Shown piece by piece: positions 1 to 57,791 of a DNA stretch of 57,791 nt; the stretch's first letter is position 1, and every line of letters starts with the position of its first letter. Below the pieces are notes generated by a model, which saw nothing but the letters and a program-made list of their open reading frames with translations, was not told where the DNA came from and searched no databases. The DNA is taken from NCBI GenBank assembly GCA_018830045.1, contig JAHJTF010000022.1, forward strand, positions 1-57,791, written 5' to 3'. A program made the translations under genes and the position numbers. This DNA comes from Patescibacteria group bacterium. Lineage in GTDB: Bacteria > Patescibacteriota > Microgenomatia > UBA1400 > PJMF01.

Positions 1-117
1 CCACCCGTCTCGTAAGCGAGCTAGAACATATGCGTACAACTTGGAATTCCCGAGTGGTTCCCTGAGTCCAGCCAAATGTTTGCGTTTACTAGCCTTTGCC
101 TCTACAGCTATTGCCAC
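1..117 (-). mobile_element. Probable IS30-family transposase remnant (5'-truncated, runs off the window edge)
   Basis: Minus frame from GTG at 117 reads VAIAVEAKASKRKHLAGLREPLGNSKLYAYVLARLRDGW, resembling the IS30 segment that precedes WSPEQIAG. An in-frame TAA at 130-132 closes the frame, so the N-terminal HTH is missing. Only 39 codons are visible. Confidence 0.5.
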
Positions 118-168
118 ATTAAGAAGTTTTTATACATGTTAAATTAATTCATAGAACAGAGGTAAACA

Positions 169-321
169 ATGGAAAAAGACCATTATTGTCAAGACAACGG
201 CGAAGGGGTTTGCATCATTTGTGGCGAACCTACGCCTGTGGGAATAAAAGAACTTAATCATTATTGTCAAGACAACGGCGAAGGGGTTTGCATCATTTGT
301 GGTCGCCGTATGAAGAAATAG
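169..321 (+). CDS. 50-aa Cys/His-rich small protein with two identical HYCQDNGEGVCIICG units (possible metal-binding protein)
   Basis: ATG at 169 follows SD-like AGAGGT (158-163); TAG at 319-321. Translation: MEKDHYCQDNGEGVCIICGEPTPVGIKELNHYCQDNGEGVCIICGRRMKK. Below the ORF-track cutoff. Confidence 0.7.
   Translation: MEKDHYCQDNGEGVCIICGEPTPVGIKELNHYCQDNGEGVCIICGRRMKK
181..302. repeat. Perfect 44-bp direct repeat x2 (181-224 and 259-302) with a 34-bp spacer
   Basis: CATTATTGTCAAGACAACGGCGAAGGGGTTTGCATCATTTGTGG occurs twice, period 78 nt (26 codons). Confidence 0.97.
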
Positions 322-341
322 CGACCAGATCATATTCAAAG

Positions 342-1586
342 TTATAAATGAATGTCTTGATTATCTATGATATCGAATGAATAATAAATTTTATTAAAAG
401 TTTTATTAAACCTCATCACTCCATCTTTAATGTTTTCTCCCTTAAACGATTTATCTAAAAACTCTGCAATTTGTTGCATTTCTTTTTTCTTCATTCCTCT
501 TCTGGTAATCTCTTGCGTACCTAGGCGGATAAACTTTCCTCTGCCCAGAGGCTGATCAAAGTTAACTGCGAGATGATTATTAAATAATTTGGCATAAAGA
601 TCTTTATAGTCGCCAATTTTTTCAGTAAATAAATGTACCTGATGATTTTCAGAATATCTCCCGGTGTTTGATTTTCTAATCTCATAACCTAAATTAGCTA
701 GCGAACCAGCTAAGTCGTTGGAGTTTTGAACCACTTGTTGAGCATAATTTTGTCCAAATTCTTTCATCTCCAATATCGTGGTAGCCAGGGCAATTAGATG
801 GTGGGTATGGGGGCTAGAATGTAAACAGCCATTGATGATAGCGTTGGCTTTATCTCCTAGATTTTTATCCTTGAACGCAATCATACCTTTTTGCGGTCCG
901 GGTAAAGTTTTATGAGTATTAGCGCTGATAACATCAGCTCCTTCAGTGAGGGGTGATTGAAATATTCCTCCCATAATTAAGCCCATGGTATGACTGGCAT
1001 CATAAATAATAATGGCTTTTTCACCCAAAGCCTGCCTAATTTCTCTTAGATTGTGAGGATTAATGTAGTAGGAAACGTCCATATAAAAAGCTGTGGCGTT
1101 TGAGTCTTGGAAAATTTTGGCTATTTTTTTTGTATCAAATCTTAAATTCTCTAGATCAAATTCTGCAAAAACCTGTTTTCTCCCTACTCTTTCTAAAATT
1201 CCCGCAGTAGCAAAGTGGCCGCCACTGTCTTTTTTAACAGTCATGATAGTATCGCCAGCTTGAGTTGTGGATAAAATTGAGCACATCATGGCGTGCACTC
1301 CAGAGAGACAATTTAAATTGACACTTTCTGCATGAAGCATTTTTTTAGCTGCCTCTTGGGCTTGATGTAATAATTTTTCAATTCCTGGGTAGCCAAGGGC
1401 AGTAAAGGGTCCAAGGTCAATTTTACTATTTGTTCCGCCGCCAAAATAATATCTTTCAGATAATTTTGAGCCCAAAAACATTCTGGCTGTTTCAGACATC
1501 TGAGCTTCATTGGCAGTTAGATGCAAAAAATTCTCATTTCTTTGTTCTTCTTTTTTGATAGTGGCAAGGATTGATTGTATATCCAT
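342..1586 (-). CDS. SHMT-fold PLP enzyme, L-threonine transaldolase-like (ObiH/ObaG type)
   Basis: LTANE, GGHFA, YDASHTMGLIMGG.F.SPL..GAD, NTHKTLPGPQKG (PLP lysine), HQVH, IRLGTQEITRRGMK and terminal YSFD. Lacks the GlyA signatures LIASEN, YAEGYP, GGHLTH and HKTLRGPRGG. Confidence 0.75.
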   Translation of the reverse strand: MDIQSILATIKKEEQRNENFLHLTANEAQMSETARMFLGSKLSERYYFGGGTNSKIDLGPFTALGYPGIEKLLHQAQEAAKKMLHAESVNLNCLSGVHAMMCSILSTTQAGDTIMTVKKDSGGHFATAGILERVGRKQVFAEFDLENLRFDTKKIAKIFQDSNATAFYMDVSYYINPHNLREIRQALGEKAIIIYDASHTMGLIMGGIFQSPLTEGADVISANTHKTLPGPQKGMIAFKDKNLGDKANAIINGCLHSSPHTHHLIALATTILEMKEFGQNYAQQVVQNSNDLAGSLANLGYEIRKSNTGRYSENHQVHLFTEKIGDYKDLYAKLFNNHLAVNFDQPLGRGKFIRLGTQEITRRGMKKKEMQQIAEFLDKSFKGENIKDGVMRFNKTFNKIYYSFDIIDNQDIHL

Positions 1587-1594
1587 ACTTTGAC

Positions 1595-1623
1595 ATTATA
1601 GTTGATCATTAATTTGGTACAAT
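1595..1623. promoter_or_regulatory. Back-to-back promoters: minus-strand TATAAT (1600-1595) for the PLP gene and plus-strand extended -10 TGgTACAAT (1615-1623) for the tRNAs
   Basis: TATAAT lies 8 nt before the ATG at 1586; TGnTACAAT lies 10 nt before the tRNA-Gly 5' end. Confidence 0.6.
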
Positions 1624-1633
1624 GAGTTAATTA

Positions 1634-1706
1634 GCGGTGGTAGCTCAGTTGGTAGAGCGTCTGCTTCCCAAGCAGAAGGTCGCGGGTTCGAACCCCGTTC
1701 ACCGCT
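1634..1706 (+). tRNA. tRNA-Gly (CCC)
   Basis: Acceptor GCGGTGG/TCACCGC, D-arm AGCTCAGTTGGTAGAGC, anticodon arm TCTGC-TTCCCAA-GCAGA, T-loop GGTTCGAACCC. CCA is not encoded. Confidence 0.96.
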
Positions 1707-1739
1707 CACTACCCACGCTATTTGTTCTTAGCAGAAGGC

Positions 1740-1812
1740 GCCTGCGTAGCTCAGTTGGTAGAGCAGCGGTATCGTAAACCGCAGGTCGTCGGTTCGACCC
1801 CGACCGCAGGCT
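1740..1812 (+). tRNA. tRNA-Thr (CGT)
   Basis: Acceptor GCCTGCG/CGCAGGC, anticodon arm GCGGT-ATCGTAA-ACCGC, T-loop GGTTCGACCCC. CCA is not encoded. Confidence 0.95.
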
Positions 1813-1838
1813 CGTATTTCTGGTAGTATGTAAGTATT

Positions 1839-2552
1839 ATGCCTAAGACACGATCGCGTCTCTCTAGAAAACAACAACAGCAGATGATGCACCAGACAGT
1901 TTTGATTGTCGTTGTTGCCCTATCTCTGCTAGTAGCCTTTATCTTTTTTATTATGCCGCAATTCCTAAGTTTAGCTGACAGCATTTTGAACGGCCCCAGT
2001 ATTCTTAATGAAGATCAGGATCAAATCCCTCCGCAAACCCCAATTTTAGCCGTTCCTGTTTCAGCCACCAACAGTGCTTCTCTATTAATCTCTGGAATTG
2101 GTGAGATGGCCAGTCAAGCAGTGCTGGTTCTCAATGGGGAAAAACTAGAAGAGGTGAAGATCGATGACAAGGGCGAGTTTAAGTTCAAAGTTAGTCTCAT
2201 AGAGGGCGGAAATGCTTTGGCAGTTTATAGTATTGATGAGGCAGGCAATGAATCAGTTCAAACTCGAGAATACAAAGTTACATTAGATACCGAAGCGCCA
2301 GTTCTTGAGGTAAGCAGCCCTGAAGATGGCAGTACTATAGAATTAAGAAAAAATCAAATTATTACCATTATTGGCACCACAGAGTCGCAGGCTAAAGTTT
2401 TTATTAACGATCGCTTGGTCTACGCAAAAGCTGATGGAAGCTTTTCCATGAGCTATAAACTTGAAGAAGGTGAAAACAAACTTAAATTCAAGGCGATAGA
2501 CAGAGGAGGAAATGAGAGCGAAAAAGAAATAACGGTTAAATTTAGGTTTTAG
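1839..2552 (+). CDS. Membrane-anchored protein with two bacterial Ig-like domains
   Basis: One N-terminal TM helix, then two beta-rich repeats with L.EG.N...A.D.AGN.S and DT.AP.L motifs. Confidence 0.75.
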   Translation: MPKTRSRLSRKQQQQMMHQTVLIVVVALSLLVAFIFFIMPQFLSLADSILNGPSILNEDQDQIPPQTPILAVPVSATNSASLLISGIGEMASQAVLVLNGEKLEEVKIDDKGEFKFKVSLIEGGNALAVYSIDEAGNESVQTREYKVTLDTEAPVLEVSSPEDGSTIELRKNQIITIIGTTESQAKVFINDRLVYAKADGSFSMSYKLEEGENKLKFKAIDRGGNESEKEITVKFRF

Positions 2553-3702
2553 ATTTCCCTAAAGAGAGTCCCAAACTTGATAGCCACAACCAAACAAATG
2601 GTTGAAATAAGGTATGATTAAATTGTGAATGGATAAGTATTGCAATAAACGCAGTGAATATAAAGATATCTTTATGATATAAATTTTGTCCAAATTTATA
2701 TAGGATAAATAAAAATATTATCAGCCCCACGACTCCAGTGGAAGTAAGAATAAAGACAATTAAGTTATCAGGAAAATGGGCAGTGTTATTTAAAAGCGAA
2801 GCATTTGATTGGGATGTTAAGGGTGCAAATAATCCTTTACCAATTAGCCATTGGTAATTTTTCAAACTTATTAAAGCAGATGAACTAGATTCAACTCTTG
2901 AGCTGACCGAAGCTGTTCTCTCCAGCCTAACTCCCTCCCCTGCCGGTCGAGGTAAAAATGGAAGTCCGATAATAAATAAGCTCATAATAATTATGAGAAA
3001 ATGATTTATTTTATGGGATTTAATAAAACGTAGTAATAAAAGGAACGCTCCTGATCCCAAAAAGCTTAAATAGCTAGCTCTGGAATATGTCAAGAGAAGA
3101 GTTGTCATAAAAAAGAGTGATATGCCTGTTTTTAACCAACCAGACTGTACTTTTATGGTTTGACTAAGAAAAAATGTTATGACTAAAATTATACCGGCAA
3201 AATTAGGATCAAATTGAGTGCTAATCAGCCTAAAATAATGGTCATCCCAGCCTAAGTATTTTAAAAATCGAGTATCAGGAAAAAAGAGATACTGCAACAA
3301 TCCCCAAAAACCGATCAAGAGCCCTACCATTATCCAAAGCTTAACCTGGCTTTTTCTAGAGAATGGTTTGATAAAAATCAGACTAAGCCCAAATAAACAG
3401 TAAGCAAAAGCTCTTAATAAATAAAGTAAAGGGATGGTGCTAAAGCCAGCGATAGCATAGTTAATGACTATTCCAAAGCATATCCAGCTAAGCGTAAGTA
3501 ACAAGAGTTTGTTTTTGGTCATTCTTTTAACTAATTTTATCCATTGATCTGGAAATTTAACGATACTTAGTATGAGCCAAATGAGTAAAACTATATCATA
3601 AATATAAAAAGCCAATACTTCAGTCAATTGAATTCTTTGTAGTTGCCCCAGAGAAAAAAGTGCTAAAATTAGCAAAAATAATGCTTGGAATACTTTTTTC
3701 AT
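2542..3702 (-). CDS. O-antigen ligase-like (Wzy_C) polytopic membrane protein
   Basis: Many TM helices; RLISTQFDPNFAG, LLLTYSRASYL, LIGKG, DN......TG.VG pattern. Confidence 0.75.
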   Translation of the reverse strand: MKKVFQALFLLILALFSLGQLQRIQLTEVLAFYIYDIVLLIWLILSIVKFPDQWIKLVKRMTKNKLLLLTLSWICFGIVINYAIAGFSTIPLLYLLRAFAYCLFGLSLIFIKPFSRKSQVKLWIMVGLLIGFWGLLQYLFFPDTRFLKYLGWDDHYFRLISTQFDPNFAGIILVITFFLSQTIKVQSGWLKTGISLFFMTTLLLTYSRASYLSFLGSGAFLLLLRFIKSHKINHFLIIIMSLFIIGLPFLPRPAGEGVRLERTASVSSRVESSSSALISLKNYQWLIGKGLFAPLTSQSNASLLNNTAHFPDNLIVFILTSTGVVGLIIFLFILYKFGQNLYHKDIFIFTAFIAILIHSQFNHTLFQPFVWLWLSSLGLSLGKSKT

Positions 3703-4397
3703 GATTTTTCGTGTTTTAATTCGTATTGCAAAACTCTCACTGCTAAAGAATGCAGGCTCATCATCACAGCATAGCTTAATCCTCGCCAGCCATCTAGAAA
3801 ACCGAGCTTTATTACATAATTATAGATAAACTTTCCCCAAGGATAAAAAAGTAGTTGGCAGAGATAAAAAGATTGGTTACTTTGATTTCGAAAATTTGTT
3901 TCTAGTTGTGCATAATTTGTTATAGAATTACAGAATGCTTGCAGAGATGAGTGGGCATAATGGAGAATTTTAATGTTGGATTTTCCCACCTCTCCTCTTA
4001 TGTTTGCTATTTCGTGAACTGGACGCTGCCATTTCATTTTTGTTTTTTTGCCCATTCTCAAAAGCACGGTGCTGCCCGCTTCACCAAATTTTAGTGGCTT
4101 ATCATAAAAAACATCTTGACGATTGATATAAACACCGTCAAGTTTGTTTTCAACAATAATTCTTCTTATTTCACTCACAGATTCTGCGGTGATGATCTCA
4201 TCACTATCTAAAAATAAAACCCACTCATACTTGGCTTTTTTTAAGGCTTGATTGCGAACAAAAGCAAAATCAGAAATTGATTCTTTTTTAATGACTAAAA
4301 CCTCGTTAGCAAATTGAGCTGATTTTTTGGCTTGGGCCAAAGTAGGAGCGTCGGGACGAGTGATAATAATAATACTTAAATTAGCGGTAATAGACAT
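3699..4397 (-). CDS. Glycosyltransferase family 2 (KdtX/WaaE-like)
   Basis: DFA.VRNQAL, WVLFLDSDE, PVHE, GFLDGWRG. Confidence 0.85.
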   Translation of the reverse strand: MSITANLSIIIITRPDAPTLAQAKKSAQFANEVLVIKKESISDFAFVRNQALKKAKYEWVLFLDSDEIITAESVSEIRRIIVENKLDGVYINRQDVFYDKPLKFGEAGSTVLLRMGKKTKMKWQRPVHEIANIRGEVGKSNIKILHYAHSSLQAFCNSITNYAQLETNFRNQSNQSFYLCQLLFYPWGKFIYNYVIKLGFLDGWRGLSYAVMMSLHSLAVRVLQYELKHEKS

Positions 4398-5853
4398 CGA
4401 GTGTATTAAATTCTACTTTAGTTATTCCTGGATAACTGGCTAAATCAGAGTTTTTGGATTCAATGTAGAATACCACACCCGACTTTTGGTTCTCAGGAAT
4501 GCCCATTTCTTGAGCCAACCAGCGAAGGTTATCAAAGAAACTCGGGAATTTTCCAGCCATCTGTGTTGTTGCAAATTGAAATTTTCCAGGTCTTAATTTA
4601 TTCAGATAATTAATAATTTGTCTCTGCTCACCAATTGAGGCTTGATAGCTAAATGATTGATGATTGCCCACAAAGAAGTTGTAATTAAAAATTGCGATAG
4701 TATTAGTGATAGCCAAAAATATAATCAGGAGTTTTAGAATCAAGTGATTTTTTTTCAAAATCAAATTTAAACCCCATCCCAAGAGCAAGCTCAATAAAGC
4801 AAAGTAAGGTGGGAAATAAGCCTCTGAAGGAGATCCGTGAGCAAAATAGCTTATTGTCAATAACAGAGTAGCCATAGCTATCAACTCAAGACCAGGCTGA
4901 AGTGATTTTCTTTTTTTAAGCAAAGTAAAAATGGTGAATAAAAGTATGCCTAAAAAGGCGATGGAAATTAGAATGTTCTCTACTCCAAATATTCGATGCC
5001 AGTACTGCCAATAAGAAGATAGGGTAATGATTAGTTTATTTATTGTTAGCTGATGTTGCCCAACTATACCGGTTAAAGAAATAATTCGGTAACCCACCCA
5101 GACAAAAAATCCTCCCAATTGGCTTTGGGAAATCGGAACAGACAAATCGTGAATGATTTGGGGCAAGAAACCAACCATGATTGCGGCAGATGCTTGCGAA
5201 ACTATCTGTAAGGAAATTTTTCTTTTTTGTCTCCATAAAATATAAGGAATCATTAGTCCCAGGGCAAATAAGGATAGTTCAAACTGCATTAATAAAGCCC
5301 AGGCCAATCCAGTTACAAAAACTCCATATTTTTGATCACGCCAAAGATAAAGTAAAGCAAAGAGAAAGATGATCATCACTAATGGAATTGGAGTGGTGTG
5401 ATAAGGCACGCGACTATTGGCTATAGCTAGGGGTGAAAAAGCAAATAAGGTTGCGGCTATTAAAGCAGTACCTTTATTGATGTGGACCAAAGCATATTCA
5501 TAGATAAAAATTAGAGCCAAAACACTTAAAAAAGCAAAGCTAAGTGAGAAAGCCAGTGTTTTTTGTCCAAAGAGCAAATAAATGACCATTTCTAACCAGA
5601 TAGCTACTGGGCCTTGGTGGAATCTTGGGATGCTGGAAGGAATTCCTAGTAAAGGCAGAGAGCCTGATTCAAGAGCCTGTTTGGCTACCATCAAATCCCG
5701 ACCGGCATCTCCAAAAAAGATGCCATGAGTGTTGATTTTCCAAGTTCTCAGCAAAGTAGCAGAAATAACAATCAAAACTATTAAGCTGTGTTGACGAATC
5801 AACTTCAGGATAGATTTAATTGTTAGTTGGTTTTGTTTGTTGATAGACACCAT
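4381..5853 (-). CDS. GT-C membrane glycosyltransferase (ArnT/PMT-like, GT83/39)
   Basis: LLR..I...IFFGDAGRDL, PLLGIPSS, LFAFSP.AI..SR and many TM segments. Confidence 0.75.
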   Translation of the reverse strand: MVSINKQNQLTIKSILKLIRQHSLIVLIVISATLLRTWKINTHGIFFGDAGRDLMVAKQALESGSLPLLGIPSSIPRFHQGPVAIWLEMVIYLLFGQKTLAFSLSFAFLSVLALIFIYEYALVHINKGTALIAATLFAFSPLAIANSRVPYHTTPIPLVMIIFLFALLYLWRDQKYGVFVTGLAWALLMQFELSLFALGLMIPYILWRQKRKISLQIVSQASAAIMVGFLPQIIHDLSVPISQSQLGGFFVWVGYRIISLTGIVGQHQLTINKLIITLSSYWQYWHRIFGVENILISIAFLGILLFTIFTLLKKRKSLQPGLELIAMATLLLTISYFAHGSPSEAYFPPYFALLSLLLGWGLNLILKKNHLILKLLIIFLAITNTIAIFNYNFFVGNHQSFSYQASIGEQRQIINYLNKLRPGKFQFATTQMAGKFPSFFDNLRWLAQEMGIPENQKSGVVFYIESKNSDLASYPGITKVEFNTLDVYYR

Positions 5854-7045
5854 AGGCGATGATGGGCAATGATAAGATTCTTCCGAGAGCTAAGCCGATG
5901 ACAGCTCCTAGCAAGCCTTGTTTTAATCCTAGGAAGACAATGAGTGAGACGGTTAAAACTAGATTGGTGAGTTGATGAAAATTGAGGGTTTTATAAGCAC
6001 TTTTGGCCAAAAATAGAGTGTAACCTAGCAAAGCCAAACTGTGAGCTACCCCTGCCATCGTAAGCCATTTCACTAGTGGGACTGCATCTAGCCATTGATC
6101 TCCTAAAACTATTTTGATTATTGATTCTGGGAAAGTTATAACCACAAGCGAAGTAATCAGGAGTAATAAGCTAGTCCAACCAAAGGTTTGAAAAATAGCC
6201 TTTTTTAGGCTAGAAGGATTTAAAGCAATTTTTGTATAGATGGGTAAAGTCCCGTGATGGACTGATCGAGCAAGATCATAATTAGTTTTATGAGTTAGGG
6301 CATAGGCATTATGATAAAGACCAAGTTGATAAGTACCAAAGAGTTTGCCAATGATTAGATCGTCTAGGTTGTCATTAAGATATCCCATTAAGGAAGAAAG
6401 ACTCAGCCATTTAGCATTATGAAAAATTGTTTGGGCTCGAGATGTTAAATATCTAAATTGAGGTCTATGTTTAAAAAACAAAAAAGAAATCACCACCTCA
6501 AACATAGCGGCCCCAATCATACTTAAGATCATGGCTTCGACACTATGTAGTAAGAATCCCAAAGAAATGGCAAGAATCCCTTCTACGATGACTAAAGTAA
6601 AATAATAAAGGCTATCTTGAAAAAATTTCATGTTTTTATGCATCATGATGATACTGGGGTTGATAAAACCCTTGATGACAGGTACTAGCGAAGTTAGAGC
6701 AACTAGAGTGATTAATCGAGGGTTGTCAAAGTAATGACTGAGTCCTATGCCTATTAAAGTCATTGCAGTAGCAATAATAAAACCCCTGGCAATAGCAATC
6801 ACCCAGGCAGTATTTAGGAAATAAGCAATGGTTTTTTTTGACTGCAAAATAGTAATGTTAATACCCGTTTGAGCAGCGGCTTCACTTAAACCCAGAGCAA
6901 TAGCTGTTAAAGAGAAAAGTCCAAAATCATCAGGACTTAGTAGTCTGGCTAAGACAGATATCTTTGCCAGCGCCACTAATGAGCTGAGTATTTTTAAAAT
7001 AGTTTGCCAACTAAATCCCTCTACAGCCTGTTTGATGTAACTCAT
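5816..7045 (-). CDS. wzx: Oligosaccharide flippase (Wzx/WzxC family)
   Basis: LARLLSPDDFGLF, DDLIIGK..G...LGLY..AY, LGDQW..AVP; about 12 TM segments. Confidence 0.85.
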   Translation of the reverse strand: MSYIKQAVEGFSWQTILKILSSLVALAKISVLARLLSPDDFGLFSLTAIALGLSEAAAQTGINITILQSKKTIAYFLNTAWVIAIARGFIIATAMTLIGIGLSHYFDNPRLITLVALTSLVPVIKGFINPSIIMMHKNMKFFQDSLYYFTLVIVEGILAISLGFLLHSVEAMILSMIGAAMFEVVISFLFFKHRPQFRYLTSRAQTIFHNAKWLSLSSLMGYLNDNLDDLIIGKLFGTYQLGLYHNAYALTHKTNYDLARSVHHGTLPIYTKIALNPSSLKKAIFQTFGWTSLLLLITSLVVITFPESIIKIVLGDQWLDAVPLVKWLTMAGVAHSLALLGYTLFLAKSAYKTLNFHQLTNLVLTVSLIVFLGLKQGLLGAVIGLALGRILSLPIIAYGVYQQTKPTNN

Positions 7046-7110
7046 GGGTGAAATTGTATCTAGGTTTAGTTATAGTTAATAGGTTGATATACTACATGAC
7101 ATTGTAATCT

Positions 7111-7683
7111 ATGAAATTCTTCAACAAAATAGGCTCTGTATTTTTTGATTTTATTGAAACCATTGTTATTGCTTTATCAATTTTCTTGGTGGTTTATTTG
7201 TTTTTCTTGCAACCACATCAGGTGAATGGGCAATCAATGGTGCCAAACTTCCTAAGCGGAGAGTATGTTTTAACAGATAAGGTGAGCTATCGGATGAGAA
7301 ATCCAGAACGAGGCGAAGTTGTAGTTTTTCACTCACCTGATTCGGCTCATTGTGCTAAGGGAACAGGTTGTGATTTTATTAAACGAGTCATTGGGGTCCC
7401 TGGAGAAAATATTGAGGTTAAGAATAATGGTATATACGTAAATGGGTCTCGCATATTAGAATCATATATCCCAGATGATTATCAGACACTGGCGGGTGAG
7501 TTTACTAAAAATAGGGTTGTTACTTTGGGGGCGAATGAATACTTTGTGTCTGGGGACAACAGACCGTATTCGAGTGATTCAAGAGCCTGGGGACCGATTA
7601 AAAAGGAGGACATAGTTGGCAAGGCCTTTTATCGATATTGGCCACCACAAGTGATGGGATCGATTCACAAGGCGAACTATTAG
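7111..7683 (+). CDS. lepB: Signal peptidase I
   Basis: V.GQSMVPN (catalytic Ser), FIKRVIGVPGE (catalytic Lys), GDNRPYSSDSR.WG. Confidence 0.96.
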   Translation: MKFFNKIGSVFFDFIETIVIALSIFLVVYLFFLQPHQVNGQSMVPNFLSGEYVLTDKVSYRMRNPERGEVVVFHSPDSAHCAKGTGCDFIKRVIGVPGENIEVKNNGIYVNGSRILESYIPDDYQTLAGEFTKNRVVTLGANEYFVSGDNRPYSSDSRAWGPIKKEDIVGKAFYRYWPPQVMGSIHKANY

Positions 7684-8498
7684 TTATTTTTTTCAGCTAT
7701 TCCGATAATTTTCTCTAAATCTTGTTGGGTTTCTTCTGGAGAACCCTTAAGAGTAATCATGACTTTTGTTTGTCGGTGTGATCTGGTGAGCTTGAGATTA
7801 GATTTGGTATGAAAAAATTGATTAAATCTACTCTGCCATTGCTTGAGTTGTTGTTCATTGATTTTAATTGAAGGTTTGGTGCCAAAAGGTGAATTTAATT
7901 GAAGGCTATCTTTTTTAAATCTTCTAGCTAGTTCTTCTGCTCGGCGTACAGAGGCATTTTCCTTGAGAATAATTTTATAAGCCCTAATCATCTCAGTTTC
8001 ACTATTGATAGAGCTTAGGGCTCTGGCATGTCCTTCTGTGATCTGGCCAGAAATCAATCCATCAGCAATCGCATCTGGTAGGTCTAAAAGTTTTAAGGAG
8101 TTACTAATATAAGAAGGAGATTTGCCCACTTTTTCAGCCAGGTCAGAGTTGGAGTAGTTAAAGTTTCTCATTAATTGCCGGAAAGCCTGTGCTCTTTCCA
8201 AAGCATTGAGATCTACTCTTTGAACATTTTCCACTAAAGCCATCTCGAGCATGCCTTTGGGGGTGGTTTTTTTCACATACACCGGGACTTCTTCTAGACC
8301 TATTAATTGAGCCGCTCTCCAGCGACGTTCTCCGGCAATGATTTGATATCCGGCTGGCGTATGAGCCACCACAATGGGTTCTAAAATGCCATAGGTTTTA
8401 ATTGATTTGGCTAGCTCTTCTATTTCTTCATTCTTAATTTTGCCCCTGGGCTGAAAAGGGTTGGGCTGGAGTTGTTTGGTAGAAAGTGTGTGTACCAC
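7680..8498 (-). CDS. parB: ParB/Spo0J chromosome partitioning protein
   Basis: PNPFQPR, GILEPIVV, IIAGERRWRAA, ALVENVQRVDLN, HTH, ITEGHARAL. Confidence 0.95.
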   Translation of the reverse strand: MVHTLSTKQLQPNPFQPRGKIKNEEIEELAKSIKTYGILEPIVVAHTPAGYQIIAGERRWRAAQLIGLEEVPVYVKKTTPKGMLEMALVENVQRVDLNALERAQAFRQLMRNFNYSNSDLAEKVGKSPSYISNSLKLLDLPDAIADGLISGQITEGHARALSSINSETEMIRAYKIILKENASVRRAEELARRFKKDSLQLNSPFGTKPSIKINEQQLKQWQSRFNQFFHTKSNLKLTRSHRQTKVMITLKGSPEETQQDLEKIIGIAEKNN

Positions 8499-8550
8499 AA
8501 TGATGACATATTATCAGAATAAATCCCGAATATACTAGCCCCAAAAAAGA

Positions 8551-8610
8551 CGTGAAAATCCGTGAAAATTGAAATTAAGTCTGTAACAATTTTGTGAAAA
8601 CTGTGTAAAA
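8551..8610. promoter_or_regulatory. Array of four YGTGWAAA direct repeats upstream of parB
   Basis: CGTGAAAAT at 8551 and 8561, TGTGAAAAC at 8593, TGTGTAAAA at 8602. The last is a TTWTNCACA DnaA-box match on the minus strand. Confidence 0.45.
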
Positions 8611-8611
8611 A

Positions 8612-8869
8612 TTATGTAGCCACGACATTCACCACGGTTTTGCCATGTTTTTGGCCAAATTGGACAGTGCCGTCATGCATGGCAAAGATGGTGTGATCTC
8701 GACCCATGCCGACACCCTTGCCTGGTTTATACTTAATTCCACGCTGACGAATGATGATTTGACCTACTTGAATAGTCTCCCCGCCCGATTTCTTTAGTCC
8801 GAGGCGTTTGCCGCTTCTTTTTTGTTGCGATTGTTGGCTGACTTTACCCGAGCCTTTAACATGTGCCAT
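8612..8869 (-). CDS. rpmA: 50S ribosomal protein L27
   Basis: MAHVKG, KRLGLKK.GG, GQIIIRQRG, VGMGRDHTIFA. Confidence 0.97.
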   Translation of the reverse strand: MAHVKGSGKVSQQSQQKRSGKRLGLKKSGGETIQVGQIIIRQRGIKYKPGKGVGMGRDHTIFAMHDGTVQFGQKHGKTVVNVVAT

Positions 8870-8870
8870 A

Positions 8871-10010
8871 TTATCCTTTAAATCTTAAAAAAATAATTTG
8901 TCTTTTCACAATTGCCTGTGGTCTGCTGTAAGTAACAGGCTGAGAAACAGTAGTGTACCCGAGTCCAGGAAGCTTGTCAATCAATTTTTTTAGATCATAA
9001 GTCTTATTTTTAGTCTCTACCAAGGGCAAAATAATCACAACGGCGGCATTAGGCTTGAGAATTTTTATAAAGCTTTTGAAAGCTCCGAGATAAGTGCGGT
9101 ATAAACCTTTAAAAATATTGGGTAATTCTTTTTCTTTAGGAGCGGGTTTTCCTAAGAATGGTTCGGTGACAATGACATCAATAAAGGGGGCCGTAGAGTC
9201 AGTAAATTTTTGAGTGGCATCGCGCTTTGTGACTGAAAATTTTGAGTTGAGCTGATATTGATCAATTATCCAGGCTAGGTTCTCTTTTGTGCCCTCAACA
9301 GAATTTTTATCTAGATCTGCACCAGAAACAATAAAACCAGTTAATAGAGCCTCTATTAAAATATTTCCTGATCCGCAGAAGGGGTCATAGAGAATTTGGT
9401 TTTGAGCTTCACCCCGATTTAACCCTTGAGCAATGTTGACCATGATTCGAGCTACTTTGGGCGGCAGCATCCCTTTTTTGCTATCCGCATAGGGTTTTTG
9501 GCGATCTCTTTTGGTCCAGTCATCAATATTTTGGATGGAAATAGTTTTAGCTAAAATTAGTTGCTTCCCATCATTAATAATAATTAATTCCAAAATGTTC
9601 TGGTGAAGTAAAACAGCTGCTGATAAACTTTGATTTTTTGATTCAAGATACCTAACTTTGAGACCTCGATGGCGTAGTTGGTTTTTAATAGATAGGAAAT
9701 CAATTTGGGGTAAATCTCGATCTCCCAGAGCTGAAATGCTAAAAGTAATTTTTCCTACTTGAGAAGCTAAGTAATCAACTATTTTGGTCTCAACTTCTTC
9801 AAGAGTATTAGTTTGAAGTTTGGTGAGTTGGAGAAAGCTTTTAACTAATCCTCCGGCTTGTTGCTGAATTGATTCTATATCTAATTCTTGATTGGTTTGC
9901 AGTACTGCTAATTGAGATGAGATTAACTCTGGCTTAGCAGAAAGTAAATATTCAAGCTCGAGCAGAGATAAGTTGGGGGTATTCCCCAATTTAAAAAAAT
10001 AAGTTGGCAT
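8871..10010 (-). CDS. SAM-dependent RNA methyltransferase, Trm11/TrmG10-like
   Basis: GMLPPKVARIMVN, LYDPFCGSGNILIEA, G.DLD, RDAT, IVTEPFLG; THUMP-like N-terminal half. Confidence 0.75.
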   Translation of the reverse strand: MPTYFFKLGNTPNLSLLELEYLLSAKPELISSQLAVLQTNQELDIESIQQQAGGLVKSFLQLTKLQTNTLEEVETKIVDYLASQVGKITFSISALGDRDLPQIDFLSIKNQLRHRGLKVRYLESKNQSLSAAVLLHQNILELIIINDGKQLILAKTISIQNIDDWTKRDRQKPYADSKKGMLPPKVARIMVNIAQGLNRGEAQNQILYDPFCGSGNILIEALLTGFIVSGADLDKNSVEGTKENLAWIIDQYQLNSKFSVTKRDATQKFTDSTAPFIDVIVTEPFLGKPAPKEKELPNIFKGLYRTYLGAFKSFIKILKPNAAVVIILPLVETKNKTYDLKKLIDKLPGLGYTTVSQPVTYSRPQAIVKRQIIFLRFKG

Positions 10011-10025
10011 GAAATTAGTATACCT

Positions 10026-10343
10026 TTAGCCGTTAATCTTCACGACTTCAACTGTGCTTTGAGGCTGGCGGTGACCAAAAACCTTGCGGTAACGAGACTT
10101 AGCGCGGAACTTACCCACTCTAATTTTTTTGCTGCGGCCGTGATCTAAAAGCTTGAGTGTGACTGAAGCTTTTTCAATAAGCGGCGTCCCAATTTGTTGA
10201 TTTTTTTCATCACTAATCATGAGAACTTCACTAATCTCGAATTTCTGCCCTTCTTCCTGATCTAGGCGGTCTAAAATAAACTTATCTCCAACAGTAATTT
10301 TGAACTGTCGTCCGCCAAGTTGAATTATTGCGTATTTTGCCAT
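10026..10343 (-). CDS. rplU: 50S ribosomal protein L21
   Basis: YAIIQLGGRQFKI, GTPLIEKASV, KSRYRKVFGHRQP. Confidence 0.97.
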   Translation of the reverse strand: MAKYAIIQLGGRQFKITVGDKFILDRLDQEEGQKFEISEVLMISDEKNQQIGTPLIEKASVTLKLLDHGRSKKIRVGKFRAKSRYRKVFGHRQPQSTVEVVKING

Positions 10344-10384
10344 GATATATTTTCCTTGTAACGAAAAGCAATTATAACATGATT

Positions 10385-11446
10385 TTAAATGAGGTGTAGG
10401 ATTGCCTTAGGCTGAGTTTGATTTGCAATTGATTGAACCATGGCAAGCATAATACACAATGATAAGACAGAACTCCCCCCATAAGATATTAGGGGTAGAG
10501 TGAGGCCGGTAATTGGTAGTATCCCGATATTCATACTAATATTAATTCCGGCTTGGACAATTGTCATCACGGCAATAGCCATGCAGTAGCGAAAGGATTT
10601 TTTTGAAGAAGTATTTAATCCAGTTTTAATTATAAAAATGATGAGTACCACGTAGAGAGAAATCACTGCTATAGAACCAATAAAACCAAACTCTTCTGCC
10701 AATGAAGCAAAGATAAAATCAGTTTGACGCTCTGGCAAAAATCTAAGATGAGACTGAACTCCCTGACCCAAACCTTTTCCCAACAATTGACCAGACCCAA
10801 CGGCAATTAGGGCTTGACGAGCGTTATAGCTTGACCCCTGCAGATCTTGATCTGGGCTAATAAAACTGGTGATGCGCTGTTTTTGATACGGCTTTAGTAT
10901 AAATAACCATGAAAAGAACGCCCCAACAATCACTAAGCCAGTTAAGGTAATGATTTTTTTCCATGAAAGATCACTTAGAAAAATAATAATGCTGGTACTA
11001 ATTAAATAAACCAACGTAGTTCCAAGGTCAGGTTCAATTAAAATTAAAATAGCAGGCAGCCCGATGACTAACAATGCCCACAATAATCCCCTGAAATTAT
11101 TGAAGGATTCTTTGAGTGCTAATAAAGTTAGAGCTGTTGCAGGAATAGCTAACTGAGAGGGTTGGGCATTGAAAATATCCCAGAAAGGAATCCAGCGACC
11201 GGTTTTACCGGTAAAGATCCCAAATAGGTAGGAAACAATTAATAATAAGTTTACTAGAATATATATTGGCCAAGCCAGTTTAACTAATTGTTCAAATTTA
11301 ATTTTAGAAACAAAAAAGAAGATAGCAAGTCCTATGATAAAAAAAATGGTTTGTGCGGTAGCTAATTCGGGGGCGACACTTTTTAGCGTCAATACGCTTT
11401 TTAGTGCCAGCGAAGTCATCACAGCTGGTAGCAACCAACGCATCAT
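10385..11446 (-). CDS. rodA: SEDS peptidoglycan polymerase RodA
   Basis: RWI..QPS, EPDLGT, LKPYQKQRI.SF, YN.RQA.IAVGSG...GKG, FLPE.QTDFIF, GLTLPLISYGGSS. Confidence 0.9.
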   Translation of the reverse strand: MMRWLLPAVMTSLALKSVLTLKSVAPELATAQTIFFIIGLAIFFFVSKIKFEQLVKLAWPIYILVNLLLIVSYLFGIFTGKTGRWIPFWDIFNAQPSQLAIPATALTLLALKESFNNFRGLLWALLVIGLPAILILIEPDLGTTLVYLISTSIIIFLSDLSWKKIITLTGLVIVGAFFSWLFILKPYQKQRITSFISPDQDLQGSSYNARQALIAVGSGQLLGKGLGQGVQSHLRFLPERQTDFIFASLAEEFGFIGSIAVISLYVVLIIFIIKTGLNTSSKKSFRYCMAIAVMTIVQAGINISMNIGILPITGLTLPLISYGGSSVLSLCIMLAMVQSIANQTQPKAILHLI

Positions 11447-14268
11447 GAAGCTATTATACCGAGCTTATCACCTTTAACTAGTTGCGTATTAGTTCTTTTT
11501 TCAATCTCACTTTGCCAATCTTTTGGCCAGCTTGGAGCTTCTACTTTGGCTCGCTGATCAAGTTTCAAGCCGGTTTTCTTGCGAAGTTTTTGAATCTCTC
11601 TCATGACTTCTCTAGCCTCACCTTCTGCTAGAAGTTCATTGGTGAGATCAAAGTCCAGGTTAACCTCTAGCTTTTCTCCACTCTGCCAATCAATCTTTTT
11701 GACATTAAGTTCTTGAGCAATAACTTGGAGTAAGTTTTCTTGTGGTGTTTCTCCCGGAGCTATAACTATCAATTTGGCTAAAGGTTGGCGAAGTTTTATT
11801 TCTTGATTTTTTCTTAGGCACCTAGCTTGATTAACTACTTCTTGAACTAAAGTCATTTCTGCTTCCAAAACTGGATCCATGAGCGCAGTATCAACCTTGG
11901 GCCAATCGGTGTGGTGAATCGAGGTACTTTCATCAATTAAATTATGATGAATTAACTCTGGAAAATAAGGAGTCAGGGGAGCCATGAGCTGAGCTAAGGT
12001 GTAAAGAGCATAGCCAAAAACATGACTGGCACCCTGATTGTCTTTTTCTCTTAAACGCTCACGACTTAGGCGCAAATACCAGGTTGAGAGTTCATCTACA
12101 AACTCCATCAGGGTTCTGCTGGATCTAATTAAATCATAGCTATCCATATACCTAGTGACATCGAAAATTAAATGTTGAACACGGCTAAGCAGCCATTTGT
12201 CCATCACATGCTTGGGCTTGGTTGGAGTTTGAGCAACATCAATTAATTGATTGGCAAAAGTTTTAAAGAATTTGAATACGTTCCACCAAATCACAAAGAC
12301 TTTGCGGCGAATATCAGCTACTTCTTTTTCACTAAAATTTAGATTTTCTCCCTTCATAATTGTTGAGCTCATTAAGTACAAGCGTAGACTATCAACTCCG
12401 TATTTATCTATTAATAGGGTGGGGTCGGGAAAATTCTTTTTTGATTTACTCATTTTTGAGCCATCTTCTGCTAATATGGTGCCGGTTGTGAGTACATTTT
12501 CAAACGAGGGCTTGCCAAAGATACCCACACTCATCACATGCATGGTATAAAACCAAGCTCTAGTTTGAGCAAGATATTCACTCACAAATTGGGCTGGATA
12601 GTTTGTTTCAAACTTTTGTTTATTTTCAAAGGGATAATGAATCGAAGCAAAAGGCATTGAGCCTGACTCAATCCAGCAATCAAAAACTTCAGTTAGGCGC
12701 GTGCCCTGAATAGTTTTGCTATCATCCACCCAGACTTTAATATGATCTAGATATTGACGATGAATATCACTAATTTTGCTAACCTCATCAGGATTAACTG
12801 CCCATTGTTTTAGTTCTGCTAAGGAACCAATAATACGAGTAAATATTTGATTGTCTTTTTTGCCACGCCAGATAGGCATTGGCGTGCCCCAATAACGAGA
12901 GCGGGAGATGTTCCAATCAGGAGCATTCTCTAAGCCTTTTTCAAACCGACCATGCTTGAGATGATTGGGGTACCAATTAATTACCTCATTTTGCTCAATG
13001 AGACTATCTTTAAGTTTGGTGATGTCAATAAACCATGCCGGGACAGGTGCGTAATAAAGTCTAGTCCCACAACGATAGCAAGTTGCCACGCTATGAGTTA
13101 GCTGTTCATCTTTATAGATTAAACCACGTTTTTTTAAATCTCTATTTATGAGAGGATTGGCTTCTAAAATATCCATTCCTGCCCAAGGTAAAACTTCTGA
13201 TTTGAACTTTCCCTCATCATTGACATGCTCAACCAATTGGACATTTTCACGCTGCATGACTCGGTAGTCATCTTCACCATAGATTGCCAAAGTAACTATG
13301 CCCGTTCCTTCTTCGTCGGTCACAAAATCATCAGCTACAACTACCCCGGCTCGTTCTTCCTTCTTACGATTGGGATAAAAATCAAAAAGAAGCTCGTATT
13401 CAAGCTGGGTGAGTTCTTCCCCAGTCATAGTTGCGACAACTTCATAGGGTTTATTAGACAAAGTCTCATTCAATCTGTTAGTGGTTAGTATGTAATATGC
13501 ATCATCCTGTTTAACCTTAGAGTATTCTAAAGTTGGATGAACAGCTAAAGCTGTAGTAACTAACTTATTCCAGGGAGTAGTTGACCAAGCGAGCAAATAA
13601 GTGTTTTCTTGTTCTTTAACTTTAAATTTGTAGGTGGTTGAGAGCTCAGTGATTTCTTCGTAGCTATCATCCATGGCAATCTCAAAGTTAGAGAGCGGGG
13701 TGCTACAACGGGGACAATATAAAATCACGCGCTTACCTTCATAAACTAAGTTTTTTTCATAGAGTTGTTTAAATCCCCACCACACAGACTCCATGAAATT
13801 ACAATCCATGGTTTTGTAGTTATGAGTAAAATCTACCCATCGTCCTAGGCGAATAATTATTTTTTCCCATTCTTTATCAAGACGCAAAACTTCTCTTTGA
13901 CAAGCATCGTTGAACTTACCAATTCCTAATTTTTCAATACCCCTTTTCCCACCCTCAATCTCCAATTTTTGCTCAATCATGTTTTCGATTGGGAGTCCAT
14001 GGCAATCCCAACCCCAGACTCGCCCTACCCGGTAGCCTTTCATGGTCCAGTAACGCGGAATGACATCTTTGGTAGTGGAGGCTAATAAATGACCATAGTG
14101 AGGCATGCCAGTAGCAAAGGGTGGACCATCATAAAAAATGTAGGCTTTATCTGCTGGTCTCATTTCAACTGATTTTTCAAAAGCCTTAGTATTTTGCCAC
14201 CATTTAAGCACTTTTTCTTCTAACTGAGGTAAGTTTGGTTGTTGATTTAGATCTATAATTTTTGGCAT
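11443..14268 (-). CDS. ileS: Isoleucine--tRNA ligase, type 2 (archaeal/eukaryote-like)
   Basis: FYDGPPFATGMPHYGH, GWDCHGLP, WSTTPW, DWNISRSRYWGTP, KMSKS; no C-terminal zinc finger. Confidence 0.97.
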   Translation of the reverse strand: MPKIIDLNQQPNLPQLEEKVLKWWQNTKAFEKSVEMRPADKAYIFYDGPPFATGMPHYGHLLASTTKDVIPRYWTMKGYRVGRVWGWDCHGLPIENMIEQKLEIEGGKRGIEKLGIGKFNDACQREVLRLDKEWEKIIIRLGRWVDFTHNYKTMDCNFMESVWWGFKQLYEKNLVYEGKRVILYCPRCSTPLSNFEIAMDDSYEEITELSTTYKFKVKEQENTYLLAWSTTPWNKLVTTALAVHPTLEYSKVKQDDAYYILTTNRLNETLSNKPYEVVATMTGEELTQLEYELLFDFYPNRKKEERAGVVVADDFVTDEEGTGIVTLAIYGEDDYRVMQRENVQLVEHVNDEGKFKSEVLPWAGMDILEANPLINRDLKKRGLIYKDEQLTHSVATCYRCGTRLYYAPVPAWFIDITKLKDSLIEQNEVINWYPNHLKHGRFEKGLENAPDWNISRSRYWGTPMPIWRGKKDNQIFTRIIGSLAELKQWAVNPDEVSKISDIHRQYLDHIKVWVDDSKTIQGTRLTEVFDCWIESGSMPFASIHYPFENKQKFETNYPAQFVSEYLAQTRAWFYTMHVMSVGIFGKPSFENVLTTGTILAEDGSKMSKSKKNFPDPTLLIDKYGVDSLRLYLMSSTIMKGENLNFSEKEVADIRRKVFVIWWNVFKFFKTFANQLIDVAQTPTKPKHVMDKWLLSRVQHLIFDVTRYMDSYDLIRSSRTLMEFVDELSTWYLRLSRERLREKDNQGASHVFGYALYTLAQLMAPLTPYFPELIHHNLIDESTSIHHTDWPKVDTALMDPVLEAEMTLVQEVVNQARCLRKNQEIKLRQPLAKLIVIAPGETPQENLLQVIAQELNVKKIDWQSGEKLEVNLDFDLTNELLAEGEAREVMREIQKLRKKTGLKLDQRAKVEAPSWPKDWQSEIEKRTNTQLVKGDKLGIIAS

Positions 14269-14321
14269 AAAAAAACCCTCTAATTTTAGTATAGAGGGCT
14301 CGTGAGAGCGGTACCACCTCT
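14269..14321 (-). promoter_or_regulatory. T-box riboswitch antiterminator/terminator domain upstream of ileS
   Basis: Minus strand: AGAGG-TGGTACC-GCTC-tcac-GAGC-CCTCT (two helices around the 7-nt T-box bulge), overlapping a terminator CCCTCTA-n9-TAGAGGG-TTTTTTT that abuts the ileS ATG. Confidence 0.88.
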
Positions 14322-14352
14322 ATTTATGCTTTATGTCTGCAATATTAAAAAC

Positions 14353-14580
14353 CTATTTATACTTATCCGAACCCATCCAAAACATAGGGAGACCTAATTG
14401 AACTCTAACACAGTAATAGATATGATTTGTAAATCCTCTATCCCATTGGGTAAGAGATTCCATTTTAGCAATAGCATCCTCCACAGTTTCTATTTCACCA
14501 TCTTTTATCTCTTTTAGTACTATGGGCAGAGCATCATTGATACATATCCCTGTTTGTTCTCTATATTTTTTTTCTTTCAG
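14353..14580 (-). CDS. Uncalled 75-aa hypothetical protein with CTG start
   Basis: GGGAGG directly after the ftsZ stop, a 5-nt spacer, CTG, then an open frame to TAG at 14355-14353: (M)KEKKYREQTGICINDALPIVLKEIKDGEIETVEDAIAKMESLTQWDRGFTNHIYYCVRVQLGLPMFWMGSDKYK. Confidence 0.6.
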   Translation of the reverse strand: MKEKKYREQTGICINDALPIVLKEIKDGEIETVEDAIAKMESLTQWDRGFTNHIYYCVRVQLGLPMFWMGSDKYK

Positions 14581-14591
14581 AATATCCTCCC

Positions 14592-15854
14592 TTACTTTTG
14601 TCTTAAAAATGCAGGAATTTCAAATTCATCTTCAAATTCATTATCTTCAATGATTTGATCAGCATCATCTGAGTCTGCTTTATCGCTGGTTTTTGTTGTT
14701 GATTGCAAATGATCATCTTGGGAGGTCGCTAAAGTTTTTTTGCCAATGATCTGTGAGCTAGTTTGGGGTTGAGTCCAGCTGGTGGGAGCTCGATCAAACT
14801 TAGGTGTTGGTTTTTCTTCTTCAATTTCATCATCAAGTCCTAAGTTTTGTTTTGATTGTTGACCATAGGCACCAAAGACATTGCGAGTATTGTATCGATA
14901 ACCATCAAAGCCAGTAGCGATAACGCTAATTTTTAGGTTAGTACCCATATTTTTATTTATAGTGGCCCCAAAAATTATATTGGCATCATCATCAGCGGCA
15001 TTGGCAATAATGGCCGAAGCATCAGAAACTTCAGACATCGTCATGTCTTCTCCGCCAATGATGTTGTAGAGGATGCCTTTAGCGCCATCTATTGAAATTT
15101 CCAGAAGCGGTGAAGAAATTGCCATTCTTGCAGCAGTAGCGGCTCGGTTTTCACCACTGGCTTCGCCAATACCCATTAGAGCAGAGCCGGATTCAGTCAT
15201 GATAGTTTTGACATCAGCAAAATCGACATTGATTAATCCAGGCGCAGTAATTAAATCTGAAATACCTTGGACACCCTGCCCTAAAACATTATCAGCTAAT
15301 CTAAATGCATCTAATAAGGTCATTTTTTTATCTACTACTTCCATTAAACGTTGATTGGGAATGACAATCAGAGTGTCGACCTTTTCTCGTAGCTCTTCAA
15401 TCCCTTCTTCAGCAGTTCTCATACGATGCACGCCCTCAAATGCAAAGGGTTTGGTAACCACTGCGACAGTCAATGCTCCAGCGTCTTTGGCAATTTCTGC
15501 AATTATAGGAGAAGCTCCGGTACCGGTTCCACCGCCCATGCCGGCAGTAATAAAAACCATGTCGGAATCAAACAGCATATCTTTAATTTTTTCCTTGCTT
15601 TCATCCGCTGCAGCTTTGCCTATTTCTGGATCGGATCCAGAGCCAAGTCCTTTAGTAAAGTTTTGACCAATTTGCAGTTTAGTTTCTGCTTTAGAAGTGA
15701 GCAGAGCCTGGGCATCAGTATTAATGGAAATAAATTCAACACTATCAATTTTCCCCGACTCAATCATGGAGTTTACTGCATTGCCGCCACCACCACCAAT
15801 TCCTAAAACTTTAATTTTGGCGAATGTAGTATTTGAGGGTTTAACTAAAGCCAT
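14592..15854 (-). CDS. ftsZ: Cell division protein FtsZ
   Basis: [28 protein letters not shown]-terminal EIPAFLR. Confidence 0.99.
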
Positions 15855-15927
15855 AGAACTTGGTTGAAATTAGATTTGATTTTAATATCAAAATTTTAAT
15901 TAGTCAAAGTGTATCATATATTACAAA

Positions 15928-17238
15928 CTAAGGCATGAGTGATTTAAAGAATGAACCAATGGTTCCGCCGAACTTTTTCCCAAAAAGTGTTTTAAACAAC
16001 GATCCAAGATGAAGTCCTGAGCCAGTAGATGATCCTGCCCCATGCTGACGGCCATATTCTAAAAGTCCAATACTGTTTACAAATGAAGGATTATGAATAT
16101 CCATGGTTAAACCCTTGATTTCTTTGGGCATGCCAATTCTGGCTGGCAAATTAAGAGTTCTTTTAGCAACTTCTTCTATGCCTACAGTTTCGGCCCCTCC
16201 TCCAGAAATAATGATTCCTGCCGGAACTACTGGGATTAAATTTTTTTGTTCAAGTTTTTTACCTACCATCGTGAGAATTTCTTTCATGCGCGGAACCATG
16301 ATGCCCTCAATGATTTTTTTCTTAGATAAGTTTTCCATTGAATCATGTACGTCTAGTTCTACAGGATCGATCACGTCTGCTAGTTTTTTACGTTTGGTAA
16401 ACTCTTCCTTAGTTTCTCCTGGATTGGGTTTCATTTCTTTAGGATCACTATCTGTTAGAGCGAGTTTTATTTTTTCAGCAGCCTCGAGGCTGACACGGCA
16501 TCCCAAGGCAATATCTTGAGTGATGTGACGCGCTCCAATGGGCAATGAATCGGAAAGTTCTAGAGTACCTTCTACAAAAACACACAGTGATGTTGATCCG
16601 GCCCCGATGTCAACCACTACCACACCCAGCTCTCGCTCGGTTTCAGAAACCACGACCTCAGAGGCGCTTAGACCTGAAAATACAAAACCATCGACATTAA
16701 GTCCTAGATCATGAACGCATTTTTCTAGGTTTTTTAAAGCAGTGGTCATGCCAGTCACAATATGTGCTTCTGATTCAAGTCTAACCCCCGTCATTCCCAC
16801 TGGGTCTTTAATACCTTCTTGTGAATCAACTTTGAAATCTCGTGGAATGACATGAATTACGCTTCTATCTGCCGGAAGTGAAATAGCGCGAGCGGCTTCA
16901 ATAACCCGATCTACATCTTGAGAGGTAATTTCTTGATTTGGGGCCGCCACTGCCACCACTCCCTTTGAGTTTTGAGATTTAATATGAGTTCCGGAAACAG
17001 AAACATAAGCACTCTTGACATCAAAACCAGCCATTCTCTCAGCTGCATCCAGACTTTCTGTCATAGTGATAACAGCTTTTTCTAGATCAACTATTTGGCT
17101 TTTGCGAATTCCATGAGATGGAACCGTAGCAACTCCTTTTACTTGGAGTTGATTAGTTTCTTCATCGAGAGTGGCAATAAGGGTAGCACATTTATCTGTA
17201 CCTAAATCAATAGCAGTAATTACTCGGGATCGCGGCAT
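15928..17238 (-). CDS. ftsA: Cell division protein FtsA
   Basis: IDLGTDK, IKDPVGMTGVRLE, VVDIGAGST, SGGGA, amphipathic C-terminus. Confidence 0.96.
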   Translation of the reverse strand: MPRSRVITAIDLGTDKCATLIATLDEETNQLQVKGVATVPSHGIRKSQIVDLEKAVITMTESLDAAERMAGFDVKSAYVSVSGTHIKSQNSKGVVAVAAPNQEITSQDVDRVIEAARAISLPADRSVIHVIPRDFKVDSQEGIKDPVGMTGVRLESEAHIVTGMTTALKNLEKCVHDLGLNVDGFVFSGLSASEVVVSETERELGVVVVDIGAGSTSLCVFVEGTLELSDSLPIGARHITQDIALGCRVSLEAAEKIKLALTDSDPKEMKPNPGETKEEFTKRKKLADVIDPVELDVHDSMENLSKKKIIEGIMVPRMKEILTMVGKKLEQKNLIPVVPAGIIISGGGAETVGIEEVAKRTLNLPARIGMPKEIKGLTMDIHNPSFVNSIGLLEYGRQHGAGSSTGSGLHLGSLFKTLFGKKFGGTIGSFFKSLMP

Positions 17239-17282
17239 ATAGTTGATGATAACAGAATTATCAAAGGAATGTCGAGTCTGAT

Positions 17283-17320
17283 GACGGAGATGTTAGGACG
17301 GAGATGTTAAGATGGAGATG
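17283..17320. repeat. 14-bp tandem repeat (about 2.7 copies) spanning the ftsQ stop codon
   Basis: GACGGAGATGTTAG / GACGGAGATGTTAA / GATGGAGATG. Confidence 0.8.
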
Positions 17321-18023
17321 AAAAATTGGTACGAAGTAAGGGAAACTTAAAGCGCAGATCAATTTCTTTAATATTTTGATCTATACTTGGAAAATCAAGT
17401 TTTTCTAGTATTATGGCTAGTTTTGCTATCTGTTGTTCTAATTGAGATTCTTGAGCGATAGCAATGAGTCGGTTGTCTAAAATTATTTCTATATGGTTGG
17501 GATGATGAATAATAATTTGCTGTATTTTTATTTGATGTTGATTAAGATATTTGACGAGATTAGTAATTAGAGTGTGTAAAGATTGGTTAATCCTATTTTC
17601 AGTAATTACTTCTGGCCAATTTTTGAGAGTGATTCTCATGACCAAGTCATTGCTTTTGTCAGGGTAAATTAGTCCATTCTCTGTGACTAAATATGGCTGC
17701 TGATTTGACTCTATGGTCAGTGTGTAACTATTAGCTTTAGTTGAGAACGAAAGCTCCATTCTTCCGGGTAAAGTTTTTTTAATTTCATTTAGTTGATAAA
17801 GATCGAGATTGAGATCTAATACATGTTTTTCTATGTTAGAAAATAATAATGATTTTTTTTTGAGGCCATCTAGTTTTTGTGTGAGTTCATGAGGACAGGA
17901 GTCATCATTCAATTTACATTCGATTTGATGAATTTTAATGATTGGATTTGAGATTGAACTGGCAATAACTATTAATCCCGCTATTGATAAGACACCAAAA
18001 AAGATAATTAGTTCACGCTTCAT
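17307..18023 (-). CDS. ftsQ: FtsQ/DivIB-like protein
   Basis: N-terminal TM, POTRA-like KKTLPG.M.L, C-terminal IDLRF; lies between murG and ftsA. Confidence 0.65.
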   Translation of the reverse strand: MKRELIIFFGVLSIAGLIVIASSISNPIIKIHQIECKLNDDSCPHELTQKLDGLKKKSLLFSNIEKHVLDLNLDLYQLNEIKKTLPGRMELSFSTKANSYTLTIESNQQPYLVTENGLIYPDKSNDLVMRITLKNWPEVITENRINQSLHTLITNLVKYLNQHQIKIQQIIIHHPNHIEIILDNRLIAIAQESQLEQQIAKLAIILEKLDFPSIDQNIKEIDLRFKFPLLRTNFSSPS

Positions 18024-19143
18024 GACTAGAGGCTTCCACCATCAGTTGATAGAATAGTTCTGCGGCATTAGTTGGAATTTGGATTTGATTCAGCCTGTGA
18101 GTAAACTTTAACTTTTGACTTTTGACTAGCTCTAGTTTTTGGACCAAAAGATTTGGCGTCAATTGTTTTTGAGAGATTAATTCAGCTGCTTTTTGTTTAA
18201 CTAAAAACTGAGCATTTATTTGTTGTTCGTTGTGGCGGGAGAAGGGCAAGGGAATAAAGACTGTGGGAATGCTTTTCAGAGTGAGCTCCATGACAGTATT
18301 AGCTCCAGCTCTTGAGACTGCTGCCTGTGAGTTGTTATAAATCCAAGCCATATCTTGGGAGCTTGCCCATTCTCTTACATAGTAATTTTTTTGTTGGGTA
18401 GCTGGTAAATTTTTGGTAGCTAATTTGAGCTTTTGCTCATAATCTATTTGAGAGTGTGATTGACCACACAAATGAATCACTGTCCAGTCTTTGGTTAAAA
18501 TGGGAAGTGCCTGCATCACTGTTTGATTAATAATCCAAGAACCTTGATTGCCCCCCATAACTAATAAAACTGGTTTTGAAAAAGGCTGGTGTATCCATTC
18601 GGGCCTTTTTGTAGTTTTTGTGATTAATTCTGGTCTGATTAAATTGCCCGTGAGGACAATTTTTTTACTAGGGAAATATTTGGCCGATGATGAATGTGAG
18701 ATAGCTACTTTTTGGGCGAGTTTGGCTATTATTTGATTAGCTATTCCCGCCGCATGGGTTTGCTCATGCGTGATAATAGGAGTCTTAGTAAGAAAAGCAG
18801 CAACTGCTAAAGGAAGCGCCACATAACCTCCAAAAGATACAAAGATGGTGGGTTTTTCATTAATAAAAATTAACCACGCCATGATGACTGACTTTAGAAA
18901 TACAATTGGAGCAGTTAGCTGTGCAAAAAATGGGCGAGTTTTTGAAATACGCACAGCTTTTAGAGGAATGAACTTAATTCCTCTTTGGGCAACTTCCTTT
19001 TTTTCCTGAGCGAGTTGTCGGAGTTTGGTTTGACTAAAAATTCTTCCTACAAAAATCAACTCATCATGTGGGTGATTTTTTTTTACATAATCAACTAAAG
19101 CTAACGCTGGAGTGAGATGTCCTCCCGAGATAAGTATCTTCAT
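18013..19143 (-). CDS. murG: MurG lipid II GlcNAc transferase
   Basis: SGGH..PALA, FGGYVALP, HEQT, GN.IR, MGGNQGS, SRAGANT, HNEQ..NA. Confidence 0.95.
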   Translation of the reverse strand: MKILISGGHLTPALALVDYVKKNHPHDELIFVGRIFSQTKLRQLAQEKKEVAQRGIKFIPLKAVRISKTRPFFAQLTAPIVFLKSVIMAWLIFINEKPTIFVSFGGYVALPLAVAAFLTKTPIITHEQTHAAGIANQIIAKLAQKVAISHSSSAKYFPSKKIVLTGNLIRPELITKTTKRPEWIHQPFSKPVLLVMGGNQGSWIINQTVMQALPILTKDWTVIHLCGQSHSQIDYEQKLKLATKNLPATQQKNYYVREWASSQDMAWIYNNSQAAVSRAGANTVMELTLKSIPTVFIPLPFSRHNEQQINAQFLVKQKAAELISQKQLTPNLLVQKLELVKSQKLKFTHRLNQIQIPTNAAELFYQLMVEASSHEA

Positions 19144-19146
19144 GAT

Positions 19147-20232
19147 TTATTTATTATACTCTGCACTGATTCGCAGGAGAATGCCATTGGCAAGCAAGAT
19201 CATCACTAGAGATGAGCCACCATATGATAAGAAGGGCAATGGGAGTCCGGTTAATGGCACTAGGGCGACTACCGCAGCTAGATTTAATAAAGTTTGAGCG
19301 GCCAGCCAGATAATAATGCCCCAACCCAATAGTCGCTCAAATGAGTTGGGGGCAAGGTTAGCAGTTTTAGTTGCAAAATAAAAATAAAGAGCAAATAGAG
19401 CCAAAATTATCACTGAGCCGATGAAGCCAATTTCTTCTGCAATGATGGCAAAAATAGAATCAGTGCTTGCTTCTGGAATATAAGAAAATTTTTGTCTAGA
19501 ATTGCCAATTCCCTGACCCAGCCAACCTCCTTGGCCAAGCGCAAGGGTGATTTGTCTAATGTGAAAACCAGCTCCTAAAGGATCGGCTTGAGGATTAAGA
19601 AAAGTGGATAGTCTTTCTCTTCTATAACCGGAACCTAGGATAACAATGAGCAGTATTAACACAGATATTCCCGTAATTCCTAAAAGGTGAGAGAGTTTTC
19701 CTCCTGCGATAAAAAACATCCCAAAAGCAATGCTGACAATGACAAGCAACGAACCTAAATCCGGTTGGAGTAGGATTAGTAGAGCGGGTAGGCCGGTGGT
19801 AAATAAAAAGGGTAGGAGTTTTTGATGATTGCTCATCCAATTAGCAAAAAAAACTATCATTGCTAATTTGAATGGTTCTACTGGTTGAAATCTAAAATTA
19901 CCCCAAAATATCCAGCGGTGAGCCCCATTAAATTCTCTCCCAATCCCCGGAATAAAAACCAATAAAAGGGCAAGTAGACCAAAAATATAAAAAAATTTAG
20001 ATGTTTGTTTCCAAAAGGATAAGGGAATGAACTTAGCTAGTATCATCGCTAATAAGCCCAGACCTATCCAGGTTAAGTGTTGTTTGAGAAAGTGATACTG
20101 ATCGCCAAAGGTGTTGAAGGCCTCTGCTACCGAAGCATTAAAAACAAATAGTAAGCCAGCTAGAGTTAGGATTAAAACTAGAGAGATCAGCCAAGCGGAG
20201 GGAGATAAAAGCGATTGATTCTTTTTACCCAT
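19147..20232 (-). CDS. ftsW: SEDS protein FtsW
   Basis: NGAHRWI, FQP.E..K, QPDLG, G.G.GNSRQK..YIPEA.TDSIF, LPFLSYGGSS; located in the dcw cluster. Confidence 0.93.
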   Translation of the reverse strand: MGKKNQSLLSPSAWLISLVLILTLAGLLFVFNASVAEAFNTFGDQYHFLKQHLTWIGLGLLAMILAKFIPLSFWKQTSKFFYIFGLLALLLVFIPGIGREFNGAHRWIFWGNFRFQPVEPFKLAMIVFFANWMSNHQKLLPFLFTTGLPALLILLQPDLGSLLVIVSIAFGMFFIAGGKLSHLLGITGISVLILLIVILGSGYRRERLSTFLNPQADPLGAGFHIRQITLALGQGGWLGQGIGNSRQKFSYIPEASTDSIFAIIAEEIGFIGSVIILALFALYFYFATKTANLAPNSFERLLGWGIIIWLAAQTLLNLAAVVALVPLTGLPLPFLSYGGSSLVMILLANGILLRISAEYNK

Positions 20233-20241
20233 GGTATAAAT

Positions 20242-21276
20242 TTAAATCACTGCTAGCCATACGCCGAATAAAGTTAGCATTATTTGGACCAACCAAGCCC
20301 GCTGGACTATCTTGGGTTCTTCCCAGCCATGATGTTGCAAAAATAAATGAAATGGTGCAGCAGAAATTATTTTTTTACCTAAATATTTTTTACAGAGTAA
20401 TTGTAGAGCAGAGCTGCTAATTTCTAGAACAAAGATAAAACCAATAATAATTAAAGCGAACGTTTTGCCTAATAACAAGCCGATTACAGCTAGGGTAGCT
20501 CCAAACGACAATGAGCCCACATCGCCCATGAATAGTCTGGCAGGAAAAACATTAAAATATAAAAATGAAATTAGTGAGCCTAACCACATAGCGATAAAAA
20601 TTGATAAGGGAATGTCTAAAATCGAGGCTGACAAAAACCACAAGCCAAATAAAGAGATCATCAGTACTCCCGAGGCTAGGCCGTCAAGCCCATCAGTGAT
20701 ATTGACGGCGTTAGCAAAGGCCACAATGACAAAAGACGCAAAAGGAATAAAACTAATTCCTAGTTGAAAAGTACCGATAAAGGGAATGTATAAGATAGAA
20801 ATCCCTAGGCTAAAATACATTAAGCAGGAGATAATTACCGCTAAAGCAATTTGGAGAAACAACTTAACCCTTAACCTAATTCCAAAAAATCCACTTTGCT
20901 TAAAGCCGAAAAATTTCTTCACATCGTCATAAAGGCCTAGGATGGAAAAAGATAAAAAAGTAAAGAAAAGAATATTAATCTCAGCCTGAGCATTTTGATA
21001 GACACTAGTGACCTCTACGCCCAAAAAATCTAGTATGGGTAAGATAAAAGCAAACAGGATTGACACAAAAGTGATAACCAATAGTCCCCCGCCCACAGGC
21101 GTGCCTGCTTTTTTTGCATGAAATTTATCAAAAATAGGAGTTAATTTGCCAAAGGCATCTTTCGTGACTTGACGAGCTTTTTGAAATTTAAGTTGATATA
21201 ACAAATTAATGAACGGCACAATGGCGATGCTGGTCACAATAAACGAAAATAGTAGCAGGCCCAAAAGTAATGCCAT
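20242..21276 (-). CDS. mraY: Phospho-MurNAc-pentapeptide transferase
   Basis: KKAGTP.GGG, GLYDD, NAVNITDGLDGLA, PARLFMGD.GS, APFH.....GW.E.KIV.R. Confidence 0.96.
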   Translation of the reverse strand: MALLLGLLLFSFIVTSIAIVPFINLLYQLKFQKARQVTKDAFGKLTPIFDKFHAKKAGTPVGGGLLVITFVSILFAFILPILDFLGVEVTSVYQNAQAEINILFFTFLSFSILGLYDDVKKFFGFKQSGFFGIRLRVKLFLQIALAVIISCLMYFSLGISILYIPFIGTFQLGISFIPFASFVIVAFANAVNITDGLDGLASGVLMISLFGLWFLSASILDIPLSIFIAMWLGSLISFLYFNVFPARLFMGDVGSLSFGATLAVIGLLLGKTFALIIIGFIFVLEISSSALQLLCKKYLGKKIISAAPFHLFLQHHGWEEPKIVQRAWLVQIMLTLFGVWLAVI

Positions 21277-21285
21277 AGTTATAGT

Positions 21286-22608
21286 CTAATCTAAACGCTT
21301 GATCTTCGCACCCATAGTTTGGAAAAGTTGGTCGAGATCTTCATAGCCCCGGCCAATATGATTTTTGGGGTCTCTCAGAGTAGTTTTACCCCAAGCAGTC
21401 ATGCCGGCGATCAATAAAGTGGCTCCATGACGCAAATCTTCGATTTCAAATTCGCCACCAATTAAATCTGTTTTCCCGGTAATTTTTGCAGCATGCTTGT
21501 CTTCCTTTTTAATGTCTTTGACATTAAAGTTGTAGATTTTCTCAGGATTTTCAACTCGAGGATTAAATAGTTTAATTTTAGCTCCCATTTTTCGCAATGC
21601 CTGGGTGTATTTAAATCGATTTTGTGAAACTGTTTCATGAACCACACTCTCTCCTTCTGCTTGAGTCATAAGAGTAGCCCATAGGGGTTGCCAGTCTGTT
21701 TTAAACCCAGGATGGGGCTGAGTGATGACGTCAGTTGCAGTCAGGGGTTGTTTATAGAAAAAACGAATGCCGTACTCTCCCACTTCATATCCACCTCCGG
21801 CATCATCTAATTTTTTAAGAAAAGCCATGATATCTTGAGTCCTGGCGTTCTCTACAATAATGTCGCCCTTAGTTGCCAAAGCAGCACAGGCAAATGAAAC
21901 TACCTGGTTTTGATCTGCCATCACTTTAAAAATAGCACCTTTGAGCTTTTTTACTCCTTGAATTTCAATGGTTCGATGTTGAGTCCGTTTTATTTTGGCC
22001 CCCATGCTATTTAAAAATTTGATTAAGTCATCTACCTCGGTTTCTTGCGCAGCATTTTCCAGCAATGTCGTGCCTTGAGCTTTAACCGCAGCCATGATCA
22101 GGGTCTCAGTACCCGTGTGAGTATTTTTTGCAAATTTATAGTGTGTGCCGCTAAGTTGCTTGGCACTAACTTTAATTAAATCTCCCTTGGCTTTTATTTC
22201 TGCACCTAGAGCAATTAAGCCGTCAAAGTGTCTTTCTAGGGGTCGTTTGCCAATTTTGTCTCCACCCGGGTATGGCACAATAGCTTGTCCAAAGCGGTGG
22301 AGTAAAACCGGGATAAACATGGTTGAAGCTCGAGAATTTTGTCCACAATTGCTCTCTGGAGAATAACTGTTTAAGTTTTGGGGATTAATTAGATAAGCCC
22401 TCTCGCCCATGGTTTTAGCATTTGCTCCAAGAGAGTTGATTATTTTTGCCACTAAACCAACATCACTAATCCGGCTGAAATTTAAAAGTCGAGATGGAGA
22501 GTCTCCTAAAAGAGCAGCGATCATGATTTTATATGAAGCATTTTTGGCCCCGCCAACTTTGACCGATCCATAAAGCGGAGTACCACCCGTAATAATATAA
22601 CTGCTCAT
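21286..22608 (-). CDS. murA: UDP-GlcNAc enolpyruvyl transferase (Asp in place of the active-site Cys)
   Basis: GAKNA, RAS, PGGDKIGKRP, ENAAQE.EV.DL, PHPGF.TDWQ, DLRHG, RGYE. Confidence 0.95.
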   Translation of the reverse strand: MSSYIITGGTPLYGSVKVGGAKNASYKIMIAALLGDSPSRLLNFSRISDVGLVAKIINSLGANAKTMGERAYLINPQNLNSYSPESNCGQNSRASTMFIPVLLHRFGQAIVPYPGGDKIGKRPLERHFDGLIALGAEIKAKGDLIKVSAKQLSGTHYKFAKNTHTGTETLIMAAVKAQGTTLLENAAQETEVDDLIKFLNSMGAKIKRTQHRTIEIQGVKKLKGAIFKVMADQNQVVSFACAALATKGDIIVENARTQDIMAFLKKLDDAGGGYEVGEYGIRFFYKQPLTATDVITQPHPGFKTDWQPLWATLMTQAEGESVVHETVSQNRFKYTQALRKMGAKIKLFNPRVENPEKIYNFNVKDIKKEDKHAAKITGKTDLIGGEFEIEDLRHGATLLIAGMTAWGKTTLRDPKNHIGRGYEDLDQLFQTMGAKIKRLD

Positions 22609-22617
22609 AGTTCTCCT

Positions 22618-23598
22618 TTAAGACAAATAAAATATTTCTTCTTCTAGATTGATATTAAACTGTTGTTTGATTCTTTGTTTGACTAAATTGACGAGCTTTT
22701 TTAAATCAGTCGATGTGCCTTTACCCTGATTAATAAAAAAAGCTGCATGTTTTTTAGAAATCTCTACATCACCAACTCTAACTCCTTTTAGTCCGGCTTG
22801 GTCAATTAAAAAACCAGCTGAAACACATTGTTTGTCTGAAAATTGAGGAAAAAGCTTTTTAAGCTGTGGAGTATTAGGAGTGTTTTTAAAGATACAGCCA
22901 GAACTAGGTTTACCTAGGGGCTGGGTGTTAGCTCTATACTTCGTAGCTTGGCGCACTAGTTGTTCTGATTTCTCTTTATTACCTTTTTTCAATGCAAACT
23001 CAACTGTTAAAATCATTTCTTGAGTTTTTTGAAAACGAGATGAGTCATAACTAAAATTACATTCTTTTTGGCTAATCCATTTAACCTTATTTTGTTCATC
23101 AATGATTTCTACCTGGCTAATATGCTCACTAATCAGAAATTTTAAGTAATGAGCATTGTTGTAAACAGCTCCCCCCAGTGTGCCGGGTATTCCTAAAAAG
23201 TACTCTAACCCAGAGTATCCCAAATCAATTACTTTTTTGACCAAAAGTGATGTTTTGATTCCTGCTTGGGCTTGGATGAGCCATTTTTTATCATTAGGAA
23301 ATTGTTCATCTAGGGTAGACTTTTTGAGATCAATTAGCTCTGTGATTTTTAAATGTAATACTAAGCCGGAAACTCCCCGATCATGAACAACCACATTGCT
23401 AGCTCCTCCCAAGATAGTGAGCTTAATATCATTATTTCTACAAAAATTCACTACATCAATAATTTGCTGACGCTCTTTAAGCTCTAGATAAACTTCAGCT
23501 TGACCGCCGATTTTAAAATAAGTTTGAGGAGATAAAGAAAAATTTGATTTGAAATCCAACTGAGGGAAATTCTGACTAAGCTGGGTCAAAATAGACAT
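22618..23598 (-). CDS. murB: UDP-N-acetylenolpyruvoylglucosamine reductase
   Basis: FKIGGQA, LGGASN, GLE...GIPGTLGGA..NA, QPL..PSSGCIFKN, SAG.LID.AGLKG, S.KHA.F.IN. Confidence 0.95.
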   Translation of the reverse strand: MSILTQLSQNFPQLDFKSNFSLSPQTYFKIGGQAEVYLELKERQQIIDVVNFCRNNDIKLTILGGASNVVVHDRGVSGLVLHLKITELIDLKKSTLDEQFPNDKKWLIQAQAGIKTSLLVKKVIDLGYSGLEYFLGIPGTLGGAVYNNAHYLKFLISEHISQVEIIDEQNKVKWISQKECNFSYDSSRFQKTQEMILTVEFALKKGNKEKSEQLVRQATKYRANTQPLGKPSSGCIFKNTPNTPQLKKLFPQFSDKQCVSAGFLIDQAGLKGVRVGDVEISKKHAAFFINQGKGTSTDLKKLVNLVKQRIKQQFNINLEEEIFYLS

Positions 23599-23611
23599 AA
23601 TGCAGAAGCTA

Positions 23612-24985
23612 TTATATCAACTCATGAACTTGATAAATATCACCTGCTCCTACGGTGATAAGCACATTCCCCCTCTTGAGCTGTTTCCGGCAGTACTTGG
23701 CTAAATTTTGAATAGATTCTAAATTATGCGCAGGTAAATTATGTTTAGACACTATGGCCTCACATAACTTTGTGCTGGAAACTGATAGATCGACCTTTTC
23801 TCTAGCTGAGCTAAAAATATCAATCATTAATACTTGATCGACATCTTTAAAGGCATCAATAAATTCATTAAAAAGTTTTTTTGTTCGAGAATAGGTATGA
23901 GATTGAAAAGCGATAATTTTTTTTTGATCGGGGCACCAATCCTTCAAAGCTGCAATCACGGCTTTAATTTCATGGGGATGATGAGCGTAGTCATCGTAAT
24001 ATTTGACGCCATTTTTTTCTCCAATAAACTCAAAACGGCGCTTAGTAGACTGAAAGCCAGAGAGGGTATCTACAGCCTGTTGTGGGTCAATATCAATTTG
24101 GGCTACCGCTAGGATGGCAGCCAGAGCATTCAGGACGTTGAACTTGCCGGGAATTTGTAGGATTAAGTTATAAGTTTGATCTTGATAAACAAACTGCGAG
24201 ATAGTTTTTCCCGCCAGAGATCGATAGCTTTTTAAGTATAAATCTGCCTCAGGGGTTTCTCCAAAGGTAAGACAGGGTTGTTTGACTAAATTTTTATCTT
24301 GGTCATTAATAATCAATTTTTCCGCCTGGGCAAAAAATTTATTAAATACCTGTTGGGTATGTTCAAAATCACGATAGACATCGGGGTGATCAAACTTAAG
24401 ATTAGTACAAATCGTGAGATAGGGTTTGAGAAATGTAAAACGGGGAATGGCTTTGGTTTCTTGTTGAGGGTTGATGACGTACTCGTCAGCTTCAATTACA
24501 AAGTATCGAGCCTGAGGGCTCCATTGGCCGGTTTTATTCAGACCGGGTATATTCCCTACTCCGATTGAAAAAGAGGGTTTGAGTCCTTGTTTTTGTAGAA
24601 TCCAGGTAATCATGGCAGAAACAGTACTCTTGCCTCCAACTCCACAAACAGCAATGCCTCGTTGTTGATTAAATAATTGCGCTACGGCTTCTGCTTGAGA
24701 AATAACTGGAATATTTTGTGCTACCGCTGCTCTTACTTGAGGATTTTCATTAGCTTGATGAGCGGCTGTATAGATAACACAATCAGTTTTTTTGGGCAAG
24801 TTTATTTTAAAATCAGTATCAATTTTGACATTGAGTTTTTCTAAAATTTCTTGAGTAACAAAATTTTCTTCAACATCACTGCCAGCAATATGTTTGCCTG
24901 CATCAATTAATAACTGTGCCATCGATGTCATGGCAACACCTTTGATGCCCACTAGGTAAAAATTGTCGTAATTAAGTAAGTTCAT
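23612..24985 (-). CDS. murC: UDP-MurNAc--L-Ala ligase
   Basis: VGIKGVAM, EADEY, FDHPD, PG.FN.LNA, RRFE, DDYAHHPHEI, FQ.HTYSRT, GAGDI. Confidence 0.93.
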   Translation of the reverse strand: MNLLNYDNFYLVGIKGVAMTSMAQLLIDAGKHIAGSDVEENFVTQEILEKLNVKIDTDFKINLPKKTDCVIYTAAHQANENPQVRAAVAQNIPVISQAEAVAQLFNQQRGIAVCGVGGKSTVSAMITWILQKQGLKPSFSIGVGNIPGLNKTGQWSPQARYFVIEADEYVINPQQETKAIPRFTFLKPYLTICTNLKFDHPDVYRDFEHTQQVFNKFFAQAEKLIINDQDKNLVKQPCLTFGETPEADLYLKSYRSLAGKTISQFVYQDQTYNLILQIPGKFNVLNALAAILAVAQIDIDPQQAVDTLSGFQSTKRRFEFIGEKNGVKYYDDYAHHPHEIKAVIAALKDWCPDQKKIIAFQSHTYSRTKKLFNEFIDAFKDVDQVLMIDIFSSAREKVDLSVSSTKLCEAIVSKHNLPAHNLESIQNLAKYCRKQLKRGNVLITVGAGDIYQVHELI

Positions 24986-26205
24986 CCTTTAAGGATTTCT
25001 TTGGCTACTTGAACATCACTCCATGGGTGTTCGATTTTACCATAACACATTGACTGTTCATGTCCCTTGCCTAAGATAGCGATAATATCGCCTTTTTTTG
25101 CTAGTTTATTAAGGGCAAATTCAATCGCCTGCTTACGATCAACAATACTCATGACTTTATCTAAGTCTTGATGGAGGTTTTCTTTGAGCTGGCGAATAAT
25201 TGACCATGGATTTTCAGTGCGAGGATCTTCTGCAGTAAAGATGACTAAATCTGCAAGTCTAGCTCCAATTTCGCCCATTTTTGGTCTTTTTTTATAATCG
25301 CGTAGTCCTGCAGAGCCAAAAACTGCAATTAAACGTCCACCCTTACCTTTAAGTTGCAACCTTAGAGCAGATAGGACAGCTTCTAGGGCCTGAGGAGTAT
25401 GAGCAAAATCAACAATCACTCGAAATAATTTGTTGGTTTCAATTTCTTGCATTCTTCCTGGGACTTGAGGGAAACTAGCAATGGCCTGAGCAATCTTTTG
25501 ATCATCAAGTTCAAGTTCTGCGGCTATCTTATAGACCAAGCGAGCGTTCATCCAGTTATATGTTTCTAAGAATCGTTTTTTAATTGCCTGATTAACCACA
25601 GGAGGTAGTTCATCTTGTAGTTGATAGCTTGAAATTTGTTCCCATTGGTGTTTTAGAGCTGCTTTGATTTTTAATAAATTCGGGTCATCGCCATTAATAA
25701 TTACTTTCTGGGCTTTGTTTAAAATAAGCATTTTGGCTTTAATGTATTCGCCTTCATTGAGGTGATAGTCAAGATGCTCTGAGGCGATGTTGGTCAAGCC
25801 AGCAATCATAGGTTTGATCCCCCAGGTCCGGTATTGATATGCCCCATGAGAAGTGACTTCTAGGACCAGATACTCTACTTTTTTATTAACCATATTTCGC
25901 AATAGTTTGTAGAGTTGAAATGGATCTGGAGAGGTCACATGGAGGCCGGTGGTAATTTCTTCTGCTCCAATATAGGCCGCGACGGTTGAGATTAAGGCAA
26001 CTTTTTTGCCAGCTCTTTTAAGGATGTGATAAAGCAAAGTTGCCGAAGTAGTTTTGCCATCTGTACCAGTAATGGTAATGATTTTTAATTCTTTAGCAGG
26101 AAATTTAAATTTAATCTGTCCCGCTAGTCCTCTGAGCAGACCAGTTTTAATGAAGTGATAGGGACGCTTGAGTTTATATATTATCCAAGACAAATGAGTG
26201 TTCAT
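24982..26205 (-). CDS. murE: UDP-MurNAc-tripeptide synthetase
   Basis: ITGTDGKTT, LEVTSHG, TNI..EHLDYH, PGRMQ, VDFAHTP, FG.AG.RD..KRP.MG, EDPR, GKGHE. Confidence 0.93.
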   Translation of the reverse strand: MNTHLSWIIYKLKRPYHFIKTGLLRGLAGQIKFKFPAKELKIITITGTDGKTTSATLLYHILKRAGKKVALISTVAAYIGAEEITTGLHVTSPDPFQLYKLLRNMVNKKVEYLVLEVTSHGAYQYRTWGIKPMIAGLTNIASEHLDYHLNEGEYIKAKMLILNKAQKVIINGDDPNLLKIKAALKHQWEQISSYQLQDELPPVVNQAIKKRFLETYNWMNARLVYKIAAELELDDQKIAQAIASFPQVPGRMQEIETNKLFRVIVDFAHTPQALEAVLSALRLQLKGKGGRLIAVFGSAGLRDYKKRPKMGEIGARLADLVIFTAEDPRTENPWSIIRQLKENLHQDLDKVMSIVDRKQAIEFALNKLAKKGDIIAILGKGHEQSMCYGKIEHPWSDVQVAKEILKG

Positions 26206-26214
26206 ACACCTTAA

Positions 26215-28014
26215 TTATAACTCAGATTGCTGTTGATCAGGGGGAATGTTTAAACTGAGAAAAAGTTTTTCCGCGATTTTATACCAAAGTGGCGCAGCGG
26301 TTTCAGCAGCCCAGGGAGAGCTTTGAGGTTCAATCAATTTAACTAACATTAAAAATTGAGGATTTTCTGGAGGAGCAAAGCCAATAAAGCTCGCTATGGT
26401 GGCATCTTGCTTATACCCTCCTTCTTTAGCTGGAATTTGAGAAGTACCAGTTTTCCCCGCCACAGAATGAGTTTTAGAGTAGGTCCACTGAGCCTCACCG
26501 CTTTTAGCGGCATAAACCATCATTTCTGTCACCTTTCTGGCTGTTTCCGGAGAAATCACTTGCCTAACTTTTTTTGGTTGAACAACTATCTCCTCTCCGT
26601 CTGGGTCTAGTACTTTTTTAATAATTTGTGGCTGCATCATGGTGCCTTGGTTTGCAATTGCGCTTACGGCTCGCACTATTTGTAAGCTAGTGGCAGTGAT
26701 TCCTTGTCCAAATGATCTGGTTGCTAGTTCAACAGGACCCCATTTTTCAGGAAAGGGCGTATTGGCATCGCCATATAAATCAATCTCGAGTTTTTCTCCA
26801 ATTCCAAAATTATTAAGATATTTTTTAAATATGTCTGGACCCATTTCTTCAGCCACAAAGATCATGGCAATATTATCTGATTTGGCCAAAGCGTCAGCCA
26901 TATTTATTTGCGGATGATACTCCTCATTCCATGTCCTAATGGAATACTGATTAATTTGGCGAGGTCCATCACAGCGGGGACATTGAGTTTCAGGATTTAT
27001 GACTCCCGCATCAATTCCTGCAGACACGGTCAGGGTTTTGAAAATTGAACCTGGCTCAAAGAGATTGGTTAGAGCTGGATTTTTGTACAAATACTCTTCA
27101 AATTCATGGTAAGTTGATTGATTAAATTTAGGCTCAGCTGCTAAAGCCAATATTTCTCCAGTTTGTGGTTTGACAACAATGATTTCTCCAGCAGTAGCCC
27201 CATATTTTTCTAAGCCATTTTTTAAGGCAGATTCAACCAAAGTCTGCAGATCCCTTCGAATAGTTAAGGTGACATTTCTGCCTGCAGTTGAAGCAAAATT
27301 AATTGAGTTTAATCCAAAAAATGAGAAACCCAACGCATCTGCGGAAAAAGTAATTTTTCTTTTTTTTCCAGATAATTCTTTGTTAAGCGCTCCTTCAACT
27401 CCAAAATAACCAAGTGGCTGACCTTGCTCATCTTTGCCCACAAATCCAGTGAGGTGAGCAGCCAGTGAAGCTTCTGGATAAAGTCGAACAGCAGTAGTTT
27501 CAAAATCTAACCCGGCTAAGTCTAGAGCTAAAAAGCTTTTTTTTGTGTCTTCTGAGAGGTTGGGAAAAAGAGAAACCCATTTAACACGATCTTTGCTTAA
27601 TTGTTGCTCAATTTTTTCTTTCAATTTTGTTTGTAACTCTTTTTTTTCAGCCTCATCTGTTGACTCTTGATATTCTGCTAGATCATTAAGTAAGAGGGGT
27701 AAAATTGTTTGAGAAATTTCAGCTGGAGTTTTTTCTAAAAGATAAGGATACCCCACCAGATGATACTTAGTGGCATTTCCAACTAAAAGATGTCCGTCTT
27801 GAGTATAAATTTGTCCTCTTTGGCCCTTTGTAACTTGAACACGTTCATATTGGCTTAGGGCGGCTGATTTTAGCCAAGATCCTTCGATTATTTGCCAATA
27901 AAAGAGGCGTAATAAAATGGTTAATAATCCGAGATAAATTCCAGCTAGAAAAAGTTTATTTCTCAGGGGAGTTTTAGCTGTAGTCAGGTGAGACCGAGTA
28001 TATTTACTAACCAT
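26215..28014 (-). CDS. ftsI: Class B penicillin-binding protein (FtsI-like)
   Basis: RGQIY..DG, R.YPE, EPGSIFK (SxxK), SDN, KTGTSQ. Confidence 0.9.
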   Translation of the reverse strand: MVSKYTRSHLTTAKTPLRNKLFLAGIYLGLLTILLRLFYWQIIEGSWLKSAALSQYERVQVTKGQRGQIYTQDGHLLVGNATKYHLVGYPYLLEKTPAEISQTILPLLLNDLAEYQESTDEAEKKELQTKLKEKIEQQLSKDRVKWVSLFPNLSEDTKKSFLALDLAGLDFETTAVRLYPEASLAAHLTGFVGKDEQGQPLGYFGVEGALNKELSGKKRKITFSADALGFSFFGLNSINFASTAGRNVTLTIRRDLQTLVESALKNGLEKYGATAGEIIVVKPQTGEILALAAEPKFNQSTYHEFEEYLYKNPALTNLFEPGSIFKTLTVSAGIDAGVINPETQCPRCDGPRQINQYSIRTWNEEYHPQINMADALAKSDNIAMIFVAEEMGPDIFKKYLNNFGIGEKLEIDLYGDANTPFPEKWGPVELATRSFGQGITATSLQIVRAVSAIANQGTMMQPQIIKKVLDPDGEEIVVQPKKVRQVISPETARKVTEMMVYAAKSGEAQWTYSKTHSVAGKTGTSQIPAKEGGYKQDATIASFIGFAPPENPQFLMLVKLIEPQSSPWAAETAAPLWYKIAEKLFLSLNIPPDQQQSEL

Positions 28015-28030
28015 TTCTTACTATTTTACG

Positions 28031-28345
28031 CTAATTTAGGGCAGCGAGATTGGTTGAAGTTCCAATCACTATTGGCCAAGAGATGTCTTGGTAATTAGCT
28101 AAAGATGATTCTTGAGCAATCATTAGGAGTGAAGTTTTAATCGCCAATTTTTCTTCTAGCTTTTGTTTTTGATTGATTAATTGAGCGTGGTGGAGTTTTA
28201 AATCTCGTTGTTTCTGACCATGAGCTACGACAAAACTAGTTTGGTAGAGGGTATATGAAATTTGAATAAGCAAGCATACTCCAATTAGAAAGTAATAAAA
28301 CTTATAATAATTTTTTTTGGTTGACATTTTATTTATTTTTTTCAA
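28031..28345 (-). CDS. FtsL-like small membrane protein (start may be the ATG at 28327)
   Basis: Basic N-terminus, one TM, coiled-coil stretch; lies between rsmH and ftsI. Confidence 0.55.
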   Translation of the reverse strand: MKKINKMSTKKNYYKFYYFLIGVCLLIQISYTLYQTSFVVAHGQKQRDLKLHHAQLINQKQKLEEKLAIKTSLLMIAQESSLANYQDISWPIVIGTSTNLAALN

Positions 28346-29219
28346 AGATTCTCATCCGCGAGCTTCTAGCTCCAGGATTATTTGAGATCTCTTCTGCTGT
28401 TGGTTTAATAACTTTTTTTGTTAACTGCTGACCTTTATTGACTTTTTCCCATTCTTTAAAATAGTTTTTAACAATGCGGTCATCTCCTTGGTGAAAAGCA
28501 ATTGTGATGATTTTGCCACCTGGTTTGAGAATTTTTATTGCTTGGGGGAGGGCTCTGTCGATGCTACTTAATTCATCATTGACCGCAATGCGTAAGGCTT
28601 GAAAAACCTTAGTCGCTGGATGAATGCGGCTAGGGCGATGAGTTTTGGTGTCTCTGACAAGCTTAACTAATTGGCCAACAGTGGTAATAAATTCACCAGC
28701 TCGGCGTTTTTTAATAATTGTGCGAGTAATTTTTTTAGCTTCTCGCTCTCCTCCAAAGACTTCTAAAATTTTCTGGAGCTGTTTTTCTCCCAGTACGGCC
28801 AAAAGATCTCTGGCTTTGACTCCTAAGCGATCATCAAGCCTCATATCTAGTTCTTGATCTTCTCCCTCAAAACTTATTCCTCTGTCTGTAGACAGGAGCT
28901 GCTCGCTGGTGGTGCCAAAGTCAAACAGAATTCCAGCAATGGATAAATCAAGCTCGCTGATAATTCTCTCTAACTGATCAAAGTTTTCTCTGATTAGAAT
29001 CAATGATTTGGCTTTGATTTCCAAAGCAAATGTATCCTGATTAGCTTCAATATTATTTTGGTCATAATCAAAGGCAACAACTTTGGCTCCACGATTTAAA
29101 ATTTCTCGAGAATGACCACCTTGACCAAAAGTTGCGTCGACATACCACTGATCTGGTTTAATATCTAAAGCCCGAATAGTCTCTATCAGCATGACTGGAA
29201 TATGTTTAATCTTGGTCAT
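28329..29219 (-). CDS. rsmH: 16S rRNA m4C1402 methyltransferase
   Basis: HIPVM, VDATFGQGGHS, RG.SF, LDMR, HPATKVFQALRIAVNDEL, N..ARSSRMR. Confidence 0.96.
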   Translation of the reverse strand: MTKIKHIPVMLIETIRALDIKPDQWYVDATFGQGGHSREILNRGAKVVAFDYDQNNIEANQDTFALEIKAKSLILIRENFDQLERIISELDLSIAGILFDFGTTSEQLLSTDRGISFEGEDQELDMRLDDRLGVKARDLLAVLGEKQLQKILEVFGGEREAKKITRTIIKKRRAGEFITTVGQLVKLVRDTKTHRPSRIHPATKVFQALRIAVNDELSSIDRALPQAIKILKPGGKIITIAFHQGDDRIVKNYFKEWEKVNKGQQLTKKVIKPTAEEISNNPGARSSRMRIFEKNK

Positions 29220-29631
29220 TTAGTCCTTCAGCAATTTTTTCTGCCTGGGCTTGGATTTTCTCTAAATAATGGTGATATTGATCTCTATCCCAAATCTCAA
29301 CTTTGGAGTAGCTACCCACAATCACCACTTGTTTTTTTAATTTGGCGAATTCCGTCAAGTATTCGGGCAGGGAAACTCGACCGTTATCGTCAGCTAGCAG
29401 TTCTTTTGCATCATTGGCCATGAGTCTGATGAAATCACGATGTGCTTTTTTTGTGAAAGTGCGTTGTGAAAGTTTTTTTAATTCCTCTTTAAAGTTCACA
29501 GCTCTAAATAAAAACAAACCGCCATCTAATCCTCTAGTAATGATCCAGTTTGTTTCTATTTTTCTAAAGTTTTTTGGTAAAGAAAGCCGTCTATTCTCTT
29601 CTAGGGTGTGATAGTATCGACCGATGAACAT
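29206..29631 (-). CDS. mraZ: Transcriptional regulator MraZ
   Basis: MFIG.Y.HTL...RLSLP..FR, ITRGLDG.L, D..GRV.LP.YL, VG....VEIW. Confidence 0.95.
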   Translation of the reverse strand: MFIGRYYHTLEENRRLSLPKNFRKIETNWIITRGLDGGLFLFRAVNFKEELKKLSQRTFTKKAHRDFIRLMANDAKELLADDNGRVSLPEYLTEFAKLKKQVVIVGSYSKVEIWDRDQYHHYLEKIQAQAEKIAEGLNDQD

Positions 29632-29652
29632 CTTGTAGATACTATAAGCTTA

Positions 29653-29767
29653 TTTACCAATTTTTACCATAATCAAAAGATACACCCAAGGAATCGTCAA
29701 GTAAACCCGGAACTAGTTTCGGGTGTTAGAGAAAAATTATGGTGATAATTGTGAGAAATATGGTAAA
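29653..29767. promoter_or_regulatory. Candidate operator region between mraZ and the divergent small ORF: 10-bp-phased TGGT repeats on both sides of a 20-bp near-palindrome
   Basis: TTTACCA at 29653 and 29663 (TGGTAAA on the minus strand); ACCCGGAACTAGTTTCGGGT at 29705-29724; TGGTGAT, TGTGAGA and TGGTAAA at 29740, 29750 and 29761. Confidence 0.5.
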
Positions 29768-29813
29768 ATAGAATGATCTGGATAATAGTAGTAATTTTTT
29801 TAAAGGAGTCAAC

Positions 29814-30047
29814 ATGAGAGAAGGCAGAATTCGCGAATTAGCGCAAGAGTATGGTTGCGGTTCAATAGATGATCTTGAAACTCAAAAATTTATGATTATT
29901 GAATTTTTTAATGAATGTTTAAGAAGGTATAAAGTTTTTATTGAAGATTTTGATGATGTTAAAGCTGCAATAGAAGCATTGGGTGGCACATGTTGTTTTC
30001 ATAGTAAAGATTTATATAAAAATAACAGAACACAAACTGATTTTTGA
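29814..30047 (+). CDS. 77-aa hypothetical protein
   Basis: Strong SD (AAAGGAG) before the ATG; fills the gap between two minus-strand genes; no family recognised. Confidence 0.65.
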   Translation: MREGRIRELAQEYGCGSIDDLETQKFMIIEFFNECLRRYKVFIEDFDDVKAAIEALGGTCCFHSKDLYKNNRTQTDF

Positions 30048-30072
30048 AATGAGACTAGGCTTGAGTTGAGCT

Positions 30073-30858
30073 TTACTTTACCAGCACATACAGCTCCATC
30101 AACTTTACTTCTGCAGAAGCCATTTTGGCAGAGGTGGTTGTGTCAAATTCATGCCACTGTTGACCATCAAAGCCCATGATTATAAACTCGCCTTCTTCTT
30201 GCGCTCGGATGGTGAGATTGGCAGTCCCAGAAAGTTTGCTAGAACCGGTTAGGGAGTAAATCTCAGACACAGGTTCCCGTTTTAGACCATCTGGATAGCC
30301 AGCAGTATTAAAGATCACTAGATAGCGTTGCTTTTTAAGATCTTTGGAATCGATCTGAAACTTGGCATCTTGAGAGCTGAAAGTAGTTTCACTACCAGCA
30401 TTATCAATGTATTTCCAACGGGATTTGAGAGCATACGGCTCTGGCCCATCAAAGCGAGTCAAAAGTGATCCACCCTGAACATCTTCATGAAAAGAACAGG
30501 CACCGCCCGCGCTACAACTACCCAAAAGTATTTTCTCTACAGCAGGAAGACTATTTAATTCAATTTTTCCAAAAGCGCCCTGCAATAAAGAGCCAGCTTG
30601 ATATTCTAATTCATATTGCACGCTAGTCGCGTCTTTTTTGATTTCATTTACGATTAAGCTCAGATTGTGTCCATCTGCATTGGGGGTGATCTGAATATAG
30701 GGTCGCTCACTTACAGCAATCACATTAGTTGGTTCTTCAATGCGTTTTTTTTGAGTGATTTCTGGGATTGTATTTGATTTAGATTTAGATTTGAAAACAA
30801 TAAAAATGCCCCCGCCTATGATCAAAATTGCAAGCATAAGAGGAATGAGTTTTTTCAT
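30073..30858 (-). CDS. Membrane-anchored hypothetical protein
   Basis: N-terminal TM/signal, YELEYQ...GAFG, LLGSCSAGGAC (probable disulfide); extracellular beta-rich domain. Confidence 0.7.
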   Translation of the reverse strand: MKKLIPLMLAILIIGGGIFIVFKSKSKSNTIPEITQKKRIEEPTNVIAVSERPYIQITPNADGHNLSLIVNEIKKDATSVQYELEYQAGSLLQGAFGKIELNSLPAVEKILLGSCSAGGACSFHEDVQGGSLLTRFDGPEPYALKSRWKYIDNAGSETTFSSQDAKFQIDSKDLKKQRYLVIFNTAGYPDGLKREPVSEIYSLTGSSKLSGTANLTIRAQEEGEFIIMGFDGQQWHEFDTTTSAKMASAEVKLMELYVLVK

Positions 30859-30873
30859 AAGGGAATGTTTTGG

Positions 30874-32277
30874 TTATTCTATCTTATTTTTTAGATAGTC
30901 AGCAAGCTCGGTTAGGGGTAGGCGGATTTGTTGTGTGGTGTCTCTGTCTCTGGCGGTAACCGTGTTATCTTCTAGAGTTTCATAATCAATAGTAATACAA
31001 CAGGGCGTGCCAATTTCATCTTGGTAAAGATAACGCTTGCCAATACTACTGCGGTCATCCCAGGCAACATGATATTTTTGGCTCAGGTCATCAAAAATTT
31101 CTTTGGCTTTAGCAACGAGTTCTGGTTTATTTTTTGCTAAAGGGAAAACTGCGGCTTTATAAGGGGCGAGGTTGGATTTGAGTTTTAAAACTATGCGCTT
31201 ATTTTCTTTATCATCCCAGTAAGCATCACAAAGAGTCATGAGAAAGAAGCGAGCTAATCCTACGGCCGGCTCGATGACGTGAGGGATAAATTTTCTTTGG
31301 GTATGGGGGTCAGTGTACTCCATATTTTGGCCGGAAAACTTCTGGTGTTGTTTGAGATCAAAATCAGTGCGGTAGGCAATCCCCCAGAGTTCTTTATAAC
31401 CAAAGGGAAAATTAAAATCTAGATCCCAAGTATCAAGGCTATAGTGAGAGCGCTCTTTATCAGTATGTTGCCGCCATTTGAGATTTTTATCATTAATTCC
31501 CAAAATTTCTGTAGCAAACTTCCACATTTGATCCTTCCACTTTGTCATGAGTTGTTGCCAATCCTCTTTTTGAGGATCAAAGAAATACTCAATCTCAGCC
31601 AGTTCAAACTCTAGGGTGCGAAAAACAAACTGTCCGGTAGTGACTTCATTACGAAAACTAGTCCCAATATTGCCTACTCCAAAAGGCAACTGGATTCTGG
31701 TTGAATCTAAGACATTTTTAAAGTTAGTAAAGATTCCCTGGGCAGTTTCTCCTCGAAGATAAACTGTAGATTTTTCTCCCGTCACTGAGCCAATCTGGGT
31801 TTGAAAAAGTAAGCTAAATCGCTTGGGTTTTGAGAGTTGATTGCCGTCTGGGCTAGAAATCTGATATTTTTTTATCAAAGCCGTCATTTCATCTAAATCC
31901 ATATCTTCCACCACCAGCATTTCTAGATTGAGGTCTTTAGCTTTTTTAGATAGCCAGTTTTCAATAATATGATCCACGCGAAAGCGCTTATGAGTTACTA
32001 AATCTTCTACTAATGGGTCGTGAAAAGCTTCTACATGACCAGAGGCCACCCAGGTTTGTGGGTGCAGGAGAATTTGAGATTGGAGTCCAACCATGTCTGG
32101 CCGGCGAGTGATGAAGTATTGCCACCAAGCATCACGGATATTTTTTAGGAGTTCAATTCCCACTGGGCCGTAATCATAGGAGTTTGCTAAACCACCATAA
32201 ATATCAGAGGTGGGATAAACGAAACCCCGGCGTTTAGCCAAAGCTACAATTTGTTCAAGAGTAGGTTGGGTTGACAT
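30874..32277 (-). CDS. glyQS: Glycine--tRNA ligase, homodimeric (alpha2) type
   Basis: LAKRRGFV..S.IYGG, YDYGP.G, ASGHV..F.DP, YLRGETAQGIF, FRNE, ELWGIA.RTDFDL, PHVIEP, IGKRY..QDEIGTP. Confidence 0.97.
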   Translation of the reverse strand: MSTQPTLEQIVALAKRRGFVYPTSDIYGGLANSYDYGPVGIELLKNIRDAWWQYFITRRPDMVGLQSQILLHPQTWVASGHVEAFHDPLVEDLVTHKRFRVDHIIENWLSKKAKDLNLEMLVVEDMDLDEMTALIKKYQISSPDGNQLSKPKRFSLLFQTQIGSVTGEKSTVYLRGETAQGIFTNFKNVLDSTRIQLPFGVGNIGTSFRNEVTTGQFVFRTLEFELAEIEYFFDPQKEDWQQLMTKWKDQMWKFATEILGINDKNLKWRQHTDKERSHYSLDTWDLDFNFPFGYKELWGIAYRTDFDLKQHQKFSGQNMEYTDPHTQRKFIPHVIEPAVGLARFFLMTLCDAYWDDKENKRIVLKLKSNLAPYKAAVFPLAKNKPELVAKAKEIFDDLSQKYHVAWDDRSSIGKRYLYQDEIGTPCCITIDYETLEDNTVTARDRDTTQQIRLPLTELADYLKNKIE

Positions 32278-32289
32278 TTTTTCAGTATA

Positions 32290-32844
32290 TCATTGATCTG
32301 GTAGCGTGAGATACTCAAAACTTCTCATGGGTTTATCCGCTAACGCAGAGACATAGTCTAGTACACAGTTAAATTCAGTGTCCTTGAGATGAGGATATCC
32401 TAATCTTCCGATTAAATTTTCTAAACTAATTTTAATCTGTCTATTGGTAATTTTTTGGCTAACGATATTTTTTCGCAAATTTAAAATTTCTTGGTATAGC
32501 TTAGCTTCGATTTCTTCTTCTACAAAAAGTTTTTCTAGGATTTCTAGAAATTGAGTGAGTTTTCTAATCTCCGCCAAGTTATTTCTAATTTGGTTCGAAT
32601 CATCGAGTAATTTAGTTTGAATTAGCAGAGGTAAAGACTTAGTTTTAATAAAATAAGCCTGAATATAATTACCAGGCTCTAACGAAGCTCTTTTAGTAGA
32701 AGAAAGTTTGCGAACGCCCTTAGCTATGGCTACTAGTCGGCCATATTCTTGGGTAAGTAGAGTCACTATGCGGTCAGTTTCACCTACGCTACTTCTTTTA
32801 AGGACTATTGCCCGAGAATGAAAGTTTCTAGAACGGTGTTTCAT
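32290..32844 (-). CDS. recO: DNA repair protein RecO (short form)
   Basis: AIVLKR...GETDRIVTLLT...G.L.AIAKGVRK..S. Confidence 0.88.
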   Translation of the reverse strand: MKHRSRNFHSRAIVLKRSSVGETDRIVTLLTQEYGRLVAIAKGVRKLSSTKRASLEPGNYIQAYFIKTKSLPLLIQTKLLDDSNQIRNNLAEIRKLTQFLEILEKLFVEEEIEAKLYQEILNLRKNIVSQKITNRQIKISLENLIGRLGYPHLKDTEFNCVLDYVSALADKPMRSFEYLTLPDQ

Positions 32845-34741
32845 AAATGGTGTCTTTATTCACCATGATCTTTTCTTGACCCCCAGTCACATCCATCATG
32901 GTTTCTATAGGGTCAATTCCACCTTGCTTCCAGAGTTTAACCCGATAAGTTTGAGCGTCTGAGTACGGGATTGTATAGGTTAGCCTGAGCTTAGCCTGTC
33001 CGAGAGGCTCAAGAATAAAGAAGCCATCAATGACAGTAAACCCATTTTCCTCATATGACCTAGCTTCCTCTGTAAAGCCCCGAGCCTCAATTAGCTCACT
33101 CCCAGCTGGCAGATAAAGCCGTGTCCAATCTTTCAGAGTGGAGTTTAAACAGAGCTTCCCTGCTTCGAGATTACAGTTGTCAGCTTTTTTAGTATTTCTA
33201 TAAGTAATCTCAACTGTTTTGGTTAATTTTCCATTCAAAGGAGCATCAATTTTTTGTTCAACCTGATAGTTGGTAAAAAGGTTAGATTTTGCTCCGCCTA
33301 AGTTAGCATTGATGATAGCTAAAAAATCAGTATTTTCGTTTGCAAGCATCCGTCCAGCTGCATTAATCGATTCTGCCGCTTGCTGATTTTTTTCATCCAT
33401 AAAATAGAGTTGAGTGTGTCTTTGTTCAATGCTTTTAATAGCAATCTCAAAAAGCCCAGGCCATTGCTGTTTAGGAGCTCCATAAGATTTAGTTAAAATT
33501 GCTCTCATCATTGGACCTAAAATTCCCTTGCGATCGTCACGGAGATATGGTGTTGGTTTAGTAATTATTTCAGATAAAACATAAACTACCTGCGGACAGT
33601 CGCATCTAGGATCATTTTGGGCGCTGAAAGTTCCAAACCCTGGGATTTCAACTGGACCCAAAACTTCTAATAATTTAGTCAAAACTTCTGTATCAACCGC
33701 AATGACACCATTGATATCTTTAGGCTCTCCCCTGATTTCTAAGTAGTGTTTCAAGAATTGATCCATAGAAATTTTAAAATCAGGGGAGATATTCATGTCG
33801 CGTAGGTTCCAGTATTTTTCTGTAGTCAGGTATCTGCCCAATTCTTTTGGGATGGGGATTCGTTTATTAAATTTTTTATCTAGTTCGTAAATATCGTCGG
33901 ATTTCTCGGGAGTAACCCTGCCATCTTCAATAAAAATAGTTGCATATGCAGTCATAAAGCCGCCTGTTGGGCGAAGTTCATTGTCATTCTGGAATAAAAT
34001 TAAGTATTTTTTGCGTTCTTCTTTTGCTCCCATAATATTTGGCAATTGTTCTAAAATTGGTCGGTATTGTGTTATGGAGGCGCTAGCTGTGTAACTATAT
34101 TCTTGGACGCTAGTTACAAAGGATCTTATGTTTTGACCTTTAATTTTTTCTGGATAACGCTTGGGATCGATTTGGGATAGCTCATTTTTGGTTATTTCCA
34201 GTTCAGACGTGATCTCATCCAAAATGGGCGAGATTTTGTCTAAAGTTTGTAAAATTATTTTGAGTCTATCTTCTGCTGTACCACCAGTGAATGTGGCTTC
34301 ACCAGCAAAACCCAATACGTCTGCATAGGGGGCAATGGCTTCAACTGATTTTTGGCCAGCTCGAAGTGCCGCCTCGATCGCAGTAAAAACATGCAAACCA
34401 TCTTGATAGTACTTTCTAAGTATGGGGATGTAGTTATAAATAGCTAGTTGTTGATAAGTTTGCCGCAACTCTTCCTCTTGGCTTTGAAGCTTTTTTAGTT
34501 CTGCTTCTGTTGCGGGAAGATTTTGATTTTTAAAATTAGTGTAAACAGCCTCAGCCGTAGTTTTAGCCTCAAGTGCTTGGGCTTTAAACATATTAATGAC
34601 TTTAAATGTATACAGACCTAAAACTGAGAAAACAATGATTATGATAGCTAAAATTCCACCCGCAACAACCAAAGCCATATGTTGTTTAATGAAGTTTTCT
34701 TTGGAAGTTGTATCTAGATTAGCAGAGAGATTTTCAGACAT
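32828..34741 (-). CDS. DUF4012-domain membrane-anchored protein
   Basis: YLILFQN.NELRPTGGF, LRD.N.SPDF, GVIAVD, L..LGP, N.N.GGAKS, YLP.GS.L, KQ.G. Confidence 0.85.
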   Translation of the reverse strand: MSENLSANLDTTSKENFIKQHMALVVAGGILAIIIIVFSVLGLYTFKVINMFKAQALEAKTTAEAVYTNFKNQNLPATEAELKKLQSQEEELRQTYQQLAIYNYIPILRKYYQDGLHVFTAIEAALRAGQKSVEAIAPYADVLGFAGEATFTGGTAEDRLKIILQTLDKISPILDEITSELEITKNELSQIDPKRYPEKIKGQNIRSFVTSVQEYSYTASASITQYRPILEQLPNIMGAKEERKKYLILFQNDNELRPTGGFMTAYATIFIEDGRVTPEKSDDIYELDKKFNKRIPIPKELGRYLTTEKYWNLRDMNISPDFKISMDQFLKHYLEIRGEPKDINGVIAVDTEVLTKLLEVLGPVEIPGFGTFSAQNDPRCDCPQVVYVLSEIITKPTPYLRDDRKGILGPMMRAILTKSYGAPKQQWPGLFEIAIKSIEQRHTQLYFMDEKNQQAAESINAAGRMLANENTDFLAIINANLGGAKSNLFTNYQVEQKIDAPLNGKLTKTVEITYRNTKKADNCNLEAGKLCLNSTLKDWTRLYLPAGSELIEARGFTEEARSYEENGFTVIDGFFILEPLGQAKLRLTYTIPYSDAQTYRVKLWKQGGIDPIETMMDVTGGQEKIMVNKDTIYETPF

Positions 34742-34757
34742 AGAAAAAGTATAACAG

Positions 34758-35381
34758 CTACCATTTGGAAATCATAGCTTGGGGGGTCTTGAGGAGAATG
34801 ATAATATCAGCCCAAATGGTTTTTTTATGAGCATAGAGCGCATCCATCTTAGCTCGGACTCGAAATGAGACCTCATTTCTACCTCCAGTTTGCCAGGGAC
34901 CAGTAATACCAGGTTTAACAGAAAGAATGTAGTCAACGTATTTTTTAGTTTCAGGATATTTTTTAGTTTGTTCTTGAAGCTCTTTTTTTACATAGGCTCT
35001 GGGTCCAACCATGCTCATTTCACCTCTTAGTACATTGAGAAGTTGAGGGAATTCATCTATGGTTAAAGAGCGGAGTACCTTTCCTAAAGCAGTAATACGA
35101 GGGTCATTTTGCAGCTTCCAGTCATTATCTTTGAATTTTTTTAGAAGCTTGTAATTTTTATTATGAAGCAAATCATCAGCTCCCTGAATCATAGAGCGAA
35201 ATTTCAATAAATTAAATTCTTTCCCATTTTTACCTACTCGTTTATGCGAAAAAAAAATAGGCAGACCTGAATCAGCCAGAATCATCAAAGGAACTAAAAC
35301 CCAAATAGGAAAAAATAAGACAAATAGAGAGATCGCTAAAACTATATCTAGCAATCGTTTTTGAGTTTCGAAAGATAGCAT
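34758..35381 (-). CDS. Priming sugar-1-phosphate transferase (Bac_transf, small phosphoglycosyl transferase)
   Basis: KRLLDI, RVGKNGK.F..LKFRSM, DPRIT.LG..LR...DEFPQL.NVL.GEMS.VGPR, KPGITG.WQ..GR. Confidence 0.93.
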   Translation of the reverse strand: MLSFETQKRLLDIVLAISLFVLFFPIWVLVPLMILADSGLPIFFSHKRVGKNGKEFNLLKFRSMIQGADDLLHNKNYKLLKKFKDNDWKLQNDPRITALGKVLRSLTIDEFPQLLNVLRGEMSMVGPRAYVKKELQEQTKKYPETKKYVDYILSVKPGITGPWQTGGRNEVSFRVRAKMDALYAHKKTIWADIIILLKTPQAMISKW

Positions 35382-35387
35382 AAAAAC

Positions 35388-36491
35388 TTATAGATATTCT
35401 TCTCTACCCTCTTGTTCTAGACGATCAACTAGTTTTCTAACCTCTTGCGATCGGTTCTTGGGAGCAATCATCAAGATTTCATCAGTGTCAATAATTACTA
35501 AATCATCCACCCCAATTATGGCGATCAGACGACCATTGGTGTGCATTAAGTTATTGTGAGCTTCTATAGAAAGAGCTAGGGCTTTTTCACTTTCGCTGAT
35601 CACTACATTTCCTGACAAATCTTTGGTGCCTAAGTCATAAACTACCCTCCAGTTTCCCACATCATTCCACCCAAAGTCTCCGGGGATTAACACTAAGTTA
35701 TCTGCTTTCTCAGAAATAGCATAGTCAATGGAAATGTTTTCTGCTTGTTTGTATATTTCAGGCAAAGCTTTATGAAATTTTTGAGCAGATTTTTGCGATA
35801 ACTCGCGAGTTAAAGTATACATTTTAGGCATATGCTTTTCAAAAGCAGCGCAGATGCTTTTAGCTGACCAAACATACATATTAGCATTCCAAAAATATTT
35901 GCCAGTAGAAATAAAAGCTCCGGCCGTGGCCTTGTTTGGTTTCTCAGTGAAGCTGTCCACCTTAAATAAAGATAAACCCTGATTTAGTTTTTGTATGTGT
36001 TCTCCGATTTTAATGTACCCAAATCCAGTTGAGGGGGTGGTGGGGATGATCCCTACAGTAACTAAGTGTTCATTTTCTGCTGCAGTTTTGATAGCGGCCT
36101 TCATGACGCGGACATACTCTTTCTCATTGGTTAAGGTGTGGTCAGAAGCAACATTAACAATTACTGCGTCAGGATCTAAACTTTTGGCGTATAAACTACC
36201 GACTAGCATAGCTAAGGCAGTATCTCTTCTCTTGGGCTCAGCGATGATATTTAAAGCTGGAACATCTGGAAGTTGCTCTTTGACTTCTTGTTCGTAAAGT
36301 TTGTTGGTGACGACAATGACGCGATTCCAGGGAATTATTTTAGTAATTCGATTACTAGCCTCTTGTATCATGGTTTTATCTGCCACAAGTTTAAGAAACT
36401 GTTTAGGATTTTTGTTTCTAGATTTTGGCCAGAGACGTGTGCCGCCTCCACCCGCTAAGACAACCGCATAACTATGATCAAGAGCGCTCAT
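35388..36491 (-). CDS. manC: Mannose-1-phosphate guanylyltransferase (no PMI domain)
   Basis: VLAGGGGTRLWPKSR...PKQFL, EP..RDTA.A, FTEKP, WNAN, SIDYAI.EK, WNDVG.W. Confidence 0.93.
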   Translation of the reverse strand: MSALDHSYAVVLAGGGGTRLWPKSRNKNPKQFLKLVADKTMIQEASNRITKIIPWNRVIVVTNKLYEQEVKEQLPDVPALNIIAEPKRRDTALAMLVGSLYAKSLDPDAVIVNVASDHTLTNEKEYVRVMKAAIKTAAENEHLVTVGIIPTTPSTGFGYIKIGEHIQKLNQGLSLFKVDSFTEKPNKATAGAFISTGKYFWNANMYVWSAKSICAAFEKHMPKMYTLTRELSQKSAQKFHKALPEIYKQAENISIDYAISEKADNLVLIPGDFGWNDVGNWRVVYDLGTKDLSGNVVISESEKALALSIEAHNNLMHTNGRLIAIIGVDDLVIIDTDEILMIAPKNRSQEVRKLVDRLEQEGREEYL

Positions 36492-37630
36492 GAGCGTCCT
36501 TTCTGCTGTTTATAAATTTTAAAAACGGTTGTTTGGAACCGTCTGGTAAAGTCATTTATAGCATATTTTCTCAATTTTATCTTGAGGGGAGCAAACTCTA
36601 ACCTGGAGCTTTCTAATTTTTTGATGGTTTTGACTAGTGAATTGACTGATAAATTGGTTAAATAAAGACCAACTCGATGGTTTTGGAATAACTCACTTGC
36701 CCCGGATTTTTCATGTAAAATAACCGGTATATCAGACAAAACTGCCTCAATCGCAGTGATGCCAAAATCTTCAATCCCGGGCATGAGTAGGGCTTTAGTT
36801 TGGGACATAATCGCTTGGCGCACAAGATTGGTAACATTGCCTATGAAATATGTATGGTGATTAGCAAGTTTTTTTAGCTCTGTTTTTTGAGGTCCTTCAC
36901 CAATAATCACTAAATTTTTATTTAAGATCTGACAAGCTTGAATGGCCAGGTCTACTCTTTTATAAGGTACCAGGCGGGAAATAATTAAATAATATTCGTT
37001 AGGTAGATTGGCAGGGCGATATTTTTCTAAATCCTTTTTGGTTTTTTGTTCATTAAGATCTACTGGGGGATAAATAACATCAGAGACAGCTCGTTGATAG
37101 TATTTTTCGATTCTTTTTTTAACTAGGCCAGAAATTGGAATAATCACGTCTGGACGTTGGGCTGCAACCTGATCCCACCAGGTAAGATAATCGAAAAGCT
37201 TGCGGCTAAAAAAATTCAGGAGGGGGATTTTAAAAGGCCAATGAGTTTGTTCGTAATGAGCCCGATGACTATAAAGATAGCGGGTGGGGGTGAGCATGTA
37301 ACAAACGTGAAGTTGATTGGGTCTTGTGATTATTCCTTTAGCCTCAGCACTAGTAACAGAAATGATAATGTCATACATAGAGAGATCTAGTGATTCAAAT
37401 GCCAAAGGCATTAGAGGGACGAAAAAACGATGAAGTTGATTAGCAAAGGGAACTTTTTGTAAGAAAGAGGTTTTGATCTTAAATATTTTGGCCCACACAG
37501 CACGTGGATGAAAGACAGCAGTAAAAAGCGGAGCCTGTGGAAAAGCTTGATGAAGGGCTAATAAAACTTTTTCTGCTCCACCATAGGGCGTGTTAACTCG
37601 ATCATAAACTAAAGCAATTCTGGGACTCAT
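36488..37630 (-). CDS. Glycosyltransferase family 4 (WbaZ-like mannosyltransferase)
   Basis: GGAEKVL, PLAFESLDL, CY.LTP.RYL, VIYPPV, SRLVPYKRVDL, EDFGI..IEA. Confidence 0.9.
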   Translation of the reverse strand: MSPRIALVYDRVNTPYGGAEKVLLALHQAFPQAPLFTAVFHPRAVWAKIFKIKTSFLQKVPFANQLHRFFVPLMPLAFESLDLSMYDIIISVTSAEAKGIITRPNQLHVCYMLTPTRYLYSHRAHYEQTHWPFKIPLLNFFSRKLFDYLTWWDQVAAQRPDVIIPISGLVKKRIEKYYQRAVSDVIYPPVDLNEQKTKKDLEKYRPANLPNEYYLIISRLVPYKRVDLAIQACQILNKNLVIIGEGPQKTELKKLANHHTYFIGNVTNLVRQAIMSQTKALLMPGIEDFGITAIEAVLSDIPVILHEKSGASELFQNHRVGLYLTNLSVNSLVKTIKKLESSRLEFAPLKIKLRKYAINDFTRRFQTTVFKIYKQQKGRS

Positions 37631-37662
37631 TAGTTCAATTGTAAAAGATTAATGATAATTAG

Positions 37663-38739
37663 TCAGGAACAAAGCGATCTATAGACTTTGACAGTTTTTT
37701 TGGTCATTTCATCCCAAGAATACTGCATTGTTACCGCGGCCATTTGTTTTTGAGTAGGTTTTTTCTTAGAAAGGTTTTTGACACTTTTAACCAAGCTATC
37801 CACCAAGAGTGGGTTAAAGTAAATAACAGCATCTTGATAAATTTCTTTAAATACTGGGATGTTTGAAGCTAGGACGGGCGTATTTAGAGCTAGGGCTTCG
37901 ATGCCAGTGAGTCCAAAACCTTCTGATAAGGATGGTTGCACAAGGGCTGTGGCGCCTTTAATTTCACTAGCTAAGTCTTGGTCAGATAAATATCCAGTAA
38001 AATTGACTTGCTTCTCAACACCATTTTTTTTGGCCTGCGCTCTGATTTGATCTTGAAATGCATTTCTTGACCCCACAATAATTAACCTCCACCCGGGAAG
38101 TTGCTCTAGAGCCTTTATCACTAATCTGACATTCTTATGTGGGTAAAGTGAGCCGACATAAATCAATGTTTTGTTTTCCTTCTTAATTTTAATATCTTTA
38201 AACTTTAATAAACCACTATCCACACCTTCATGAGTGACTACTATTTTATCCTTGGATTCTGGATAGTATTCATTTAAAGTTTTTTCAATGGTTTGAGTGG
38301 GAACTAAAATTTTATCGGCTTTTTTAATCGCCCTTGAAGCTACTAAACGATAGCCAGTATACTTGCCCCAATATTCCCAAGGTTTGAGAGTAGTAACTTG
38401 AGTGCCTCGGTGTTGATGCCAAAGTAAATCGTGAATGGTGATAACGAGTTTTTTAGAATACATGATCGGAACGTTAAAGTGAGGGACGTGGAGTAAGTCT
38501 AGTTTAGCTTGATTGAAAATAGAAAACATCTGTATTTGTTCCTGAAGCGTATAGTGCCTAATAGGAATAATATGAGACTGCGCTTCAATGTTTGGAATAA
38601 CTTGATTTTTATTTCGGTAAAAATAAACCCAATTAATTTCAGGGGCAAACTTGGGTAGTCGCCTAATTAAGTTTTCAATATAACGACCGATACCGGCATG
38701 AGAAACTCCACTCAGTCGGCAATCGACACCAATTTTCAT
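37663..38739 (-). CDS. Glycosyltransferase family 4 (MtfB-like)
   Basis: GIGRY, HVPHFNVP, TIHDL, YVG..YPHKN, PSLSEGFGL..IEA. Confidence 0.9.
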   Translation of the reverse strand: MKIGVDCRLSGVSHAGIGRYIENLIRRLPKFAPEINWVYFYRNKNQVIPNIEAQSHIIPIRHYTLQEQIQMFSIFNQAKLDLLHVPHFNVPIMYSKKLVITIHDLLWHQHRGTQVTTLKPWEYWGKYTGYRLVASRAIKKADKILVPTQTIEKTLNEYYPESKDKIVVTHEGVDSGLLKFKDIKIKKENKTLIYVGSLYPHKNVRLVIKALEQLPGWRLIIVGSRNAFQDQIRAQAKKNGVEKQVNFTGYLSDQDLASEIKGATALVQPSLSEGFGLTGIEALALNTPVLASNIPVFKEIYQDAVIYFNPLLVDSLVKSVKNLSKKKPTQKQMAAVTMQYSWDEMTKKTVKVYRSLCS

Positions 38740-38747
38740 AATTAAGA

Positions 38748-39212
38748 TTATTTCTTGGTCTTAGCTTTAGCAGTTATTTTCGCTTGAGTGATGGGTTTTC
38801 TTTTAGCCGCGCTGGCTTTAGCAGGAGTTTTTTTGTTTTCTTTAACCAATGATTCGGTCAAAGATTCAATTTCTGATAAAACTTCATCATCTTCATCACA
38901 ATAATCACAACAGCAACAGTCTTCTAACTCCATCTGTTTTTCAAGATAGTTAGCCCGTTTGGCTCGCAATAGATTGCCAATCACAGCGTAGATAAAATAG
39001 GCGATACCAATTACGAAACTAACCAGCGGAATGAATTTTAACAACAGGGGCTCGGTAAAGAGCTGTTGCCCAGCATAGACATATTGCACTAAAAGGCTTG
39101 GTAATAAAGCGGCCACAAATAACGCTGCCACAATTACAGTCACGGCAGTTAACATGACATTTTGGCTTCTGGCTCGCAGTTGCGAAACCTGAAATGCTAG
39201 ATCTGAATACAT
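38748..39212 (-). CDS. Two-TM hypothetical protein with a CCCCxxC cluster and Lys/Ala-rich tail
   Basis: Two hydrophobic helices, EDCCCCDYCDEDDE, then KKTPAKASAAKRK...AKAKTKK; AAGGA SD upstream. Confidence 0.75.
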   Translation of the reverse strand: MYSDLAFQVSQLRARSQNVMLTAVTVIVAALFVAALLPSLLVQYVYAGQQLFTEPLLLKFIPLVSFVIGIAYFIYAVIGNLLRAKRANYLEKQMELEDCCCCDYCDEDDEVLSEIESLTESLVKENKKTPAKASAAKRKPITQAKITAKAKTKK

Positions 39213-40097
39213 TTAAAATCCTTCCTTTTTTATATTAATGTAATACCTGATAAGAGTACGAATAAATTTGGGATATTTATTAACGTAATGTTTATCGTAA
39301 TACGCAAGCATCGTATCATAAAAGTACTTGTTAGTGGTTTTGGCAATTTTTTTAGAACTGCTTTTGATGCCGGATTTATATTTATGGTGCACAATTTTTG
39401 CTTGAGGATGATATACAATCTCATAGCCCTTGTCTCGGAAACGTCGACACCAATCCAGGTCTTCAGCGTACATAAAGAATCGATCATCTAAGAAGCCTAC
39501 CTTATCCATGGCTGATTTTCTTACCATTAGGGTTGCTCCGCTACACGCATCAATGGTGTGATGACTGCCAAGATCTTTGAATGATTGGTGGTACTGCCCA
39601 AAAGTACGTGATTTGGGAAATAAAGATTCTAGTTTGGCAAAGTAGGTTAGAGAGGCCCAGAGGGTGGGTTCACCCCGATGACAGGCAGGATCAATTTTCC
39701 CATTCACAAACTCTATTTTAGGAGTGATCGCGCCAGTTTTGGGGTGTTTGTCCATGTACTCTACTAAGATGTCTAAGTTTGACTCTGGCTTAAATTCGAG
39801 ATCAGAATTTAACAGCATCGCATAGCGACTCTCAACTTTTTTTAGCGCAACATTGTTGCCGCCGGCAAAACCTAGATTTTCTCCAGTTTCAATTAGTTCC
39901 ACCCAGCTGATATTCTTTTTTACCATTTCAACACTACCATCTGTGCTACCGTTATCTACCACAATGGTTTTGATATTATATTTAGTTTTATCTAAATAAA
40001 ACTCCTTTAGTGTTTCTAAAGTTTTTTTTAACCAAAATTGAGTGTTATAGCTAAGAATGATCAGGGTTAGATCGGTTTTTCTTAATCTTTTTTTCAT
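39213..40097 (-). CDS. Glycosyltransferase family 2 (WbbL-like)
   Basis: VVDNGSTDGS, NLGFAGGNN, LLNSD, SGA.LMVR, D.RFFMYAED.DWC.R. Confidence 0.9.
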   Translation of the reverse strand: MKKRLRKTDLTLIILSYNTQFWLKKTLETLKEFYLDKTKYNIKTIVVDNGSTDGSVEMVKKNISWVELIETGENLGFAGGNNVALKKVESRYAMLLNSDLEFKPESNLDILVEYMDKHPKTGAITPKIEFVNGKIDPACHRGEPTLWASLTYFAKLESLFPKSRTFGQYHQSFKDLGSHHTIDACSGATLMVRKSAMDKVGFLDDRFFMYAEDLDWCRRFRDKGYEIVYHPQAKIVHHKYKSGIKSSSKKIAKTTNKYFYDTMLAYYDKHYVNKYPKFIRTLIRYYINIKKEGF

Positions 40098-41281
40098 GAA
40101 AACTCCTGATAAACTTGGTCTAGCTTAGTACTAATATATTTCCAATCATATTGTCTAGTCACAAATCGTTTGGCTCTGCGAGCCAACTTTCTTCTCATGG
40201 TAGGATTTTTAAGCAGTTGGGAAATTTTATCTGCCATGGCCGCGGCCGAATCTGCTAACAGCACGTGTTTGCCATCTTGGACACCCAATCCCTCAACAGC
40301 AATACTAGTGGCTACTACCGGAGTGCCTGAAACCATTGCTTCAAGGATTTTATACCGCGTACCCTTACCACTTAGTACAGGAGCAGCTAGGACATGAGCG
40401 CCTTTGAAAGCGTCACGAATGTCTGGGATATTACCAGTGACTTTAATACTCTGATCGTGGCGGTGATAATTGAGAACTTCTTGGGTCGGGGCATTACCCA
40501 CAATCCATAATTGAGCTTTCTCAACTTGTTGGGTAATAAGAGGCCAGACTTTATTAACTAAGAACTTGACTGCTTCTACATTGGGTAGCCAATTAAAGGT
40601 CCCAACAGATAAAACAGTCAGCTTAGTGGAAAGTTTTCTTCTTTTTTTATTAAACCACTCTGCATCTACTCCATTTGAAACCACTTCTATTTTATTTTTA
40701 TTGCCTATTTCTTGGGCAATAAAATCTTTGTCAGCTTGGCTCATGACGATGAGTTTATTAGCTGATTTCCAGAAGTACTTTTCCCAATGTTTAATTTTAG
40801 AGATGTCGATTTGCAGCAAAGGACGTAAAATTAATGGTGCTTTTTTGGCATAGCTTTCATATCCGAGATACTCGATGGTTTGTTCAACCAAAATCATGGG
40901 GATATCGGTGATTGGCAAATGTGGCATCATGTAAAAAGTTTCGGCATGAATTAAGTCATAGTTTTGTAGGGCAAGTTCTGTTTCAACTGCCTCAATAGTT
41001 TCTGGAACGTGATTGCGGATAACCAAAAATGGATAGCTAGAAAAAAGTGTTTTAAAAATGTTTCTTAAAGTAAAGGGTTTTTGGGAGCGTTTAAAAACTT
41101 TCACTTTGGCGCAATATTTTTCTAACTCGGAAATATATTGACGCTCTGATTCTTCCTTGATGAGGGCAAACAACGTAATTTCATGTTTGTCAGCGAGTTT
41201 TTTTAATAAATTGTAGGTTCTAATTTGACCACCACTTAGTAAAGGGTAGGGTAAGTATGGAGTCAGCATTAAGATTTTCAT
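40094..41281 (-). CDS. Glycosyltransferase family 4
   Basis: PYP..SGG.IR, VV.NGVD, G.F.W.PN.EA, P...G.GTRYKILEAM..G.PVV.T. Confidence 0.9.
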   Translation of the reverse strand: MKILMLTPYLPYPLLSGGQIRTYNLLKKLADKHEITLFALIKEESERQYISELEKYCAKVKVFKRSQKPFTLRNIFKTLFSSYPFLVIRNHVPETIEAVETELALQNYDLIHAETFYMMPHLPITDIPMILVEQTIEYLGYESYAKKAPLILRPLLQIDISKIKHWEKYFWKSANKLIVMSQADKDFIAQEIGNKNKIEVVSNGVDAEWFNKKRRKLSTKLTVLSVGTFNWLPNVEAVKFLVNKVWPLITQQVEKAQLWIVGNAPTQEVLNYHRHDQSIKVTGNIPDIRDAFKGAHVLAAPVLSGKGTRYKILEAMVSGTPVVATSIAVEGLGVQDGKHVLLADSAAAMADKISQLLKNPTMRRKLARRAKRFVTRQYDWKYISTKLDQVYQEFS

Positions 41282-41284
41282 GGT

Positions 41285-42733
41285 TTATTGAAGTTTGATG
41301 ATAACATATTCGTCAGTTTGGAAGATCACCCTATAGTCATTCATGAGCCGATTGGTTTCATCATCATAATTAACACTCACGTAGTAATCTGCCCCTTTAG
41401 CGATCTTGTCTGCAATCTCAAATCCAATCGGCCAGCCAGTGCGATTGGTTTGGAATAAAAAGGCGGTATCACCCTGATAGGGGGCAATAATTCTAGCATC
41501 CAAAGGGGTGATCTGGTCTACTTTTTGTCCAGCCCTGACAATTTCGGGGTGTTGAATCTCGTAATAACCCCTGATCTCCCACCAGGACATAAAGAGCGAA
41601 AGCGCTAAGACTATCAATAATGAAGGCCAAGCAACTAGCTTTCTAATGTATGAGCCTTCAGTAATCCATAAAATACCTCTGGCGGTTAGAATGGAAATGA
41701 TGGGAATCAGCAAAGCTTGATAATAGTCATGCTGGACATTGCCCGTAGCAAAGGCAACCAGATATAAAAACATTGAACCTGCCCAAACTAAAGTGATAAC
41801 ATCAAAAAGAGTTGAACGACGATAGCTAGTTCTGATTCTACCAATAAGGCCCAAAAATAAGAATGATACTCCCCAGTAACCTAAAATAAGTTTGGCAATT
41901 CTTTCAGCAAAGATCCACCTCCACCAGGCAGGACGAAGCCGGATTCCATTTCCATTTAATAACCACGTTGAAACTGGAATGCCTTGGGGAAATTGTTTAA
42001 TCCATTCCCGCCAACCGATTAAAGGAGTTATGGCAAGAGTGGCATAAGCAATTAGCCAGGGAGAAATAAAGGCTTTTTTGCCAAAATAAACTAAGCTTAG
42101 AATAATAAAGACTGGAACAATAAAAATAGCAGTGGGCTTGAGTAATAAACTCAGCGAAAACGCAATTAAACTGCCAGCATAAAGCAGGCGTGAGCTGGTT
42201 TTATTTTTATTAGTTTGTTGGAGCCAGGCTAAAAACAGCCACATACTCAATAGTTGGGTACCCAACATCGCAGGTTCTGGCAAAATAACACGAGAATAAA
42301 AGACGCTAAAAGGTAATACCGCAAACATAAATCCGGAGAGAAGAGCTAGCACTTGGCGTTTTGAAAGTAAGAAAACAAAGCCATACAAGCTAATTAATCC
42401 TATTAATGAAAAGCCAATTGAAACTAGACGTGAGGTGATTACTAAATCAAGTTGTGGATTTAATTTAATTATCTGGGCGATGAAAAAATTGACTATGGGA
42501 AACTCCACCATCCTATAACCCTGAGGATTATCTTGACCACTCTGGATATTAGAATGATCGTGATAATGTGGCTCTAAAATAGAATAGTTATGCTTAATAA
42601 ACTCTCTAGTTACGGAAGCTGTATCGGCTTGACGGAAGCTGTGCCAATCGGCCAAAGGCGCATCGATACGGTAAAGTCTTAAATATGTAGCTAAGATGAG
42701 GAGCGCCAATACCAATAGCCAATGTTTTTTCAT
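41285..42733 (-). CDS. GT-C membrane glycosyltransferase (ArnT/PMT-like)
   Basis: LRLY.I.....DWHSFRQADTA, MVEFPI, P...FYSR..LPEP, LLKP, HDYYQ. Confidence 0.8.
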   Translation of the reverse strand: MKKHWLLVLALLILATYLRLYRIDAPLADWHSFRQADTASVTREFIKHNYSILEPHYHDHSNIQSGQDNPQGYRMVEFPIVNFFIAQIIKLNPQLDLVITSRLVSIGFSLIGLISLYGFVFLLSKRQVLALLSGFMFAVLPFSVFYSRVILPEPAMLGTQLLSMWLFLAWLQQTNKNKTSSRLLYAGSLIAFSLSLLLKPTAIFIVPVFIILSLVYFGKKAFISPWLIAYATLAITPLIGWREWIKQFPQGIPVSTWLLNGNGIRLRPAWWRWIFAERIAKLILGYWGVSFLFLGLIGRIRTSYRRSTLFDVITLVWAGSMFLYLVAFATGNVQHDYYQALLIPIISILTARGILWITEGSYIRKLVAWPSLLIVLALSLFMSWWEIRGYYEIQHPEIVRAGQKVDQITPLDARIIAPYQGDTAFLFQTNRTGWPIGFEIADKIAKGADYYVSVNYDDETNRLMNDYRVIFQTDEYVIIKLQ

Positions 42734-44376
42734 TTCTTTAATTTATAATAACCTAAAAATAGTCCGGTCACAGCCCAAAAAGTAAAGGCTACCTTGGAGG
42801 CAGAAAAAACGTCTATAAAGAAAGCATTAAACAAGAGTCCTAATGCTGCAGCTAGATAACCAATGCAAAGCGCTGAAAGAAGAGCATCTTTTTTTCTTAA
42901 ACCCAAAATTGCCACAACCATACTAGTGATAATAGCCCCATAAAAAGTGATAAAGCCTAGTAAGCCAGTTTCACCCAAAGTTCTTAAAAAGTTATTGTCA
43001 GTACTGTCAGCAATGGTGAAATCTGTGGGACTGGTTTTATTAAGAGTGGCATAACCACTTCCCAAAAATGGACTTCTAACGAACCCTTGTACTGCTCTTG
43101 GCCATAAAGTATCCAAGCGAATTGCCATGGAAAGGCCATATTGAAGGGCATTGTCTGACCAAACGCGTGGTTTTTCTACTATTGCTGTCACGAAAGAACC
43201 ATCGGCTGAGGTGGTGGCCACTACAATTTGATCAGGAATATCTGCATAGACATCCACTGGCCTTTGGGTGATCGGACGTTGATCTGATGCTACCAGCACT
43301 TCTGCCTCTTGTGTTGAGATGGAATTAGCGGGAGGTGATGATCCCAGCTGTTTGATTTTCAAGTGATCAATTTGAAGAAAAGCAATAATAGTCGTTGCTG
43401 ACTTTTGGGTTTGTTTTTCAAAGCGTTGATACTGAGAATAAACTTGAGGATAGGATTTTATAACCTGGACAGCTCTTTCATAGATGTCACTCCCAAATCC
43501 AACCATTAAAATAAAAATACCAATCCACAGACCTAATAATCTGGTTACAATCCAAGAAATTTTAGACCGCAGAGATTCTTTTTTTAAGCCAAACAAGCTG
43601 ATGACAATTACGGTTGATAAAGCATAGGCTATAAATGAGGTTCGCGCGGCACTCATAATTAACAGCCAAGCACCAAAAAATTGCAAGAAAAACAGATAGC
43701 CCTTAATTAATTTTTGCTTAGAATAGTAGGCAAGGGCTAATAAAAGTGGCAAAACAATTACTAAATATGCCGCCAAGTCGTAATGACCAGCAAAGGTAGA
43801 TTGAACTCTGGCGTGTTGGGTCAGATAGAGGCGGATGCCCTTACTAAACTCGCGGTTCATGGTGGAGTAAACAGGCCAGTAGTAGTATTTTTGTCCTACT
43901 CCATAGATAGCTACTGCTAATAATGAAAGGCTCATGAACCCAAGTAAGATTTTGACACCTTTGGAGTTACTCAGGCTTGAATAAAAAATAAAGAAGAGAG
44001 AGAAATACTCCAGGTATCTAACAAAATGAAGGAATGTTTTTAAAACGTGTTTATCTATGATTGGGACAGTTTTGATTATGAATATTGCAGAAATAATTGA
44101 GAGCAATCCCACCACTGCATAGGCAATGACAAACCAGGCGGTGGTTGATTGCCATTTTATTTTTTTTCTGATTAATTGAATAACCCAAACTATTATGACA
44201 AAGAGCACCAGAAAATCTTCCAACCTAACTCTCACAATATATTCCTCAATGGGGCTATAGAACGGAATCTTGGGAAAAAGAGGGATAAAAATTAATAAAA
44301 AACCTGAAAGCAAAAGAAGGATGTTTTTATCTAGCCATTTTGTCAGCTGTTTAATTGATGAATGTTTTTTTGTCAT
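42730..44376 (-). CDS. O-antigen ligase-like membrane protein (start moved from 44460 to the ATG at 44376)
   Basis: RVQSTFAGHYDLA, SAARTSF, PFLGSGY, TDNNFLRTLGETGLLG. The revised start removes the overlap with the upstream GT2 and matches the paralog N-terminus at 57386. Confidence 0.75.
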   Translation of the reverse strand: MTKKHSSIKQLTKWLDKNILLLLSGFLLIFIPLFPKIPFYSPIEEYIVRVRLEDFLVLFVIIVWVIQLIRKKIKWQSTTAWFVIAYAVVGLLSIISAIFIIKTVPIIDKHVLKTFLHFVRYLEYFSLFFIFYSSLSNSKGVKILLGFMSLSLLAVAIYGVGQKYYYWPVYSTMNREFSKGIRLYLTQHARVQSTFAGHYDLAAYLVIVLPLLLALAYYSKQKLIKGYLFFLQFFGAWLLIMSAARTSFIAYALSTVIVISLFGLKKESLRSKISWIVTRLLGLWIGIFILMVGFGSDIYERAVQVIKSYPQVYSQYQRFEKQTQKSATTIIAFLQIDHLKIKQLGSSPPANSISTQEAEVLVASDQRPITQRPVDVYADIPDQIVVATTSADGSFVTAIVEKPRVWSDNALQYGLSMAIRLDTLWPRAVQGFVRSPFLGSGYATLNKTSPTDFTIADSTDNNFLRTLGETGLLGFITFYGAIITSMVVAILGLRKKDALLSALCIGYLAAALGLLFNAFFIDVFSASKVAFTFWAVTGLFLGYYKLKK

Positions 44377-44389
44377 TAAGACCCAGTAG

Positions 44390-45376
44390 CTAGATTTGCG
44401 ATAAAAGATCCTGGTAGATAGCCCGTCTTTTCCCATCAGGGCGCAAAGTGGTAAAGGCAATGACTCTAAGGATCATACCCATTTTGAGAATCATTTTAAC
44501 CAAGGGGATCTGCCACAGCGGTTTATGTTTTGACCAGTTGTAAAGATAAGATTTAAATTCACCCCTGATGGCATTGGCGCTACTTGAACTAGCTTGACCA
44601 AAGTGAGTGATCTTTGCTTCGGGATCAATGGCCACATCAAAATGGTGATGAGAAGCGCGCATGCAGTATTCTGTGTCTTCGCCATACATAAAAATGGCAT
44701 CATCTAGTAAGCCAATTTCTTGGATCACTTCTTTTCTAATCATCATGGCAGTGCCACCCACCCAGCCTCTTTTAATTAGACGAGTATCATGAGTGTGATA
44801 TTTCAGTTTTTCATTTTGTCTAAAACCAGTGTGTTGAGTTGAGGGCAAAAACTTGCCGATAATTGGTAGGTCATCTAAAAAACTCATGTGATTAAACAGC
44901 GCAAATAGAGTTGGCAGATCGCCACCTTGAGGTTGAAGGGTGCCATCAGGATTTAACAGCGTGGGAGCCAAAATACCTAGTTTATCAATCCTGTCTTGTT
45001 GCGAAACAAGAGTTGAGGTGCTGTCCCTTAAGGGGAAGCGCTCAAAAGTGTTAACCAGAGTGGCGAGGCTGCCTTTTTGCACAATGGTGTCAGAATTTAA
45101 CAGAATAATATATTTGCCCTTAGCAATTTTAATACCTTGATTATTGGCTGAAGCAAAACCTTTGTTGTGTTTATTGGCAATTACTTTAATATTTTTACTC
45201 TCAAAAGTATTTTTAATAGTCGTGACAGTGCCATCTTTTGAGTTGTTATCAACAATGATAATTTCAGTTTTTTTAGCTATAGACGGTGAGGACTGGGCAT
45301 CTTTCCAGGCAGTCTCGATAGTTTGGAGAGTGAGGTCTTTAGTGTTGTAAGAGACGATGATGATGGTGAGTGTCAT
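44390..45376 (-). CDS. Glycosyltransferase family 2 (WbbL-like)
   Basis: IIIVSYNT, VDNNSKDGT, NKGFASANNQG, LLNSDT, WVGG, IFMYGED.EYC.R. Confidence 0.9.
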   Translation of the reverse strand: MTLTIIIVSYNTKDLTLQTIETAWKDAQSSPSIAKKTEIIIVDNNSKDGTVTTIKNTFESKNIKVIANKHNKGFASANNQGIKIAKGKYIILLNSDTIVQKGSLATLVNTFERFPLRDSTSTLVSQQDRIDKLGILAPTLLNPDGTLQPQGGDLPTLFALFNHMSFLDDLPIIGKFLPSTQHTGFRQNEKLKYHTHDTRLIKRGWVGGTAMMIRKEVIQEIGLLDDAIFMYGEDTEYCMRASHHHFDVAIDPEAKITHFGQASSSSANAIRGEFKSYLYNWSKHKPLWQIPLVKMILKMGMILRVIAFTTLRPDGKRRAIYQDLLSQI

Positions 45377-45378
45377 GA

Positions 45379-46317
45379 TTAGTTTTTAATTTGTAATAAA
45401 ATTTTTAGCCAATCAATGGTATTTTTTCGTTTCATGTTAGTACTAATTATAACTCCATAGATAGCCAACACCAAGCTAAGGATGAGAATTGGCGAGAGTT
45501 TTTCGTGATAAAAAATAATTCCCGCAAAAGCAGCAAATTCAGGCGATAGGAGCGAACTAAAAGCTGCGGTGGAAACTGGTAATTTTTTAATTGCGAGTTG
45601 GGACAACCCAATAAAAGCCATAGAAGTAATGATAATTCCAGTAACGGAGATAAAGATTGGCCAGCTAAAGTAGGGATGAATTGATGTAAAAAATAGAGCG
45701 TAAAGAGCCAACGGTGAACAAAAAATTGTCAAAGCTAGATTGGTCAAAATTAGCATCTCGACGACAGATTTATTGATATTATATTTTTTAGAGAAGGTTA
45801 GATAAGCAGAGTAGCCCAGCATGCCTATAAAAATAAGTGAGTTGCCATAAAAACTACCCAATGACGATCTTTCTTGAGGAGATTTTGAGGCAACTACTAA
45901 AATCAACACTCCCACTAGTGAAATTAGCAAACCAAAAATTTTTTGTTTGGTTATTTTTTCATTGACAAATAAATGAGCAAGGAAGCCAGTTGCTACTGGG
46001 ACCATTACAAAAATAAGTTGAGAAGCTATTAAAGTGGTGTGATTAATGGCAACAGAAAATAGCGTAAGATTCAAACCAAATCCGATTCCCGTGATGATCA
46101 ATAGGGGTAGATTTTCTTGATTAAGCAGAGCGGTGTAGTGGAATTTTTTTCCAAATAAAATGAGAAGTATGATTGTACTTGTAGTAACTCTAAGCCAATT
46201 AAAGATAAAGGGATGCAAATATGCGGTACCAGTTCTAATTAATGAAGGCAAAATTGCTCCACCTAAAAAAGCGGCTCCCAATACTCCAACTAAACCTAGG
46301 AATTTATTTTTATTCAT
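45379..46317 (-). CDS. DMT/EamA family transporter
   Basis: About 10 TM segments in two repeats; P.....LA.LF..EKI.....G......GV; LLSP......GIIF..EKL. Confidence 0.85.
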   Translation of the reverse strand: MNKNKFLGLVGVLGAAFLGGAILPSLIRTGTAYLHPFIFNWLRVTTSTIILLILFGKKFHYTALLNQENLPLLIITGIGFGLNLTLFSVAINHTTLIASQLIFVMVPVATGFLAHLFVNEKITKQKIFGLLISLVGVLILVVASKSPQERSSLGSFYGNSLIFIGMLGYSAYLTFSKKYNINKSVVEMLILTNLALTIFCSPLALYALFFTSIHPYFSWPIFISVTGIIITSMAFIGLSQLAIKKLPVSTAAFSSLLSPEFAAFAGIIFYHEKLSPILILSLVLAIYGVIISTNMKRKNTIDWLKILLQIKN

Positions 46318-46319
46318 GG

Positions 46320-46901
46320 TTACTGAAATAATCTGGCCCTACCCAGTTTGTAATTTAGTTGTTGAGTTTTTCGCTCACCAATTTTTACAGCTGGAATACC
46401 GCCAACAATTGTTAGGGGAGCAACATTTTTAGTCACGACTGCTCCTGCCCCAACTACCGCGCCTTTGCCAATTGTAACTCCTGGCAAAATGATGGCGCGA
46501 GGGCCAATAAAAACATAGTCTTCAATTATGACTTTTTCTTCAATTGGATGCATATCTTCGCTGTGGATATCATGTTCGCTGGTCCAGATCATGACTTGAG
46601 AGGCGATATCGACGTGATTGCCAATTTCTAGTCCTCCGTGGGAGTTAGGAAGCTGTTTGCGCCCATCAAGAGTAGCTTGCTCGCCAATGATAGTATCTAC
46701 CCCAATGGTGATATGGCGCGGATCATAAATTCTCCCCATCATATGAATAGTTGATCCTTTGCCGATTTTCATCCCAAAGAGACGATAAAAAAAATTTCGA
46801 CAGCAATGAGAAGGAAAGAAACCTACTCCCCACCACAAAAAACCTGTCACGGCTTCAAGATAGATGGCAATTAAGCGACGCTTGATTTTGGTAAGTAACA
46901 C
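46320..46901 (-). CDS. Hexapeptide-repeat (LbH) O-acyltransferase, WcaF-like
   Basis: G.KIGKGS.I, IWT.EHD, VIIEDYVFIG.RA.ILPGVTIGKGAVVGAGAVVTK.V, GG.PA..I..R; GTG start. Confidence 0.9.
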   Translation of the reverse strand: MLLTKIKRRLIAIYLEAVTGFLWWGVGFFPSHCCRNFFYRLFGMKIGKGSTIHMMGRIYDPRHITIGVDTIIGEQATLDGRKQLPNSHGGLEIGNHVDIASQVMIWTSEHDIHSEDMHPIEEKVIIEDYVFIGPRAIILPGVTIGKGAVVGAGAVVTKNVAPLTIVGGIPAVKIGERKTQQLNYKLGRARLFQ

Positions 46902-46925
46902 TGATCTAAGTATAGCACTAGGTTG

Positions 46926-47390
46926 TTATTTACTCGAAGCAAAAACAGCAGATCTCTTGAGAGTGGGCAAGCCTAGGTGGGTTTCAAGACGATCAATTTG
47001 TCGATGCTGATAGTACAGATCATCTTCAAAAAGTCCAGTAATTTCATCAACATTATTTTTAATCTCATCCAGGATGAAGAAAATTTTTGTCTGCCCTCTT
47101 TCAAGTTTATTGACTCTAATAGTTAATTTTTTTACATCTTTCTTTAGACCACTGACGTCTTGTTTTAATACCGCTACATCCTGCTTCAATTCACTCACGT
47201 CTTTCTTCAATTCACTCACATCCTGCTTCAATTCACTCACATCCTGTTTTAATGTGCTCACGTCTTTCTTCAATTCACTCACATCCTGCTTTAATGTGCT
47301 CACGTCTTGTTTAATTACATCCAAGTCTTCTTGAATGTGATCTAACTTGCTTAGGATAATCTGAGTATGATTTGGGGAAATTTGTGTCAT
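46926..47390 (-). CDS. Coiled-coil protein with tandem DVSxLK(Q/K) heptads
   Basis: About 10 consecutive heptads, then C-terminal IDRLETHLGL. Confidence 0.8.
   Translation of the reverse strand: MTQISPNHTQIILSKLDHIQEDLDVIKQDVSTLKQDVSELKKDVSTLKQDVSELKQDVSELKKDVSELKQDVAVLKQDVSGLKKDVKKLTIRVNKLERGQTKIFFILDEIKNNVDEITGLFEDDLYYQHRQIDRLETHLGLPTLKRSAVFASSK
47139..47306. repeat. 21-bp coding tandem repeat, 8 core copies
   Basis: Units such as CACGTCTTTCTTCAATTCACT and CACATCCTGCTTCAATTCACT recur with near identity. Confidence 0.92.
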
Positions 47391-47492
47391 GTTTTTGATA
47401 GTATAAAGGATTGCTTACAAGAAGTGTAGAAAACCCATTAGTATATGTGAAGCAATTTCTAAACGCACTCCGACCGGTACCAAAGAACACGC

Positions 47493-48494
47493 CTATTCCT
47501 CAGGATATTCTTTACCCAGATGTTTATAGGCAGCTGCGGTGACCACTCTGCCCTGGGGAGTCCTTTTGAGGAAACCAATTTGTAATAAATAGGGTTCAAT
47601 CACTTCTTCAATGGTGCCAGGATCTTCATTTAGAGTAGCCGCGATGGTGGTGATTCCTACTGGTCCGCCCTGATGATGCTGAATTAAGCTATTAAGTAAG
47701 CGCCTATCAGTTTCGTCTAAACCTTTAGTATCAATGGCAAACATCTCTAAAGCCTGACGAACTTCTTTGGTGGAAATTTGATCAAAGCCGTTAACCTGGG
47801 CGTAATCTCGAACTCGTTTTAAAAGCTTGAGAGCGATTCTAGGAGTTCCTCTGGAGCGCCGGCCAATTTCCAGAGCTGACTGGGGATCAATTTTAACATT
47901 AAGTTTTTTAGCACCTCTGGTAACTACGTCAGTCAATTTTTGGGGTTGATAATAAGTCAGGCGATGAATTAAGCCAAACCGATCTCGAAAGGGTCCAGCT
48001 AATAGACCAAACCTAGTGGTGGCGCCGACAATAGTAAATCGGGGTAGGTCTAAACGGACAGTTCGTGCAGAGGGGCCTTTACCAATAACAATGTCTAGGG
48101 CAAAGTCTTCCATGGCGGGATAAAGGGTTTCCTCTACAATTTTGGGTAAACGGTGAATTTCATCAATGAAAAGGACATCACCATCTTTAAGATTGGTCAG
48201 AATGGCAGCTAAATCACCAGCTTTATTTAAAGCTGTTCCCGAAGTTGCTTTGATATCAGCGTTCATTTCTTTGGCGATTAAATGGGATAGAGTAGTTTTA
48301 CCAAGTCCTGCCGGGCCAAATAATAAAGTATGATCTAATGATTCTTTTCTTTGTAAAGCAGCCTCAATCGCTAAGCGGAGGGATTTTTTAATCGTGTCTT
48401 GCCCCACAAACTCATCCCAGCTCTGGGCCCGTAGTGTTTGCAGGAGAATTTCTTCTTCTGGTGTGTAATCGGTGGGTGCTTGATTCATAGTCAT
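47493..48494 (-). CDS. ruvB: Holliday junction branch-migration helicase RuvB
   Basis: FVGQ, GPAGLGKTTL, FIDEIHRL, LYPAMEDF, GATTR, RDRFG, RGTPRIA, EPYLLQ.GFL.RTP.GR. Confidence 0.98.
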   Translation of the reverse strand: MTMNQAPTDYTPEEEILLQTLRAQSWDEFVGQDTIKKSLRLAIEAALQRKESLDHTLLFGPAGLGKTTLSHLIAKEMNADIKATSGTALNKAGDLAAILTNLKDGDVLFIDEIHRLPKIVEETLYPAMEDFALDIVIGKGPSARTVRLDLPRFTIVGATTRFGLLAGPFRDRFGLIHRLTYYQPQKLTDVVTRGAKKLNVKIDPQSALEIGRRSRGTPRIALKLLKRVRDYAQVNGFDQISTKEVRQALEMFAIDTKGLDETDRRLLNSLIQHHQGGPVGITTIAATLNEDPGTIEEVIEPYLLQIGFLKRTPQGRVVTAAAYKHLGKEYPEE

Positions 48495-49054
48495 CTTAAT
48501 TGCTGTAAGGCTTGCTTAATGGCATCTTGTTCAGATAATTTATCCAGATTTAATTTTTCTAAGACTAAATGAACATTCTCTTCATCCCAGCCTAACGATA
48601 ATAAAGCATCAGCCACAGTTTGCTGTTTGGGTGAAAGTGGGGCAAGATTAAGCTCTTTAAGCTCCCCTAGCTTACCTCGCAACTCAATAATAATTTTTTG
48701 GGCCATTTTTTTACCAACCCTGGGAATAGATTTAAAAAAAGAAACATTAGCTTCTTGGACGGCGGTGATTAATTGATCGGGATCTTTATTTACAATGTGT
48801 AAGGCGGTGGTTGGACCAATCCCAGAAACTGATAGCACCAGCTCGAACAGCTGTTGTTCTTGTAAAGTTAAAAACCCATAAAGCTCCAGTTTTTCTTCTT
48901 TAACATGCGTATGAATGTAGAGCTCAACTTCCTCTTTATGACCCACACTAGATAAAACTTTTTGACTAGCAGAAACTCCGTACCCAACTCCATGAATATC
49001 TAAAATAATTTTGTTTTGCAGCAATTTGGGTTTGCCGCGTAAAAAAGAAATCAT
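48491..49054 (-). CDS. ruvA: Holliday junction protein RuvA (start moved to the ATG at 49054)
   Basis: MISFLRG, GVGY, T.VKEE..ELYGF, VSGIGP..A, P.VGKK.AQKII.EL; -10-like TATATT 6 nt upstream of 49054. Confidence 0.95.
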   Translation of the reverse strand: MISFLRGKPKLLQNKIILDIHGVGYGVSASQKVLSSVGHKEEVELYIHTHVKEEKLELYGFLTLQEQQLFELVLSVSGIGPTTALHIVNKDPDQLITAVQEANVSFFKSIPRVGKKMAQKIIIELRGKLGELKELNLAPLSPKQQTVADALLSLGWDEENVHLVLEKLNLDKLSEQDAIKQALQQLR

Positions 49055-49101
49055 GCCTTTAATATAGCGTAGCAAGCGGTAACCGCCAACGGGAATTTGG
49101 G

Positions 49102-49587
49102 TTATATTCTGGTAACCATGTGTGTTAAGACTATCGCCATGGCATCAATGGCATCGTCGATGATTTTTTTATGAGGTATTTTTAGCTGGAGACGAATCAT
49201 TTTTTCCACCCCTGTTTTGTCAGCATGGCCATCTCCTGTGACAGCTAGTTTGATCTGATTAGGATGGTATTCAAAAATATCTAGTTGATGGCGAGCACAA
49301 CAGCCTAGAATCATCCCTCTAGCCTCACTGACCTGGAGAGCGGTTTTTTTATTAACAGAGAAAAAAAGAGTTTCAATGGCTAACTCTTGGGGCTGGTGTT
49401 TTGTAATAATCTCAGTTAGCCGAGATTCCGTGAGTTGATATCGCTCAACGAGGCTGGAGTTTTTATTAGTTTGGATACAGCCGAAATCGAGAATTTGAGG
49501 TTTATCTTGGGAAGGCAGACCAATTGCCCAGCCAATACGATCATATCCGGGATCAATGCCTAAAATAATTGGCTTATGCTTTTTCAT
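49102..49587 (-). CDS. ruvC: Crossover junction endodeoxyribonuclease RuvC
   Basis: ILGIDPG, AIETLFF..N.KTA..V.EARG, EY.P.QIK.AVTG.G.ADK, DDA.DA.A. Confidence 0.96.
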   Translation of the reverse strand: MKKHKPIILGIDPGYDRIGWAIGLPSQDKPQILDFGCIQTNKNSSLVERYQLTESRLTEIITKHQPQELAIETLFFSVNKKTALQVSEARGMILGCCARHQLDIFEYHPNQIKLAVTGDGHADKTGVEKMIRLQLKIPHKKIIDDAIDAMAIVLTHMVTRI

Positions 49588-50752
49588 GAATGATGGATTT
49601 AATGGTATTAAGAATTATTTGAGCTGATTTTTCCCAGCTAAACCTTGTTAGCTGTTCTTTGCCCTTTTTACGATAGATGGCTTTAGTTTTAGCTGTTTGC
49701 TGGTAAGCAGTCTCCATAGCTTGGTTGATGTCATTGACATTTTTAGGATCAACCAAAATTCCCGCCTCTCCCACTGCTTCGGGCAGGCTAGACACATTAG
49801 AGACAATGGGCAAACAGCCATACTGTAGAGATTCTAAAGGTGGAATGCCAAACCCTTCATAAAGACCAATGAGCAAGCTAGCCACAGCATCTTGATAAAG
49901 AATGGGCTTAATTTCATCTTTGACAAATCCGGGGAGAATAATCTGATCTAAAAAAGGTGAGGCCTTAATTCTGTTAATAATTGGATCAGTCAACCAGCCA
50001 ATTTTTCCTGCCAGAACTAGTTGGGGCAGTAACTTCTGTCTCTTGTTTTTACCAAAGTTTTGGCTACTTAAGCGACGGCAAAATTTTTCATAAGCTTCTA
50101 CCAAGATAAGTAAATTTTTTCTGGGCTGAAAAGTACCAATAAACAGAAAATAAGGTCGCCTGATGCGATGACGCTTAAAAAATTCCTTGGATTGAGTAGT
50201 TGTAGCAGGGGAAATTTCAGCCACAGCGGGTGGAGCCACCACCACATCCGTCTCATTTTTGTGATAAGTCTTAACGACATCAGCTTTAGTAAAGCTACTA
50301 ATGGCAATGACTTTATTAGCATGCTTAACGCTGTAACTAGTCCAATGTTTGAGCTGAATTAAATCTGATTGTTGAAATTGATCAGGGTACTTTAAAAAGG
50401 CTAGATCCATTACCGAAGAAACATAAGGGATAGGACAACATCTGGGGGCATAATGTCCGGGAGTAAAAAAAACATCATATTGATCTTTGTTTAAAAACAA
50501 ATGAATTGGCTCCCTAAACTGAGTCCATAAAAATTGGGGTCCAAATACCTTATACTCAAAGCCAGCTCTTGGAGTAGGCAGATCTGCTACGGGCTGGCTG
50601 CTAAGGAATACACAGATGTGATAATCCGGGTCTTGTTGAGTCAATTTTTCTATTGCTTTCAAAATTTCAAAAGCATAAATATTACTGCCCACCCGATCAA
50701 TGGTGTTGGCTTCATTGGCATCGATAGCGAGGTTAATTTTTTTTTGGTTCAT
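49574..50752 (-). CDS. Glycosyltransferase family 4
   Basis: F.P.HY.P, MDLAFL.YP, IGT.QPRKN, YEGFGIPPLE, SSLPE..G.AG, FSWEKSA. Confidence 0.9.
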   Translation of the reverse strand: MNQKKINLAIDANEANTIDRVGSNIYAFEILKAIEKLTQQDPDYHICVFLSSQPVADLPTPRAGFEYKVFGPQFLWTQFREPIHLFLNKDQYDVFFTPGHYAPRCCPIPYVSSVMDLAFLKYPDQFQQSDLIQLKHWTSYSVKHANKVIAISSFTKADVVKTYHKNETDVVVAPPAVAEISPATTTQSKEFFKRHRIRRPYFLFIGTFQPRKNLLILVEAYEKFCRRLSSQNFGKNKRQKLLPQLVLAGKIGWLTDPIINRIKASPFLDQIILPGFVKDEIKPILYQDAVASLLIGLYEGFGIPPLESLQYGCLPIVSNVSSLPEAVGEAGILVDPKNVNDINQAMETAYQQTAKTKAIYRKKGKEQLTRFSWEKSAQIILNTIKSIIHEKA

Positions 50753-51864
50753 TGGCGCGATTGAATTGCTTTTTTGTAAACCTCAATAGTTTCATCTGCG
50801 ACTCTGTCCCAACTAAACATCTGGAGTCTAATGATCATTCTTTGGAGACGTTTTTTTTGCTCTTCAAGAGGTTCATTGAGAATGGTAGTAATACCCTGAC
50901 GAATACTCTCCACACTTTCAGGATTAACTAATTCTGCGGCATTACCTGCTACTTCTGGCATGGAAGAAACATTGGAAGTCACAACTGGTGCGCCGTGAAA
51001 AAAGGCTTCTAAAATTGGCAAGCCAAAACCCTCATAGAGGCTGGGATAGCAAAAGACCTCTGCTTCGGCATATAAAACTATCAGCTCGCCATCATTAACT
51101 TGGCCTAAAAACCGCAAATTAGGATGTTGGATCTGTTCGGATTTATCCCAGCCTTTTTCTCCAGCCACAATCAGCTGGTAATCGTTGGCTAAAGGCTTCC
51201 AAGCTTCTATTAAGCGGGCCAGATTTTTGCGAGGTTCTCTAGTCCCGACAAATAGTAAATAAGGTCGAGTTAAGTGTAATCTATCTTTAATATGTTCTGC
51301 TTTATCTTCACCCAAAAATTGACTGGTAATTTTAAATTCATTGGGTAAAGCCTCATGAACTACTTGGACCTGGTAGTGAGGAATTCCTAATAAGTTAATA
51401 ATGTCCTTTTTGGATGCCTGACTCACGGCAATAATCTGAGCTTGACGTTCTTTAAGAATTTTCCATGAGCGCTGATGAGCTCTAAGAATACCAGAGTGCG
51501 CAGTCTCGGGAAATTTGATCATAGATACATCGTGAATGGTAGAAACAAGGGGAAGATCTTGATCTGGAGGCTGAATCCAATCCCAAGAATGAAATAACTC
51601 AATTTGAGGTAAGTGTCTTTTGACTTTATTTTGCCCCATTCTCCACAGTGAGCCCATAATAGAAGGAGGGAGAGAGTGTAAAGAAAAGTTTTTTAGTTTA
51701 TTTTTTTGGATAAAATTTTCCAAAATTTGTCTGCGGCGCAAAGAGTAGCCAAACACGCAGACTTCAGCTGAGGAACGTTTATTTAGCACCTCAACTAGAT
51801 TAGAAGTATAGCGTGATACACCTCTGCCATAGATGATGGGCGTGATATCAATGCCGATTTTCAT
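50749..51864 (-). CDS. Glycosyltransferase family 4
   Basis: GVSRY, TIHD, VGTREPRKNL, YPSLYEGFGLPILEA, SSMPEVAG, FSWD..A. Confidence 0.92.
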   Translation of the reverse strand: MKIGIDITPIIYGRGVSRYTSNLVEVLNKRSSAEVCVFGYSLRRRQILENFIQKNKLKNFSLHSLPPSIMGSLWRMGQNKVKRHLPQIELFHSWDWIQPPDQDLPLVSTIHDVSMIKFPETAHSGILRAHQRSWKILKERQAQIIAVSQASKKDIINLLGIPHYQVQVVHEALPNEFKITSQFLGEDKAEHIKDRLHLTRPYLLFVGTREPRKNLARLIEAWKPLANDYQLIVAGEKGWDKSEQIQHPNLRFLGQVNDGELIVLYAEAEVFCYPSLYEGFGLPILEAFFHGAPVVTSNVSSMPEVAGNAAELVNPESVESIRQGITTILNEPLEEQKKRLQRMIIRLQMFSWDRVADETIEVYKKAIQSRQ

Positions 51865-53387
51865 AGGTTGAATGTTGATAATTTTGCGGTTGGCTTATTT
51901 CTACTAAAGACTCTCACAAAACCGATGTTAGGATAGTCTAACGTATTTATCTCATGAAAGCCAAGCGACCACAGCTCCGTTCTAAGTTGATCGTCTGGAT
52001 CAGTTAAATCTCGTAGATAGTCAAAAAGTAATACATAGCGATAATCATTTACACTTTTGGTGATACTAGACAGTGCCATCACATTTTTGATATAGAGTTT
52101 GCCGGTGGTTACCACTGGATAATTTTCTTGGTCATACCAGACCCAGGGAGAAAATGGCGCCGGATAGGAAAAAAGTAAGACTGTTTCTGAGACGGGATAA
52201 TTTTTAGCTATCTCTTGATATAAGGAGCGCCAGTTTTCTCTTTGATAGCGCACATTGAGATGATATTGGAGAGTGCCAGAGAGATTAAGGGCTAATAGTA
52301 ATGAGACTATGATCGTCCCAAAATGCTTGCGTTTGGTCTTAGTAGACATGTAGGCTAAAGAGCTCATGAGTAAATATAAAGCTGGCAAAAGATATAAAAC
52401 TCGCTTAGGTTGGATCACGGGAACAAAAAAGGACACCAGCCAGGCAGATGTCATTGGAATTACTAAGTAAATTAATAAGAGTTGAATGGTTTGGGCAAAT
52501 CTTGGTTTTTTAAACGATTTTCGATCGAGATAAACTAGGTATAAACTCCCAAAAAATATGACCGCTGTAATGCCAATGAAAAATTGATTGAGCTCAATGT
52601 TAATCATGCCAAAGATAAATTTCCCCATGACTAGACCAGGACTTTTGAGCTGAGAAATACTCACCACGTTTTCCCAGCCTGGTAGTTGCTGTCTGACATT
52701 TTCACCCACTTGCAGCTGTTCTAGAAATTTAGGCAGCCAAGGTAGAAATCCTAAAATCACCATGCTGGAGCTAGCAGCGACTTCTCGCCACCACCGCTTG
52801 TGACAACACATCATCCACAGAAGTTGCGATAACCACAAAAATGGATATAAGTACGAAGAATAAAGACCCAGCAAAGAAGTTAGGGCATAGCCAAACCAGT
52901 TTGACTTAGAAAATTTAATTTTTCGAGTGGCTTTAATTAAATAAAGCCACGATAAAACTGCAAACATGGCGGGCAATGAATAGGGCCGCAGCTCTTGTGA
53001 ATAAAAAATATGAAACGAAGAAGTAGCTAAGAGCAAGGCGGCGATGATGCCCACATTTTTATTCTGTAATTTTTTGCCAATTTCATAGCTAGCCCAAATA
53101 GTAATCAGTCCCGGGATTAAGGCACCAATGGTTCGTAGCCACCACTCGGTAGTAGAAATTTTCATGGTAAAAAATAGCAACAGATGGATTAAGGGGGGCT
53201 GAAAATCATTGGCAATATCTAGTTGTTGCGACCAAGGACGAGCGCTTTCTAAAGCCTGAGCGGCTTCATCTAACCAAAATGAACCGTTGAGATGAGGGAG
53301 GCGTAAACCAAGGGCTAAAATTAAGATTAATAGAATGAAACTGTGTTGTTGCCATAACTTTTTGACCATCCTTTTTATTATGGACAA
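51861..53387 (-). CDS. GT-C membrane glycosyltransferase (ArnT/PMT-like)
   Basis: LRL..L..SFWLDEA, D..PPL, YSQELRPY, PWLP, RENWR. Confidence 0.82.
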   Translation of the reverse strand: MSIIKRMVKKLWQQHSFILLILILALGLRLPHLNGSFWLDEAAQALESARPWSQQLDIANDFQPPLIHLLLFFTMKISTTEWWLRTIGALIPGLITIWASYEIGKKLQNKNVGIIAALLLATSSFHIFYSQELRPYSLPAMFAVLSWLYLIKATRKIKFSKSNWFGYALTSLLGLYSSYLYPFLWLSQLLWMMCCHKRWWREVAASSSMVILGFLPWLPKFLEQLQVGENVRQQLPGWENVVSISQLKSPGLVMGKFIFGMINIELNQFFIGITAVIFFGSLYLVYLDRKSFKKPRFAQTIQLLLIYLVIPMTSAWLVSFFVPVIQPKRVLYLLPALYLLMSSLAYMSTKTKRKHFGTIIVSLLLALNLSGTLQYHLNVRYQRENWRSLYQEIAKNYPVSETVLLFSYPAPFSPWVWYDQENYPVVTTGKLYIKNVMALSSITKSVNDYRYVLLFDYLRDLTDPDDQLRTELWSLGFHEINTLDYPNIGFVRVFSRNKPTAKLSTFNL

Positions 53388-53443
53388 TCAAGACAAATAT
53401 GACTAGATTGGGTTTTACTTGAATTTAGGCTAAAATATAGTTC

Positions 53444-54424
53444 ATGCAAAAATATTTTGAAAAACAAACAGTGTTAGTGACAGGAGCGGCAGGTTTTGTG
53501 GGCTCTCATTTAGTGGATAAGCTTTTAGAGCTTAGAGCGACAGTCATAGGAGTTGATAATTTTATTACTGGTCGCAAAGAAAATATTGCTCATTTATTTG
53601 CAGGCGAGTCAACTGTGAAAAATTTTGCTTTTCTGGAAACTGATGCCACTGCACCCCCGGCTAGTTATTTAGATGAAGACGCCAAAATTGATCTCATCTT
53701 TCATCTAGCCTCCCCCGCCAGCCCCCCCCGATACCAAGAGTTTCCGGTTGAGACTTATTTAATCAATTCGTTGGGTACTCATCATCTCTTAGATTATTTA
53801 CACACCACTAATCCTCAAGGCAGATTTGTTTATGCGAGTAGTTCTGAGATTTATGGTGACCCCGATATTCATCCTCAAACTGAGGGCTATTGGGGTAATG
53901 TTAATCCCAATGGCGTGCGATCTTGCTATGACGAGAGCAAGCGTTTGGGAGAGACCATTTGCGGGGTTTTTGCCAGAGATTTCAAAATGGATGTCCGCAT
54001 AGCCCGGATATTTAATACCTATGGCCCGCGAATGGATCCAGCCGATGGGCGAGTGATTCCTAATTTTATCCAACAAGCATTAAAAAACCAACCCATGACG
54101 GTTTATGGTGAGGGAGATCAAACGCGTTCTTATTGTTATGTGGATGATTTGGTCGATGGGTTGTTGAGGCTGGGCAACATGGATCAAGCCAAGAGTGAAA
54201 CCATTAATTTAGGTAATCCGGATGAATATAGTATTAATGAAACGGCTAAGATGATTAAAACTTTGTTAAAGTCCGAGAGCAAAATCATTTTTCAAAATTT
54301 ACCTGAAGATGATCCTGCCAGGCGTAAGCCAGATATAAGTAAAGCAAAGAAGCTGTTGGGGTGGTATCCACGAGTGACGTTTAAGGAGGGGTTAGAAAAG
54401 ACGATTCTGCAAACACAAACTTGA
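53444..54424 (+). CDS. UDP-glucuronate decarboxylase (UDP-xylose synthase)-like SDR
   Basis: VTGAAGFVGSHL, HLASPASP..Y, ASSSEIYGDP..HPQ.E.YWGNVNP.G.RSCYDE.KR, RIFNTYGPRM...DGRV, QTRS.CYVDD. Confidence 0.9.
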   Translation: MQKYFEKQTVLVTGAAGFVGSHLVDKLLELRATVIGVDNFITGRKENIAHLFAGESTVKNFAFLETDATAPPASYLDEDAKIDLIFHLASPASPPRYQEFPVETYLINSLGTHHLLDYLHTTNPQGRFVYASSSEIYGDPDIHPQTEGYWGNVNPNGVRSCYDESKRLGETICGVFARDFKMDVRIARIFNTYGPRMDPADGRVIPNFIQQALKNQPMTVYGEGDQTRSYCYVDDLVDGLLRLGNMDQAKSETINLGNPDEYSINETAKMIKTLLKSESKIIFQNLPEDDPARRKPDISKAKKLLGWYPRVTFKEGLEKTILQTQT

Positions 54425-57386
54425 ACTCTACCTTGGCGTGTTTTTTTAACTCTTTGGGAAAATCTTCAAAGAAATAGTAATTGTCGGGATGTGGTTGGAG
54501 CCATTGATCGTTCTGGCTAATAAAGTAGAGGCGTTTAACCTCAGGGTGTTTTTCTAGTTGGAGCAAGGTGTCATAAACAAAGAGATTTTGAGCTGGATTA
54601 GTGTGATGGGAGGCAGTATCAAGGGTGACAAACCAGGTATCTCCAAGGGCAAAGCGTTGGAATTGAGGACCAAAGATAGTGTTTTTTTGGGGACTATAAT
54701 TGCTTAAAACAGAAACGATGGGAGTCTGGAAACTTGCTCCGAGGCGTTGTAAAAATAACGTTCCCCAATTAATTTCTCGGTTTTGACTTGCATCACCCAC
54801 GAGAAAAATTAGATCGGGTTGTTGGTTAATTAAATCTTGTTTGAGCTGTTGCTGTTTTTGGGTGAGAAATTTACTAGAGCCAAGCTCGGCAATTAGCTGG
54901 TTACTGACTACTAGAAAGTTAAGTTTATTTGAGATTGTTTTTAAGTGTTTATGGTTCCAAGTCTGAGGTTGAGTGGGAATAATGACCTCACTGGCTAGGA
55001 GCTGATAGTAGTTACATGCCTGTCGACAATCAATGTCTTTGAGTTGAATGCCAAATTGTTGCTTATAGTTTTCAAAGGCTTCATTAACTACCTGTTGTTG
55101 ACTAACATTGGCATTAGTAATAAATAATTCCTGCCAAGGATTTTGCGCAATGAGTTGCCGATAAGTTTCTAGGTCTTGGGCTGTGATGGGTTGGATTTGA
55201 TATCCATCTTGACCATAAAGATCAAATAAAACAGGTTCAATGGTGGTTAGTAAAATTGGCTGTGGTTTATTCTCAAAAACCCTGGTGGGTAAGTAACGAT
55301 TGGCTCGTCTAATGGCCACAAAGCTACTGGGACGATAGGTATCGCGGAAGCTAGCCAAGATACTGCCGGTCATGTTAAGAAAGTGTTGGACTAAACCTAA
55401 ATGAATTAAAGTAAACACTATGAATAAGTAATTCCATAATTTGGAGATCGGGCGAGGCCTAATGTGACGAATTAATCGATAAATAATGATGAGTAAAAGA
55501 AGCAGCCATAAATTAATGGGGCTAGATTTGGTAGGCAGGGAGTAAAAACTGGGTGTGGTAAAAATAAGTAGCAGTAAAAGAAATCTAAAAATTGAGTCAG
55601 GGGTGAATTTTCTAATTAGAAGATCTAATAAAAACACACTCCCTATCATCAAGATCAAATTGGCAAAGTAAAACATGGCTGGTTCGTGGTAAAGAAGATA
55701 GAAGGGGAGTAAATACAGACTGTAGGTAGCTCCAATGCCCGGTTGATATTGATAAAAACAATCCATCCAGTTCTGCCAATTCATGTTAGTTAGCCAGCAC
55801 TCACTAGTGGCGGTATACTTGGCTGAAGTGGAGCTGAGGGCAAAGCTTTTGACTAAGCTGTACTCGCTAAAGGGTCGCTTGTGAACTAAAAGAATTAAGA
55901 AGATCCCAGCAACTAAAATGGGCCAGAATTTTTTCAGCCAGCTTAAAATACGTTTAAGTCGCGCTAATTCTTGTTGTTTAACTATTTTTTCATTCAACAG
56001 AGTGTAGCTTTTAAGCGTTAAACCAGCCATGGCCCAATAGGTAAAGGCGACTTTGGAGGCGGCAAAGACGTCAATGATAAAAGCGTTGATAAATAGACCC
56101 ACAGTGGCAGCTAGGAAGCCAATGGTGAGAGTTTGATTCAGCTTATCTTTAGGTAGTTTTAAAAGCAGAGTTTTGACAATTAAGATAATGATGCCAAAGA
56201 AGGCAATAAAGCCCAAGAGTCCGGTTTCACCCAAAACTCGCAAGAAGTTGTTATCTGTCCCATCAGCTTGTGTAAACTCGGTTTCTCCCACTCTATTTAA
56301 CGTGGCGTATCCTTTCCCTGTAAAGGGATTGATGCTAAAACCATCTAGGGCTTGGGGCCAGAGGGTATCAAGACGAATCCCCATGGAAAGACCGTATTTA
56401 CGGGCGTTAAGTGACCAGGTTTCATCACCCTTAAGGCTAGTAGCGTCAATGGGAGTGGAAAAACCAGCTGGGCGTAGAAAAGGAGCAAGTTTATACAACA
56501 GAGGCTTCTGCCACAACCATAGAATACTAAAGACCACTATGATTGTTACTCCAGCTCCACCTAAAATAACTAGATTTGTTTTCATAACTCCAAGCTTAGT
56601 TCGAAGCCAAAACCACAGGGGTAAAGCTAGAGAAACCAAACATCCCGCTAGAGCTGTTTTAGAACCACTTTCCCATAACAACCAGCCACCGCTAACTACG
56701 CTCAGTCCTAGCCACAGCTGTAAAAAAAGAGAGGATGAGGAAAGTATCCAAGTGAAGATTAATGGCACCACAATTAGTAACCAGGCCGCTAGATCATAGT
56801 GTCCACCAAAAGTAGATTGAAGTTTATCCGCCGGATTGAGAAATAGTAACTGACCCTTGCTGTACTCTCTGTTCATGGTGGAGAAAGCAGGCCAGTGGAA
56901 GTAGCGCTGACCGACTCCATAGATAAAAACTAGATTTAGCACTACCACTAAAGCAGTTAAAGCAATTTGAGCCTGACGTTTGGTTTTAACTCCGGAGTAC
57001 ATAAAGAGAAATAACGAAAAGTATTCCAGATAACGGAAGTAATGAAGTAAGCTTTTACCTAAATGAACAAATTGGAGAGGAATGGTTTGTTGGAGAGCAG
57101 TGGCAACTAGGAGAGAAAGTAGACCTGCCAGGGCATAAGCAATGATGAGAAAATGGAAGCTGGTTCTCCACTGGATTTTCTTACGTAAGAGCTGATTTAG
57201 CCACACTAAACCAGTAGCTAGCACCAAGAGATCTTCTATTCTCACCCTGACTATATAACCCGGGATAGCATCTAAAAGCGGCAGTTTGGGGTAAAGCGGG
57301 ATGAAGATGAGGAGAAAGAGGCTGAGAGTAAAGAGACCGTGTTGGTCAAACCAAGTAATGAGTTGTTTGATACGATAAAGCCTCAT
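54381..57386 (-). CDS. 1001-aa fusion: O-antigen-ligase-like domain, degenerate GT-C-like membrane block and degenerate metallophosphoesterase-like tail
   Basis: The N-terminal ~465 aa are paralogous to 42730-44376; more TM helices follow; the tail has PDLIFLVGDA, PIVSVLSNY and FVTLDT. Confidence 0.7.
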   Translation of the reverse strand: MRLYRIKQLITWFDQHGLFTLSLFLLIFIPLYPKLPLLDAIPGYIVRVRIEDLLVLATGLVWLNQLLRKKIQWRTSFHFLIIAYALAGLLSLLVATALQQTIPLQFVHLGKSLLHYFRYLEYFSLFLFMYSGVKTKRQAQIALTALVVVLNLVFIYGVGQRYFHWPAFSTMNREYSKGQLLFLNPADKLQSTFGGHYDLAAWLLIVVPLIFTWILSSSSLFLQLWLGLSVVSGGWLLWESGSKTALAGCLVSLALPLWFWLRTKLGVMKTNLVILGGAGVTIIVVFSILWLWQKPLLYKLAPFLRPAGFSTPIDATSLKGDETWSLNARKYGLSMGIRLDTLWPQALDGFSINPFTGKGYATLNRVGETEFTQADGTDNNFLRVLGETGLLGFIAFFGIIILIVKTLLLKLPKDKLNQTLTIGFLAATVGLFINAFIIDVFAASKVAFTYWAMAGLTLKSYTLLNEKIVKQQELARLKRILSWLKKFWPILVAGIFLILLVHKRPFSEYSLVKSFALSSTSAKYTATSECWLTNMNWQNWMDCFYQYQPGIGATYSLYLLPFYLLYHEPAMFYFANLILMIGSVFLLDLLIRKFTPDSIFRFLLLLLIFTTPSFYSLPTKSSPINLWLLLLLIIIYRLIRHIRPRPISKLWNYLFIVFTLIHLGLVQHFLNMTGSILASFRDTYRPSSFVAIRRANRYLPTRVFENKPQPILLTTIEPVLFDLYGQDGYQIQPITAQDLETYRQLIAQNPWQELFITNANVSQQQVVNEAFENYKQQFGIQLKDIDCRQACNYYQLLASEVIIPTQPQTWNHKHLKTISNKLNFLVVSNQLIAELGSSKFLTQKQQQLKQDLINQQPDLIFLVGDASQNREINWGTLFLQRLGASFQTPIVSVLSNYSPQKNTIFGPQFQRFALGDTWFVTLDTASHHTNPAQNLFVYDTLLQLEKHPEVKRLYFISQNDQWLQPHPDNYYFFEDFPKELKKHAKVEFKFVFAESSFLTPP

Positions 57387-57458
57387 ATACTTATCTTAGC
57401 ATTACATCGATCTAAACCTAGTATAAGACAATAATCTAAGGTAAAGTAGCGTTATAAA

Positions 57459-57791
57459 ATGAAGATATTTAAAGAATATAAAGAGTTACTCTCTGAGTTA
57501 ACTAAAAGAGAGATTAAGGCTAGGTATAAGCAGTCGGTCTTAGGTTATGCGTGGGTGATTCTGAATCCTTTTTTTCAGATGTTGGTGATGGCATTTGTGT
57601 TTTCTAAGATTTTACGGATTACTAATTTAGGTGTCCCCTATGCGTTGTTTCTTTATGTGGGCTTACTACCTTGGAATTTGTTTGCGGCTTCAATCGGGAG
57701 TGGTATGAACTCATTGGTAGGGAATGGATCGTTATTAACTAAAATTTATTTTCCTAGAGAAATTTTTGTGGTAAGTACGATTCTAGCTAAG
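57459..57791 (+). CDS. wzm: ABC-2 polysaccharide export permease (partial, runs off the window)
   Basis: Open from ATG 57459 to the window end: REIKARYKQSVLGYAWVILNP, PYALFLYVGLLPW..F, N.SLLTKIYFPREI. Confidence 0.92.
   Translation, partial: MKIFKEYKELLSELTKREIKARYKQSVLGYAWVILNPFFQMLVMAFVFSKILRITNLGVPYALFLYVGLLPWNLFAASIGSGMNSLVGNGSLLTKIYFPREIFVVSTILAK

Follow-up and report, generated by a model that had tools for sequence, protein, structure and literature searches.

A gene of the L-threonine transaldolase lineage in the genome of an ultra-small groundwater Patescibacteria bacterium

We describe here a gene (positions 342..1586, minus strand) of a 57,791-nucleotide stretch of Patescibacteria DNA, referred to in full as the window, which has an ATG start and codes for an intact protein of 414 aa, P0001. 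Our sequence comparisons support a place for P0001 in the L-threonine transaldolase (LTTA) branch of the serine hydroxymethyltransferase (SHMT) fold. The source genome (876 kb, 99.6% complete), which is that of an ultra-small groundwater bacterium, contains a separate canonical glyA, so P0001 is not the SHMT of the cell, and it is most likely a folate-independent PLP enzyme apart from the canonical SHMT. With slightly better than even confidence we propose that P0001 would be a folate-independent PLP enzyme of the transaldolase lineage, encoded by a stand-alone accessory gene and using an external aldehyde acceptor.

P0001 exceeds the cut-off of the Pfam SHMT model PF00464 (110.7 bits, cut-off 27), a model that also matches ObiH-type and fluorothreonine transaldolase-type proteins and therefore does not discriminate SHMT; PF01212, the LtaE/GLY1 L-threonine aldolase domain, was not among its Pfam matches at E up to 0.01. 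Its top NCBIfam model is TIGR04506, that of 4-fluorothreonine transaldolase (FTase), with 263.5 bits (the match spans profile positions 2-406 out of 609), and it scores 207.4 bits with the NCBIfam SHMT model NF000586, below the cut-off of 335. The initial annotation had pointed to transaldolase motifs and to the loss of two SHMT motifs, and the motif scan of the protein agrees: LTANE (position 23 in protein numbering), GGHFA (122), YDASH (195), GLIMGG (202), FQSPL (209), NTHKTLPGPQKG (223) and YSFD (402) are all there, and YAEGY and RGPRGG are absent.

The phylogenetic evidence comes from two trees, one made with FastTree (138 rows) and the other with IQ-TREE under LG+C20+F+G4 (57 rows), which contained neither LipK nor PF01212-type aldolases. 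Both place the CPR group within a clade shared with two orthologues of ObiH and with P0181 (809.9 bits) and P0153 (666.3 bits), which pass the TIGR04506 cut-off; its support is 100 in FastTree and 99 in IQ-TREE. In the IQ-TREE the CPR group is part of a clade of 20 rows. The CPR GlyAs fall outside this clade in both trees, as do P0240 and P0241, which pass the NF000586 cut-off (471.5 and 453.1 bits). A constraint uniting the CPR group with the SHMTs cost 180 lnL units (p-AU 4.65e-56; the grouping was defined once the tree had been seen). The tree that had been suggested from the initial annotation thus puts P0001 inside the ObiH/FTase clade and outside the true SHMTs, and the SHMT grouping is rejected. 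Scott et al. (2017) described L-threonine transaldolases as a lineage of their own, separate from SHMTs and from L-threonine aldolases.

The residues for catalysis, PLP and substrate binding in ObiH (Y55, H131, D204, K234, and R366; Jones et al. 2023) correspond to Y46, H124, D196, K226, and R354 of P0001 and are invariant in 21 sequences of the CPR clade, although they are common to SHMTs too and are therefore necessary rather than discriminating. Lys226 (codon 909..911, minus strand), which lies in NTHKT and aligns with K234 of ObiH, occupies a column that holds lysine in every one of the 57 alignment rows and is the lysine predicted to form the PLP Schiff base. The columns that divide ObiH and FTase from SHMT, which we derived from the present alignment and not from a literature source, are N26, F125, D170, N223, and K233, and the 7 CPR rows show the transaldolase state at all of them. 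D170 is part of an invariant D170-x-S-Y-Y segment. Clade membership is nevertheless no guarantee of activity, as 3 of the 12 candidates of Jones et al. (2023), one of them from the fluorothreonine transaldolase cluster, were inactive on the single aromatic aldehyde used for screening.

The initial annotation had likened P0001 to ObiH; the branch and the kept catalytic residues bear this out, but the nearest characterised relative is FTase (35% identity) and not ObiH (30%). FTase is the nearest labelled enzyme in both trees (in a clade of 32 rows with a support of 98), the alignment with P0181 runs over 380 residues with 5 gaps, and H98, M100, N26, D170, and K233 as well as the long loop 1 are common to both. 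However, P0001 remains far below the equivalog cut-off of TIGR04506 (650 bits) and outside the FTase subclade, the Pro of its PGPQK motif is Phe in the FTase rows, and P0181 has a class II aldolase-like C-terminal domain (PF00596) which is missing in P0001, ending as it does at 414 aa. ObiH/ObaG, the L-threonine:arylacetaldehyde transaldolase of obafluorin, shares with P0001 the catalytic Y, H, D, K, and R and the NTHKT-PGPQKG and YSFD motifs, but it requires 25 gaps in the alignment, belongs to another subclade and has E107 where P0001 has M100. LipK-type L-threonine:uridine-5'-aldehyde transaldolases are described as enzymes of this class as well (Scott et al. 2017; Jones et al. 2023), and their likeness to P0001 is one of enzyme class by description.

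The AlphaFold2 model of P0001 (mean pLDDT 87.4) has ObiH as its top structural match. ObiH (PDB 7K34) is the top PDB match by sequence (5.5e-47) as well as by fold (TM 0.83), nearly tied with the archaeal-type SHMT of Methanocaldococcus jannaschii (PDB 4BHD/4UQV; 1.2e-46; TM 0.82-0.85), which has a YSFD-like C-terminal tail as well, and for this reason we rejected the fold search as a way of telling ObiH from SHMT. The model contains a beta-hairpin in loop 1 (strands E55-57 and E62-64). A beta-hairpin in loop 1 is also present in PbTTA, an active enzyme 27% identical to ObiH (Jones et al. 2023).

Several features separate P0001 from the SHMTs. The canonical glyA of the same genome, which the initial annotation had advised looking for, is present (G000 C9:27139-28278), with folD at a distance of 2.3 kb, and the genome has a thyA too. 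The two proteins have the fold and the PLP-binding core in common, but they are 29% identical, and in one and the same search GlyA reached 470.9 bits with the Pfam SHMT model vs. 110.5 for P0001. Furthermore, GlyA has K-Y-S-E-G-Y, RGPRG and a long loop before R-L-G-T. In SHMT the Glu of the Y-x-E-G-Y motif is catalytic (E57 in E. coli and E53 in B. stearothermophilus numbering). In the 57-row alignment this column holds Glu in 9 of the 12 true SHMT rows, Phe48 in P0001 (codon 1443..1445, minus strand), Cys or Met in the ObiH rows, Leu in the FTase rows and Met, Phe, Leu or Ile in the 7 CPR rows. The archaeal-type representatives P0240 and P0241, in contrast to P0001, keep R-Y-A-E-G. Compared with most SHMT rows, P0001 has 7 additional residues in loop 1 (residues 48-66). 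About 9 of the residues present in GlyA and P0241 are missing from the loop that precedes R354, which is likewise short in the FTase row; in SHMT the loop before R-x-G-T is the folate-binding region (Jones et al. 2023).

According to the mechanism that we favour, P0001 would bind L-threonine, or another beta-hydroxy-alpha-amino acid resembling it, in the form of an external aldimine at Lys226 and would cut its C-alpha/C-beta bond with release of acetaldehyde, and the glycyl-quinonoid would then be passed to another aldehyde to give a new beta-hydroxy-alpha-amino acid. The acceptor would probably come from outside the known pathways of the cell, that is, from a host or the environment. We infer the use of threonine as donor, a transaldol over a simple aldol outcome and the external acceptor. 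Aldehyde detoxification, Thr-to-Gly conversion and the making of a glycan building block, which the initial annotation had put forward as roles, are conjectures.

The main competitor of this proposal is that P0001 may be a folate-independent aldolase for threonine or other beta-hydroxy amino acids, which would turn scavenged L-Thr into glycine and acetaldehyde for THF-free glycine supply or threonine use, and we hold it to be a serious but clearly less probable reading. THF-independent retro-aldol cleavage is known for SHMT-fold enzymes, P0001 stands alone without a partner that makes an acceptor, a search of its genome for an LtaE-type aldolase (PF01212) was negative, and a PF01212 gene adjoins a homologue in 4 of 94 loci, pointing to related amino-acid chemistry. 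However, GlyA already makes glycine, and the gene was present in 3 of the 41 close relatives and in 2 of 400 further Patescibacteria genomes, so it is no general glycine supply. Nor did the genome yield an enzyme to remove the acetaldehyde, as DeoC, aldehyde dehydrogenase, Fe-ADH, and the Zn-ADH N-domain were searched for and not found, a point against our own proposal as well. Moreover, in the study of Jones et al. (2023) ObiH, KaTTA, and PbTTA accepted L-Thr as the sole donor and gave no product from glycine or serine.

We then come to the possible partners of the enzyme. The survey of homolog neighbourhoods proposed in the initial annotation covered 94 loci, made up of 14 of the 17 genome-contig loci (L016-L029, with L015, L030, and L031 left out) and all 80 metagenome-contig loci, and clustering of their ORFs gave no conserved neighbour, the top family being present in 7 of 94 loci and several of the family counts stemming from near-identical lineages. 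Distant relatives of P0001 adjoin ThDP-like, oxidoreductase, aminotransferase, and racemase genes. One of them, P0123 (47% identity to P0001), is fused to GFO/IDH/MocA, and others have GFO-like and ThDP-like genes directly upstream or an aminotransferase gene directly downstream. Such enzymes are able to produce carbonyl substrates, which speaks for our proposal. In obafluorin biosynthesis ObiH acts after a ThDP decarboxylase inside an NRPS cluster (Scott et al. 2017), and the ThDP-like genes upstream of these relatives parallel that order. Neither the ThDP-like nor the GFO-like neighbour proteins had any match in PDB sequence searches.

None of the four neighbour types of the distant relatives was found in the genome of P0001, and neither was a partner of the ThDP decarboxylase or NRPS type, which sets it apart from ObiH. 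A tblastn search of this genome with 37 neighbour proteins from other loci revealed no aldehyde-generating partner, its matches being an Ldh_2 homologue, HAD, and RmuC only, and this weighs against our proposal. The initial annotation was right that no partner is in view in the window, although only 341 bp of contig remain downstream of the gene, but its suggestion of a new system overstates what is here a lone accessory gene for which the genome yielded no partner.

The copies of the gene are 60-79% identical across Patescibacteria classes, and we consider that it is a rare accessory gene, probably acquired. Its GC content (36.3%, with a GC3 of 30.6%, vs. 39.5% for the genome) deviates mildly, which we have not taken as evidence of transfer. 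The gene sits in a variable spot beside tRNA-Gly(CCC) (1634..1707, plus strand), where genus-mates carry other accessory genes, and tRNA-Thr(CGT) (1740..1813, plus strand) lies within the conserved flank. ARAGORN places both tRNAs on the plus strand, confirming that the gene is divergent from them. The initial annotation had also matched these tRNAs with the likely product and substrate of the enzyme. However, genus-mates in which the gene is missing still have the tRNA pair and the genes around it (tRNA-Gly in G001-G005), and relatives of P0001 adjoin tRNAs of at least eight other identities, so that the match is a coincidence. A tRNA is found within 1 kb in 15 of the 94 loci, and by our own tally there are about 20 tRNAs in 159 kb of flank vs. 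about 8 expected at genome-wide density, an excess which is a modest hint and no test because many of the loci are kin. In one related population the gene is interrupted by an IS element, and it is therefore dispensable there.

A bolder version of the transaldolase proposal, which we regard as speculative and rather improbable, is that the gene would be a mobile, single-gene, Thr-dependent "glycyl exchanger" with which epibiotic ultra-small bacteria would process aldehydes or beta-hydroxy amino acids of their hosts or competitors, making or destroying a bioactive beta-hydroxy amino acid without a cluster, and that it would spread among Patescibacteria through variable spots flanked by tRNAs. 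It is also conceivable, though unlikely, that P0001 has a protective function, either removing a toxic beta-hydroxy-alpha-amino acid antimetabolite (such as a threonine analogue) or trapping a reactive aldehyde, as a single-gene islet spreading in CPR. The same spot holds an aminoglycoside 3-N-acetyltransferase-family gene in G005 and Fic and cupin genes in G002, of the 14 genome loci 3 have a GNAT gene directly upstream and 1 has a glyoxalase/bleomycin-resistance-family gene there, and the rarity of the gene together with its identity across classes fits a transferable trait. All these points are associations, however, the neighbours of the homologues are highly variable, and the SHMT-type fold is not known to be used by any resistance mechanism.

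We give no greater weight to a different PLP chemistry, in which P0001 would act on a sugar-, nucleoside- or sulfonate-derived carbonyl in surface-polymer tailoring or would need partners encoded by the host. The flank in the window is a surface-glycan region with a Wzy_C O-antigen-ligase-like protein, a GT2, and an Ig-like protein. A GT2 gene is directly upstream of the homologue in L020, the homologue in L054 is followed by genes for an aminotransferase, Ldh_2, and the 2-phosphosulfolactate phosphatase ComB, and kinase-like and GFO-like genes occur among the neighbours. However, each of these associations is found in at most 7 of the 94 loci, and the glycan flank is conserved in genus-mates that do not have the gene. 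Finally, a true SHMT paralogue for THF- or other pterin-dependent Ser/Gly interconversion is very improbable, since the Pfam score, the M. jannaschii SHMT nearly equalling ObiH in sequence and fold searches, and the SHMT names of the relatives are set against the score below the NCBIfam SHMT cut-off, Phe at the Glu position and the shortened loop before R354, the rejection by both trees and the AU test, and the glyA, folD, and thyA already present.

The gene may have its own promoter. A perfect TATAAT (1595..1600, minus strand) lies 8 nt before the ATG, as the initial annotation had noticed, with TTGTAC 16 nt upstream of it, and the TTGTA...TATAAT stretch is conserved in L048, where the orthologue is 78% identical; it may be a promoter of the leaderless or short-leader kind, with a predicted leaderless start at 1586. 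The site is missing from the list of the consensus promoter scan because its -35 agrees at 3 of 6 positions only, and the promoter-like sites that it gave (5, vs. a shuffle mean of 5.0) were not in excess. In one groundwater metatranscriptome run (X7), contigs span the tRNAs and portions of the Ig-like gene and none lies over 349-1566, which proves nothing as the data are assembled contigs.

A few antibiotic pathways have made threonine transaldolases known, and the enzymes are wanted as biocatalysts. A large, well-conserved branch of this family is unexpected in Patescibacteria, organisms with almost no biosynthesis, and hints at small-molecule chemistry between epibiont and host. P0001 is short and single-domain and can be directly tested by published assays, and for enzymes of this family Jones et al. 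(2023) found a SUMO tag to be helpful. Among the Patescibacteria papers listed in a literature search, none mentions threonine transaldolase. The terms "threonine transaldolase" and "candidate phyla" co-occur in one review, with one mention each.

The initial annotation had expected the protein to be labelled GlyA automatically, which holds for the "glycine/serine hydroxymethyltransferase" names of near relatives at JGI but not for NCBI, where they are called "DegT/DnrJ/EryC1/StrS family aminotransferase", or for those named hypothetical protein. A second "glyA" or a "DegT aminotransferase" in CPR genomes should consequently not be counted as one-carbon metabolism. An Atlas look-up for P0001 returned generic SHMT-domain clusters only, for the most part from Actinomycetota.

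The gene at 342-1586 (-) is intact and encodes a protein of 414 aa that carries all the ObiH-type motifs listed in the initial annotation, namely LTANE (residue 23), GGHFA (122), YDASH (195), GLIMGG (202), FQSPL (209), NTHKTLPGPQKG (223) and YSFD (402); neither YAEGY nor RGPRGG was found in it, as had also been claimed. Pfam recognizes a serine hydroxymethyltransferase (SHMT) domain (110.7 bits). The top NCBIfam model is TIGR04506, the fluorothreonine transaldolase (FTase) equivalog (263.5 bits, cut-off 650), followed by the SHMT subfamily (207.4 bits, cut-off 335), and because both scores are below cut-off the protein earns neither name. In a sequence search of the PDB, ObiH, the obafluorin L-threonine transaldolase, was the best match (7k34, E 5.5e-47) with M. 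jannaschii SHMT close behind (4bhd, 1.2e-46), and the fold match of the AlphaFold2 model (21 relatives as input; mean pLDDT 87.4) was again nearly tied between these two. On these results the SHMT-type fold is certain, and the function is not decided by the fold alone.

HMMER, run exhaustively over 1.84 billion cluster representatives, retrieved 2306 relatives at E <= 1e-3 and 287 at E <= 1e-30, the best being 55% identical. As references we used two ObiH orthologues from Pseudomonas genomes (fetched by motif pattern, 440 aa each, and the same as the printed stretch of the 7k34 chain except for a few residues), two FTases above the TIGR04506 cut-off (P0181, 809.9 bits, which has 638 aa and carries a class II aldolase domain, and P0153, 666.3 bits) and two SHMTs above the NCBIfam SHMT cut-off (P0240 and P0241, the latter with 370 bits against M. 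jannaschii SHMT). Two trees were built, neither of which includes LipK, OrfA/KaTTA or PbTTA. The first (FastTree, 138 rows) comprised the query, eight homologues from Patescibacteria (CPR), 120 of the 150 listed representatives (380-470 aa), the ObiH orthologues, the genome's own GlyA and six excluded longer proteins restored after trimming to their SHMT-like part. In this tree a 115-row clade with support 100 unites the ObiH group, the FTase pair and the CPR group, and an archaeal-type SHMT-like grade adjoins GlyA. The second (IQ-TREE, LG+C20+F+G4), with 57 rows picked once the first was known, is concordant: ObiH, the FTases and the CPR group fall together in a 45-row clade (support 99), inside which the FTase pair and a 29-row group are united in a 32-row clade (support 98); within the 29-row group the CPR sequences lie in a 20-row clade (support 98). 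Constraining seven CPR and 12 SHMT rows as one clade cost 180.03 log-likelihood units (p-AU 4.65e-56), although these groups were named after the tree had been seen and the test presumes otherwise. The kinship with ObiH and FTase, apart from the SHMTs, is borne out by both trees. In pairwise comparison the query shares 35% identity with the FTase P0181 (380 residues, 5 gaps) and 30% with an ObiH orthologue (25 gaps).

According to passages of Jones et al. (2023), the catalytic residues of ObiH are H131, D204 and K234, PLP is stabilized by Y55, E107 and R366, the E107 position is not conserved between clusters, and two loops, which are folate-binding regions in SHMT, are variable and related to specificity. 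H131, D204, K234, Y55 and R366 correspond in the query to H124, D196, K226, Y46 and R354, all invariant in 21 CPR-clade sequences, and E107 corresponds to M100. In the 57-row alignment, the column of the SHMT Glu holds E in nine of the 12 SHMT rows, Phe48 in the query, M/F/L/I across the seven CPR rows, C/M in the ObiH rows and L in the FTases. Five further columns split ObiH and FTase from SHMT, and at all of them the query is in the transaldolase state: N26 (S in the SHMT rows), F125 (L/I), D170 (G, 12/12), N223 (S/T) and K233 (G, 9/12). Loop 1 has 18 residues in the query versus 11 in most SHMT rows, and its loop preceding R354 is shorter by about nine residues than that of the genome's own GlyA. 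Work on B. stearothermophilus SHMT reportedly found the Glu to be needed for the folate-dependent step, with folate-independent retro-aldol cleavage persisting in its absence. Matches in the fold search include E53Q, Y51F, Y61A, N341A and F351G mutant structures.

The check for a separate canonical glyA proposed in the initial annotation was positive. In this genome (875,842 bases in 40 contigs, rated 99.57% complete; the window lies on contig C16) this glyA is found at C9:27139-28278, scoring 470.9 bits versus 110.5 for the query gene, with folD 2.3 kb away and thyA on contig C33. The query is 29% identical to this GlyA, and it is not the cell's SHMT. As it lies between two characterized transaldolases, keeps the catalytic set and has lost the folate-specific features, L-Thr cleavage with glycyl transfer would be expected. 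The enzyme would form an external aldimine with L-Thr, the C-alpha/C-beta bond would be broken with release of acetaldehyde, and the glycyl carbanion would then be handed to an acceptor aldehyde. From these sequence features we lean towards a transaldolase whose acceptor is probably external. A plain aldolase, in which the quinonoid is protonated and glycine released, seems rather unlikely; which of the two fates the quinonoid meets is not readable from the sequence. A protective or detoxifying role appears improbable, and we give similarly little weight to some other chemistry. That the protein is a true SHMT is hardly credible in view of the cost of the constrained tree, the sub-cut-off NCBIfam SHMT score and the separate glyA.

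A transaldolase would draw on an aldehyde, and the absence of an aldehyde-generating partner, noticed at first in the window, extends to the genome: tblastn with 37 neighbour proteins of the relatives matched only an Ldh_2 homologue (C5:19036-19998, 36%), a HAD protein and RmuC, and no DeoC, aldehyde dehydrogenase, Fe-ADH, Zn-ADH N-domain or PF01212 protein was found in this assembly, rated 99.57% complete. In the survey of homologue neighbourhoods, also proposed initially, the recurrent neighbours in 94 loci are nearly all small-molecule enzymes, and no family occurs in more than 7 of the loci. That maximum belongs to a protein of 460 aa, encoded directly upstream, that weakly matches a ThDP-binding domain. 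GFO/IDH/MocA-like genes also lie upstream (family f6 at -2 in four loci; family f17 at -1 in five loci of one lineage), and directly downstream are alanine-racemase-like genes (five loci) or class I/II aminotransferases (five loci). PF01212 lyase/aldolase genes and HAD phosphatases occur in four loci each, and GNAT acetyltransferases directly upstream in 3 of 14 genome loci. The string of GFO-like, ThDP-like, transaldolase-like and racemase-like genes is complete in three loci (L104, L107, L108) and partial in five (L097, L110, L111, L113, L126), with transaldolase-like copies 49-57% identical to the query. Its ThDP-like/transaldolase-like order matches obafluorin biosynthesis, described in part of Scott et al. 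(2017) as the ThDP enzyme ObaH followed by the transaldolase ObaG. Fusions of relatives to an N-terminal GFO/IDH/MocA oxidoreductase (P0123, 47% identical), an ATP-grasp amino-acid ligase (P0155) and a B12-radical SAM methyltransferase (P0213) point the same way as the neighbours. At one of the aminotransferase loci (L054:4366-8348, +) the genes after the homologue encode a class I/II aminotransferase, an Ldh_2-family dehydrogenase and a ComB-type 2-phosphosulfolactate phosphatase, a set that would fit sulfolactate/sulfopyruvate/cysteate chemistry. Two overlapping ORFs of the transaldolase-like family (L125:2884-5525, +; 2884-4218 and 3888-5525) could be a tandem duplicate, the product of a frameshift or an artefact of how ORFs were called.

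Few genomes carry the gene. Of 41 close relatives, its own genome counted, three have it (G000 itself; G003, 79% identity; G019, 65%), and the matches in 30 others (E <= 1e-20; 27-31% identity) are their canonical glyA; of a further 400 genomes sampled evenly over the phylum, two carry it (E <= 1e-60; 58% and 49%). A word-indexed search gave 641 relatives, and the 120 matches listed share 62-100% identity with the query and are named, where a name is given, Pacebacteria, Woesebacteria, Amesbacteria, Saccharibacteria or 'Patescibacteria group'. A profile of the 20-row clade, run against species genomes, gave mainly Patescibacteria, at identities of 44% and above, together with single records from Dactylosporangium (42%), Streptomyces (36%) and Oligoflexia (45%), and archaeal SHMTs below those levels. 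Several 'MAG TPA_asm' records with CPR-type copies are titled uncultured Pseudomonadales, Gammaproteobacteria or Berkiella, labels that look unreliable. The enzyme class is already known. For the CPR-centred branch we found no description in the literature searched, but the 859-node network of Jones et al. may already include such sequences; the interest of the branch lies in the host lineage, the islet-like spread and the ease of testing.

All five genus-mates retain the block of tRNA-Gly(CCC), tRNA-Thr(CGT) and a surface-polymer region (window 1839-4397: a membrane-anchored Ig-like protein with Glucodextran_B and Big_6, a Wzy_C O-antigen-ligase-like protein and a GT2), and the other side of tRNA-Gly varies. 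The query gene stands there in G000 and G003, an aminoglycoside 3-N-acetyltransferase-family gene (L041:391-1179, -) with a fragment whose likeness to a HicB-type antitoxin was judged by eye in G005, and cupin and Fic genes (L044:3-1493, -) in G002; the contigs of G001 and G004 stop at the tRNA. The arrangement recurs on metagenome contigs whose copies are 78-79% identical. On L048 a zinc-finger protein gene and then housekeeping genes come after it, and no partner is seen there; on L100 an IS element (6860-7925, -; rve integrase ORF of 277 aa and HTH_Tnp_1 ORF of 82 aa) breaks a 79% identical orthologue after roughly residue 286-299. The gene thus occupies a variable spot on its own, and at least one population can do without it. 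The match of tRNA-Gly and tRNA-Thr to the presumed product and substrate, which the initial annotation already thought might be chance, is a coincidence: the tRNA pair is kept in genus-mates with other contents at the spot, and the tRNAs within 1 kb of the gene, found in 15 of 94 loci, are for Pro, Asp, His, Arg, Lys, Val, Asn and Glu besides the Gly/Thr pair, with Phe and Ser slightly beyond 1 kb in two loci. Convergent with the query gene is a 50-aa ORF (169-321, +) with two copies of HYCQDNGEGVCIICG and sub-threshold Pfam zinc-finger hints; at the DNA level there is an exact direct repeat of 44 bases, at 181 and 259, and Logan contigs from three DNA runs carry an alternative form across 119-289.
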